Positions 1-64,000 of a stretch of DNA of 64,000 nt are shown one piece after another (the stretch's first letter is position 1; each line of letters opens with the position of its first letter). This stretch comes from Psilocybe cubensis (Eukaryota). The stretch is from the NCBI GenBank assembly GCA_017499595.2, contig CM039002.1, positions 1,488,001 to 1,552,000 on the forward strand, given 5' to 3'. A program made the position numbers and the translations under genes. The notes under the pieces were generated by a model. It ran no database searches. It had not been told where the DNA came from and worked only from the letters and a program-made list of their open reading frames with translations.

Positions 1-2054
1 CATACCCATGGTAAGTCAAGGTTTTCTTCCATATCATGGGATCCCAGCTCAAATATATTCCATCAAATATGTTCAATACGTCAGACCAAGGGATCTGTAG
101 AGCCCCTATCCTTTGAATGTAAGTAGGGATACAAGGGTGACATATGTCGTGGCTCACTTGATGGTTCCTCCACGGAATCGTTATCTCGGACCCAAGAATC
201 CAGCACCGTAAACATTCGACCTTCTTCGGCTTCATATGCATCTACAATAGAGTCAGTTTTCTGATAGTAACACCCACAGTAACCGTAAATTACTTGTCAC
301 AGCATAGCTATGTGAAGGAAGGAATGACACGTCCCGCCACTGAGTATAAGTAGATGGGCCTGTTCCAAGTGTAATGACACAGTGGCCTATTATAATCAGC
401 ACAAGACCTGGAACTAAAAAAAATCGTTTGAAGTACCAGCTGAAAAACCTTTCTGCAATCTTTCCCATGTCTTTTCCCTCTCAAAGGTAGAGCTGGAAAA
501 AGTCTTGATTAAAAGTTTTGGCATAGCCGGCTCACTGACGGCATACCTTTTGATTTCAATATGTTCAGGTATCCAACCCGCGAAAGCACTGAAAAGCGCA
601 TAAATTGATACAAAACAGCTAGATGATGCCTATTGCACTCACTGTAAATCAATGCTTGAATTCCTGTCAATAAATGTTAAAGTCATGCTGCTATGGTTGA
701 CAAGGTAGTCACAATCACTAACGATCCTGGGAAATCGTAACCCCCCATCAACTTCATATACTTCGGAAAGAGTGAGCTACAGTAGATGCGAGGTGCACTT
801 TACTCACGGCTTTCTCTAAAAGACTGGGCCAAATAGTATCCATTGACGCATTTCCACTTTGACCATCCGCCAGAGATGGTAAGACTGACATACACATTAA
901 CATCCCTGAGTCAGGATGAAATGGTAACCGATCATCGATAACTGATTATGGTTAGTTATTAGAACTTCAGCGAAGTTGAAAGACATGCACCTATCTGAAA
1001 TTAGATAGTTATTATAAAGGGAAAATATTTTCTTAAATCAATGCTACGCACTCGACGCCAAGCACCATTAAATAAAACTCGAATATCGTATCGGCCATCT
1101 ATGACATGGGAGTTCTTTCCAGAGACACAATGAATAGCCGACTCAAGCTTGAAATATGTTAGTGAGGTCTCATAGTTCATTTCGACTGACATACAGATGT
1201 CCCAAATCTTCGACCATGTTCAAGACAGACAGATATAGATGCGCAAACGGAACAGTCTGTGACGATGTGCTGGATAATCTCCTCTGGAAGTATACACCTT
1301 TTTGTCATAGTGGCTGATGATGTAGCGGATCTATCACAGGCATTCAAATTCAGCATACAACCCTAATGCCCAGTCGTCCCGCTGCTTACTGTGGACGTCG
1401 CCATATCGGTGAGACCTTTTCTTGTTCAGGAGAAAGTTTAGGTTGACCGTCTGGATCGCTGAGAATGCCTAATAATTAGATAGCATAGAGCGAAAGGTAT
1501 GAAAATACACAAACGTAAAAATCGAGGATTGTGCCCCTTTGACCACAACTGGGTCCTCCCACAGGGGATAGAATAGACCATTGACATAACTCCCCTTCTT
1601 GAGTACATACGACTGCTCCTCTGGGATAATTTGAATCAGTGTACCTCTTAGCATATAGAAAACATACGAGGTGAGAAGTGATCAATTCCAATGGGGGTTA
1701 ATTTCATTTCGGAAACCGGTATGGTGAGGGTTTGTTCCGATATTGCAACTAAACCGCCTCTAGACTTTTCGACGAATCTTTTAATCTTTTCTGCCCTTTC
1801 GAGAGCTTTAGCAGCATTGGTCTTCCATTTCTGTTTGGTTTTATCATCAACCGCACTAGTTCGGCTAAGATGTAAGAAAGATTCTGCTGTTTTGATGTAC
1901 AATCCAAATGCTTGATCGTATTTCTTCGCAAACTCGGCTTTCGAAGCTTTAGACGATGTTGCCTAGAAAGGAAAAGATTAGTGGTTTGGAGAGTATCACG
2001 GTGTTACCCATAACTCTCAAAACGCACCTCAGCGTCTCGTTCGGATGTTTGCAT
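1..2054 (-). CDS. palB: Calpain-like cysteine protease (PalB/Rim13/calpain-7 family) with N-terminal MIT domain; 3' part runs off the window
   Basis: Spliced by eye: MQTSERDAE|...YDQAFGLYIKTAESFLHL...AAKALERAEKIK (MIT-like). Catalytic region IIQHIVTDCSVCAS, GRYDIRVLFNGAWRR, GHCVITLGTG, PSHSYAV, VLDSW. Confidence 0.85.
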
Positions 2055-3076
2055 TTCCGTTCGTTCGTAAATAGCAGCACAAGTTGTAGTACTGTGTCGT
2101 CCGCGTTGTCGTAAGTTGACAAGCGCGAACGATAGCTTCAGGGAAACTAATGGCTTCTTTATTCGGCTTTAGAAGGAAGTAGTATACAAGCCGGTCTGGG
2201 TTCCCTAAAAAAGTGAGACGTGCTGGGTTAGATTATAGATCCAAAGAGAAGACAAGAAAACAATCAACTGGTCGTACTGTCTCAATGACGTTTATGGACT
2301 AGCGGTCCGAATGCTCCGATATTTTTCCACGGTCGCGAGTGCTACATGACCGACCGACTCTTACTTTCGTGTGCCACTTTCAAGTTCGATCAAGCTTAAT
2401 GTTCATATGTCTCTCTCGACTTGAGAGGTATCCAAAATACCGCTTTACAGAGAAAATCAATCATTCAATGTCGTCGATTTTCGTCCCACTTTCTTCAGAG
2501 GTGAGTCGCTATGTCATAGACTTGCTGGTGATCTGGAACAGGTCGGTTCAGCATATCCTCCGAGGTGGGTTTATCGCCAAAATCTGACATACCACTATCT
2601 ACTAGACGTTCTTTTTGACGATGCCTTTCGGCTGGCATCATTCCAGCGAAACCCTGATTAAAACGGGGAACAACCTATTTGCTACTAGTAGTCTGGAATC
2701 CGAGTCTGAAGCTATCCTGGGCAAAACTCTTGCATATGGAAGGTCATCTGGACCATGTTATCTTAAGAACAAACATGTATTACTCACATATTTTTAATGT
2801 AAGGTTTTAATGGCTACAAGTGATCTGAAGTTCTCACCTCCAAGCCGCTACAAATGTGGAACTCCGGCGTTTCCAGAAGCTTCGAGCCTTGATGGCAAGA
2901 TAAAAGTACTTTATACTGGCCCATTACATACCCACTGATGACTAGGGAGCTTGAAATATGAAGCGAAACGATTTATAAGAGATGGCACGATCACTCAGAA
3001 GGTCAGAGTTCCCAAGCACGTATATTGAACGTCATAGCTCATGATTATCAATTGAAAGGACAAGAAACAGAATAGC

Positions 3077-3084
3077 TATATAAA
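3077..3084 (+). promoter_or_regulatory. Candidate TATA box of the first NAD(P)-binding paralog
   Basis: TATATAAA about 85 nt upstream of the ATG at 3169. Confidence 0.4.
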
Positions 3085-3168
3085 TGACATAGTGTTAACG
3101 GGGTCCTCTCGTTCTTGCATTACTCATCCTTCTAGCTATACGGTACCTCAACCAATCTTCAGAAGGCA

Positions 3169-4591
3169 ATGTCCTCGAAACTTAAGATCTTATTTACTGG
3201 TGCTACTGGTAAGCACAATTGATAGCTTTTGGACCATAAGTTAATAATAAAGGATATCATCTTGAGGTTACATTGGCGGTTCTGTCCTATCGCGTTTCCT
3301 CAGGCATCCTGACTTTGGATCATTCACAATTACAACGCTTGTACGATCCCCAGAGAAGGCAGAAAAGCTCAAGGCACTTGGATTTAATGCTGTTACGGGC
3401 TCACACGACGATGTCGAGTTGATGGAATCACTTGCGGCAGATCATGATTTTGTTATTGCAACGGTATAAGCGCTCGTGTCATGAATCTATTTCCGGGTTT
3501 TTACTGACCTCGTTTGACCTACAGGCAGATGCAGACAATTACGAAGCTGCTATAGCGACTTTGAATGGGTTGAAAAGGCGACACGAGAAAACCGGTACCA
3601 CCCCTATCTTGATACACACGGTATGTCAATCATTTCCTTTGAATGTAATAACCGATGATTTATTCGGCTTCATGGAAACTCCCAGTCTGGTACTGGTAAG
3701 AAGCATTTTACGCACTCAAGTGTTCAATTTCACAATAAATAATTGGAATAGGTGTCCTTACCGATAGTGCTGGTGGGAATTTCGCCGGTGAAACCGTATA
3801 TGACGATGCCAATCCCGACCAAATCGAAACACTTCCCGACACACAGTTACACAGAAATGTAGATCTTGAAATTCTTCGTGCCGATAAAGAAGGTATCTAA
3901 CACCCGCACTTCATTAAGATGAAAAGGCTGACGGAAGCATAGGTTACCTCAAAAGTTATATCATTCTCCCATCAACTATTTGGGGCATTGCTACAGGCAT
4001 CCTTGTAGAGAAGGGGATCCAAAACCCTCATTCGATTCAAGTTCCTGCTCTCATTCGCGCATCGCTAGACCGCGGCAGGGCAGGGATGGTAGGAGCAGGC
4101 AAGAATTTGTGGCCCGACGTCAATATCGAAGAAGGTAAGCGGGTCTATCATTCCTTTATTCAACTTGATCATAGCTTAACGAGCCGTTAAATAGTGGCAG
4201 ACCTATATATTGTGTTGTTCAATGCTATTCGCTCAAATCCATCGACGACCGGTCATGGGCGTGAAGGGATATATTTCGGAGAGAGTGGGGAGCATAGCTT
4301 GTATGAAGTTTGTAAGGCAATTGGCCAGGCAATGGTGGCACTAGGAAAATCAGACAATCCCGAACCCACCACATTTACAAAAGAGGAGCTGGACAAGTAC
4401 TTTCAGGTATGGACTCGAAGTTCAATTGAATGATTCCATGTAACTTACGGATCAATACGCAGGGATCTGACTACCTAGGGACGAACTCTCGTTGCCGAGC
4501 AAATAGGTCAAGGTCCATTGGATGGAATCCTGTGAAAACGAAGGAGGATTTCATTGCGAGTATTAGGGCGGAGGTGGAAGCCCTGCTTTAA
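3169..4591 (+). CDS. NAD(P)-binding Rossmann-fold protein (extended SDR / epimerase-dehydratase / NmrA-like), tandem paralog 1
   Basis: MSSKLKIFITGATG|YIGGSVL (GxxGxxG), TTLVRSPEKA, LIHT|SGT|GVL, YIILPSTIWG, HGREGIYFGESGEH; multi-intron; ends EVEALL*. Confidence 0.88.
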
Positions 4592-4828
4592 AAATGAGGG
4601 CAGTAGTAGTCTGATCTGTGGATCCCAGATATTAATCTTCAATGCTTTGCGTATGACGAAATCATATATTCAAATTTCCAACCAACAACCGGATGCTCAT
4701 TGGATAAATTTGTACTCTACGTCATATTGACTAACTATTTGAGTCTCGATAATGAAACCACGCAAACATTTAAAAAACGCAGCCTAGAGGTGTCTCATTT
4801 TCCATCAAGCATTTTCCACTTCAACAAA

Positions 4829-6234
4829 ATGTCCACTAAAATCAACATCTTAATGACCGGAGTTACTGGTAATCCAGATTCCTTGGCCCCTGTCTTTCTC
4901 AGTGACAACGTTTACAGGTTACATTGGCGGTTCTGTTCTTACTCGCTTCTTGAAACGGCCTGACCACAAGTTTTTCAAAATCACCACGCTTGTACGTTCC
5001 CCAGAGAAGGCAGAAAAACTCAAAGCGCATGGTGTCCACGCAATTGTGGGCACACACGATGATAGCAAGGTGATGGAATCGCTGGCGGCGGATCAGGATG
5101 TCGTCATTGCAATGGTATAAGCGCCCGTGACGTAATATTGCTTTTGATGTATTATTGATGCTGTTTGCATTTGCACAGGCTGACGCTGACAATCTCAAAG
5201 CCACCAAAGCAATATTGAGCGGTTTGAAGATTAGGCACGAGGAAACCGGAACTGTTCCGATCTTGATACATACCGTACGTCTGATCATCCTTCAAACTGA
5301 ATTTTCCATCTCTAATACCTTGATCATCCATACAGTCTGGAACAGGTGAGATGATTCCTTTTACTTGAAATTATAGCCGCGAAACTGAAGTGGATATAGG
5401 TGTCCTTAGTGATAGCGCTGGTGGAAAATTTACTGGAGAAACCATATACGATGATGCCAACCCTGACCAAATCGAATCCCTCCCAGACACCCAATTACAC
5501 AGGAACGTAGATCTTGAAATTCTGCGTGCTGATAAAGAAGGTGAATATACTTACTCCTACCCTTTACTATTCTTAGCATATAAGTCATTAGGGTACATCA
5601 AGAGCTATATCATACTCCCGTCAACTATCTGGGGGGAAGCTACTGGTGTTATGGTGGACGAGGGAATCCAAAACCCTCGTTCGATACAGGTCCCAGAACT
5701 TATTCGTGCTTCATTAGCTCGTGGACGAGCTGGGATGGTAGGAGAGGGAAAAAACTTGTGGCCCGACGTAAATATCAATGATGGCAAGTATCTTTCTTCC
5801 ATGCGGTTCGTCTGAAACCTTGTAGTCTAATAATCACCTATCAGTGGCCGACCTTTACCTTGTCCTATTCGATTCAATTCGTTCAAACCCCTCAACCGGA
5901 CATGGACGTGAAGGTTTTTATTTTTCAGAAAATGGGGAACATAGTTTGTACAGCGTGGGAAGAGCAATCGGCGACGCCTTGGTTGCTCTCGGAAAGTCAG
6001 ACAACCCTGAGCCAACTGCTTTCACCAGAGACGAACTGAATAAGTATTTTGGGGCGAGTACTATTTCAGCCTCACATAATTTGTACTGAGATGTAAAATT
6101 TCTAGGGAAGCGATTACCTAGGTTCCAATTCGCGATGCCGCGCAAACCGCTCAAGGTCAATTGGGTGGGAACCGACTAAAACCAAGTCAGATTTTATGGC
6201 CAGCATCAAATCTGAGGTTGAAGCTTGGGCATAA
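4829..6234 (+). CDS. NAD(P)-binding Rossmann-fold protein, tandem paralog 2
   Basis: MSTKINILMTGVTG|YIGGSVL; colinear with paralog 1 with the same intron positions; ends EVEAWA*. Confidence 0.88.
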
Positions 6235-6748
6235 TGCAAGTAGTATATTGGTAGACCATTGGAGTATCGATGAAATTGCCTGCGCACCAAAAGATTTAAA
6301 TCATGCTGAACTTAACTGCGCCCTGCCAAATATTAGAGGTCGGCATAAACTCCTTTCATTGACTTGCGTGAGCAGCTTGACCTCATTCCTTCTGAATTAT
6401 GAAAATGGAAATGAGAGGTTGCAAACTGTTTTGTCGTTGTAGGGAGGGGGGAAATGGCATCCTTCGGCAGAGCAGATGATTCTGTCCCAGCGTCATTCTA
6501 AAGGAACATAATCCTGCGACAATTTCCGTCTTCAAGGTCTTTGATCCCGGAAAGTAGACCCCCAAACCCTTCCAGACAATTGAACAATTCCTCGTAGCAT
6601 CAAGCCGGAGGTGAAGGCCTTAACTATGGAATGCGCCGTATAACCCATAAAAAGGTCGTAACTGTCTCATTACAAAGGAAGAGCAGTACATCATTATCTT
6701 GCCTGTCGGTCCCATTTGAGCTCAAAATATACATTGTTCGAAAATTTA

Positions 6749-7513
6749 CTACAGGCGTGATTGTGTCGCTGGGAAAGCAACAGGTTCGGAAGTTCGAGCC
6801 GCCTCACCATATTGTAGAACTCCTACATAGGGCATCAAATTGTATTTTAGGGAATAGCTCGCAGGCGGTACACCACTGTCCATAAAAATTAGAATGCGAC
6901 GCAGGGTACGACATAGAAGAACGAGAGGTAGTTACTTACTTGAACGACGCCGAAATGTCACGGAAGACGTATTTGTTTTTTCCTTCGAACTTGATGACAG
7001 CATCTTCTTTTTTTCTGACAATGCGATCCCAGATCACGACTTCATTTTTGACCTAATTGAAATTCAACGGTTATAGGCTGTCAACGACGTCATGGTTCAG
7101 AGACGTACCCCTTGCTTATTCGCATATTCAGCCTCGAGGTATAAAAAGAGCTGCTTAGTATTCCAATGAAATAAAGGAGTCAGGTCTGGATTGAATGATG
7201 GTCAGTTGTAAAATATAGGATAGCAAGAAACCTCTGCACCTGCTGTTATATTGAAGTGCACGAACGCCAAATCCTGCTTTTTGTTGGGGTATCTCCGAGC
7301 ATTAGACGATACTCTATGTCATTGCGGTCGTTTGTGATTGAGCCAACAAGGGAGAAGGAGCAGAACGCACACTTTAATAGACGAGACTGTAAGGTCTCCT
7401 TGGGGCCTTGCGGTAAACAGGAATGAGGATAGAGCAATAGCAGCCAACAGCGTCATCATGCATGATGACAAGAACGCGGAGACATTATTGACTCTAGAGA
7501 ATATGTTGTGCAT
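6749..7513 (-). CDS. SPC3: Signal peptidase complex subunit 3 (SPC22/23)
   Basis: MHNIFSRVNNVSAFLSSCMMTLLAAIALSSF (N-terminal TM), DLTPLFHWNTKQLFLYLEAEY, VVIWDRIV, KNKYVF, YNLMPYVG. Confidence 0.9.
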
Positions 7514-7761
7514 GTCGGGTATACAGTAGGATATTGGGGGAGGAGAGAGAGTTTGAGCACGGACACGTTGATTGTAACTAATACAACTCAGCAGTGACAC
7601 GATCGTGTACTTGTCCGTGTTTGGCTGTGCCTTGGCACCATCGCGCTTTCCATCAACGCGGCCCGTCTCACTGGATGCCTGACTCTTTTGCAATTCAAAA
7701 TGGCTGTCTTGCACCCGAAATCCATGTTGTTTTATTTCTCGAGATACTGAGAACACAAATA

Positions 7762-9321
7762 ATGTCTGGCATAACTTCTGCCACCGCGTCTATCACGCCT
7801 CCGACACCCTTGCACCTCCTTCGCTCACATACTTCTCCAGTAAGCGCGATCGCTTGGTCCGATGACAATGAGCGAATATACTCTGCGGACGCCTCTGGCA
7901 AGGTAATTGTCACGTCGACACGTTCTCTGCGCGCTATCGCGTCCTGGATGGCACATACAGACTCCATACTCGGTGTTGAAGAATGGGGTGAATCTATTGT
8001 AACGTCTGTTTGCCTTGCAGTACCAGCTCTACATCGACATTGATTCAATGATGTGAAGCCACGGCCGTGACAACAAACTTCATGTTTGGCAAAGAATTGA
8101 AGAGCTCCCAGCGTCGGCCAGGATCGGTGGTTCTGCTGGATTGCCAGATCTTCCGACCCCTACGCACCGTTACTCGATGGATGTTAATGCTCTCAATTTC
8201 TGTCGATTCTCTTTGCTGAGACTCCCAGATGTGGCCGAGGAGAACTCTAAACAAAAAGCACTTATAGCGCTTCCAAACTTGATAGACTCAACTACAGCAT
8301 GTACACCTCTTTTTACTCTGTTCACCAGGTAATCTTATGCGTAAATCTCAGGCAGATGTCTGGTCGTTGCCCACTATAGATCGGTTGCATGCTGCTATTG
8401 GGCAAGAGACAAAAATTTTCCCTTCATCGAATGCAACAGGACGAAATAATTCAGGTATGACAACAGGAATTAGAAGTTGTCTTTACGCTCATCAAATATC
8501 TAGGAATCATAATGTCGATGCATCTTTACCAACAAAATTACACCGACGCGCAATCTCCTGCATCGGATCACAAATGCCTTAGACTCCTTATGGCCTACGA
8601 AAACGGAAGTGTCGTACTGCGGGAATACACACGGACTTCCAAGGAGGTTTCAATCGAAGGTGAGGGATGGGATATACTTTGGAAATCAAAGCTTCACGTT
8701 GAATCAGGTACAAAATCATAACTATTTCTTCTTAACATTTATTTTTCTGACACTTCTTTATAGTCATGGCAATGAGAGTGTCTCGAGCCAATGATTTTGC
8801 ATTGACGGTGTCGGCAGATCATATTATTGGTCGTTACGATCTGAGGGTATATAAATTGCCTGTATATCCTATACTAAACTGCCTTACCTATAATCGACCA
8901 GGATCAACATCCACCATCCGAAGAGCATGCTACCGCATTTCGTTCAAAACATGCTGGAAATGGATCCATAGCAATTAGGGATGATGGTAGGGTATGTGCA
9001 GCTGGAGGTTGGGATGGAAAGTACGTTTGATCTTACTCACAAAAGCGATCCACCGACAAAAACTTTTAAAGGATTCGATTATATTCAACGAAATCCTTCA
9101 AATCTCTCGGCACATTGAAGTACCATAAATCAGCATGTCAATGCATAGAATTCGCTCGGGCGTTTACAGCGCCGTCACTCAACAAATTGACTCAGAACGA
9201 AGAAGACGACGAGTATGAAGACTTTAGCGTTGAAGAAATGAGCGAAAGATCTCGGTGGTTAGTGGCAGGCGCCAAGGACAATCGTATCTCGATCTGGTCG
9301 TTGATGAGTTTTGAGAAATAA
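7762..9321 (+). CDS. ASA1: ASTRA-associated WD40 protein 1
   Basis: PPTPLHLLRSHTSPVSAIAWS, WMAHTDSILGVEEW, HGRDNKLHVW, MDVNALNFCRFS, AAGGWDG, WLVAGAKDNRISIW match the Asa1/GNB1L family; head-to-head with SPC3. Confidence 0.82.
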
Positions 9322-9528
9322 TGATAGCAAACCAATGTTAAGGTCCACGAAGTTACATACTAACAAAGTGCAAAATCTGCAAGAAGTGTAGACTATAATA
9401 AAACAAGTAAACGAGTGGGAGTGTACATTGAAAAGGTTTCGATACTTAACGATAACAAATTAGGTCAACGGCAAGAAGCGAGTAGTGACGATAGAAATGA
9501 AATGTATGGTAATTAGTAATATGCCGTG

Positions 9529-10929
9529 CTATAGGATACCAGCTGCCCTGAGATTTCTTTGTAGCCTAGCGTCTTCCAGGGCACTTTGCGAGGGAATAAC
9601 GATAGTGTTACCAAATTCATCCCCGTGAATGATGGTCGGCTGGTGCTGCTGCTGGCCTGGTGGGCCACCGATGCTGATTCCAAAGATATTTTCCAACCCG
9701 CGGCGGACAGCGGCATCGTGTTCGACCTGCTCAGCACTTGGTGGAGTAACTGGGGCTCTGATGGACTTCTCCCATCGTTTGACTCTCCAGTAACCTATAA
9801 TGGAGGACAGTAAAAGGAACCATCCTGAGAAAGTATCAGACAGAAGAAAAAAGATGATGTGACAAATTGTGGTTACCAAGGGTCATGAAGAGGAAAGACA
9901 ACCAGTCTTTGGAGGTGGCAGACAGAACCTCTGGCTGAACGGTAGAGCTGGTATCAGATACTGAGTCGGAAGGAACGGGAGCTGCAGGGGGGCTGTCCCA
10001 TCCATCGCCTGCACTCGGGTCTGTTCGGTTGCTGTCCTCATTGAAGTTCATCGTCCGCGAGTAGAATCCATACTGAATGAGAGTGAGCCCCAATCCTGCT
10101 CGAGAGCCGAATTTGGCAGCATGTGATGTGTGTAGAAGATATGTTAGAAGGAAACCTATGAATTGGAAGAAAAAGGAAATAAAGATGTTGAGGCAGAAAA
10201 CGAGGAAGGAGCCTGTTGGGAGATCATCTATGATCATGTCGCCTGTACCGTCCAATCCCGCAGGTGCATGGACTGTGGTTTCCCAGTACGGCGGCACGGT
10301 ATCCTGCTGAGCTTCTAGGTATGACTGTTGAATTATAGGTTAACCAAGATGTATGTCATTAACACTATAAGACTCACAGGCGGGCTCTCCTTCTGATTAT
10401 CCTCAGGGACCAGGTGAATATCACCATCGTCTGTCCGAACCACCCGAGCAGCCTGCGGTTTGGCGGTAACGTTCGCAAATACACCATCATTCTCAATACC
10501 TCCGCCAATTCTCGTTGACGAGCTGGTGGGCACAGGCTGATAGTGGGTAGGAAGAATTGCTCCAAAGGCTCTTCTAAAGATGGACTGCTTGGGTTTTGGG
10601 ATATCTACGGGGTCAGTGGGTAGAAGCCCATTCGAATTTCCATAATCGTTGGGAAGCGCCCGGGAAGATGGTCGAGGTGGTGACCCAGGTGGGGGGAAAT
10701 CGTATTCCCGTTCAAAGTCGTATGTGCCTGGGATAGCGCTCGTCTCCACCTTCGAAGTGGATTCCACTCTGGAGGCTTCAGCATCAACATTGTCGTTCGT
10801 GAGCCGCGTGGATTCGTGTGCGGTTTCCTCGTCGTTTTCGTCGTCATCCAGATCGAATGCATCCTCCATCTCTCGCTCTGCATCCGGCGCTGAGCGTGGA
10901 TTTGCGAGAGGTGCGTACCGACCAGACAT
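9529..10929 (-). CDS. BSD2: Metal homeostasis protein Bsd2 (NDFIP family Rsp5/Nedd4 adaptor)
   Basis: ENDGVFANV, PPSY and PPYWETT motifs, FFFQFIGFLLTYLLHTSHAAKFGSRAGLGLTLIQYG, three TM segments. Confidence 0.88.
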
Positions 10930-11846
10930 ATTGAGTAATTGAAAAAGTAAGGATGAAAGGCAGACTGTGGGGCACCAGTTGAGAGTGAACCCAGCCCGCA
11001 AGTGACAAAGAAAGAAAGCGTAAGTTAAATGACTGGATGGAAATCAGGTCGTTTCTAACATAGCCGCATTCGGCATCGGATCACTCCTCCAAAAAGGCTT
11101 CGTTCCTCTCAGCAATCATGCGAGCTCATATGACAGGCCAAGGTTAGCTTATATATTATCCCAAGGTTCTCTCAAGTTGTCGACTTGTACAGAAACTTTG
11201 AAAATTTTCAATATCTTGGCTTGATTGGAGAGATACGACTGCTAAAAACATGCCTGTACAGGCCTGTACGCAGAGTGCAGTAAAACCAGAGGATTAGCAC
11301 AACAATTCCCTAATAATAAATATGTCCAGAGGGCGGGCATCCTCGAACCTCTTCCAAAAGGTAGATATATCACCTCTTCAGCCGCACCAACATATGTTAT
11401 GTGTATCAGAAGGGAACACAATAAGACACAAGAAGTGCTTCGATATGTTCTCCAAATGCTTATGAGTAACAAGCATGGAGACTGGCGTTCCTTGGTGTGA
11501 GAATGGATGGTATAGTTGGGAAAATGGTCACTGAGCTGATCATCTCCAGGAAATGTGTATCGTAGCGCTGATAGGCCAGTGGTAACGCGCATAAATGCAT
11601 GTTTGTAAGGTGATGTGAACGAATTGGTCAAAGATGCTTTGGAGAGAGTTTTCATCTTGAATCCAGAGGCAATTCACATTGCCCACATTTCGATAATTAT
11701 GAGCTGACAAAGAAAGTGGTCCAGCTCACAACAAAGAAGGTTTATACCAATGCCTGGTACTAGAGGTAAATTCCAGATGAAGATATTAAGTCCCAGGTGG
11801 GAGCTGAACTCACAAGCAACGGGAAGCGAATGATAATTTCTTTCCA

Positions 11847-12899
11847 TTACATATCGTCCACACTCCACTGATAACTTTCAGCGCCTTTTCGCTTTTTAGC
11901 GTTTCTGCTTTCAAACAATTTCTTCTCGAAACCATTGCCTCGGTCTACAATTAAAAATTCTCAATGACAATGTTAAAGCATTTAATAGACACGTACCAAC
12001 ACCATCCCATCTATATCCAGGCTTAATGCCAAACCTGTTAGGCGGTGGCGGAGGCCCTGTATATTCTGGTTTTCGAGGGCCTTTGGCTTTAGATTTCTGG
12101 ATGGTACACAAATATGTCAATACCATATTCATTGAAGGAATATATTCGTACTCACCGTCAAGAAAGCAGCTGCTGGGTCGTTCCACAGCTCCTTGGCCTT
12201 CAACTCCTCGTTCAATTCTTTATCATCTGCGCGTCTCGCAAACGGCGCATTCCTATTCTTTTCTAGCTCCTTTTTCCGTTTCTCGGCCTCTTCTCGTTGC
12301 ACCAAGCCTTTACCCCACTCCATCTTTTGCGCTTCTTTCTCTTCTTTAAGGCGCTTCAATCTAGCCGCCTCAGCTTTCGCCGCTTTCGTGTCAATCTTCT
12401 TTCCAGAAGCATCACGATAAATGGTTTCCTGAGCGCGTGCAATTTCCTCTTCTGTCATCTTGTCCGTCGTTGTAACATTGTTCTGCGGGAGCATCTTTTT
12501 GAGTTGCTGCGCGTTCACCAGCCCACCGACGAACGGAGTATCGACAACCATAGGCTTCTCATCAGGTGGAGGGCTTTCTTCCTTTATCTGCGCATCATTC
12601 AGCCCTTCCTGAATAGTTATCCAACTTGACTCGGCGGCAGCGCTGGCGACCTTCCGCTTTTTGAAGCCTCGGTCCTTCTCGATAACTGCATCGGCCAGTT
12701 CATCAGGGTCCTCTTCTTTAACCATTTCGCCCCAGCCTCCATCCTCGTCACGTATCATGCTGGTCCCTGTTTGTGTATCTGCGCCGGCATCCTTTACCTT
12801 GCGCTTCTTTTTCTTTAGTGGCGCCGTTTTGGACAGAATGGCTTCTGCCTTCGGTCCTGACATATACTTTTCAGCCAAATATGCTTTGAGATTCGACAT
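11847..12899 (-). CDS. BUD13: Pre-mRNA splicing factor Bud13/Cwc26 (RES complex)
   Basis: [69 protein letters not shown]. Confidence 0.92.
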
Positions 12900-13336
12900 C
12901 CTTGAAATAGATAGAGGAAGTGGATGGCTATGAAAACAAGAGAGCAAACAAATTAGAGCCAATAGTGATACATGTACAAGTTACAGTTTGTTCTGGGTTG
13001 CGCGCTATGTCACTTATGTCAGCCCCCTATAGCGGCCCGGGTTTCGTGAAAGGCGCAAATGACTTTGAAATCCAGTCTACTCAGTGTGAGGAGTCCTAAC
13101 TTATAGGAATGTCATCCAAAACAATCATAACATTAACTATGTACATGTGGCATGAACTTTTTGTATTCTACAATGATTCTCACTGTCTGTACTACTACCT
13201 TCCTCGTCCTCGTGCTAATCTACAATCATGAACATTAATTGGCTCATCATTGACTCGCCCAAACGTAAAATCATCAGTCATAAAAAAGTTAGAAATAGGG
13301 CACCAAACTGTAGTTGTTCATCGCCCAACTACCACA

Positions 13337-15631
13337 TCACCTCCGTGGGCTCGACTCGTCAGGTTCCCCTTCGCCAATCGGGTGGTATGAATAGTGTTCC
13401 GATGATGGTCGTGTCCTATAATCCTCTCCGATCACGGGAGTGTGTACTAGTGCAATGTCTTCCTCATCCGATGATATCCGGCTGAGGAAGAAGACCACTG
13501 TATATAGAATGCAAGCAGCGAGAACAAATATCGCCTCCGGGAAGTTGGCCACGCTCGACGCATATGTCAGAGCGTAGATATATGGCTTAATCAAGAAATA
13601 GTTCAGAGAAATTATACAATCGTAGACAAGTATCGTACTCACCGACACTATGTGCGCAATCGCAGCTAGTACGCCTAATGCTCCGAACAAAGCGCCAACC
13701 TCTGATCCTCTTCCACATGCATGAAGACAGACCGCTCCTAGAGAGTGTAAGGCGGGATTTCCGCCTGAGGTAAAGGATGATAGGCATGAAAGTGCCACAA
13801 AGACAGATTGTGACCCATCTCTTGTAATCGCAACAAGACTGTCTGCCAGACCATCAACTGCAAGGGATATAGAAGCCAAATAACGGTCAAAGTTCAGTTC
13901 GGCTGCAATATCGTGAGCGTTGGGTGTGCTTGGGGATATACTGGTCGATTTTGGTTTGAAATACGATAGGACAACTTGTGATTTGACGATCAGTGATGAA
14001 TAATAGAGTAGAGGCAAAAAACCTTACTAGGAAGGAACAATAATAAATTGATGGCTCTGGATATCCAGAGTGTCGACATATAGTAGCCGAGCTATTTAAA
14101 CGTTAGGTACAAGTTATGTTTTAAACCTTACAACATACCTCGGCAGTAGTCCAAGAGTAGACGTGTTGTGCGTATAAATATTTAGCTGAATAGACACCCT
14201 AAGAAGTGAACAATAAATAACCTTCTTTTGATGTTCATAAAGAGAAAATACACGCTTACTGTGGATACAATATATAAGAACAAGGTCAACCCAACGAGCG
14301 TCATATTGTAGTTGTATCTGGATGAACCCGGAACTCGACGTGGTGTGAACATGGAGATAGGCAATAGCAGTGCGGAAATAAAGTCGCGGAATAGACGTCC
14401 GACAACCAGTATAGGGGATGACTTGAAGGACACATCGGATTGTGCCTGAGATGCAGGCGCTTGGGCAGTGGATTGTCGTGACTCAGGACAGATGAAAATC
14501 ACATAAAGCAGGGTGAAGGTAATAAGGCCAATACTTCCGAAGAAGAATCCATCGTTATAGCCTTTAGGTGGGAAGAATAGACCTCCGAGCTGTACCATAG
14601 CATTAGGGAAAATATGTAAAATGCTCTGGACGAAACATACCCAAGGTCCGATAGCAAGCCCAACGAAAACCATTCCTTGAACGGTAGAAAATATTTTAGA
14701 CCTACAAGCTGTCAGGACTTTGCTCTCCGCACGTAATTCAGTGTGCATACCGAGACCCATGTCGTGTGCAATCTGAGATATAACTGCAAAGGAATTAGAA
14801 TCGGGTTACAGCTTGAAATGGACAATATTTACGCATGAACGACACCGTTGAAGGTGGAAAGACCGCCTACAAAACCTTCCACCACGGGACCCACGAGGAT
14901 AAGGGTTTCCGCATGACGCCCGAAAAACGAGTTAGGCCTCATCACCAAAACGAAAACGCCCTCCCTAAAACAACTGGTCAGTCGCGTTAAGAGGAGGTAA
15001 GAAAATATATTACATGATCAGAGCTCCAAGTAGAAAAGTTGATAGGATAAGTTTGCGTCCATGGGTATCTCCAAGCCTACTCCAAAACCCAGTGGATATC
15101 GCGCTGAGAACGCTCATAGTCGTTACGACGGCTATTCAAACTCTTTATAGGAGTCTGCAAAAGACTTTCAAAAAATTATCTGACCTGCTTGTATTTTAGC
15201 GGCCCGAGCCTGCACCTCAGCATCACCACAGCCGTCCAAGAACGACGCGAGAGGCGACGTGGCTCCTGGAGAGTCTTTGCTCAACGCCCTACAAGCTATG
15301 GCTTTATAGACTTGTATACGAGGTGACATGGTCACTCCTCGCTGTGCAACACATTTAATACCCAAGAGAATTTTATAACGTAAATTCCTCACCGACATGG
15401 ACATAATCAGCACAACAGGGATTAACCTATGGAAAACATGACGTTGAGTTTCCAACTGAGACAGCAGTCAAGCGCAGACTCTAACCAAAAAGGATGCGCA
15501 TCCCAAGAAAAACGAGGGAGGTGCAGCTTCGTTCGCCATCGTGACCGCCGCATGCGAGGTGTGGTTGTACCTAACAGTGAATCTTCTTCGGACGAGCCTT
15601 CGCCGCCCTGCATTGAACGTGTCATTGCCAT
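13337..15631 (-). CDS. Major facilitator superfamily transporter (SLC46A/TetA-like)
   Basis: Multi-exon and hydrophobic; TGFWSRLGDTHGRK (MFS motif A-like), GPVVEGFVGG, AYISDCT, RSKIFSTVQG, RGSEVGALFGALG. Confidence 0.82.
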
Positions 15632-16525
15632 AATTCCGCGGTCACGAGTGAAAATGCCTCGATGAGACTGGTATCCTCAAAACACACAGTGGGGATGAAC
15701 AGAAGAGACCTGGTGTTCTGGTAGTTTATATGTCGTCCAGAGCGTGTAAAATGCTCGTGGGGCAGTGTCCGTGCTACTGGGCCGCTGGGAGACGGGAGGC
15801 GAGTAGGACTGTCAGTGATTCCCCACCTGTCATTTATCAGATAGCTACATCAGCCGCGGATCTAAATATGCCATCAGTACGTCACGTGAATTACTATATT
15901 TCTTATCAGATAAGTGCGGCCCGCATCTTTGGAAGCCATTTGCCCCTGTCATGTTCCCGGGTAATCTTGATTACCGTTCCATCCTCTGCTGACACTGCCA
16001 ATCGCTCCCATGAAGTTTTCAGAGCTTACACACCGTTGACCTCCATTCCATTGTGACCTTGTGCAATTTGCCACGGCTATTCATACAAACTGGTGTAAGG
16101 AACCACAAACTCGTACCATTCAGAGAAATGATGCCCTTGAACTGAGTAGTCAGGAGATTCGCGTATGTCCGAATTCCGGAATGCCAATGCACACAAGCTA
16201 AGCCCAGCCTCGCTCTACCCGGTCTAGTCCCCAGGTGTGGACTGTCATACAGTGTTTATGAATCTCTACTGACTCACCTCGATCTCATGTCGAGACTCGA
16301 GTGTCACTACTTTTCATGGCAATATACAGTAAAAGCTCTAGTAGAATACAACCCACGATATTTTTGACTCGATCACTTCATTATTAAAAACGCGCTAGAA
16401 CTCCGTTGAAAAATTAAAAAGATTTATAATGATAATAATAGGTGTGGTAATGATCTGTGTGTGTTTTCGTCCGAGTATGTGTAATAGTGATGTTACAAAA
16501 GTTCCCTCCATGGCCGTGAATCAGA

Positions 16526-17630
16526 TTACAGAACAACAGCGCCCACAAGACCGAGAGCACCGGCGACGAGGTAACCCCCAAGGCTGAAGCGGGACTCAGC
16601 TCCAGAGGCGTTGGTCCCTGTTGTCGAAGATGAAGAGGATCCCGATCCCGCGGGGGCGGCGGCGCTTGTGGTCCTCTGCGCCGTAACAGACACTGGGGAT
16701 GGGGTAGAAGTAGAGCGGCTAAAAAGAAGACGTTAAGTGAGCAGCAACATATCAAAATAGTTAAAACGTACATGGTAGCTGCAGATGGAGCACCTGCAGC
16801 AGGACGACTCGTGGAGGTAGAACCCGCTGCGACTGATGAAGATCCTCCACTGGCGGCAGACGGGTTCGCGTCAGTAGCCTGGGTAGTAGGTGAAGCCCCC
16901 GAGTTTCCACCCGCTGCGTTTCCACTATTCCCAGAGTTTCCAGAACCACCACCCAAGCAGCTAAAAATGTGTATGTTAAGCGCATACAAAAGTTGAATAG
17001 ACTTTAAGACCAACCTTGAGTCATTGTTGGGCTGAATGGTGACGGAGTCCGTGTAGGATGTAGCTCCAGTGCTGTCCTTGAGCGCGAAAGTCCTATCAAG
17101 AAGAAGAAAGTTTCAGAAAGTGTTCCTAATCCATAATCAAACGCGCATACACTTGGGTGCCAGCCTTGATGTCGACAATCCAGGTGATGCTTGTGCCGCT
17201 CTGGGTGTCAAAGGTTTTAAGCTGTTGTCCCCATTAGTCAGATATGTTGCCTAATGAGGAAATATGATGGAGGAAAAACATACAGGCGAGGCACTGGGCT
17301 GACCGCCTTGGGGAATAAAGTTAGTACCTTGTGGAGAACATCCTTCACGGGTAAAAAACCATACCAGGAATGATGGTCAGATAGTAGGGTGCGAGACCGT
17401 CGCTCCAGGTGATCAGCTGGGGTTCTATGAGGGGTTGGTTAGCCACCTCGCTTAGGGGAATGACGAAAGAAGACGCGTACGACACTGAACCACGCTGGTT
17501 CTGGTAGATAAATGCAAGGTTAGTACCACGCCCGGTCCAAACATGTGTCGACGTACGGAGTATTGATGGTCATGGCCATGATGCTGGGAATGACAGTGAC
17601 GATGGCAGCGAGAGTAGAGAAGTACTTCAT
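16526..17630 (-). CDS. Secreted Ser/Thr/Gly-rich, probably GPI-anchored cell-wall protein
   Basis: Signal peptide MKYFSTLAAIVTVIPSIMA; TINTP|TSVVQC|QPQLITWSDGLAPYYL; TWIVDI; FALKDSTG; S/T/G-rich linker; hydrophobic tail SLGGYLVAGALGLVGAVVL*. Confidence 0.82.
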
Positions 17631-17954
17631 CTTAGAAAATATGAAAGGCGGGACTGAAAAAAGGGCTAGAAGATTGTCGAATGAAAGTAGAGAAAGAGAG
17701 GAATGAGGAAAGTAAAACGAAACGAAAAGAGAGACTATATACGTCCCCCGGGGGTCAGCCGCTTTCAATGTCCGCCGCATCCGCGATCGCAAGTCCCATT
17801 CCAAAGCCGCCTTGCCACACGATTTGTCAGGTATCTCGATAAAGCTACGCGACATTAACTAAACTGGTCCAGATGGGCCAACGATGATCAGCTGGGAGAA
17901 GACTTCACCCACGTCGTCGTCAGCCATCTCGGTCAGCCACCATGAGACTGAGCT

Positions 17955-20900
17955 CTACAACCCGATCCAACTACTCCGTCCACCTGCGTTATGCAGACTG
18001 GTATGACCGATCTTGACCATCTCGTACTCTACCCCGCCGGGACCGGTGTCACTGTTTTGCATCCTCGTCATATCCAAGAATGGAGGTTCTTTCGAGTCCA
18101 CGAGAGGGCTAGGAGCACCCATTGATGAGAATGACGGCGAGCTCACGGAAAAGCTTCCGCTGAAAGGTTGGGTCATCAATAGTTCTTCGCTACCGCCTGC
18201 AGACGTAGGGACGGAGATGAACGATTCTGCATGCCATTCGTACCACACTTTCCTATCATTGGTGATGCGCCATATCGACACTTGGAGCTCCGAACTGCTG
18301 GGCAAGTAAAGTGGCTCCTAACAGTAAAAGTCAGTGTTTATCTCCTTCGCATAGGTTCTGAATGCTGACCCTGAATGGGAAGAACAACGGGAACCAGCTG
18401 AGCATATCTTTGGATACCTGATCCTTGCGATGAGGGTGTATGCTAATTCCAATATTTCCGTAGAGCACCTGAAAATCCACTCAGAAGTCAAATACAGCAA
18501 TAAATGGGCGCATATACTCACCGCCTCGAAATAACCTGCAAGGCCACTGTGATTCTCGATGTCATTAAAGCTCTACTTCCAGGTTCTCAGTCGCACTTAC
18601 TGCAAAATTCCGGCGTGAGGAATATAAAAACGCAATTTTGCCGAACGCGCGTTATGGCTGTTCGTAAAAGGGAGACCTATCCGCAGCATATCAAACTCTG
18701 GCCATGATTACTACCCACATATATGCGTACCTTGGGCATCGAGTACTGCTTCTCGTCTGGGATGTTCAAATTCCCAGCATTCCTGCACTTGAGGGCCACA
18801 ACGTCCATCGACAGATGCTTTTGTCCCGCTGAGGATGTTGACGGCCTGGAACATGACCACATAGGGTGTCTCCAGGCCTTTTTCCGTTTTAGTAGACCGC
18901 GCTTCGTTGTACAATTTGGAAGACGACAACGGGGCTAGATGCGCAGTATAAGATGATGGTATAGATATTCCAGATGCTACAACACATATCAGCATGTATA
19001 CTCAAGAAAAAAGTTAGCGGCGCGTACGTTTCAAAAATCGCATTGCGCCATCGAGACACTCCGGACTGAGCTCGTTATCACCAAACGAGCCTAGGAGTTC
19101 GCTAACCAGGATGTCTGCTTTCTCAGGAACATCGATGATTCGCATGTCTCCGAAAATCAGCTGGATTTTATTGCCCCATTCTTTTCGTTTTCTCTCCTGG
19201 AGTCTATTCTTTGTCCGTTAGAATGCAACTCGTGTTATCGGGGTGGACATGCGTACGTGACGAAAGCATTTGGGTTCTTTTCGACGGCTATGACCGTAGC
19301 CTGGCGCTTTGCCCGTTCGAGAGCCTTGAAACACCTAGCAACAAGGGGTCCACGGCCAGCACCAGCAACACAGACAACACTAGGAAATTATCAACAACTG
19401 CAAGCGCAGCTAAACGGCAGTACCCACAGTTTCTCATCAACGGCATGGTCCAGGAATGCCCGATACATAGCCTACACCAAAAAATGAACCAACAACACAA
19501 AACGTAAGAGAAAACCGAATACCTCTTCGTACTGCCTATATTTCACAGGATCCTGTTCGAACGTCTGGTATGTGATACTAGGCAAATTATCCATCAAAGG
19601 CTTAACCAAAAACAATCAGCTCCGAGCGAAGCTGAAAATGGTAGAGAGCAAACAGACCTGCAATGGAGCCTGCAGGTAGTCTTGGTAGCCCTGTGCAAAA
19701 TTTTCGACGGTTCCAGCCTTCTTCGCCGCTTGAACAGCGGGACTGGTTTTTTCCAAATGCCTCACGTACTGCGAATACGCATTTTCGCCGCCGCGCGTAT
19801 GGCGACCTTCTGACACTTCTGAGAGGATAATCATAGGCCGGTGCTATATACGAAGAAAATAAGAGAAAGGCGAGGAAGTTGGGGGATATATGTTAACTAG
19901 ATCGTCATGAATGGGTGAAGGCAAGAGAAGGAACTTGCTATCATGCTATCGCGGATAAATTCCTGCGTCGGTTTTGGGAGGACTGGGTATCCTTTCACGT
20001 TCGCGATGAACGTGGACGATGGTAGGAAAAGGTGGCGCACGGATTCGGCTGCCCATTTGCTGAGCACACCCAGGGTCGTCGGGAGGGCAGGAGAGAGATC
20101 GAGAGCTGAAGGGATCAGTAAATTAAAAAATGCCTCATTTGTATCTGATGATAACCTCACTCAACGTCAGCTTCATGTTATAATCACACATGCTTCTGAT
20201 GAGATCCCACATCTCCCACGTTGCATTGAGAGACCCTCCGGAGTTGCTGGCGGGGAGCTGCTCAATCTCTGATATGACCAGCGACGGAGCACCCGACGAA
20301 GACGATCCAGGGGACGACAACAACATTGGGGAGCTCGGGCGCAGGATGGGTGACGCGGGCGATGGTGGATGGAAGACGGATGGATTGTAGATGGGGAGCC
20401 GGATGGAGATGTAGAGGAACGGGAACTTGACGAGGCATGAGTGCACGATGCGCGCGTAGGACGCGACGTGATCGCGGTTCCGCGGTGCAGGGAGGATGGC
20501 GGTGTGAATGTTGAGGTATGATGCGTACGCTAGTTCCTGCTTAAGCGCCTGAACGGATGTAAGTAACAGTGATGCGAGTGTGCGGGAGAACGCAATCTGG
20601 ACGTACGATTTCAGCATCGTGGCGCACCCAGTCGTCGGCAGCGTCGAGTTCGAGCCATTCGGATATCATGGCGATGACACCCTCGGCCTCATCTAGTCGG
20701 AGGAATCAATATGATCTATACGACAAATCCCAATCACAGAGACGCACCCAATCTTGTGATCATCACCTCGTCCCTCTCAAAGGCCGGATTAAGTCTCCAG
20801 GCTTCGGCTGCCTTGCTGGCCTCCTCCTTGTCCTGCTCGCTGCTCTCATTGGGGAGCAAACACATCTTGGCCCAGCGTGCCCGCCACTTGTCAGTCGTCA

Positions 20901-21099
20901 GAGGCATGCACACGCGCTTGTACCCCTTCTGCTTTGCCTCGTCGATGACGCGCAGCACGGGTGTTTCGTAGTCGTAGTCGTCATCGCGGTCACGGGTGCG
21001 CGAGGGCTGGGTGTGTGCGTGTGCCTTTGCGATGTCGGTGAGAGTGAGAAAGGTGGACAAAGTCGCACAGTGGTCCCAGTCCGAATCCTGATAGTCCAT
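17955..21099 (-). CDS. PRMT5: Protein arginine N-methyltransferase 5 (Skb1/Hsl7)
   Basis: TIM-barrel region [95 protein letters not shown]. Confidence 0.93.
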
Positions 21100-21912
21100 G
21101 GTTTCCGGTGTACAGCAAGCCGAGGTATGTCCGTGTGTGTGGTATGTATAGATTAGAGTTGGAGTGCTCGAGGTGTCCGAAAGGCAAGGAGTGGATGGAG
21201 CGGATGCAAGGCGAGTAATTGTTTTTTAAAAAAGGCAAGAACCTCACGCTGTTGTTTGTTCCAGACAAACAACGCGTTAATTAAGCAGCCGAAGCACTAC
21301 GCGCTTCCTATATATGCGGTTTCTGAATAGAATAATCCTTGCCTGACCGTATGAAAGCTAGACATATTTGCATGAATTTCGTCGACGTGGCGAATGCATC
21401 CTCAGCGCGTTCGCTGTGTCGCTGGCAAATGCACGGAAACATATTCTTAAAAAAGGCATTCCAGTGACCTAAAGGAGTTTGCGGGTGATGACAGTGGCGT
21501 TCCGACAACAAAAGCGACAGCTCAGTATATGTGTACAGAGGCCGCAAAGCGCACGCCCGTGTTTCTAGGAGAAACATAAGGACTCGTATATACCAAGTAC
21601 CGGATTGCTTCTCTCCTTCGATCATGTCTCTAGGCAACATTCCTTCTATGCTATAGATATAAACTTCGGTCCGCTAATTGACAACGGACACGATGCGGGA
21701 AATCGCAATTGTACCCTGAGCTGATGATGATCGAAACCTTGCCCTGCTGATCACGATCAATCATCGACAACTTCTGATCATGATCATGAAATCAGATCGA
21801 AATTGGCATTAGTACCGCGTTTACTTTAACAATCATATCATACAAGATAATTGACGTCAACTAGATTTTCGCGATAATGAATTTTTTTTTCTTAAATTAT
21901 CAGAGCGCGCAC

Positions 21913-22862
21913 CTAGGCAGTGCTGTCGTCGTTTCGCGGGCGCTTTGACGGGGTGCCGTCCTGGGCACTACCGTCTCTCGGATGAGTGGTATCGCTGCTA
22001 TCGACGGTCATCTCGTAGCCAGTGACTACTCCTTCCAAAACGGTCCTGCTAACGAGCTGGCGAAGTTCTTCTTCAGGATCCTGTCCCTCGGCTTCGGCCC
22101 GTTCCATAATTTCCTGTACAGAAGACATCAGTGCAGATGTGAGCTGTTCGGAAGCAAGATTTTGTGAATGCTGAGAGGGCGAGGTCGTGGCAGCTGTGGA
22201 TGGGAGGACGGCTGGGTCGAGCGTGGACCGCAGATAGTCGGCGATTTGGGGAAACTCTTCTGTGAGATGCTCGATTGGCTTTTGTGAAACGAGATGAGGT
22301 TGGGGGGTATTTGAATAGAGGAGGAAACTCACGGAGACACCCTCTAGATTGTGACGGTCCACGATTGCACCATGTTGAACGAGGAAGCGGGCAGTTTCGA
22401 GATTTTCTACGGTATAGAGAGGAGTATCACCATCACTGTCTGTGATATTGATGTCTCCCCCTGGAGGAAGATGAGGGAGCCGGAACGGGGGGATATGAAT
22501 AGAGAGACAGACCGCACGACAATAGATACTCCAACACATGTATCTGGCCGTAGGAAGCGGCAGCATGCCTTGTGAACAGGGTGAACGAGCTGAAACATGA
22601 GGCAAAAAGCAAAGAGGTACATTGGAGTGTAGGTGTAGGGATCCGGCATGTTGGGAGAGAGGGCTAAATGGAGATTTTGATTATCGATTTGTCGAGCATA
22701 CTCCGGAGGACAGAAGAAGACTTGCAGTGCTGCTCGATGAGCACCTAGAGGGACATCGATGATTGAGAGAGACAGAAGGGGGAGAAGAGAAAGACGAACC
22801 CTAACTCTATCGAGGTCGCCATCACCTGCGGCGACCCAAATGTTCTTTGGGAGGACAGCCAT
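21913..22862 (-). CDS. Small ankyrin-repeat protein (yeast YCR051W-like)
   Basis: MAVLPKNIWVAAGDGDLDRVR, PDPYTYTPM|HAAASYG, GGDINITDSDGDTPLYTVE, ARFLVQHGA. Confidence 0.85.
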
Positions 22863-23106
22863 AGTCCGAAGAAACGACGATGGAGGAAGAAAAGAAAGCA
22901 GCGGATCTGACGGATCTGAAGACGATCGGAGGCGGTGACTGTAAAGGGAATTCATTATGGCATGGGTGATGGACAAAGCGGGCTGAAGATGACCAAATGC
23001 GGCATACCAGACTCGCTCCATTTTGTCTCAGCTCTCTTTCTCTCTCCGCCCTTGATCGATTCCTCCGCCTCGATCCAGCGGCAGAGTGATCTCTCTCCCC
23101 ACCACC

Positions 23107-25667
23107 ATGAGCTATCTTATCAATTCGTTTGACCCGCCTCACCACCCGCTCTCCCAGTCCGCTCATTCCGCCCGCCCTCCCTCCCGCCCCGCCCCCATGG
23201 ACCCAGACTCCTTCGCCCAGTCCCAGTCCCAGTCCCAGTCCCAGTCCCAGTCCCAGTCCCAGTCCCAGTCCCAGTCCCACTCCTACCCGCCCCACCATTC
23301 TCTCCCAAAGGTCGGCCAGACCCGCTGTTGTAAGTCTCTTCCCCTCTCCTCCTCCCCGACTACTCCCGCTCACTCTCCCTCCAGACTGGGCTATGCTCTC
23401 CTCAGACCTCCAGTTCATCTATCTGGACCCTGTCCTCGCAAGTCATCTAGAGGACCAGGCAGAGCTTCTCGTCGGCAAGTCCCTTCTCTCTTTCGTCCAT
23501 CCCGACGAGCAGGCCTCCGCCAAGCAGGACCTCGGCGGTGTCTTGGAAAGCCGCACTCTCCATGGCTCTGTCACCCGGTACGCGTCCTTTCTTTCCCCCC
23601 CTTTTCTTCTTCTCTGTCTTACCTTTTTCCAGTGTCCGCTTTTCGCGTCTCTCCAAAGTCCGCAGGCAGCTCGGCTACGATGGTCCTGGTCCAAGCTGGT
23701 CAGAGGCTGACAAAATCGCCCTCGACAAGGATTACATGGCCGTAGATATCGTCATAAACTGGGCCGCAGAGGGTCTCGTCTTGTGTTTCATTCACGCAAC
23801 AGTTGACCTTACTCCAGACGACAACAACGAGAATCAAAAGACAGAATGGACAAATTGGTGTGGAACTCCCTTCATGGACCAGGAACAGGTCCAGCTTTTG
23901 TACCGTCGTCTTCTAGTCTGTATCTCCCAGACAGGTTCCATGTCCAGGGTCTTTCAGATTCTCTCAAATCGTCAGGATAGGCCCGTGCTCATGAGCTGGC
24001 CTCCTGACCCCACTCAAGGTCCTACCAGCAGGGATTTTGCCAAACTCGTGGAAAACGTTCAAATCGGGAGCGGAGTTCCCGGCGGAAACGATGCTAAAAC
24101 GAGTTGCACACGCAGGTATAAAGCATTGCAGGACATGCCACCACTCATTGGGGGTGAGGTAGAAAGCATATTCATTCCGCATGGTAAGCTGACCTTTTTC
24201 GGACAATTCTTAAAACACCTTTTCTCGGTATAACTAGACCAACCGGATTTTTACAGGCACTATAATTTTTGCCTGCCACAAGGTCAATTCGACCCCTCGC
24301 AGCAGCGCAAATCCAACCGCTCCTATGCAGCAGATCGATTATGCCCCAACGAGCTATGCTCCCCACCAAAATGCCTCGCTTTACGAGTCTCCAAATTCTT
24401 ATGCTCTGCCCCCTCTTTCTACCTCTACACCAGCATATAGCAATAATTATATCACTCAGCAAGGGCCTATGGTTCAGCCTTCGTATTCTCCACAACGTTG
24501 GTCTCAAGGTTCGTTTTTTGTTCCTATCTCTCCCATCGCATTTTGCCAACCAACCATACAGCACCACTCCCACCTACTGTCAGCAATTTGAGATCAGGAT
24601 CCTATTCTACCACTTCACCCACGCAATCTCCCCAGACGTGGACGTCTGGACCCCCATCAGCGACGTATTTGGATACTCAATCTACCCCTTCATTCAATCG
24701 GGCCCCATCTCCCAGCTACACTTACTCTGCGACCGCAGGCAATAGTGCAGCGACGTCACCGACCTCTGATGTCGTACCTCCTCCGAGGCGCCGAATTAGT
24801 CCTGGTTCTTCTCGAGATCACACCGGGGCCGTTCGGGCCACTGGGAACCGACCTACTGGCGTTCAAAAGTGTTCTAGCTGTAAGGCAACTTCCAGCCCAG
24901 AATGGCGAAAGGGTCCAAGTGGAAAAAAGGAACTCTGCAACGCGTAAGCAATCACCCTTAATCTATAGTTCAATCTGCACAATCTAACGTGGCGTGTTCC
25001 TTTTAGATGTGGCTTGAGATATGCACGTTCACGCGCCAAGAAGGAGGGACCCAATCAGGCACAACAGCGACGCCGAAAAGAAAAGGGAAATTCAACAAAG
25101 CGAGATTCGACGACCCCTCCAACGACCACTCCTGCATACTCGGCCATCCGTCGTAATTACGCAGACAGCTCGTTCTCTACCTCGTCCGCGGGGTCTGCTT
25201 CAGGTAGCGATATCTACCCCCACTCGGGACATCATGTTATTGATAACATGACCCCTTCTCCTTCTCCGCCGGCGGCTTCCAACAACATGAATTTCGTACA
25301 TTATACAGGTGGTTCAAACGGGTCTGATTCCCGACCATCGTACACCGGCACGGGCAGCACATTTTATTCTGTCCCTTCCCCGCTCTCCAACACACACGTG
25401 TTGCAACAGCAACAGCAGTCTACGTCGCATATGACCACGACGCAGTTGCCGCCTCTCGGGCAGCTTTCTTCGTACGCGGATCGGTTGTCGCCTATGATTC
25501 CTTCCGCGTCCCCGTTGTCACATTCCTCACTCGGCTCATCCTTGGCGCCTGTGGCTTCCTATGAGCGCGAGAGGGATCGCGAGAGGGACTATCGCGAGAT
25601 GCCTCCGACGCCACTATCCGCTGAACCTCGACTGGTTAATAGGAGGTCGATCGTGTCTCAACCGTGA
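23107..25667 (+). CDS. GATA zinc-finger transcription factor with N-terminal PAS-like domain
   Basis: PAS-like FIYLDP...LVGKSLLSFVHPDE; C-terminal CSSCKATSSPEWRKGPSGKKELCNA|CGLRYAR (C-X2-C-X18-C-X2-C) followed by a basic tail. Confidence 0.88.
23216..23275 (+). repeat. Coding hexanucleotide microsatellite (CCCAGT)10 encoding a Gln-Ser repeat
   Basis: Ten perfect CCCAGT units in exon 1 of the GATA gene. Confidence 0.97.
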
Positions 25668-26416
25668 TATGATGCACTTTTTCCAAGCAGGCACTTCGGG
25701 TTCAAAAATCATATCCACAGAGCAGCACCCGAACAGAAAATTTTAATTTTTTTTTCGATTCTTTCCTTCGTTCTTTCGTCTTCTCTTCCGCGCATTTGTT
25801 CTGTTCTTTGCATCCGCTTTAGTACTCGTGTCTCCTCGATGTCACTCCTCTATACGTGTAACCTTTCTCTCTCTCTTTTTCATTCATGATCGCATGCCCA
25901 TTACATATTAAAATAACAGCAACCTCTTTATTATTATACACTCTTCCCCTTTTAACACACCCAGTCATCCTCTGGTTCGCTTATGGACGATACATTAGTA
26001 TAAGTTTACTTTATATTTCTCCTGGCCTTTGCGCAATACGTACCCTACCCTACTCTAGTCGGCTTACTGGTTAAATCATCTCTCACCACCATCCTCTTGT
26101 ATCCATCATCGACCTCGTTTTGTATCCGGTATTAATGTCATTTTTGCGTGTTTCCTTTTTGTTTGAAAATACCATACTTACCGCTCAGCGACTCAGGGCG
26201 TCGCCGTGAATGTCCGCTTCGAAACCAATATCTGTGACGTCATTTTGCAACCTTATTAGGGGTGCCATTGCGACACAGCCACCCACTCACGGTTGTCTCG
26301 ACGCGACAGCCCAATCAGTGAGTCATAGACTGACAATCAATTGCGTTTCTTTCAAGTTCAACCACTGAGACCCCCCCTATCTGCCTGTCCATTTGAATCA
26401 GCAGGAGAAAGAGAAC

Positions 26417-28180
26417 ATGTCTGTTGATCCTGAAGCTGTGAAAGTTGACGCACCTATCGTATCTTCGGAGACAGATCAGTCTTTGGAACTCAAGAAAAAG
26501 TACGTATTTAGGCGGTCGCGGTCGGCCAACTGTTGTATGAGGAGTTTTTGTGGACTTCGATCATGATGAACATTGTTTGCTGACTCGAGAATTTTTTTGT
26601 GTTGGTGTTAAATCTTGCCAAGGTCAACGCAGACGGCGCGGGTTGTGTTACCGACTGCTGCTGATGATGCGCATGCGGATGTGGACACCGATGAAGAAGG
26701 TCCGGAGGACGGCGTTGAGGAGGAGACGGACGATGGAGACTTTTTGAGCGAGTTTCCTGATGACACCGAGGTGCGTTTCGTTTGTGCTTACTGGGTATGG
26801 TATTACTTACACCCAGATGCTTATTTTCCTCTGCCGCCCTGGCTGCTGCTGCTACTGCGATCATGGTTGTATGTCTGCATTGTAGGATTTGGAACTCGTG
26901 CACTCAAAAATCGGCTCTTTGGCGGGTCTACGGCTTGCGCGGTTCGCGGAGCATCTGAAGAGATTGTGCCTCCGACAGAACTTCATCTCTATTCTGGAGC
27001 CTGAGACGTTCCATCAACTGACGAAGTTGGAGGAGTTGGATCTGTACGACAACAAATTGAAAGGTGTCGGAGATGCACTGGATAAACTCGAGAATCTGAG
27101 GTGAGCGCGCCGTTCCTCACTTCCCCAGGCCGTCCCAGGTTGTCTGTGGCAAGCGACTCCGGTGGATGGATTTTTGATGTTCTTTGAAGCTAATATGTGG
27201 AATTGGTCACAGCACACTTGATCTGTCGTTCAATCTCCTGCGATCGGTGCCAGACCGCCTGGAGTTTCTGCACTCTTTGGATACCATCTACTTTGTGCAG
27301 AATAAAATAACCAAGATTTCTGGCTTTGCTTCATGCGTCACGTTGAGAAGCTTGGAGTTGGGTGGAAACAAGATTCGTGTTCGTTTCTTTTGTGTTATTT
27401 TGTATATAGGCTACTGTGTCGCTGATTTTGGGTTTTGCAGAAAATCGAAAATCTGGAAAGTCTGGTTAATCTGGAAGAACTTTGGCTTGGGAAGAACAAG
27501 ATCACTAAACTTCAGGTATCACCTTTTTGAAGTATTATCCGGTCCAAGGACGTTATTTATCTTGTTCTAGGGTTTGGGAACGCTTAAGAAGCTCAAGATT
27601 CTTTCTTTGCAATCCAACAGAATTACCAAGTTGGAGGGTCTTGAAGAACTGAAAGATCTTAGCCAGCTATATCTCAGTCACAATGGTATCGAGCGATTAG
27701 AAGGGTTGGAACACAATGTATGTTGTCGCCCACACTTTGATCAATTTGGTGGTCTAATCTTCCTGAGATATAGCTTGAGTTAACTACGCTGGATGTTGGG
27801 AACAATTTCATTCCTGCAATCGAAAATATCTCCCATCTGAAGAAGCTTGAAGAGCTCTGGGTGCGCCATCTTTGGCAATCAATCCGTATTTGTGACTTAC
27901 ACATCGCACCTTCCGTTGTAGATGAATGGAAACAAGATTCCTGATCTTTCGTCCCTGGAACCTGAACTGAGAGGTATATCTACGTTGGAGACTCTGTATC
28001 TGGAACACAACCCCTGTCAGAAGAACGATATGACGGGATACAGGAGGAAGATTCAACTTGCGCTTCCACAGTTGAAGCAAATAGACGCAACGTGAGTTGT
28101 ACTACGATGTTGACAGATTCTTTTGGGTGGCTATCTGACAATTCTGTTTACTTTCCAGGTATACGAGAGCAGCAGCTTGA
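26417..28180 (+). CDS. SDS22: Protein phosphatase 1 regulatory subunit Sds22 (LRR)
   Basis: LKRLCLRQNFI, LEELDLYDNKL, LDLSFNLL, IYFVQNKI, LELGGNKIR, LWLGKNKI, LSLQSNRI, LYLSHNGI; LRR-cap YRRKIQLALPQLKQIDAT. Confidence 0.93.
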
Positions 28181-28505
28181 ACAAGCTCTGATGCAGATGA
28201 CCAAAGTAGTGTTTGTGCACCGTGGTTACACTAATTGATTTATTCGACGGAATACTTTGAGCTTGTATATGCTTGCTTTTGTAATAAATAGCGTAGTAGT
28301 AGTTACAAATAACCGAATACCTTTTTGACAAGCGATAAGTACAGAGTCGTGGATGGATTGAAGCGACTTCGATTTGGCTTTGCGGACAAGTTGCTTCGTC
28401 ACGTGTTACCACAGAAAGAGAGATCTATGGACGTTGTAGCAGGTTAACCGCCACATTGCTCATTTAATAAGGATTCAAGGAACTATATAGCTCATTGAAC
28501 CTCTC

Positions 28506-30080
28506 ATGTCTCACAATAGCAAATCCAAGGCAAAGGGAATCAACGCAAGCTCGTTCTTCGACCTCAAAGCAGAACTCTCAAAACAGGAAGCAGAGTTCGC
28601 CAAAGCCAAAGCAGCCGGGCGCAGCACCTCGATTGTTGGTGGTGTTAAACGTCCAGATAAGGTCGGGTTCGTGGTCGCTTCCATCTTTTATTTCTGTGCT
28701 TACGCGCCGATTCACTTCAGAAACCAACGGTATGGGCACGTCAAAATAAGGGCGTTAATATCCGTGCCGGTCGAGACGTTGAATTGGAAGAGGTTGCAAA
28801 GCCTACACTTGACTCGGCTAGAGCAGCTTTAGAGCGGAAAGCGAAAATATACGAAAAGCTCAGAAGAGGGAAGACTGGAGGCTTGAACGATGCGCAGTAT
28901 GACGCACTTCTGGTCGATGTGCGTACTTTTTCTCTTTCTAATCGCCACCTTCGTACACAAGTTGATTCTGCGTCCTACTGTAGTTTGACACGGATAACGT
29001 TACCTCAAAGTACTATGAAGCAGATAGCGCAGATGAAGATGAGAGTTTAACGGTACCTACACGTCCTGAGGTACGTTTATACTTCTCGTCTGCCCTTTTT
29101 TTCTTTCTTTAACTCTTAAATTGCACCAGGATGACCCTATGGTGGAATATGAAGACGAATTTGGACGAATACGAACAGCACGACGCTCTGAAGTGCCCAG
29201 AAATATGATTACAAATCGTGAAGATGAGGTCGACGAAGATGAGTAAGTTGGGATGCGCTATTGGGTCAATATAGTCTTATACTGATTTTGAAATATGTAG
29301 AGATATCATCATACGTAAGTAGCGTTATCGCGCCGCTAAAGGACTCAGAGAGACTAACATTACACAGGAAACCCCGTCAACCACTTCCCCACTTACCAGC
29401 CAACTGAGGAGAGACTGGCTGAAATAGCAAAACAATACGCAGAGGAAAACAATCCTTTGAGTCAGCATTATGATGCTTCGAAGGAGGTACGCGCTAAGGG
29501 TGCCGGATTCTACCAATTCTCTGGCGACGAGGCGACGAGGGCTGCACAAATGGAAGAGCTCAAAGCTTCAAGAGAAGAGACGACTAGGATAAGACAAGAA
29601 TTGGGAGCCGAAGATGTCAAGTTTGGCGAGATCGAGGGCATGCGACACGGCGAAGGACAGGGAGGTACGGCAGGGGGACCAGTGGTTAGCAGGGGCGCTG
29701 AGAAAAGGAAAAGAGAGCTTGAAGAAAGAAGGAAATTGCTCGAAGCTAAAAGAAAGAAAGCGAAGGTTTCCGACTCCTCTGCCGCTACCCCTTCGAGTTC
29801 TGCTACTCCAGAGATCAAGGTGACGTCGCAAGATCTCAACAAATTGCGCGCTGCTTCGCCACCACCGCCACAGGCTACATCTGCAAACCGAGTTTCGCGC
29901 TTCAGCGACCGTCAATCAATTAAAGAAACTAGTCCTGCTTCAAGTGATCCTTTTGCGGCTCTCGAATCGAAACTAACGTCTTCTTCCAAAGCAAAAGGGA
30001 AAAGTAAAGCAGAATATCCTACGAATGATGCAGATTCGTTCTTGGCCCAATTAGAACAAGAGTTTCTGGCCAAAAGATAA
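28506..30080 (+). CDS. CCDC174-like coiled-coil protein (DUF4078 family)
   Basis: SSFFDLKAEL, ARAALERKAKIYEKL, LLVDF, VEYEDEFGRIR, HYDASKEVRAKGAGFYQFSGDEATRAAQMEELK. Confidence 0.8.
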
Positions 30081-30139
30081 TGTGACCATCGTGATTTTTA
30101 CCGTTCGTCTCTCTAGATCTATCATCCGACATTGCCACC

Positions 30140-31289
30140 TCAGTCATTCCTCATTACATTCTGTGCTTCGTGCACTAGCCGCTCTGGGCAACGGAGTGAA
30201 AATCTATCCCCCGTTTTCCCATACATCACTGTTGCCTCTCCCCGACTCCAGCCCCTCTCTTTCACCTCTTCTTTTCCCGCAACTACGTCCTCCATGAAGT
30301 ATTTCGCTTTTATAAGAACATCTAACGCTGGCTGCCGCGCTGTACAGTGGCCGGAGTTGATCAGAATTTCTGAGGGTGCTTGACCCTTGTCATCGGAGCC
30401 TTGTAGTACAGAGTTTTTCTCCTCCACGAAGGATATCAGATAGTCCATCGAAGAAAACCAGGTTGCGATCGACCCTTCTTTCGGGAAAATAATTGGCTCC
30501 CATTCATAGAGAGAATCTCCGACGTAGAGCATCTTTTCTACTTCATCATAGAGGGCGATTTCGTCCGGTGTATGTCCTGGCGTGTGCAAGATTGTCATAC
30601 CTAATGGCTTTTTGTCGGCATCGGATGAAAGAATATTATGCATGTGTGGCACGAGGGTTGGTGTGTATTGAGGAGTCGTCAAGTTTAGCGCATTACAAAT
30701 GGAATGCTCGGGTATCGCATCTTTCTCAAGAAAACTGGGGGAATGTGCGGAGGCGAGAATCGGCCAATCTTTACTGTTCTCATGGTCAAAGCAGAGTTGT
30801 CAAAAATGGCCGTTGAAGTGACTTACAAGTCTTCAACCGCCACTGCAAAGGATCAGGATTTGAAATTCATATGGGATACAACGACTTCAACGCACAAATA
30901 TGATCGTAATGGACGTGTGTCAAGGCTACCACGTAGCCCATCTTTCCTCCTTCGTTAATTGGTGCCCCATTATTATCTTTGACATTGGCGGATTCAATAA
31001 ACTTTCGCAAACTAGTTATCTCGATATCTGTGTCATTTGACAAACCGCCGCATCCCGTGTCGATGATGAGGATTGTGTTCGCTGATGGAACGACTTTGGC
31101 GTATATGAAAGGATGTTCAGAGAAAATATCATTGTATTCGGTGATAAGAAAAGTGCTCGGTGTCAGTCGTGACGCACGAAATGCGGCCTTGGGTAACTGA
31201 GTTGTAAAATATGTCTGCGTAGAATAGGCTAGATAGCTTATGACGGCACAACCTGCTGCTGCCCATAATCTGGCGGAGAAGGTGAACAT
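30140..31289 (-). CDS. Metallo-beta-lactamase-fold hydrolase (MBLAC2-like); the frame is also open from an upstream ATG at 31373
   Basis: IIDTGCG, THVHYDHI (HxHxDH), HTPGHTPD, LYVGDSLY, NSGH; N-terminal hydrophobic segment. Confidence 0.85.
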
Positions 31290-31377
31290 TGGAGAGGAAT
31301 GAGGTGGGAATCCAACGAACCACTCACTCTCAACCGTCCATGATTTCTCCCATGTATTCTGACTTCTTGTCATTCTA

Positions 31378-31653
31378 TCAGCCCCCTGACACTGGGCATA
31401 TCACAGCAACTTCCTCGCCTCCCTTCAGCAAAATGGTCTCAGGGTCGTCCACCATCTCGAGATCAACGCTCCACTGGCTTGCATCTATGATTTCCTTGAG
31501 GCCTACATTTGGGTGCCGCGATACCAATAGTTCGGTCAATCCTAAAAGCTTTAGACCACTTTCAGGTATCGGGACTTCCTCTGATGTTATTCCCGTTGCA
31601 GTAGAGGCTGCTGCGAAATACAGAACAGTTATCGTTTTTGCATGATCTGACAT
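31378..31653 (-). CDS. MOCS2A: Molybdopterin synthase sulfur-carrier subunit (MoaD/MOCS2A/CnxG)
   Basis: Intronless, 91 aa: ITVLYFAAASTATG...LKGGEEVAVICPVSGG* with C-terminal di-glycine. Confidence 0.93.
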   Translation of the reverse strand: MSDHAKTITVLYFAAASTATGITSEEVPIPESGLKLLGLTELLVSRHPNVGLKEIIDASQWSVDLEMVDDPETILLKGGEEVAVICPVSGG

Positions 31654-31824
31654 GATGATGGAAGATAAGCAAGGAGCTTTCCGAACGAGTCAAAACGTCG
31701 GGTATTTGTATAGAAATTCAAAAGTAGTTGGGATCCAGTAACATGGTAAATTACAATAAGTTGTGCTTTCCAACACTTACTTGTCTGATTGCACTCTGAT
31801 ATAATCGCGATGATACAGATAAAA

Positions 31825-32872
31825 CTAGCGGCGAAGGGGTTTTAACTCTACCGTCCACCATATTGGCTTGGACGTCCTAATTCGAACGATTGGCTCCTCA
31901 GGAAGTAAGTGGTTAGATGTCGATATTAAGCCCTCGAAAGATGATGTATCGTTGGCTAGGAATGATTTTTAGATTGCTAAGGAAGTTGTGATAACGTTTC
32001 TTTGGACGCACTCAAATTCCATCTTAATCCTGAGGTGGTAAGAATAGTTTCATCGATGCCTACTGGAAGAAGGCCGCACGTTTGACCAAGGAGGTCGTGG
32101 TCGATTTCAATTTCGTGTTCTCCCTGCCATGTGTTCGTTCTTATTATTCCTCAGAAGGACGAAAAAAATCAAGGTCTTACCGAGTCAAGCACCCAACCAA
32201 CGTTTTCATCTGTCACGACGAAGACACGTTGGCGTTGCTTGCGCAATTTGTGAAGGTATGATAAAGTGTGAATAGTTTGATCCAAGCGTCCCGTTAAGCC
32301 ACCGAGAAGAAGAATTTCATAGCGCTAACAATATTTCAGTCCATCTTCGAAACGTTGAATAATCGATTTACTCGCCTGTCGCTCGGAGCTTTCCTTCTCC
32401 TCCAGGGCACTAATGCATTTCATCAAGTCTGTCGAATCTTGATCGCCATCTTTAATTATTGTGACGCCCTGTATTTAGCATTAAGTTTAATTAACCAGCT
32501 CCCAAGATGTTTTATCGTACAAGATTAGCGTAGAAATTCCGAACGTCCTGACGAAGTGAATCTAAATCTCCTTTTATCAGGTCGGGAAGATAACTTGACA
32601 GTCGGAAGTTTTCAGTTACTCTTCACTGTTGAGTGGTAGAAACATGGCTAGAGGTCCTACTTGGTACGTTCTTCAGCCTGGAGAGCATCGTAAAGTCGAT
32701 TGGCGCCTCCATCAGCGCAGCAATGCCATTGCGTCGAGGACCAGATTCTTTGTAGGAGGTTTAAGGAGAAAGAGGTATTTAGAATAATAAGCGCATTGCG
32801 GCCTTCAGTGGGAGCAACAGCTCCTTCATCTCGAAGGAAATGCACATTCCACTCTGTAGGAGTCGACGACAT
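31825..32872 (-). CDS. THI80: Thiamine pyrophosphokinase
   Basis: ALIILN, CCADGGANRLYD, PDLIKGDLDSLR, DQDSTDLMKC, GGLTGRLDQTIHT, GQTCGLLPVG, TTSGLRWNL, LISTSNH. Confidence 0.92.
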
Positions 32873-33110
32873 TGCGGTAACAATTACACGGGTGAGAGCA
32901 GCCTCGAAATAACCGCAATTGGAAGTAAAGATTGCGATCACCTTCACTTGACTTAAAAAAAAATTTGTCGAGGTTCAACCAAGACTTGAATATTTTCCAG
33001 TATGATAAATTAGACGGAAAGCATTGTCTAATGAGGTAAATACATTTGGTATCGAGCATTGAGCAGTGTTTCTGCGGTATATCCCGTCATAGTATTACAT
33101 TTATCAAGTA

Positions 33111-34863
33111 TTACGAGCTCTGGCTCCTCCTTGACCAGTTTGAGAAGCTCAGGGCGCCGACAATCCCTACAACCAACAAAGCAGTCCCTGCACCAATTAT
33201 TCCAGGTATATAAAGGTACCATGTATTGTCATAATCGTCCATGTCTGTGTTTGGTTTTTCAAGAACAATCTCTTCCTCTCTTTTTCTGCGTCGACGAACG
33301 ACAGGAATCTCTGTTTCTGAGTCTTCGTAGTGCGACTCTTTGGACTGGATGCTGTCAGGCGCCGACGGAGTCAGATGCATGATGGGCATTTCCAGCTCTA
33401 AACCAGCATCGGATGGCAAGGCAGGTATGTCGAGGATAGGATACAATGTTCTTGCTCGTTCAAAGAACTCCGCGGCCGCTTCACGATCACGTTTCCAGGC
33501 TTCCGTACCACCTTCGCCAATTTGAGCTTGAATAGGTATACGAATAGAGGCCAGAGTAGAGTAGGACGCGGCAAGCAAAGTAGATGCTGCGCCCTCGAGA
33601 TGTAATAAGCCTGCTTCAAGGTAAAGTTGTGCAAGGCCCCTATATCCGCCAATGGAGTGAAGATAATAGGCTGTACTTCCAGGGGCAGGTTTTCCGACCG
33701 GTTCAACAATCTCTTCAGTCGATTCGAGAGGTAGGTAATGAGACACAAGCCGCATGGTGGCCGATGGGACATGTGCCTGCTTCCATGACCGTCTGGCAAA
33801 CAAGCATCGTAAACCTAACGCTGAGATAATGAAGGTACACAGCACTCACAGGAAATACTCGAAAGCTTCTTGCTTTTCCTTACGTATATCAGACAGCTCT
33901 AAAGCAATCAACGCCAAGCTTGTTGGATCCATGTTATACTTTTCTTCTGACTCCTCATTTGCATCAAAGACCACCACTGTGTTTGAAATGCTCGAGGACA
34001 AAGATTCAGGGACTGGTCCAACGATGAGAGATGGCCAAATTGTGGATTGCTCTTTCTCCAGGTGAACAGTCAGCAATCTACCTGACTGTGGTGATTGTCG
34101 GGAATCTAGGGAAGAGAAGGACGACGTCATACTGGGGTGGGCATGGCCAGGGGACACAGAGCGAGAGTGGATAGGGTTTGGACTGAGCTTGCGGCGTTGG
34201 ACAGGATATAAGCCTTCGTCAGCGTATGCAAGCACTGGCGATGAAGGCGAAGGCGAATAGACATCTTCAGCGTCTGATACAGGACCACTTTCGAGAGAGG
34301 CAGCAAAGCTGCTTGATATATCTGGATCAGAGACAAATGCGTAAGATGAGTGTGTCGATGTTGTTGATGCTGTAGAGTGGGTTCGTTCCCGAGCGGTTAA
34401 ATGCGAGCTACGAGGTTCCAATTGCCACACGCAGCTATCGGTGTCGACAGAGCCATATATCCTCCCCTATGTATCTTTAATACCAAACATAACAAACAGG
34501 AACACAAGACAAGGGCACCTTGACAATGGGGGGATTTCCTTTGACGCTGATGATTAAATGTTCCTTGTCAATGACAACCTATGAGGATGTGTCGAGCGTA
34601 AGCAGCGTTCATACTAAAGGAACATGCATGCAAGCCTTACTGATAAATCCTCATCTTGAACTGAGTATGGTACCATAAGGAGCACCGTAGCCTAGTATTA
34701 CACTTGAATGAGCACCTTCTCACCACCGAAAACCCAATTTAATCCACCTGATCATGCGACTATGAATTAGAGTCTGGTCAGCACGAGGCAGATCGACAAG
34801 ATGTTAAGGCTTGACCTGGTGCCATGAATAGGGATAATAGCGTCTTTCGTTGAATCTGTCCAT
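33111..34863 (-). CDS. Uncharacterised protein: NudC-like CS (HSP20-like) domain, helical region and C-terminal transmembrane anchor
   Basis: Spliced: MDRFNERRYYPYSWHQ|SHDQ|ATVLLMVPYSVQDEDLS|VVIDKEHLIISVKGNPPIVK|GRIYGSVDTDSCVWQLE...LLTVHLEK...IWPSLI; tail YIPGIIGAGTALLVVGIVGALSF. Confidence 0.75.
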
Positions 34864-35283
34864 GAGTGCGTTGGGGAAGAAATGGGGGAAGAATGTGGTA
34901 TGAGTACAAGCAACAAGAACAGCCCCAAACAGATGGCGGTGACTCGGGCAGTCGGAATTACGCGAGGCCCACTTTGGCACAGGGGCGTCTAAAGTAGCAA
35001 TAAATCGGCCACGTGTTCGTGTAATTCTCTCTCCATCCCGGCATTCAACCTGAACGAGGTGCGGAACGAGGCAAAATGTACTTAGGAGTCGAGTGCTGTC
35101 AAGAGCATTATGGAAAAGCATTATCAAAAATATCATTCGTTATGATGTTCCAAAAAAAAATGCGACGATACAACAAAGCATTTAAAATCAATATGGTATA
35201 TATAAGATTGAAGCGGGATAACGAAGCGAAATAAATAGTCCAACGTATGTATGTGTGTATGGCTGGGAATGCAAAATGCTAGT

Positions 35284-38200
35284 CTAGGTAGGGTTAGCTG
35301 TCTGTTTCAGATGAGTTGCTATTCTCTTGATGTGGTCTCTCTCATCTTCAATATGCTGAATGAGCATGCCATCTAGTTTTCTGAGCGATTCCTGCTTCTC
35401 TTGATTATGTCTCCACGTATGCACATGGTCAGCAGTAGCAGGTCTGCGAGCCCCTTCGGCATCGCCAGCGAGAGCCGAGAAATTAAGCGGATTATCTTGA
35501 GCGTATTTGAAGAAATCATAGGAAGAACCCTGTGCATCGTTCTTCGATAGTAAGGAGGGAGTTTTGTTGGATATAGGCTGTTTAGAGTGAGCATCGTGTC
35601 CAATTGGAGGCCGGTTTTGGCGGATATAGGGTGTGGAATAATTGCCATGCTTCATTATCGGACTGCGCGATCCACCAGGAGACGTACTGACCGATGCGGC
35701 TCTATTTCGTGGATCGTCGTATATTTGAGGGGTAATACGCGGTGGTTCGTCTTCACTTTCGTCTGAAGATGATTCCAAATCATCCATGGCATTAGGTTGA
35801 CTCTGAATATCATCGAAGAAAGACGTTAACGAAGATGGCCCTGGAGCTGACCGCAGTCCAGGCGAAAGCGAAACCATAGAAGTATCGATAGAGAGAGGGG
35901 GAGTGTGGAAATGACTACGATGTCCAGATCCAGGCAGAGGAGGTGTAGTAGGTTCGGGAGCTGTGATGTGGAACGTAGGGTCGTCTGAGCTTTCACGCAA
36001 GCTGTCTTCTCTTCGAGAAGACGACGAGCTTAATTGTTTCTTTACACCTTGATAGTTCAAAGAAGTGGTCCGAGGTGGTGGTGGTAGCGGTGTATAAGCC
36101 AAAGAGCTTGAATGCCTTGGAGGCGGGGATGTAGCAGCAGAACGAGCGGAAACACTTGACCTGTATGTAGCCACTCGTTCAAGCGGTTCGCCAGTAAATC
36201 GAGAGGGTTCCGATTGAACCGGAGACACTGACTGAGAATCATGATTAAGCATATCCTGGAATGTAGACGTTGTAGGTGATTGTGAGGCATGAGAATATTC
36301 AGACATAGAAGGCTTGCTTCGCATGGCCGACAGCGCCAGAGATCTTCGAGGTAATGCTTCGTTGTCGGAAAGGTGCACTTCGGAGGCGTCGTCATCTACG
36401 CTTGTGCGGATGGACCGTGACGATGATGCTTGGGAAAATCTAGGATCGTAAGGAGGCATAGGTGGAGGTGAACTGAGGTCAAGTCTCGATAATGATGTAT
36501 TGTATCCGTCTGTCATTAACGGCGACGAAGCTGCCCGTCGTAGAATATGGCGGGAATCATCAAGACTACGTACTGACAAAGGAGAGACTCGTCCATTGGT
36601 TGCATTAGATTGGGACAATGAAAACGCAGAGTTAGGGAATCTTCTAGGTGGAGGCGGCCCAAGTGGTGTTAGCGGTCCAGACGGCGTGTCCACGCGCTGG
36701 TAGCTCGTGGGTCTTGATAGTTCTTGAGAACCGTCAGGAGTGGAAACAGTCAAACCAGCCTTCGAAATACTTTTCGCAGTCGACGCATTAGACTTCTCAC
36801 GAAAATGCTTGATCTTGGAAGGACTCTCTGGAAGAGGATGATTTGTGATCTTTTGCTGCAGCAGATTCTGGGTAGCTTTAGGTGTATCTTGATGTGGGGA
36901 ATCAGTGGGAATTGACATCGGAGAACTCAAGGGAGTCGATGGAGCAATGATCTGAGAAAGAGTCGAAACATCCGGGGTATTGTCTAGAGAATGATGTACA
37001 GCTTGATGCAACAATGCTTTTCTCCAGGTGTCCTCAACAGGATCATATGCGGGTGTATGTTTACCAGGAGGTAGACGCTCAGCAAGAATATCTGCACCTA
37101 CTGATTCTGAAACTCCCAAGCCATGCATTGCCGAAGCCTGAACTGCAAAAGGATAAGACGGAGATGGAGGGGGTATATCTACAGCGTCTGTTGGGTCGAT
37201 GATATCGTCTACAGAAGTTGAATCGCCCTTCTGAGAGGTTTGTTCAAGTCGAGCACCCCGCATCTTAATGTCTTGTTCAGACTGCTTGGCAGCGACGGCA
37301 ATGTCCGTCATTTTCTCTCGTACAACCACCACTCTTCCCCTAGGTGCTGGATTCGGACTATGCATAGGGACATTAGGCGCCTGTTGTGGAGGTCGCGATT
37401 GATTGCCCCGGAGGGCATAGGAAGCTGTGATAGAGTCGGCCGTGGTTCGAAGCATCGGAGCCATGGGATCAAACGCTGATCCTTGTCCAGTTGGGGTTGT
37501 TGGCTTCGACTTCGATTTGCCGACCCGAAAGAGGTCCAGAAAATTAGGCGCGGGGGAACGTGGCGACTTCTTCGAGGGGTTCAGGGAGGAAGATACGAGG
37601 TCTGCAGGAGAAGGCTTCGAATGTGCTGGGGGGAGAAAATAATTATTCTTGACAAGTAAACGGAGACGATATGCCACATCGTCGCCGTCGAAATCCTGCA
37701 CTTCGTTGACTTCGACGCTGAATGGCACAGCGTCAGCTTGGCTTGCCATCGATTGTGGTGATGTCGGAGATTCGGGCGCAGAGGCAGTGGACGTGGAAGG
37801 AGGGTAAAGAGAGGACGACACCCCCGACTGTTGCGTCGATACCGAGTCGCGTACATTGATCACCGGTGTCAAGGCAGGATCTCGTTGAAAAGCTGATGGA
37901 GGGGGTCGATACCCGGTGTCTAGATGCGGTAGAGTAGACGCCTGTTTACTTGCCTTTGACTTTTGTATAGAGCACGGTTTAGCTCAAGTTGGACGCGTGC
38001 AAAGTTTAAACACGTACCGGCTTCCCAGAAATAGAGGTGATTGGAACAGGAGCCGCATCAACGAATGTTGGGTCTGCATCGGTAGCACCCTGTGAGGACG
38101 CCGTATCACTGCTACGTATCTCATTTGCGTCAAGTCTATGAGGAGACCTTGGAGGCCGACTAGGAGGCTCGTTCAGGGGCGTTGGGGACGAGGATACTTT

Positions 38201-38431
38201 GTAGTCCTCTGATGGAGCCTCGTGAAATGGCGAAGCAAGATAAGGTAGGTCTGAGGGCGAGGTTGGGAGTTCGGGGACATCCTCAGCACGGAAGGACCCT
38301 CCGGTGACAGTGCGCGAACGTGCCCTGCTTGTTGTTCTTGGCCGGCGGGAGAGACTGACGCCACTAGCTATGCTGGAATTGCTTGCCATCGAGCGCAAGG
38401 AGCCCGGCCTGTGGGTGGGGACAGCTTCCAT
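35284..38431 (-). CDS. Large Ser/Pro-rich hypothetical protein with C-terminal coiled-coil
   Basis: 862-aa open exon plus an upstream exon (MEAVPTHRPGSLRS...) joined by a short intron near 37965-38016; no recognised domain. Confidence 0.75.
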
Positions 38432-38612
38432 TGATGACCACGGGGAATGCAAGAACCGTGGCGAAGTGGAGAGAACCAAGCTTCCAGGGACGAGTGTTCC
38501 TGCAAATTCAACAAATTCACTGTCAGGGTCGCGATATTTGCATTAGGTAAGCCAACTTGGCTTCTTTCCTCCCACACGACCACGTACACCAGACAGAATC
38601 AAAAGATCCATA

Positions 38613-39254
38613 ATGTCCTCTTTCCTCGCTCCTTGTAGGTCCAAGACGCGCTCTATTGTTATCTCCATCATTTCACTCAGTCACGTTTCTAAAGATCTCC
38701 CATCCTCCGCAGGATGGCTCGCATACTGGCAGCTGTTCGTTGCTGGTGCGGCCGTGTTCAATAGCATCCAGAATCTTCTGACGCTCAAGCTGACCCGTAA
38801 ACTCTACAACAATGTTCCCGCCACCTCTGGTGCGTCTGTGATCCCGTTGCGAGCAGGCTAGCAGAATAAACGACGTGACACGTCAGTGACCGCCCTCCAA
38901 GCGCGTACCTTTGCTGTGTGGACTCTGACGTCCGCAGTCATTCGTGGTTATGCTGCATACAATATCAACAACAAAATGTACGCGACTTGTATGCTTTGAA
39001 CTGCGTTGGTCATCTGACACGTCAAATTAGTATTTATGATATAGCACTCTTGTCCTATCTCATTGCCTTTGGCCACTTTTTCTCCGAACTCCTCATTTTC
39101 CGAACGGCAAAGCTCTTTCCAGGTGTAATAAGCCCTGTCATTGTCTCAAGTAAGACTGCAACACCCAGTTTCACTCCCTGTCGTCTGACCTCCTTTATCA
39201 GCTACAAGTCTTGTCTGGATGTTCACCCAGTATGACTTCTATGTTCGAGGGTGA
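38613..39254 (+). CDS. ERG28: Ergosterol biosynthesis scaffold protein Erg28
   Basis: MSSFLAP|YLPSSAGWLAYWQLFV, FNSIQN, VTALQARTFAVWTLTSAVIRGYAAYNI, IAFGHFFSELLIFRTA, WMFTQYDFYV. Confidence 0.92.
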
Positions 39255-41261
39255 ATCCAGATACCCCTAGAGTGTATATTTGACACCCTGTATTACTCAG
39301 TACAACGGATTGTCATCGCGGGTAGTCATTGGGTAGGTCCTATTTAAAGGTCCTTCGTAAATGCCAATCATACGGGGACAATTTAAGTGTCGATTCTTCG
39401 CACCTAATTCTGTACATTTGCAACTTCGCGGTTGATACTAATAGACCTTCGACTGCGGCATTCCCTGAACCCACGTCTTTGACATTGCGTAACATAGCTG
39501 GTTCAGTGGCATCAAGAACGGAGAACCCCGAATAAAACACGAATGAATGTGCAAGCCGCCAAACCCACGGGGTAAGAATATGAAAGGATAGAATATGAAA
39601 TTACGAAAGTTGTGTCTTGTTCACGGATCTCACAATTTGTGGTTGTAAAGGTTCAGATGATCCTTCAACGGATGGCACACATTCTCATTTACTTATCCCA
39701 TGATCGGGCCCTTAAAATGCCAATTAATGTGTTTGAATATGGCCTGATTCCATGAGATCCATAACAGACACGAACCAGCCTAGCGAGTTCTCCGAACAAG
39801 TCCAACGTGCTTAACAATGGCATTGGTGGACGCTCGTCGCTAGTAGATCATCTCGTTATATATCATCGCCTTTGGGAGGTCATAATTAATCCGCGCCCGA
39901 CGGCAGAGTTCGCAAAAGGAGGCATTCCTCAGCAGCAATAATTATAGGAGAAGGTCCGGAATTTTTCATTCATGGCATCAAGGTAAATTGCGAAGGGTAG
40001 AAAACCATCAGATGATGCTAAGGTGGAAAGATACCAAATTGAGGAAGGATAGAGAATGTGCTGGAAGATGTGAAACAAATCAATAGAAAAGTATCATAGG
40101 CAGCGTGTAATTCAATCGAAAGCTTTTCGCTTGAAGGAAGAAAATGTCCATATTGTGCGTTTATGTGTTCATCTGCTGTCATGAGGGTCATAGACTCTCG
40201 GGAACTCCAATACAAAGTTGGCGTAAAGTGACCCCGTAATTAGATCATGATCCTCCGCAGAATGTGGTGGAGTAGAACACCACATGTGCATCGAGGGAGA
40301 AAGGCAATTCCCAGACCAATGTCCCCAGATTCACAAGTAATACCTAGAACAAGGGTAAACCTGAAGTAAAGAAAGATGACACTCGATTGGCGCGGAGAGC
40401 CGTCGGTAGAAATCGTTCCAGAAGATTTTTAACCGCATACCATGCTCTGGTTCTGCAACGAGGACATCCATGCCCATATAGCTTGGATTGTACGGCCGGA
40501 GTCTAACTAGCAACATGGGCCGTGAGGCAGCGAGAAAATAGACTGAACGGTGTACGCCAAATCGCAGTTTGTACGACGGATTTATTCGCAAAAGGCAAGC
40601 GATGTGAAAGCCTGGTCAGTGCGTTCCTTGTGGCAGAAATGAAAAGAGTTAGGGCCATTGCAGACCAACAAAAGCCAAAATGCAGGGTGCTGGACGTAAT
40701 TAAAGCATAGCGCCTCCGACACGAGCACCGAACGTCGCTATTTTCCTCAAAATTTCACCATATGTTGACATAGACGAGGCCCGACCGTGCCAACATGATC
40801 CTGATGAATCGGCAGGACATATAGAGAACGGGTCTCATGACCGGGCTGGGGTTACCGGCAGGTTCCGAGGGTGAAAAATTGGAGGCCCGCAAGGGACGCT
40901 ACAAAGCTAGAGAAAAGTGGGGGGAGTTGGGAGAGAAAAAGAGGAGTTTCAGAGGATCTGGAGGGAGAGAGGGCAAGTTATAGTGGTGGTAAGAGGCGAA
41001 AAGATAAGGAGGATCTGAGATCTGCACGGCTCGGCTATGTGCACGATAACGGAATAAATATATTTTGATCCGGGATATGTTTATTCTAGAACGTTATTAC
41101 CCCACATTGTGTGAGATTGTGTGACACACTCGACGAACGGGCGTCACTTCTCTTGGTATTTGTTATAAGACACCGCATCGATTTCAAATGCATTCCCGGC
41201 TCTTCCAACAACTCTCATCCAACTGCTTTTTTCTCTCCATCTCACTCAATCTAGTTTTTGA

Positions 41262-43684
41262 ATGTCTACTGCTCTCACATCTACTACTCAAGATACACAG
41301 TACCCCCAGGAGATCCTCTACGCCATATGTGCTCAGCTGTACGCTTCCTGTTTGCTCCCAGATGAGCCTTCCCTCGACCCTCTCATTCACGTAGAAGGTG
41401 ACCTTGGGGTTCCTACCGCCCATCCATCGTCCGTACCTCCAGGTTACTGGCCTGAACCAGTGGTTCGTCGCACACTCGCCAACCTCTGTCTCGTCAATCA
41501 TGCCTGGTACCAAGCTGCAAAACCATGGCTCTGGCACAAGTGTGTCTTTTTCTTCATATATTCAAGGCCTTTGTTGACCTTTTTTCATTTCAGGCTTGAA
41601 GTCCGCTTGCCTCGCACTTGGCTATCTCTCGTCGAGGAGATCGCATGGAATTATGATGAGGAAACCGTCGATAGCGTAATGGGGAAAACCATTCAAGCGG
41701 CAACACAAGCTGCCATTGACTCCGCGCATGTTATTTCCAACCATGAGCAAGCGTTCCGCTTCGATGAAAATTTATTCAACAATTTGGATGCACCCGATGT
41801 TTCTATCAGTTTGGACCTACTTTCACCTGTCCCATCGCGAGACCCAAGTCCTCGTCGACTCAGGCCCAAGAGCAAGAGTCCTGCTCGGTGGAAGATCCTG
41901 AGGTCGATTAGCAACGCCATCCAGGATGTCATGAATACCAGAGCCCCTGGTGTCTACGGTATGTTTTGCATTTTTTTTTTCTTCATCGAATATTGACCAT
42001 ATCGGCTCTGTAGTCCCGACTCCCGAAGATCCTCGTCCTGGCCGCTTTGTCCGGCACCTTGATTTCAATCATTTCCGCACCATTGGTATGCGTCGCTCTG
42101 TAGAAGAAGGTGTAAACAGTCGCTTTGTAACTGGCGACCGAGTTCAAGCCGTGCTAAAGGTTTGTTTCGTCATATCACGTTTGGTTTTTTTTTCTGACCT
42201 ATTTTTGTACAGGAAATGCCAAATTTAACCGCATTTGGTGCGACGGAATATATGGACGGGGCATTGACTTTACCTGTCCTCAATGAATTGTTCCTGCGCG
42301 GCGCTCCTTCCGGCGGCAGAGGTCGCCCTACCCGCGGTCGTGCTCTTGTGGAGTTGCACGATATTGAAGAAGAAGACCGCGAACGTCGCAGAGAGTGCAA
42401 AGATATCGAGGCTGTCGATTTAACAGGTTGCGTCAGCGCTGTGTTCGTCAACGCATTCACCGACTTTGTAAACATGCACCTTCTTCCACCACCATCCGAT
42501 TCCGATTCCGAAGGAGACGAGGGTGAGAACGGTGCCCGTAGGATTCGTCAACGTAATCTGTATGAACCTCTTGTTTTCCCCGGTCTTCGACGGCTAGGGT
42601 TGCGTGGCGTCAAGTCCATTTTGCCTCAATTCCTGGGACCATTTGTGCTAGCATTCCCTCATTTGACGCACCTCGACTTATCCGGCACACGGGTCACTCC
42701 CGAAATTCTCGATTCATTGGGACAATCTTCGACACTGCGTCTCAAGTCTCTTGCCCTCGCTCGTTGTATCAAGCTTACCAGCGAGTGTATTACAAGTTTT
42801 TTGGTTGATTCCGCTGTCACTTCGGAATTAACAGAGCTCAACTTATATGGAGATATGTCGTACGGCTCTCCAATCGTCGCAGACGATTTGTTGAAGATCG
42901 TTACCTTTGCGCCATCCTTTGTCAACGGTAACTTGGTCTATCTTGACCTTTCAAGTACGCCGATGACTAAGGAAATTCTGCTCAAGTTCAAGCCGCAGCT
43001 AAAACTACGGTCTTTGGGTCTTTCGCATATACTTCATCTGGAACTCAAGGCAGTGGCGGAGTTCCTGAAAACCAAAGCGCCGAATGTCGAAATCTTGACG
43101 GTGGTTAACACCTCGCCCGAGTTGGACTGCGGACTTCGGCTACCTACTGCAGATGCCAGAAGTGCTACACGGCAGTCTTCCATTGCCTTGCATACGCAAC
43201 TAATCCGGCCGCTTTGCACTCCGCCGTCATCTTTCAGCATTATGCAATCAAGTTCATCTGCGCTGCCACCTCCGACACGGTTGCGTGTTGTCGAGTTGTC
43301 GACAGCTATGTTGGGAGCTCTTGGCGCTGGAGCCGGTTCTTGGAGGATTATCAGAAGCAAAGGGGGTCGTGGATGGTACGTCGATACTGCCAGCGCCTGG
43401 GTTGCTGAGAAAGGGTCAGGGGCAGGAAGTGTTCTTTGCAGAGACCTTCCGCCCTCTCATCTTTTCAGGATTGAAATGGAGAAACTTTCGGACGCGAATG
43501 GCAACGTTAGCAGTGGAGTTGGATGGCATGCAAGAAAGATGGAGGTTTGTCAATGTCCTCTTTGTTCCGACTGTATTTGATCGCTGACCATGGATGGCTT
43601 GATGTTTAGATCCTCCACGGTCACGGTATGCTTGGGCGCGAAGATGGTTTATACGGCGCAGTGTCGTTTGCGTACCAGGGCTAG
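41262..43684 (+). CDS. F-box-like / RNI-like leucine-rich repeat protein
   Basis: YPQEILYAICAQL...LANLCLVNHAWYQAAKPWLW (F-box-like); VRHLDFNHFRTIG; IEAVDLTGC; LRRLGLRG; LTHLDLSGTRVT; LKSLALARC. Confidence 0.82.
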
Positions 43685-44544
43685 AAGCGCTGGTGATTCG
43701 CCCAGCTTCCTTTCAACTTCCCTTATCCAGTCAATTCAAGGGAAGTAGGGACATGGTCCCGTTTGAAAAAACTGGCATATTCGCTGTGCAAACCGTAACA
43801 GATATAATCTGATGACGTTCTATCTGATTGACCTATCGGGTGTGCAGAACTGTGCCTCGAGCAAGGCTATGCTCACACGATGTTTACCTTTGCTAGATGA
43901 CTTGTGAAAGGATGTCATGACTAGCGCTCTTTTTTTCACACTTTTTACCTGGGTTATTGGTAACAAAACATGTATTATTATTTGGTATAATTGAATAATG
44001 GGATTTTGGTGGACTAAGCATGCGTTATGGATCGCATCTACATATGCTGATGTGAGGGATTTTGTAAGATGAGAGTAATTTAACTTGGTTTCATAGGCTG
44101 TTATCTAGGTTTCCATGCGGTGGGTAATTGGCATCCGCGTTTCGATGAACAGATATAAGCTCAACTAGAACAACTCTGCATGTAGAACTGTACTTGGATT
44201 TTAGTTGTAAATGTGACAGTAAGTCATTGTCCTGAAGTTCTAAATATAGACTGTTTACTTTTTAATATATTCTCTTTCCCACCTCATGCCTACTTCATGC
44301 CATCATCATGCCCCCTTCGCCGGTGGCCCCAGTAGTGTCATAGGAATGCTCTCCACACATGGGATCATAGTCCTGGTCCCTTGCGCCATACTGTAAGGGT
44401 CTGGTCGTAGAGAGCTATTGTTATGACAGTGTGGGCCAATACTTATGAACATCGCTGAGTGTGGTTATGAATTTGCTAGAACGCAGCAGGTAAACTAGTC
44501 AGTTTATTTTTAGCATCCAGTAGTTTGGGCCGTCACGATGCACA

Positions 44545-44551
44545 TATAAAA
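44545..44551 (+). promoter_or_regulatory. Candidate TATA box of VCX1
   Basis: TATAAAA followed by a pyrimidine-rich tract, about 105 nt upstream of the ATG at 44656. Confidence 0.5.
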
Positions 44552-44655
44552 GGGGTTGCATGGCTATGCGCTGTGGTTCCTTTCCCAAGTACTTCTTGCT
44601 CCCGGCCAGCAGTGCACTTTCCTCTCTGCCCGTCTCTTCCAGCGGCTATCCGACC

Positions 44656-47508
44656 ATGGCAGGTACAGGTCTTCCTTTAATTCCGTGGCCGCTTCGTTAC
44701 GTGGCGCACAGCTTTTCTCAATTACTTATATGATGGGCTTTGGTAGAAAATCTCAATTTATCAAGTCCAACTTCCAACGGGCCCAATTCGCCCGCACAGG
44801 GTGTCGCCTCAACATCAGGTGTCAACTCAGGCCCGCATAGGAGTAATAGCAACGTCTCGAGGTCGAGATTCCAACTTATGCGCCAGAAAACACGAATGAT
44901 TATGGAGCCCCCACATAAATTAGGAGAAACACCCACAGTAATGCAGAGTCTGAAAGCAATTTTATGTGCCTCTTGTAAGTATAATGACTTTTATGATTCA
45001 GAATCATACTCATTATTTACAGGGCTTAATGTTCTTCTCATATTTATCCCCGTATCGGTTTGTCGAACGAATTGTTAATGCAATATGACTTGTATACTTA
45101 CCCTATGGGTTTGATGATGACAGTGGGCGTTGCATTTCGCACTACCGCATTCTTTTGCCAACAGAGATACCATAATTTTCGTTTGTGAGTGGCACGCCTT
45201 TCATTGATCGACTCTGAATCCTCATTTGTTGCATATTAGTTTCGTTTTTGGCCATTATACCCTTAGCAAAAGTGGGTCCTAGTACGATTGTTGATACCCA
45301 ATTCGCTCATTTAGAGTCGACTTATTGTCAAGTTGTTGGGATTTGCTACTGAAGAACTTTCGCTAAGAGTTGGGCAGACGTTAGCTGGACTTCTCAACGC
45401 AACATTGGTGAGCCGTATCCTCAGGGTTTCTTTTAACTTGAAATAACGTAATCTCTTCTACTAGGGCAATGCGTAAGCTTTCTTGTTCGCAAATAGATAC
45501 TGATACATTTCTCACTATTTGCTTCAGCGTAGAACTTATCGTCGCTGTAAGCAAGGCGGCCTTTTTGTGGGATAATGTGACTGAAGTACAGAAAATATCT
45601 AGATCATTGCCTTGGTTCAATGTGAACTTCGTGTGGTTCAGGCGTCGTGTAAGTTGATGATTTTTTACTACGTCATGATGTTCTCGAAGAAGACTGCCAA
45701 ATCGAAACACGATCGTTTTTACTTTGTCATGTGTTACTGTCAAACGTGTGCTAATGTTTCTATTTTATGCTAATAGTGGTGGGATCCATCCTTAGTAATC
45801 TGCGTAAGCGCCCAACTGTCGCGCCTATTTCCTGATCGATGGATTAACCCTTTTGTCTTTCTTAGTTCTTGTTCTCGGGATGTGCTTCTTTGCCGGCGGC
45901 ATGAAGTACTCTGAACAAGGTTTCGGAATAAGTGCGTGTGTTTTTTTCCCTGGGATAGCCGCCCAAGCTTATGGGGAATCTGTGATAGGCGCCGTCCAAT
46001 TAAATTCATCCCTATTGACAATTAGTGTCATTGCTGTCCTTCTCCCTGCCGCTTTCCACTTTGCTGCGGACCCAGCGCTCTCAGATGACCAAGAAAAACA
46101 TGATATCTTGGCAGTTAGTCATGGCGTGAGTTATTGTTGTTTCTTCAAGTATCAATTACCATCTGAATATTACAACGATAGGTCGCCGTTATACTTCTGA
46201 TAAGTAAGCGCCCCATTGCTGCATAGTACTTTCATTGTAGTTGACTGATTGATTAACTATAAAACAGTCTACGGTGCATATCTTAGTTTCCAGCTATACT
46301 CCCATACTGCACTGTATCAAGACAAAGGGAAACACACCATTGTCAGCACTGGTTATGACTCGCCTAAGTTCAGGATGCAAGGCTTAAAAAATTTCCGCCA
46401 CCGTCACGATGACGTACATAGTACTGATATCGAATCGACTGCACAAAGACTTGGTGGCCCAGCATCTGTAGAGAGTAGTACAACTTTACACAATGGAGGA
46501 CCGCACATACAACAATTCGGTCTTGCAAGTCCTAATGGTAACAACTTGAATGTCGCTGCTGTAGAAAAGGCCCAGGAAAATGTAGAGGAGGAAGAGGAAA
46601 AGCCTTCTCTAAGCATCGTCGTCACTGTCGGCCTGTTAATAACCGTCACTATTGTAAGCTACTTGCATTGGTCCGTCAAAGTAATGACTAATAATATCTG
46701 GTCAACCAGTTGGTCGCGGTTACTGCTGAATGGTTGGTTGATTCTATAGACGGCATGACGAGCAACGGAAAAATCTCCAAAGAATTCGTCGGTATGATTC
46801 TGCTGCCCATTGTAGGCAACGCAGCAGGTCAGCTTCATCATGATTACGTTCAAGCAAACACCAAGGCTAACAGTTCATCGAATAGAGCACGTAACTGCAG
46901 TTACCGTGTCTGTTAAGGATAAATTGAACCTCAGTATTGGCGTCGCCGTCGGTTCCAGCATCGTGAGTACAGGGTGAATCATACCATAATACCTTCAGTA
47001 AACTAATGATTGTTCTTCATTGAATAGCAAATTGCACTCTTCGTCATTCCGTGCGTTTTATCCTCTGTATTAATGAAAGGGGTCTAATGAGCTTACTCTA
47101 CTTGCAGTTTCATTGTTGTTTTAGGGTGGATCCTTGGGAAACCAATGACCTTGCTGTTCGATCCTTACGAATCTGTGACCATGTTTCTGGCAGGTGTGTT
47201 GGGCTCGAGTAATTAGTAATTCACTGTCTCATCTCTCCTTCCCAGTTCTTACAGTGAACTACGTTGTTCAAGATGGCAAATCAAATTGGCTAGAGGGCTT
47301 TCTTCTTATGGGTAAGCTTTATAGCATTTCGTCTTATTTCAATAAAACTCCTTTGTTCATCCTACTCTATAGGTCTGTACTTTATCTTGGCAGTTACCTT
47401 TTGGTTCTATCCTGGTATGATTTCTTTTAACGCCGGGTTTTTGAAGTATCACTGAGAGATGTGCTCCAATTAGGCTCCGATCCTTTTGGGCTCCTTGATA
47501 AATGCTGA
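44656..47508 (+). CDS. VCX1: Vacuolar Ca2+/H+ exchanger (CAX family)
   Basis: LNVLLIFIP, FLAIIPLAK, ATEELSLRVGQTLAGLLNATL|GNA|VELIVA, GSILSNL, ILLPIVGNAA|EH, GVAVGSSI|QIALFVIP, DGKSNWLEG; many short exons. Confidence 0.92.
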
Positions 47509-47770
47509 AAATCTTGACATATATTTATTCCCCAAACCTTGCCCCATCTTGTTACCCTATTCGCATAACGACCATTCAGGCGAACATACTGTAGTAAACC
47601 AAGGGTATCCAAATTCATGTATAACGACATAGCACACAAACGTATAGTTTTGTTACTCGCAGATGATATACTTACTTTTCCATTATACCCATGTATTTTT
47701 AATATTTGTCATAGATTTCTTGTTCAATTCATCTTCATATAAACTTCCAAATGAGAAAGACAAAAAAAAG

Positions 47771-50700
47771 TCACAATTTTGCTTTTGCAGCAGAATCTTC
47801 AAGGGTCACTGCAGCAGCAGCAAGAGCAATCGTGTTACGCTCCTTTACTTTCGCGGCTATAAAACATCAGAGTTCAGCGTCAAAGAACCGAGTTGGTTGG
47901 GTGGGCTTTTACTTACTGAAGATAACCTTCTGGCCTTCTTTCCACATTTCTGTAACAATGGTTTCGCCAGGGTACACAACACCGGCAAAGCTTAGATTGC
48001 CTCATTAGACGAAACGAAGAGTGGCTGGTAAGGTTTAAGGCTGCGTACCGAACTTTGATATCTTTGTAAGGCCCAAAAGCTTTCAAGACATGCTTGCCCG
48101 CTATCCCCATTGAGCACAGCCCATGAAGAATGGGTTGGTCAAAGCCGCCAATGGCCGCAAACTCAGGAAGGATCTAAAGAAAACATCGTCAAGCCCATGC
48201 AGTGGTGGTATGGAACCAATGAAACCTACATGAAGAGGGTTAGAATCTCCACTTAGGCTGTGTTCATGATTCCTATCAGTAACGAGGTTTCGGAGACGCA
48301 TATACAAGGAGAAACTGACCGGTAGAGAGCGGCTTGGGATGTGCTAGTCTTCTCCTCAATTACAGCGTCTGGGCTGCGTTTGGGTGGTGTGTTGGCAGCA
48401 GAAGCAGCCCCACGATCTGGTATTATTAACGAAGTATAAGACCAATAGAACCAACGCTATGATGGCATGGATTCGTCTGACCGTTTCCATTACGTTTCCC
48501 ACCAAAGCCGCCAGCTCCTCGAATGAACACCGTTGACTGATTCTCAAAGATCAGTTCACCAGTATTTTTGTCCCTTGTTTCGATTATTGATGTAACCGCA
48601 GCTGCTTTGCCCTTGTCAAGGACCTCCAAGATTCTGTGCATTCCAAATTTATGAATAAGTGACGTGTGATGAAATGAGGGATAACTGTGAGCGACCTAGC
48701 CTCACTAACGAGTTCCCCAGATGTTGGAATTGGCCCCTTGATATTCAGGTACTGCTCTCCGTGCAACAGTTTGGCCTGTGAGATGAAACCAGAGTTAGAT
48801 CCCTCTACTAGCAGATATAAAAGTGGGAGCGCACAGGGTTGAAGTTAGGCAGCCAGTCAAGCGGGAGTGCTGCACTGCAGGCAAACTGGGGAATGACGCC
48901 GAACGTGGGCAAAGCGGAGAACTCGTCGTCTCCTTCAAAGGTCCATTTAAGCTCTTTCTCTGTAGCACCTATTCCAAGGTTGTAGAGAATCACGTCACGC
49001 TGTGAGATTTTGTGGTTAGCATAACGCTCTGGTGCGGGAAACAGTGTCTTGAACCTCAGTGTATGAATAGGGGACAGGATCTGCCACCTCTTTCTTCGCA
49101 TCTCGTACGAGTTGAGAGTCCTCTGGATCAGAGAAGGCATTTGGGTCTTTGAAGGAAGTCATTATGCTGTCAATCGGTCGTTAAAAGGCAAGGTAGTAGT
49201 TCGACGTTCAATGTTCAACCGTCCAGAAAGCGGGGAACGGATTCTGAGAAGAAAATCACATGCCAATTCCACCGATGACGCTCATCCAGAAACGTCTGAT
49301 TGCTGGAGTCTTAGACGTTGTGAGGTTCCGGCGCACGCATGGTTAAAAAAGTTTTTCACGAGATATCATTGATGGGAAGTGTCAGTAAGAGTGTTCGCCT
49401 CACTCAAAGTAATTTTATTATTTCCATACTGTACATCATTGTTCGGTAGGGGGTTGTATTGCATGTAGGAACCAGAGAACGATAACATTGGGATGATGCA
49501 TATTATACAAATAGAACAGAATATTGATAAAGGGTATGGATAGATATAATTACAGTTTCGCCTTGACAGCGTCGCCCTTGTTCCCAAAGTTCTCCACAAG
49601 CTAGTAAGATCATGTCAGTGACATTGCAAATCTGGTTAAAAATGCGACTAATACCTGTTGAATAGCTTCTTGTGTAGATGATGGATTAGTTGCGCGACCA
49701 TCATCTAAAAACATTTTTGTCAGAGATATTAGAAATGGTAAATGGGAAGAGGGCCTACCGAAGTTGGTGATATTACTCCACTTCGCGAAGACATCTTCGA
49801 TGGTATATGGCTTGTTTGTAGGGAAACCATATCCACCAGATCTCTGCCAACGTGTCTGAGCTGCCCATCCACCAAGGATTTCAAACAAGTCTCCGGTTGT
49901 TGATTCATTGTCTATGAGCAGGTCGCCGTCAACCTTTGGAAAAAAAAATGGAATGAGAGATTAAATAATACCTTTGCTGCTCAAGTATCCAACGATAGGA
50001 GCGATGAAGTCAGGCTAATAGATTCCTTAGAACTGATTCTTATAACTTTATTGCTGAATTTTCAAACCTTGAAAGCATCAACCATATCTTGGGGCCTGCA
50101 AAGTTTTTTTTATTTAATATAACGTCTTGACTTCAGAAATAAAATAACATACCAGATAGTGCTGGTCATGGCAGTACCAGCAGAGGGAGCAATTGCGTTG
50201 GCCAGAATGTTATACTTCTTGCCCTCAATTGCCAGAGTGCGGGTAAGACCAGTGATTCCGGCTTTTGCAGTTGAATACTATGGATGTTTCATCAGTCAGT
50301 GAGTTGACAGGAAAAAGCCAAAATTATTACGTTTGCTTGTCCGAAGTTACCGTCTAGGAAAGGCGTCAGGCGTGAACTGATAATCCAGAAAACAAAACGT
50401 ACAAATTCCAACTTGGGAGCAGGTAGTTACGATGCGTCCGTATTTTTGTTTTTGGAAGATAGGCCAGACGGCTTTAGCACACTAACAATTGATAAATATG
50501 ACATGTTCCCAAAAGGAATCAGTGGAGAAATACTTTGTAGGTTCCACTGTAAACCTAGGTGAGCACGCTAGTCATGAATATGTATAACTTTAAGCACGGA
50601 CCGAAGATGGACGGCAAGAACGATGTCCCACTCTTGCTCAGTCATAGCTTGGAAAGACTTGTCGCGCAAAATACCGGCGTTGGCAATGAGAACATGGACA

Positions 50701-52412
50701 GATCCAAACTTCTCCAAGGCGACCTGCACAATCTTCTCGGCATCTTCAACAGAGCACACGGCGGCAGCGGCCTTTCCACCGGCTATACGATGCCGTTGAC
50801 GAAAGAAAATTTTGTAAAGATAAAGGACTGCTTACCCTTGACAATTTCATCAACGACAGCGCCAGCTGCGTTGGCGTTGACATCGTTGACAACAACGTTG
50901 GCACCAAGCTTGGCATACATCAGAGCATATGCACGTCCCAGACCAGCTCCAGCTCCAGTGATGATGACAGTCTGTCCATCGAAACGAACGGCAGGAGATG
51001 CCTGAACGTTAGGAGGGAGTTTCTTCGCGGCCTCTAGTTTACCCTGTGGTGAGAGAGATCAGTATATAGATATTTTCCCTAAACCAGGGGAAATACCAGA
51101 GAGTCGACATCGGTCACGGCAGTTGGGCTATGATGTCATAGGTTAGACATATCTAGGCGATAAAACGGAAGGCGTACTAATATGGCTTGCTGAAGTCTGT
51201 CACTTCGTCCCATTTGGCTTTCACCTAATAAGAAAATCAGATGCACTAAGTCAATACTAATAGAATAATTACTTACAGCTGAAGGAGTAAAGCTATCATC
51301 AGTCTTGAAGATAGCACCGTTGCTCCTCTCCCATCGCACTTCAGCAATGAAGCCAGCCCCGACCTCGAATATTTTGCCGGAAGCATCGGGTCCGTCAGGG
51401 TGGGAAATAGCAGCAACGAAAGGTGCAACATAATCAGGCTACGATTTGCGTGAATATATGAAATGTGGAAGAGGATATAGGACGCACGCTAAGATTAGCC
51501 AACATTTCAGGAGGCATGATGGTTTCGGTCATGGCTGAAGCGGCCATCTATCAAAGAAGATTGGTCAAGTTGGATTCGCTAAACGCAGATATTGAAATGT
51601 GAAGAAGGACATACAGGAGCAATGACAGTAGATTTGATGTTATATTTAGCACCTTCACGAGCGAGCGTTTTGGTGAATGCAACCAGCGCCATCTTGGCCG
51701 CGCTATAGTTCGCCTGGCCGAAATTGCCTAATGATATTGATATACATATTAAAAAAATGAACCGCAGAATGTCAAAGTAAATGAAGAGCGCACCGTACAA
51801 ACCAGCAGCGCTAGCGGTGTTGATGACACGGCCAAACTTTTGCTTGCGGAAGAGGGGCCAGGCAGCTTTAGTGCACGCGAAAGCACCCTTCAGGTGGACC
51901 TCGGTAATCTGATCCCATTCCTTGTCAGACATGTTCTTGAATCTGAAGAACATTTAGTGTTAGGTTCAGATGCGCACTCTAGTTCAGACTGACCCCTTGT
52001 CTCTCAGGATACCGGCGTTGTTAATGAGAATAGTGACGGTTCCGAACGCGTCTACGGCGCTCTTGATAATGGCGGCTCCATCTGACACAGACGAAGTGTT
52101 GGCAACGGCCTTGCCTCCAGCTAAAGACCCGAGATCAGTGACTTGGACACAAAGCGGGTATTCTTAAATCTACCCACCGGCGACAATCTCATCGACAACC
52201 TTCTGCGCAGCGGCAGCGTTGAAATCGTTCACGACGACATTGGCGCCTCGAGAAGCAAAAAGGAGTGAGTACCTAGAATCAAACGCAGAACAACATCAGC
52301 CTCTCTTGTTCCAGCTGGAAGGGTCCAAATTATAGAGGAATACGTACGCCTTTCCAAGTCCTCCGCCAGCACCGGTAACAACGACTGTATGGCCTTTGAA
52401 AGAAGCAGACAT
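47771..52412 (-). CDS. FOX2: Peroxisomal multifunctional beta-oxidation enzyme type 2 (two SDR dehydrogenase domains plus hydratase 2); full-length fused form
   Basis: [27 protein letters not shown] and [66 protein letters not shown]-terminal AKL* PTS1. Joining the two halves needs the 387-nt intron 49167-49553. Confidence 0.9.
49550..52412 (-). CDS. Predicted short FOX2 product: dehydrogenase A+B only, ending in its own PTS1 (KAKL*)
   Basis: Exon 49600-49550 read without the next splice gives [25 protein letters not shown] follows at 49419-49414. Confidence 0.6.
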
Positions 52413-52505
52413 ATTATGATTATTTTTGAGGAAGGACAGGAGAGATGATGTGGAGAAACGGGGTGAAGATTCAGTTTATATCCGGACGCCGAACATGTGA
52501 AAAGC

Positions 52506-52511
52506 CCGAGG
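52506..52511. promoter_or_regulatory. CCGAGG core, candidate FarA/Ctf1-type fatty-acid response element upstream of FOX2
   Basis: About 95 nt upstream of the FOX2 ATG. The motif is known from ascomycete fatty-acid catabolism promoters; a hexamer can occur by chance. Confidence 0.3.
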
Positions 52512-53362
52512 AAATGACCGGCTATTGATAACGTAATGGGCTCATCCGTCTGGGTGGTTACCGACGACCGTAGCTCCCGTTCCGTCTTCACATGAAGGAA
52601 GGCGGGTTCTGTCTTCTTGACATTAAGCAATGGTCATAGGAGAGACATAAATATTTTCGTATCGGAGCGACTCGCGCTATGCGTAATATACAGGCGTAAG
52701 AACAAAGGACTGTACTATATCATGCATAGCATGAGAGTGAAGAGGCAGGTTTCGTGACGAAAGAGAGAGGGTCAAGGTGTCAAGGCAAGGGTACGTAAAA
52801 GATTCCCCATATTGGAGACATCGGCTCTGGCAGCAGAACAAATGAAAAATAACCATATTTAAATGCACTTTCAGGAATCAGTTGAAAAAAATGAATTTAA
52901 GAAAAAAAGATAATGGTACAGAGTAACAAAAGAAAACGAGAAACGACAGAGTGTAAGAGAGCGTCGAGTCGAGGGCGTAATTCATAACAGAGTATATGTG
53001 ACCCAGAGTGAGCATAGAGTTATGGCGGCATGCGTGGGCATTAGAGTGCGGTTCGGTGAGAGTCGGTGAGTCTAGGGTTTTTGTTGACTGGAAATAAATG
53101 GGGAGGAAGAAAGGGGGAAAGGAAGGGGTTATGGCGATAGCAATAAAAAAGCAGATGATATCAAGACCGAGGTAAATGCAACGTCCGGTGAGATGCCGAA
53201 TCAGACTGGATGGTATGCAGATGGAAAACACCAAAGAAGAGAAGAGATATGAGATATGGATGATCGACGAGATGGTTGGATATTTCAAGTACAGATGCTA
53301 GGACACGTCGGAATCCGAAATGGGGGAGTGAATGTGCACAAAGTACAAAGCCTGAAGACGGC

Positions 53363-55174
53363 TTATTGAGTTAGAATCATGGATTCTGGGACGGCCGCGT
53401 TTGTTGTCTCGACATGGTTTTTAGCCCAGTTGATAGCGAACACGGATGCCTTGAGGAACTTCTTATTTGCATACTTTTTGCACACATATTGCTTGTTGAA
53501 GTTGTCTTCTGTTAACTTCTCGACGAGAAGGTTGTGTCCTGGAATGAGTTGTTCTTCCGTGTATCCAGAAAAGAACACAAATGCTTCGTTCTAAAAAGAT
53601 CATTTAGTCACATGATGTTGAACAGGATGCACGAGGGAATCGCGTGTCTGGAGTTGAAAGAATAAAAGGATGCACATACCCAATCACCACCTAACATCTT
53701 CCGTGCACAATACATGCCAACTGCAGCGACAAGATTGGGTTTCACCCGGAGGAATCGGTAGTCGAGCAGTGTTACTTCTGTCAGGAACTTGCTGAGTGTC
53801 CTTGTTTGAATATCATAGTCGTCGGCTTTGCTGATCTTCCTCATCCAACTGTACGGAGAACAGTAGTGTGATATACGGAATTCTAGAGTCTGCAGCATAA
53901 TCCGTTCGCCCTTTAGAATCTCCTCTTTGGTATAACCATTCTCCGTCATGAACACAAATTCCTCCACGGAAGGGGCAAGGATCTCCTCGTATTTGGCGGC
54001 GATGAACATAGCTGTAACGCCAACCAACTGCAGCTTCAACAATGAAACAACTCGTTTAGTGAGGAATCGATCAACGATGTTCACTGCTATCCACAAGGTT
54101 TCCGGAAGCATATGATAGCGCAGGTGAACCTGCAAAAGCCAATCGACTAAAGTCTGGCGCATGCCCCATGATATTTCATTTTGCCCGTCCATATAATTTG
54201 GATTCGGCATAACTTCGTCCTAACAAAGCCATCAGTCATCTTATTCGAACGGTTAAACATTATTCTTACTTCAAGTTCGCACATATATTCGAAAATCTCT
54301 TCAGAATATTCAGAGACCATCGTTGTGTCGTACACATCGATCTCATCCTCGAATCGAGAGCGAATGACCTGCACTTCCTTTTGGTACCGTAGGGCTCGCT
54401 CAGTCTCCACATCGGGCCAAACTCGCGGAGGTTTAGCTTCTACAGGCTGTAGGGACTTATCATCTTCCTCTTCATCCGGCTCAGCCTCGCTGTCGATACC
54501 GATCATGGCCTCCACTTCCTGTTCGTTCACCAATAATTCTTCTTCGTCATAGTCGTGTGCAATATCTTCTTCGACCTCCATTTCGCTATGGAGATCTTCC
54601 CGCACCTCTATTTCCTCCTCCAAAATCTGCTCGGTGAGTACTTTGGAAGAGCGTTTAGGAGGTGCTGGCACGCGTGTTCGAACAGGGAGGGTGCGCGCAT
54701 TAACAGCGTTTGTAACGGGAGGAGCAACTTGACCTCGTCCAGGACCCAGTGGCACTCGCTGTGCCAGAGTAGTCGAGTTAGACCGACCGCGCTTTAGACC
54801 GGTTTCTTCCTTTTCTTTCCCTAACCCTGATTTTGATATGGCATCCTGAAGATGAGAGGGATTATCGTTAGACATTGTGGCTCGGACATGCGAACAACAT
54901 GTATACCTTTCGGTTTACGGCTGCGGTGGTCACCTCGCTCAGCGCTTGACGCGTAGCCGTGCTCCTAAGGGCTTCACTCTTCCCAGCAGTGAACCGGAAT
55001 GGACCTTGAGTTCCTCCGGCGGAGGCTTGTCGAACATGTCTGCTCATCGCGTTCTCGTCGGCTTTCGCACGCTGAGCCAAAGTGCGTCGCTGTGGCAGCT
55101 AATGGATGAAACACATTAGCTAGACAGATAGATCAGTAAAGGAGAAGACATACGCGGACATTATTCGTGGCCAT
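53363..55174 (-). CDS. B-type cyclin
   Basis: ADENA, D-box-like RQALSEVT, MVSEYSEEIFEYM, cyclin box MRQTLVDWLLQVHLRYHMLPETLWIAVNIVDRFL, LQLVGVTAMFIAAKYEE. Confidence 0.93.
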
Positions 55175-55442
55175 GTTATGAATGGGAGTGGGTAAGATGG
55201 TTGAAGTAAGGGTTTGAGGTTAGTGGCCGTGCTCTTAGATATCGACAAGGATCCAGACGGAAAACTTGGACCTTTGTTGATGGAAGTAACTGGGAAAGGA
55301 AAAGGGAGAGAAAGAATTCGAACAAAGTCCGCTAGTCAAGGTCAAAGACAATCGTCAGCCTCAAACAGAACGACAAGAAACAGAAACTCAACCACCTTCC
55401 GCTCGAACAACGATCACGTGTGAGCCACAACTTCACCAAATA

Positions 55443-55460
55443 ACGCGTCGCAGGACGCGT
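55443..55460. promoter_or_regulatory. Paired MluI cell-cycle boxes (ACGCGT x2) upstream of the cyclin
   Basis: ACGCGT at 55443-55448 and 55455-55460, about 270-285 nt upstream of the cyclin ATG. Confidence 0.5.
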
Positions 55461-55562
55461 CCATACATTATTCTCACGTTTCTTACGTCACCCAAACAAA
55501 CCCATGATATCATAAAATTTTCTACACTGTCTACGATCCAAGGACGAGTCCACACTATTTCT

Positions 55563-56756
55563 TTATCGCCCAAACGCTCCAAATCTCTTGAGCTTTTCAC
55601 GTTCTTTCCAATCGAGTCCAGATATTGACGTGTCTGTGTCTGCGGGGGGTGACTTCATACCCAATCCGCTGCGATTCTGACTTGATTTCAGTTCCAGTGG
55701 TTCAACGAGTCCGATCCTACCATCCTCTGGATCTGAAGGTGCTCCTAACGACGTCCCTGGAGCCCAACCTTGTTGCATGAGCAAGCGATGTCCAATATTC
55801 TCTGGTGGTAATGGAGTAGGTGGTTGGGATGTAACCGAGTTCGGAACTTGCTCCTCAGCTCCAGTTAGCGCTGGCTGCAGCTTTCTAGTGGTTTCCGTTG
55901 TTATGCTTGCAACACCCGGGCTATCAGGTCGAGAAGCAGGATGGAGGAGCCGTCGACGGGCGGCCCGGTCGACGTACTCAGATTTAGTAATTGGCGCCGT
56001 CGAAGTGGAGGCGTGCTGTGAATCGTTGTGACGGGTCAGGAGACTCCGCTTCAACATGGTGAGAGCTTTTTTCGGGTCTTTTTCCATGGTCGCAAAACCA
56101 GGCGAGGCCGCCGAGGTATCTGAATCTATTCCAGCAGCGTCTCTCGTTCGCTTCATAGAAGCCTTTTTTGGTACTGGGAACAACGGAATCTCTCCGTCTT
56201 CTGTCAGTGCGCAATCACCGCAAGGTCTCTGATTGTCGTGGATGTGTACTTCGAATGTCGTAGTTCCCAGCTTCAATTGGTCAGAGTGTCGTAGTCGTTT
56301 TGGTATGCTTGCCATTCGTGGCTGCGATAGTCGAGTACCAATACCCTCTGAATCGGGAGACATTGTCCCCGGACGCAAGAACGTCCCATGCATAGAGCCC
56401 ATATCAACTATGTTCCACTCCTTCCGTGCACCATCCCAGTAGGCCGTCGCATGAATTTTGGACACTTGCATCTCCTTAAGGCGAATTCGTGGAGTGGATG
56501 ACCCCTCTGGCTGGACATCTCGACCAAGCTGGACCTCCGGATATGAATCAATAACCGCCACTTTCTTCTTCCTGGACAAGATGGAAGAACGCAAGACAAC
56601 CAGTCGGAAGATCGGTTGACCTGGCCTCAGAGCCGTAGTTAAATTCGTACTGTCGTATTCCCGAGATGTCTCTGACTCTCCCGGCCATTCAAAAGCTGGA
56701 TCATATCCGTTGGCCGAGTGGTCGTGCGCGATTTGGCCTTCCTCTAACTCTTCCAT
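55563..56756 (-). CDS. FHA-domain plus G-patch protein (AGGF1-like), single exon
   Basis: FHA: QLGRD...IRLKEMQVSKIHA...IVDMGSMHGTF...LKLGTTTF; YVDRAARRR; G-patch NIGHRLLMQQGWAPGTSLG...GLVEPL...RSGLG. Confidence 0.85.
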   Translation of the reverse strand: MEELEEGQIAHDHSANGYDPAFEWPGESETSREYDSTNLTTALRPGQPIFRLVVLRSSILSRKKKVAVIDSYPEVQLGRDVQPEGSSTPRIRLKEMQVSKIHATAYWDGARKEWNIVDMGSMHGTFLRPGTMSPDSEGIGTRLSQPRMASIPKRLRHSDQLKLGTTTFEVHIHDNQRPCGDCALTEDGEIPLFPVPKKASMKRTRDAAGIDSDTSAASPGFATMEKDPKKALTMLKRSLLTRHNDSQHASTSTAPITKSEYVDRAARRRLLHPASRPDSPGVASITTETTRKLQPALTGAEEQVPNSVTSQPPTPLPPENIGHRLLMQQGWAPGTSLGAPSDPEDGRIGLVEPLELKSSQNRSGLGMKSPPADTDTSISGLDWKEREKLKRFGAFGR

Positions 56757-57278
56757 TGGAGAGATTGTCAAATGGCGGAAGCACTTGAAATTGTTCTTCT
56801 CATCGATAGGTAGATGTTCCGTTTTAAGAAGCACTAAAAACTTCTACCTTGTTGATGACGAGAGTAACATATGTAGACAAAAGCTGTCGTTGAATCGAAG
56901 ATAATAGTAACGATTTTGTCTCCGAGCATGACGGTGAGAGATAGGTGTGCTTCGGCAATGGCCGGTGGCTATTGATCGATCAATTAGGCGACGGTCATCC
57001 GGATTTGATTACAGGGGCTTGGTTCGAACCGTCATCACCGTCGCGATATTTCTATTATTTCGTGTGCAAAGCAAATCGACAGGTGTGTCATAACTTTTCC
57101 AAATTGTCAGTAAACGGATCATTCAACGCTTAAATATCTGGGTCAGCCCCTCTCTTGAGTGACATTCAACCTTGTTCCACGTTTCAAAGGTGGTACTTTA
57201 GTAACCAACCTCAACAAAGTCATCTTAATCGAATTTTGAACGCATATTATTTCCGGTCTTCTATCAAGGTATTCACAT

Positions 57279-58901
57279 ATGGAACCATTTACCGAGGTAA
57301 GTGCTCGATTCTTTATTTATGTTTGATTGATTCAAGCCTGGGTAAAAATAAGGATCACGATAAAGACCTTCTGAACACTGAATGGTTGGTCAAAGTTGAA
57401 CCAAATAAATCAACTCCATTTTTGTTTGTAGGTGCTTGACGCTAAATGATTGGTAGATGATATACTCATTTTATGCAAGAAATATGGTGTATCTATACGC
57501 GATTTGTCTTGTTATATCTTAATAACAGATACAAAGTCTGTTTGGGTCGAAGGTAAAACAAATTTGCCTACATTCTAAACTGGATTGCATGCTAAACGGT
57601 AATTTTTAGTCCTCACCAGCAAACAGATTGCTCGTCGCTGGCGCGAGTGCAATCCTCAGTCCTCAAAACAATACACACAGACTTCCGATGAGGAAGCTTG
57701 GAGAGAAAATATTATTAACCTGCTTTCAAACGGACATTCGATGGGAGGAATGCTGGAAATGAGTCTAGAGGAAGTAAAATCAAATTACTCAGTATGTCAC
57801 TCTCATATAATCATTTTATCTCTACGTGCCAATTCCATCTTAGGACTTTGCCTTTGTTGTCGAATGTGAGGCATTCAAATGGAGATGGGAAACATGTTTT
57901 CTGGGACATCGACGATCCTCGGAAATCATATCCAAGCATCTTATCTTTCCGCTTATAAGCCTCAACCACCTGACATTTTCATCGGCTCATTCGATGAGCG
58001 AGTTGTCTGATACTGAACTGGAACAGGTAGTGTTTCTTCATAACGCTTTACTCGGACCACACCAGCACTGTTGCTGATATATATTTCTAATCCCAGTCGG
58101 TCGGAAAACTCGGCCAGACAGCGAGGCGGGCGACTTCTAATCATATTAGGACCGCTTTGTCAAAACCACGCGTTGCGACTGCAATCAGACGAATGACCGC
58201 ATTGTTTAACTTTATACCAGATCTAAGCACGTTCAATCACATTTTTACTCTGTATTCTGAAAATGCTTACTTGATCTTTTCCACAGAGCCTATCACCTCA
58301 ATTGCTGACAAGCCTTTGCTTAAGATAGAGAACACTTTTGTCTCTCAAGCTCAAACGCCAAACTCTCAACCACCACCTCCCCCTCCAAGACAACAAGAAC
58401 ATTATAACACAGTAAGCAATTTATTCCTATATTAGACTCCGATTCTTTAACATTTTAAATGTCTTGTAGCCCCAACCAGAAAAATCTAGTCCTAAGAAAA
58501 TCACACCCGAAAGAGAGCCCAGGGTAGATAATAAAGTTAAAGTTATCGAATCAGCTTCAGAAACGGAGTCTGATAGCGAGCCGGCGGAGACCACAAAAAC
58601 AAGTTTGACTTCCAATCTTGCAGGACCGTCAAGGACATCAGCGAGAAGTCCATCGCCTGGTTCACCGAAAGACCCAACTCCTCCACAATCCGAACCCATT
58701 CGTAAAAGCAGAAGTCGATCAAGCTTAGAAGCCGAGGTACCCCCTCCTCGCCCCGTAAAGAAGACCAAGCCTACTTTGCAGTCTTCAAGCGGTGAGGACA
58801 GTGACCAGGATGTCAAAAAGTCGAGGAGCAGCTCGGCCGTAGCATCAGGAGCCAGAAGAGGTACCCGACAACCGATTAAACGCGGTGGCAAGAAATTCTA
58901 A
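57279..58901 (+). CDS. XLF/Cernunnos/Nej1-like non-homologous end-joining factor
   Basis: Spliced: MEPFTE|DHDKDLLNTEWLVKVEPNKSTPFLF|KYGVSIRDLSCYILITDTKSVWVE|VLTSKQIARRW; disordered tail ending RQPIKRGGKKF* (similar to the XLF Ku-binding motif). Confidence 0.65.
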
Positions 58902-61720
58902 AGTTGTCGGAACACGCCGTTGACTGCTTTTCAACTTAAATCTCTATAAGGACATTTTGGAGAAATCCCGATGTTTGGTTTTCCAATTTTGTCATGGTTC
59001 GGACAAGGCGATCATTTCAGGCATACACTTGGGTTATACAATTATTCTACGTTTTCCTTGTTTAACGACCAACTCCTCGTCTTGCATTCTCGGCAGCCTC
59101 CTTGCAATCATCGCATTTCCAGTGAAACATGCTTACAATGCGACGATTATCAGCTGGGGTCTGCATAGTGTCGGACAAGGTGTTATCGCCAATTGTTTTC
59201 AAGCATTGGAGGTTAAATCTCACCGTGGGGCAAGGGCAAACTCTGGCTGTATGTACGTGCGCGGAGCTCAGGGCACAGTATTGTGATTTGCAATCGGTTC
59301 GGTTACCCGAATAATACGATTTGACGAAATGCTTCATACCCTCATTCAATAAACATCACATCCGGGAGAGCGACTAGAGGACTGCAGCTTACGCCACAGG
59401 GTCTGTACCAATCTCCGAATCTGCGAAGAGCATCCAGAGGTAAGCATCAATATCAATGCAAAAAGTTGTGCAATGTTACACTTCATCGCTACACATGTTG
59501 TCAGTTGACTGAATGAATCGAGGATAATTTGAGAATCGAGACGCGAATGCGGAGGATTGAGATAGAGATGCGATGCTGTTGATCTTGTGGACCCGGCCCA
59601 TAATATACTTTTCCTAGAGTGACGATGGAGTAACTGACAGTACGCTCAGAGCGACCTCGACCATCTTTGAATGTCACGCGATTGCCATCGGACCAAAAAG
59701 ATCTCCCTGCCCTGACTTTCTCCAAGTAACGTTATCAATACAATCTTGGCTTCAGAGATGAGGAGATTGATAACATGCCAGCAGGCATCGGTGATATATC
59801 TATCAAGACCAGGTCACCGGGGTCAAATCATCCTCTACCCAAGTCAACAGTCACCGAAACTTGCCATTCAACGACCAATACGGATAATTATCCCACCGGA
59901 AGGGAAACTAATTTAAACCGTGACGATGTGTACATTCAAAATAAACGGAGATTATCACTGATTGGATCCCAGTTGCCTTGTATAGCTTCTTGTACCAAAC
60001 TGGCATATACAGCAACATACTTACTTTCCTTGTCGAAAGGAAGTATATAATCATTTCGGAGTAAACCTGAAGGTAGCAATAAGTCTGTGTGCCACAATTC
60101 CGCAATCTAGATAAGGAAGGAAGTAATACCAGTAGTAATAACTACCCGGACATGTTACATCCAGGCTAGGGAAGATTACAAAGCTTTGAGGCCACTGTAG
60201 ACAGCTGACTCTTTTACTTGCGAAAAAGAAGACCGTATCCAAGGTATGAGAGGCTGATCATCAACCCACGCAAAAAAAGAAGACAAAATGTTTTGTGGGA
60301 GTAAGCGGACGAACAATGCTGTCAAACCCGCAGCTTCATTACCGGTCCCATTTCGTTTGACGCCGTCTTTGCGCTGCATTGGGGCCTCAGAGTTGTATAT
60401 ATTAGATTAGGAAGCCCGAGATAATCGTGCTACTCACAAACCTCAATTCGCGTGAGTGGCAACACGCCAATAAAGTAGTAAAGAAGATCACCGTGGCTCA
60501 CATCCCTAAGGCAGAGGTGGAACAAACGATCATATGCTGCAATTGAGGCAGTGGATATATAACATCCCAAATAGAATGAATTCAGAAATAGGTGAGTATA
60601 ACAGTGTCTGATCCCCGCACGTTCTGAATTCTGGGCCACTGGAGGACTCGAAGCAGGTCTAGACCTCATCATCAGCTATTCGGTTGGCCAGGGCTTCCAA
60701 TGATTTCAGCTTCGCGGGTGGCCAATGCCTTGCTGGTGTTTTAAGAAGCGCAAAACAACGGGTGCGTGGGTAGACCAAAAATGGGAGAGTAGGTCCGTGA
60801 GAGCAACAGAAGGCGTGTAAGTTCTTGCGACACAAGAGGGAGTCACTAAGTACGTCGCCGGTAAATAATCAATTCGCCCTTGCAGCATTAATATTTTATC
60901 CAATCATTGTGAGATTTTGCAGAAGCCTAGGACAAGAGCAAGCACTACATCAAATAGGAAGAATGAACTAGAAAAACCACGTAATTAATCTTTGAACGGC
61001 AATATTTTCGGCAAGAAATGCAGGCCCTGAGAACGTGAAAGAGCAAGTTAGCCCAACCGCCATAGCTTGGAAATGCTTACTAGTCGTCGGATGAAAATTG
61101 AAAGTCTCACTGCTCCCTTCGACCACGCTGACGTGGACACAAGGAGAGTGTCAGATGATGATAAGAGTATTGAATAAAATGGAAAATTTCCTAGAGACTT
61201 TGTAGATAAAGAGCACTGCAGAAGAAACTGCTCTTTCAGGATACAGATAAGTGATTGGCGGAGATAGACGATGCACTGGTCAGTGTCTTGCAGAAACTAT
61301 GGAGACAGCGGTATCGATTCACGGCTTAAAATAATTTAGCCTGATGGTCACAGTATATAAGGCGAAGTATTCGCGGTGGTCCTGTAAGTGCGAGACAAGA
61401 ACAACGGTCTATGCTTTGCTCCATGATGGACTCGGGTCATATGGATCATACGGAGCAGATAAGTCTTGAATCAAAAGCGAGAGACCAGTGACATGCTATG
61501 AGAATAACATGCGAGAAACAATAGCCGAAATCCTCGATGCCCAAGTGTGCTGACGCAGAAATACGGAAAGATTACAGTTCGACGAGGAAGAACCTGCAAA
61601 ATGGGTGTGATGTCAACCATGTCACATGTGATCTTTTTGTGACCATTATCGCGTGATTGAGGACCTCGGCCGAGTCGATCGAGAATATGTGCCGGGGTCA
61701 GAAAGAACAGTACAACTACC

Positions 61721-62782
61721 ATGGCCGCCTCATCAAACGAAAGCTTGGACATCCTGGAGGTAAGCAATAATTCAATCTAGTATAACAATAGACCAACTTT
61801 CAATGTCTCCGTAGTCAGCGCTTGATCAGGCCTTTTCCGCACCCTTGCCAACCGTCCCCCAGGAAGTCCCACAGGAGGTGTCGGCAACAGAGCAATCCGA
61901 CTCCTCCCAGTTTGAATCGGTGGAAGAATCTAACCTTACTGAATCATCAGTGGTAGAAGTCAACTTGTCTGAATCCACCGTGTCCAATGACTCGTGGAAA
62001 GAGGAATATGAAGCTCAGGTCAAGTCCTGGCGCGCCCGCTCAGCTGAGGAGCGCGAAAAGGCCGAAAAAGAGCGCTTGAGATGGGAAGCCATTCGCGCTA
62101 TTGAGAAGGAAGAAGCGGCGAAAAGGAAAGCTGCAGGAATTGTCGACGAACCGGTAGTAGCCCCCACTCAACCTCCAGAAGAAAAGTGGGAGGACGTCAA
62201 AACTTCCAGTGAGACCACACCCGAAACCCCTGCTTCCAAAGTCGAAACAGCGCCCTCAAATATAAAAGAGGCATCAGAGCTGGTACATAATCATTTTCAT
62301 TGCTATTTTTCTTTTCTAATTTCTTGTTACAGAAAGTTCCCTCTTCACCCACACCACCATTACCCCGCACAGTCTCGCATCAAGACACCGCTACCACCAC
62401 GGACGATTCACAGAAATGGGAGGATGTACCTTCCGTGACTTCATCCTTCCCTTCAATGTCCTTCCCGGAAAACATAGAGGCATCCACTCCCGCCAACCGT
62501 GAACAACCTGCTCCTGCCCCCGCCCCTGTGTCTGTGTCCCTAGCCATCTTCGATTCGTCGCTCTCAACACGCACCCGGGTAACGGCTTTAATCTCTTCCC
62601 TGGCTGTCAACTTGTTCCTCCCATTCGTTAACGGTGTTATGCTTGGGTTCGGTGAAATCTTTGCTAAAGATGTCGTCATGCGATGGCTGGGCTGGAAACC
62701 CTCTGGACCAGCGTCAACCGTGACGAATGTTGGTTTGAGGTCAAGTTCTCGTGAAGAACGCCAAAGGAACGCTTTCCGGTGA
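61721..62782 (+). CDS. MIM1: Mitochondrial import protein Mim1/Tom13 with long N-terminal extension
   Basis: Exons 61721-61759, 61815-62282 and 62333-62782 (318 aa); signature VNLFLPFVNGVMLGFGEIFAK...WLGW. Confidence 0.82.
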
Positions 62783-62924
62783 CAAAATCGGACGAATTAA
62801 AACCCATTCGTATTCTTGTATAGGCGCCAAAATATACATAATGCTAATAATTTGCATGCTAGTCGTCCGGGATATTATATTATGAAATTACAGTAATTAA
62901 TGGTTCGATACACCATGAGGGAAA

Positions 62925-63971
62925 CTATAGTCTCGAGTTTTTGGGAATTCCACGGATTGCCTGTCGGACGCCGAGGTCTCCCAACACATCTTCAGCTCCT
63001 CCAAGGATACTGAGAGAGAGAGAGAGGGAAAGAATCAGCAAGCTGCTCCATTAATTACTTGATGTAAAAACTTACGCATCGAATGGAACAGTGCGGTGGT
63101 ACTGGTGACATGAGTATAGTTAATCAAACATATGGCAATGAAAACTTACGTGTTCAATGAACTCTCCCATCCCTATTATTTGTTGTGGTGAGTTTCAAAT
63201 CAAAAACAGGATGTGTAAACCTAGCCTCACCTGTCCTGGTAATACCACGGCCACCGAAGATCTGGACAGCATCCGCAGCGGTTTCCTGAGCAGTGCGAGT
63301 GGCTTGCATCTTCAAAATACCGATGGGACTGTATCATCACATTAGTCAACGCGGTACGCAGCTATACAGTGCGAAAATTTATACCCAGCCAATTTGGCAG
63401 CTTGCTGCTTGTATGACTGTTATGCAAAGAAAAAAGCATCAGGGGCGTAAGAATGGAAAGACGCGGAAGATCATCTTACCATGTTGTTCATCTGGTAAGT
63501 GATGTTTTCGAGCCAGTTTTGGATGGTTTCCACTCGGGCAATCATTCCCGCAAGTTTGTGACGGATGACGGCTTGCGAGTGAAGAGGCTTGCCGAATGCC
63601 TTGCGCTGGTTGGTCCACCTATGCGGAAAATGTTAGGAGGAGAAAAACAACGGTGACTATCCCTTACTTGAGGCATTCCTCGACGACCAGACGCTGACTT
63701 CTGGCAGACGAGCAGATCATGACCCATCGCTCGTGGTTGAAGTTGCTGAGCATGACGAAGATTCCTCCGCCCTCAGGGCCGAGAGTGTTTTCAACAGGAA
63801 CCTTGACATTGTCGAAGGAAATGAAGGCTGTTCCAGCGGTAGGAGACTGTCCTAAAATCAGTATTACGAAACTACTGATAAAAATTAATTTAACTCACGT
63901 AGCTCGTTTTAATGGGCTTTGTCTCTACACCCTCTCCTCTCTCAACGAGGATAACAGTGAAACCATCCTAC
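62925..63971 (-). CDS. Acyl-CoA dehydrogenase, peroxisomal (PTS1 SRL); 5' part lies beyond the window
   Basis: GTAFISFDNVKVPVENTLG, FNHERW, QRKAFGKPLHSQAVIRHKLA, AVQIFGGRGIT, ILGGAEDVLGDLGVRQ...PKNSRL*. Confidence 0.9.
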
Positions 63972-64000
63972 AACGCTGTAAATAACACTGCATAAATGTG

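Follow-up and report, generated by a model that had tools for sequence, protein, structure and literature searches.

The locus studied here very probably consists of two tandem, independently transcribed genes that arose from an ancient split of the fungal FOX2/MFE-2 gene, whose product is the textbook fused peroxisomal beta-oxidation enzyme of fungi. Both genes lie on the minus strand of the window, by which we mean the whole stretch of 64,000 nucleotides of Psilocybe cubensis DNA that was analyzed. Gene 1 (49550–52412) codes for the dehydrogenase half of FOX2/MFE-2, a protein of 600 aa specified by 20 exons and ending in AKL followed by TAA. Its spliced product was an exact match to P0121, a public P. 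cubensis protein of 600 aa in which Pfam detected adh_short in two stretches (E 3.3e-89), i.e., two short-chain dehydrogenase domains. The exon model of this gene includes a microexon of 13 nt (50534–50546), and the RNA contigs carry its letters between 50478 and 50602. Gene 2 (47771–49162) codes for a stand-alone enoyl-CoA hydratase 2 of 304 aa, with nine exons, its own ATG (49162–49160) and a C-terminal PTS1, AKL. It was also an exact spliced match to a public P. cubensis protein, P0001 (304 aa), which is separate from the dehydrogenase half and contains the domains MFE-2_hydrat-2_N (PF22622, E 2.4e-56) and MaoC_dehydratas (PF01575, E 8.3e-31). We found that the three FOX2/MFE-2 domains were not on one polypeptide, being divided by a stop codon at 49552–49550, and that the hydratase-2 fold formed a protein by itself in P0001, with a start codon and a PTS1 of its own. 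An in-frame TAA is located six codons upstream of the hydratase ATG. The PTS1 consensus for Pex5 cargo is a C-terminal [SAC][KRH][LM], and the AKL ends of both proteins fit this tripeptide.

The original prediction for this region was a switch within one gene, in which polyadenylation inside a 387-nt intron would give a dehydrogenase with PTS1 and splicing from 49553 to 49167 would give the fused MFE-2, both being significant products. All sequence features on which it was built (internal PTS1 and stop, GT donor, AATAAA, in-frame AG and the length of 387 nt) were present on the minus strand. Gene 1 ends in GGC GAC GCT GTC AAG GCG AAA CTG TAA (GDAVKAKL-stop), where the AKL codons GCG AAA CTG and the stop TAA, read directly, occupy 49550–49561 and form part of a conserved tail. 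Gene 2 ends in GAT TCT GCT GCA AAA GCA AAA TTG TGA (DSAAKAKL-stop), with the stop at 47773–47771. A donor-like hexamer, GTAATT, overlaps the stop of gene 1 (49548–49553), an acceptor-like AG (49167–49168) is found 4 nt before the hydratase ATG, and AATAAA is at 49419–49414. When 49554 was mechanically joined to 49166, the frame stayed open and had no stops. The two exact gene models have 27 introns (19 and 8) of 49–75 nt, and the interval, at 387 nt, is more than five times as long as any of them. The window around the stop agreed with two genomic and two RNA runs, the nearest listed difference being at 49543. Stop-codon read-through was also considered and rejected: the frame past TAA, which is also that of the ATG, stops again after 37 codons (ORF 49436–49549).

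The RNA data were assembled contigs of one study, from runs X1 and X2; neither is on record as RNA, and the RNA origin of both was deduced from contigs in which introns with GT..AG ends are missing. The ends given below are therefore assembly ends and not mapped poly(A) or cap sites. X1 record 3 (2008 nt) had all introns of gene 1 removed (18 joints), was collinear with the window over 49395–49600, across the donor-like hexamer, and ended at 49395. X1 record 2 (1139 nt) had the introns of gene 2 removed, carried a 5' leader up to 49377 and was collinear over 49055–49377, and X2 record 4 was collinear over 49055–49217; both ran across the acceptor-like AG. The hydratase mRNA thus started at 49217 in X2 vs 49377 in X1. 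The dehydrogenase contig of X2 stopped earlier than that of X1, at about 49448 as judged from bin depth, and X2 had this layout too, with a wider gap at about 49218–49448. The facing contig ends were 17 nt apart in X1 (49377 and 49395) and about 230 nt apart in X2. The number of joints reported, 26 (15 of them listed singly), is what the 27 annotated introns predict when the microexon pair is counted as one joint, and therefore left no room for a joint from 49553 to 49167. No such joint was present in the two RNA-derived runs, in which fully spliced contigs ran unspliced through both sites. Likewise, no single record spanned both ORFs among the contigs of X1 or X2, and no two isoforms of one gene differing in the C-terminus were seen among these contigs. 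The dehydrogenase and the hydratase have separate mature mRNAs. Rare variants drop out of assembled contigs, and a rare, minor fused isoform, spliced or generated by read-through, may exist; besides, the distance of just 17 nt between the X1 contig ends indicates that some transcription may cross the whole spacer.

These data bear differently on the parts of the proposed switch. The dehydrogenase-only protein with its own PTS1, expected from a transcript ending inside the interval, was supported by the X1 dehydrogenase contig, whose end at 49395 lies 19 nt after AATAAA and within the segment of 49380–49420 where an end had been anticipated. Splicing of this transcript to the hydratase, which was to make a full-length fused MFE-2, found no support: the joint was missing from both RNA runs, and the arrangement of donor and frame was not conserved (see below). 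The outcome corresponds to the alternative that the prediction itself had named, gene fission.

Further analysis revealed the split layout across Agaricales. Fifteen dehydrogenase-only proteins of 547–663 aa were fetched (Psilocybe, Cyathus, Panaeolus, Tephrocybe, Desarmillaria, Cyclocybe, Mycena and transcript-sized contigs), and all 15 ended in [AS][KR]L (AKL in 12, SKL in two and SRL in one). All 14 metagenomic genomic split loci had the tail and stop, then a spacer of 70–1176 nt, then ATG. Stand-alone hydratases of 286–324 aa accounted for about 46 of 120 proteins among the matches listed (manual count); 19 of the 20 hydratases fetched started with M and 18 ended in AKL or ARL. In addition, four hydratase-only transcript contigs had in-frame stops in 5' leaders of about 31–140 nt. 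In 14 of the 15 genomic split loci, the dehydrogenase gene lay next to the hydratase gene, and in L036 an unrelated opposite-strand ORF was found upstream of the hydratase in place of the dehydrogenase gene. These 15 loci are not all independent, as L030 and L050 are near-identical and the spacers of L030, L048 and L056 are 78–89% alike.

It had also been proposed to look in relatives for an (S/A)KL-stop overlapping a donor. The tail and stop were indeed conserved; the GT over the stop was present in 9 of 15 loci and absent in six, because the third base of the Leu codon alone decides whether it is there. In four of 15 loci (the one studied here, L025, L061 and L078), the stop-overlapping GT could be joined in frame and with no intervening stop to an AG close to the ATG, and five of 15 had no in-frame GT..AG pair of any kind. 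Similarly, AATAAA-like hexamers occurred in 7 of 14 spacers, i.e., this signal was not conserved. By the measure of conservation, the PTS1-plus-stop exceeds chance, and the GT over the stop, the in-frame splice and the AATAAA-like hexamers do not. We infer that it is a coincidence of codon choice that a donor-like GT overlaps the stop and that an AG lies in frame.

True fusions look different. In Phanerochaete (P0093), Jaapia (P0098), Phlebia, transcript L002 and others, the linker is part of a single ORF and contains neither a stop nor an M; in P0093, P0098 and L002 it is an acidic linker, unlike the divided region here. Since the linker sits inside one ORF in the truly fused genomic loci, an origin of the spacer from an ancestral intron was ruled out. 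In a tree of the dehydrogenase part (41 rows, 588 columns), the 31 Agaricales rows formed one clade (SH-aLRT 97) that included none of the 10 truly fused rows. Inside this clade, sequences labeled as split and those labeled as fused models were interleaved down to the genus level, for example, Panaeolus with Panaeolus (100) and Desarmillaria with Armillaria (99). The 17 fused Agaricales models had mutually inconsistent junctions; eight of them kept the hydratase M in frame, and some translated UTR or out-of-frame text. Because of these inconsistent junctions and of the interleaving with split sequences on the tree, the fused Agaricales models look like annotation artefacts. Among the matches listed, there was no transcript-sized protein with an Agaricales-type fused junction. 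The fused transcript L002 showed 78–82% identity to Agaricales and non-Agaricales alike, and the tree placed it outside Agaricales.

The intergenic spacer (49163–49549, 387 nt, minus strand) comprises the 3' UTR of gene 1 as assembled (49395–49549), a stretch lacking RNA cover, and the promoter or 5' leader of gene 2. Homologous spacers had a median pairwise identity of 0.41, and no Rfam match was found in 49000–49700. The sole conserved spacer element, E-box-like and also readable as ATG-TGA, was GCATGTGATT (49254–49263, minus strand); the hydratase ATG lies 100 nt downstream of it. Of 15 split loci, 14 had its 7-mer in forward orientation and one (L039) had it reversed, at -18 to -100 from the ATG, and it was the only k-mer common to 12–13 of 14 spacers (the next best was common to six). 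The full 10-mer GCATGTGATT was found in 16 of 80 loci. Two copies of CATGTGA are also present upstream of gene 1 (52494–52594, minus strand), one forward (52594–52588) and one reversed relative to the gene (52500–52494). CATGTGA had seven matches in the window vs 11.2 expected by chance, and three of these seven were upstream of gene 1 and gene 2. Four of 10 loci had the motif upstream of the ATG of the dehydrogenase gene, mostly reversed there. We suggest that GCATGTGATT is a putative transcription-factor site that may co-regulate gene 1 and gene 2.

The best explanation of these observations would be as follows. The linker that joins dehydrogenase domain B to the hydratase-2 domain would be the exact point of fission; the product of gene 1 would have gained a new C-terminal tail, ...VKAKL, serving as PTS1, and the product of gene 2 would have gained a new N-terminal head and kept the ancestral PTS1. 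The spacer would hold the poly(A) region of gene 1 (AATAAA and the contig end at 49395) and the promoter or leader of gene 2, including GCATGTGATT. Each half would be imported separately by Pex5 via its own PTS1, and the halves would act as separate enzymes in steps 2 and 3 of peroxisomal beta-oxidation, roles that are predicted from sequence. Tail, head and spacer motif were conserved across the Agaricales sequences compared. In the openly accessible main-text literature searched, we found no paper on fission of FOX2/MFE-2 in Agaricales.

How far could other readings account for the same data? In favor of the switch within one gene are the in-frame, stop-free join, which L025, L061 and L078 also allow from a stop-overlapping GT, and the transcript end near AATAAA, which fits its polyadenylation part. 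Nevertheless, this reading is very unlikely. The mature contigs of both runs continue through both sites with no joint over the interval, and the interval itself is far outside the intron lengths of these genes. Of the 15 loci, six lack the stop-overlapping GT and 11 do not permit the in-frame join. Moreover, the hydratase has its own ATG, a leader with in-frame stops and, in relatives, monocistronic transcripts, and it exists in L036 with no dehydrogenase gene preceding it. The idea that the stop is a sequencing or assembly error, or that a fused FOX2 is decaying here as a pseudogene, had no point in its favor and is extremely improbable: two genomic and two RNA runs agree with the window in the letters near the stop, 14 other loci and 15 proteins conserve the stop and tail, and both halves have intact domains and are expressed.

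Coupled expression with no protein fusion, a reading that could coexist with fission, is unlikely. Here, read-through of the poly(A) site of gene 1 would give a bicistronic RNA that is translated into hydratase or tunes the hydratase promoter, and the ATG-TGA within GCATGTGATT would be a start-stop element of the leader. The close contig ends in X1 are consistent with it, as is the presence of the motif inside the 5' leaders of the X1 hydratase contig and the L004 transcript. So are the short spacers of L043, L061 and L020 (70–145 nt); those of 70 and 116 nt in L043 and L061 can hardly accommodate both a terminator and a distinct promoter, and may point to transcription that overlaps or is shared in some lineages. 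The adjacency kept in 14 of 15 loci could also reflect coupled expression, and polycistronic transcripts have been described in Agaricomycetes (PMC4503453). However, the contigs were unmerged in both RNA runs, and the depths of the two X1 contigs differed (237.6 vs 165.5, contig depth being a poor measure). Three hydratase transcripts of relatives start downstream of the motif site, with leaders of 31–57 nt that lack the motif. The reversed motif in L039, and the mostly reversed copies upstream of the dehydrogenase gene, fit a DNA-binding site and not an AUG-stop element. Neither the hydratase nor peroxisomes nor oxidation is mentioned in the main text of PMC4503453. A combined scheme seems somewhat less likely still; in it, physical coupling keeps the halves adjacent, some transcripts with both ORFs are spliced from the GT over the stop to the AG where the frame allows (this species included) and rebuild full-length MFE-2, and GCATGTGATT with its ATG-TGA tunes the downstream cistron.

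Two separate genes, as favored here, can be compared with several known systems. Fungal Fox2p/MFE-2 of yeasts, ascomycetes and non-Agaricales basidiomycetes has the same three domains in the same order and a C-terminal PTS1, and truly fused agaricomycete proteins are about 78–82% identical to the halves described here. The role, beta-oxidation steps 2 and 3, is probably shared as well. The difference is that here the protein is broken in the linker between domain B and the hydratase into two genes, with a new PTS1 tail and a new start and head. In Ustilago maydis, a cryptic PTS1 of glycolytic enzymes is reportedly exposed by alternative splicing or stop-codon read-through, so that one gene gives two isoforms. 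The present locus is similar in having a PTS1 where RNA processing could in principle choose the C-terminus; unlike that system, it showed no joining product, its sites were not conserved and the downstream part was a gene of its own. A split of activities is also found in Caenorhabditis elegans, where MAOC-1 and DHS-28 carry hydratase-2 and dehydrogenase activities on separate gene products. DHS-28 combines a single dehydrogenase domain with SCP2, and the two nematode genes are not known to lie in tandem. That case is an independent animal event, whereas here the halves are adjacent and the dehydrogenase half has two domains. In PMC9352923, maoc-1 is described as enoyl-CoA hydratase and dhs-28 as 3-hydroxyacyl-CoA dehydrogenase. 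Finally, like those behind the polycistronic transcripts of PMC4503453, the genes here are same-strand neighbors with short spacers, and RNA cover nearly bridges the spacer; no single contig of X1 or X2 covered both ORFs, and this gene pair does not appear in the main text of PMC4503453.

Our findings have practical consequences for annotation. Many of the public Agaricales models of 813–906 aa named "multifunctional beta-oxidation protein" were probably mis-joined over the stop, and such models affect orthology tables, domain-architecture counts and metabolic models. Without backing from RNA or conservation, a stop-overlapping GT together with an in-frame AG carries little weight as a signal. 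The spacer motif offers a testable handle on co-regulation of gene 1 and gene 2. With regard to the biology of these fungi, a whole order of mushrooms appears to run this pathway with two halves that would be imported separately, and the dehydrogenase half must have acquired its new PTS1 as soon as fission took place. The locus would thus represent a natural experiment on gene fission, the birth of a targeting signal and the control of stoichiometry.

The locus is an Agaricales-wide fission of FOX2 (MFE-2) with a newly born PTS1, the C-terminal peroxisome-import signal. A spliced walk of the window, in which an exact match to public proteins was required, gave two minus-strand genes. Gene 1 (52412–49550, 20 exons) matched letter for letter P0121, a 600-aa protein publicly named a ketoreductase-domain protein of Psilocybe cubensis, with two short-chain dehydrogenase domains in Pfam. 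Gene 2 (49162–47771, 9 exons) likewise matched P0001, a 304-aa MaoC-like protein of the same species with Pfam MFE-2_hydrat-2_N and MaoC domains. As both exact models are public, separately named proteins, the locus is already annotated publicly as two genes. Gene 1 includes a 13-nt microexon (50534–50546, minus strand) supported by both RNA runs; P0122, a 547-aa NCBI model from P. cubensis, lacks it and several other exons, and the exact 600-aa entry is from UniRef.

The original prediction treated the 387 nt between the genes as an intron, within which polyadenylation would yield a dehydrogenase-only enzyme and across which splicing of 49553 to 49167 would yield fused MFE-2. Its reading of the minus strand was accurate. 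Gene 1 ends, by direct reading, in GDAVKAKL and a stop at 49552–49550 (GGC GAC GCT GTC AAG GCG AAA CTG TAA), where GTAATT consists of the final G of the Leu codon, TAA and the following bases. AATAAA lies at 49419–49414, an AG (49168–49167) stands 4 nt upstream of the hydratase ATG (49162–49160, MTSFKDP...), and the hydratase frame terminates in DSAAKAKL (stop at 47773–47771); joining 49554 to 49166 mechanically leaves the frame open. All 27 introns in the exact models of both genes measure 49–75 nt, so a 387-nt intron would fall far outside the local range.

X1 and X2, assembled contig sets from a single study, have no RNA label on record, and their contigs skip introns with GT..AG ends, which points to a spliced-RNA origin; contigs of X3 and X4 are collinear with the window and genomic. 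We found that X1 record 3 (2008 nt) covers gene 1 with introns gone and is continuous over 49395–49600, including the proposed donor, and that record 2 (1139 nt) covers gene 2 in the same manner and is continuous over 49055–49377, including the proposed acceptor. X2 showed this layout with a wider gap, from 49217 to ~49448 (the latter judged from bin depth). The RNA joints numbered 26 (15 of them itemised), and the count expected from both models is 18 + 8 = 26; gene 1 contributes 18 rather than 19 because the introns on either side of the microexon are reported as a single joint that has letters inside it. This leaves none for 49553 to 49167 in these assembled contigs, where rare isoforms can be hidden. 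A transcript end inside 49167–49553 was recovered as anticipated, record 3 terminating at 49395, 19 nt past AATAAA, with the proviso that contig ends in X1 and X2 are not mapped RNA ends. The dehydrogenase-only half of the supposed switch was supported; the switch itself, with its fused splice product, was not. At the other end of the locus, the hydratase contig ends at ~47761, at a T-run of variable length in X3 and X4. X1 record 1 (2233 nt, depth 398; window 47500–47748), oriented opposite to the other two X1 contigs, adjoins the hydratase gene 3′ end, extends beyond the compared stretch and is probably a neighbouring transcript.

A metagenome contig scan gave 80 loci, some of them closely related (L030 and L050 are near-identical; spacers of L030, L048 and L056 are 78–89% alike). 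Fourteen genomic loci shared the window layout of NF...K[AS]KL, stop, a 70–1176 nt spacer and the hydratase ATG. With the window counted, a GT overlapped the stop in 9 of 15 loci, exactly where the Leu codon has G as its last base; in 4 of 15, splicing from that GT to an AG close to the ATG would preserve the frame and meet no stop, five of the 15 had no in-frame GT..AG pair of any kind, and spacer length in the 15 showed no modulo-3 bias. Among these loci the tail and stop were conserved and the donor was not. Roughly 38 of the 80 loci were of the fused type; since their linker lies inside one ORF, derivation of the spacer from an ancestral intron was ruled out. L002:54–2741 encodes a truly fused 895-aa enzyme on an intron-free 4656-nt contig (linker ...NFDNKGSSDSDPYADPEDSE...), which is 78–82% identical to Jaapia and to Agaricales proteins alike and falls outside the split clade in the tree. 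Four transcript-like contigs (L001, L003, L004, L005) carried the hydratase only, with in-frame stops in short leaders.

Polycistronic transcription, which PMC4503453 describes in Agaricomycetes, may apply to a minority of gene 1 and gene 2 molecules. In L043:300–520 and L061:890–1120 the stop-to-ATG distance is 70 and 116 nt, respectively, leaving little room for a separate terminator and promoter and hinting at overlapping or joint transcripts there. In L036:1–2000, what lies upstream of a split-type hydratase is an unrelated ORF on the opposite strand (207 aa, 688–1311), and no dehydrogenase homology occurs within 1.9 kb; the gene pair seems to be separated in this organism.

Proteins of relatives were searched with one hydratase exon (835 significant matches). 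Among the 120 matches listed, at least about 46 by our count were stand-alone hydratases (286–324 aa) and at least 20 were proteins of 813–906 aa. All 15 dehydrogenase-only proteins fetched (547–663 aa, two from P. cubensis) ended in a PTS1-like tail (AKL 12, SKL 2, SRL 1). The 20 hydratases of alignment A1 ended in AKL (16), ARL (2), PKL (1) or AKF (1), and 19 began with M, mostly M..FK.P.AF. Adjoining locus tags in Tephrocybe rancida (004278/004279) and Psilocybe cf. subviscida (004922/004923) place the two genes side by side in these species as well. Seventeen long Agaricales models (“multifunctional beta-oxidation protein”, 813–906 aa; drawn from P0004–P0019, P0053, P0066, P0071, P0073, P0084, P0102, P0133, P0138 and P0155) run across the stop, at junctions that differ from model to model: the hydratase M is in frame in 8, VKAKL is kept in 1, some omit tail and head, and some include UTR or out-of-frame text. 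These models probably result from adjacent genes being joined in error. Phanerochaete, Phlebia and Jaapia proteins, as well as P0145 and P0159, have a continuous acidic linker in which neither a stop nor an M occurs.

A tree of the dehydrogenase part (588 columns) held 41 rows, namely 14 split, 17 fused-model and 10 truly fused (5 proteins, 5 locus ORFs); P0008, P0016, P0067, P0122 and P0135 were among the proteins left out. All 31 Agaricales rows formed a single clade (SH-aLRT 97) containing none of the 10 truly fused rows. Within this clade, 9–10 changes between split and fused-model labels would be required, and the two labels pair within genera or families, for example split Panaeolus with fused-model Panaeolus (SH-aLRT 100), Desarmillaria with Armillaria (99), the Logan-derived protein P0124 with Laccaria (99), Tephrocybe with Lyophyllum (88) and Cyathus with Crucibulum (87). 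The simplest reading of these sequences would be a single fission at the base of the clade, the stop being bridged later by gene callers in some genomes. The fission may be older, because Hygrophoropsis (Boletales) has a stand-alone hydratase (301 aa).

Spacers were otherwise unalignable (median pairwise identity 0.41), and the sole conserved element upstream of the hydratase ATG in the window and L020–L078 was GCATGTGATT (49254–49263, minus strand). Only its k-mers were common to 12–13 of 14 spacers (runner-up, 6 of 14); the 7-mer, 18–100 nt 5′ of the ATG, has forward orientation in 14 of 15 loci and the reverse one in the remaining locus, and 16 of the 80 loci contain the 10-mer. We read it as a candidate shared E-box-type site for a transcription factor, and it may resemble the yeast inositol/choline element. 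Its core, CATGTGA, also occurs upstream of the dehydrogenase gene (52494–52500, 52588–52594); the window has 7 matches versus 11.2 expected by chance, 3 of them upstream of gene 1 or gene 2. Of 10 loci that offer 398 nt or more of sequence 5′ of the dehydrogenase ATG, 4 carry the motif there, mainly in reverse orientation (background 0.157 per kb). A start-stop element is a weaker alternative: ATG-TGA can be read within the motif, and in X1 and L004 the motif is part of the 5′ leader, but the reversed copies speak against this role.

Each half is clearly homologous to domains of Fox2/MFE-2, whereas the single polypeptide that defines this enzyme was not found at the P. cubensis locus. In Ustilago, a cryptic PTS1 is reportedly exposed by splicing or read-through, and the P. 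cubensis locus does not match such systems. The closest functional parallel is nematode MAOC-1 with DHS-28 (PMC9352923). The literature searched (supplementary files lay outside it) contained no description of FOX2/MFE-2 fission in Agaricales.

There are two genes and two mature mRNAs; the new tail, the new head and the spacer motif are conserved. Given established PTS1 import, each half would enter peroxisomes separately via its own AKL; from known Fox2 function, the hydratase half would convert enoyl-CoA to 3-hydroxyacyl-CoA, which the dehydrogenase half would oxidise. Retained adjacency and the shared motif would keep both genes co-regulated. The Agaricales fission is of use for annotation correction.
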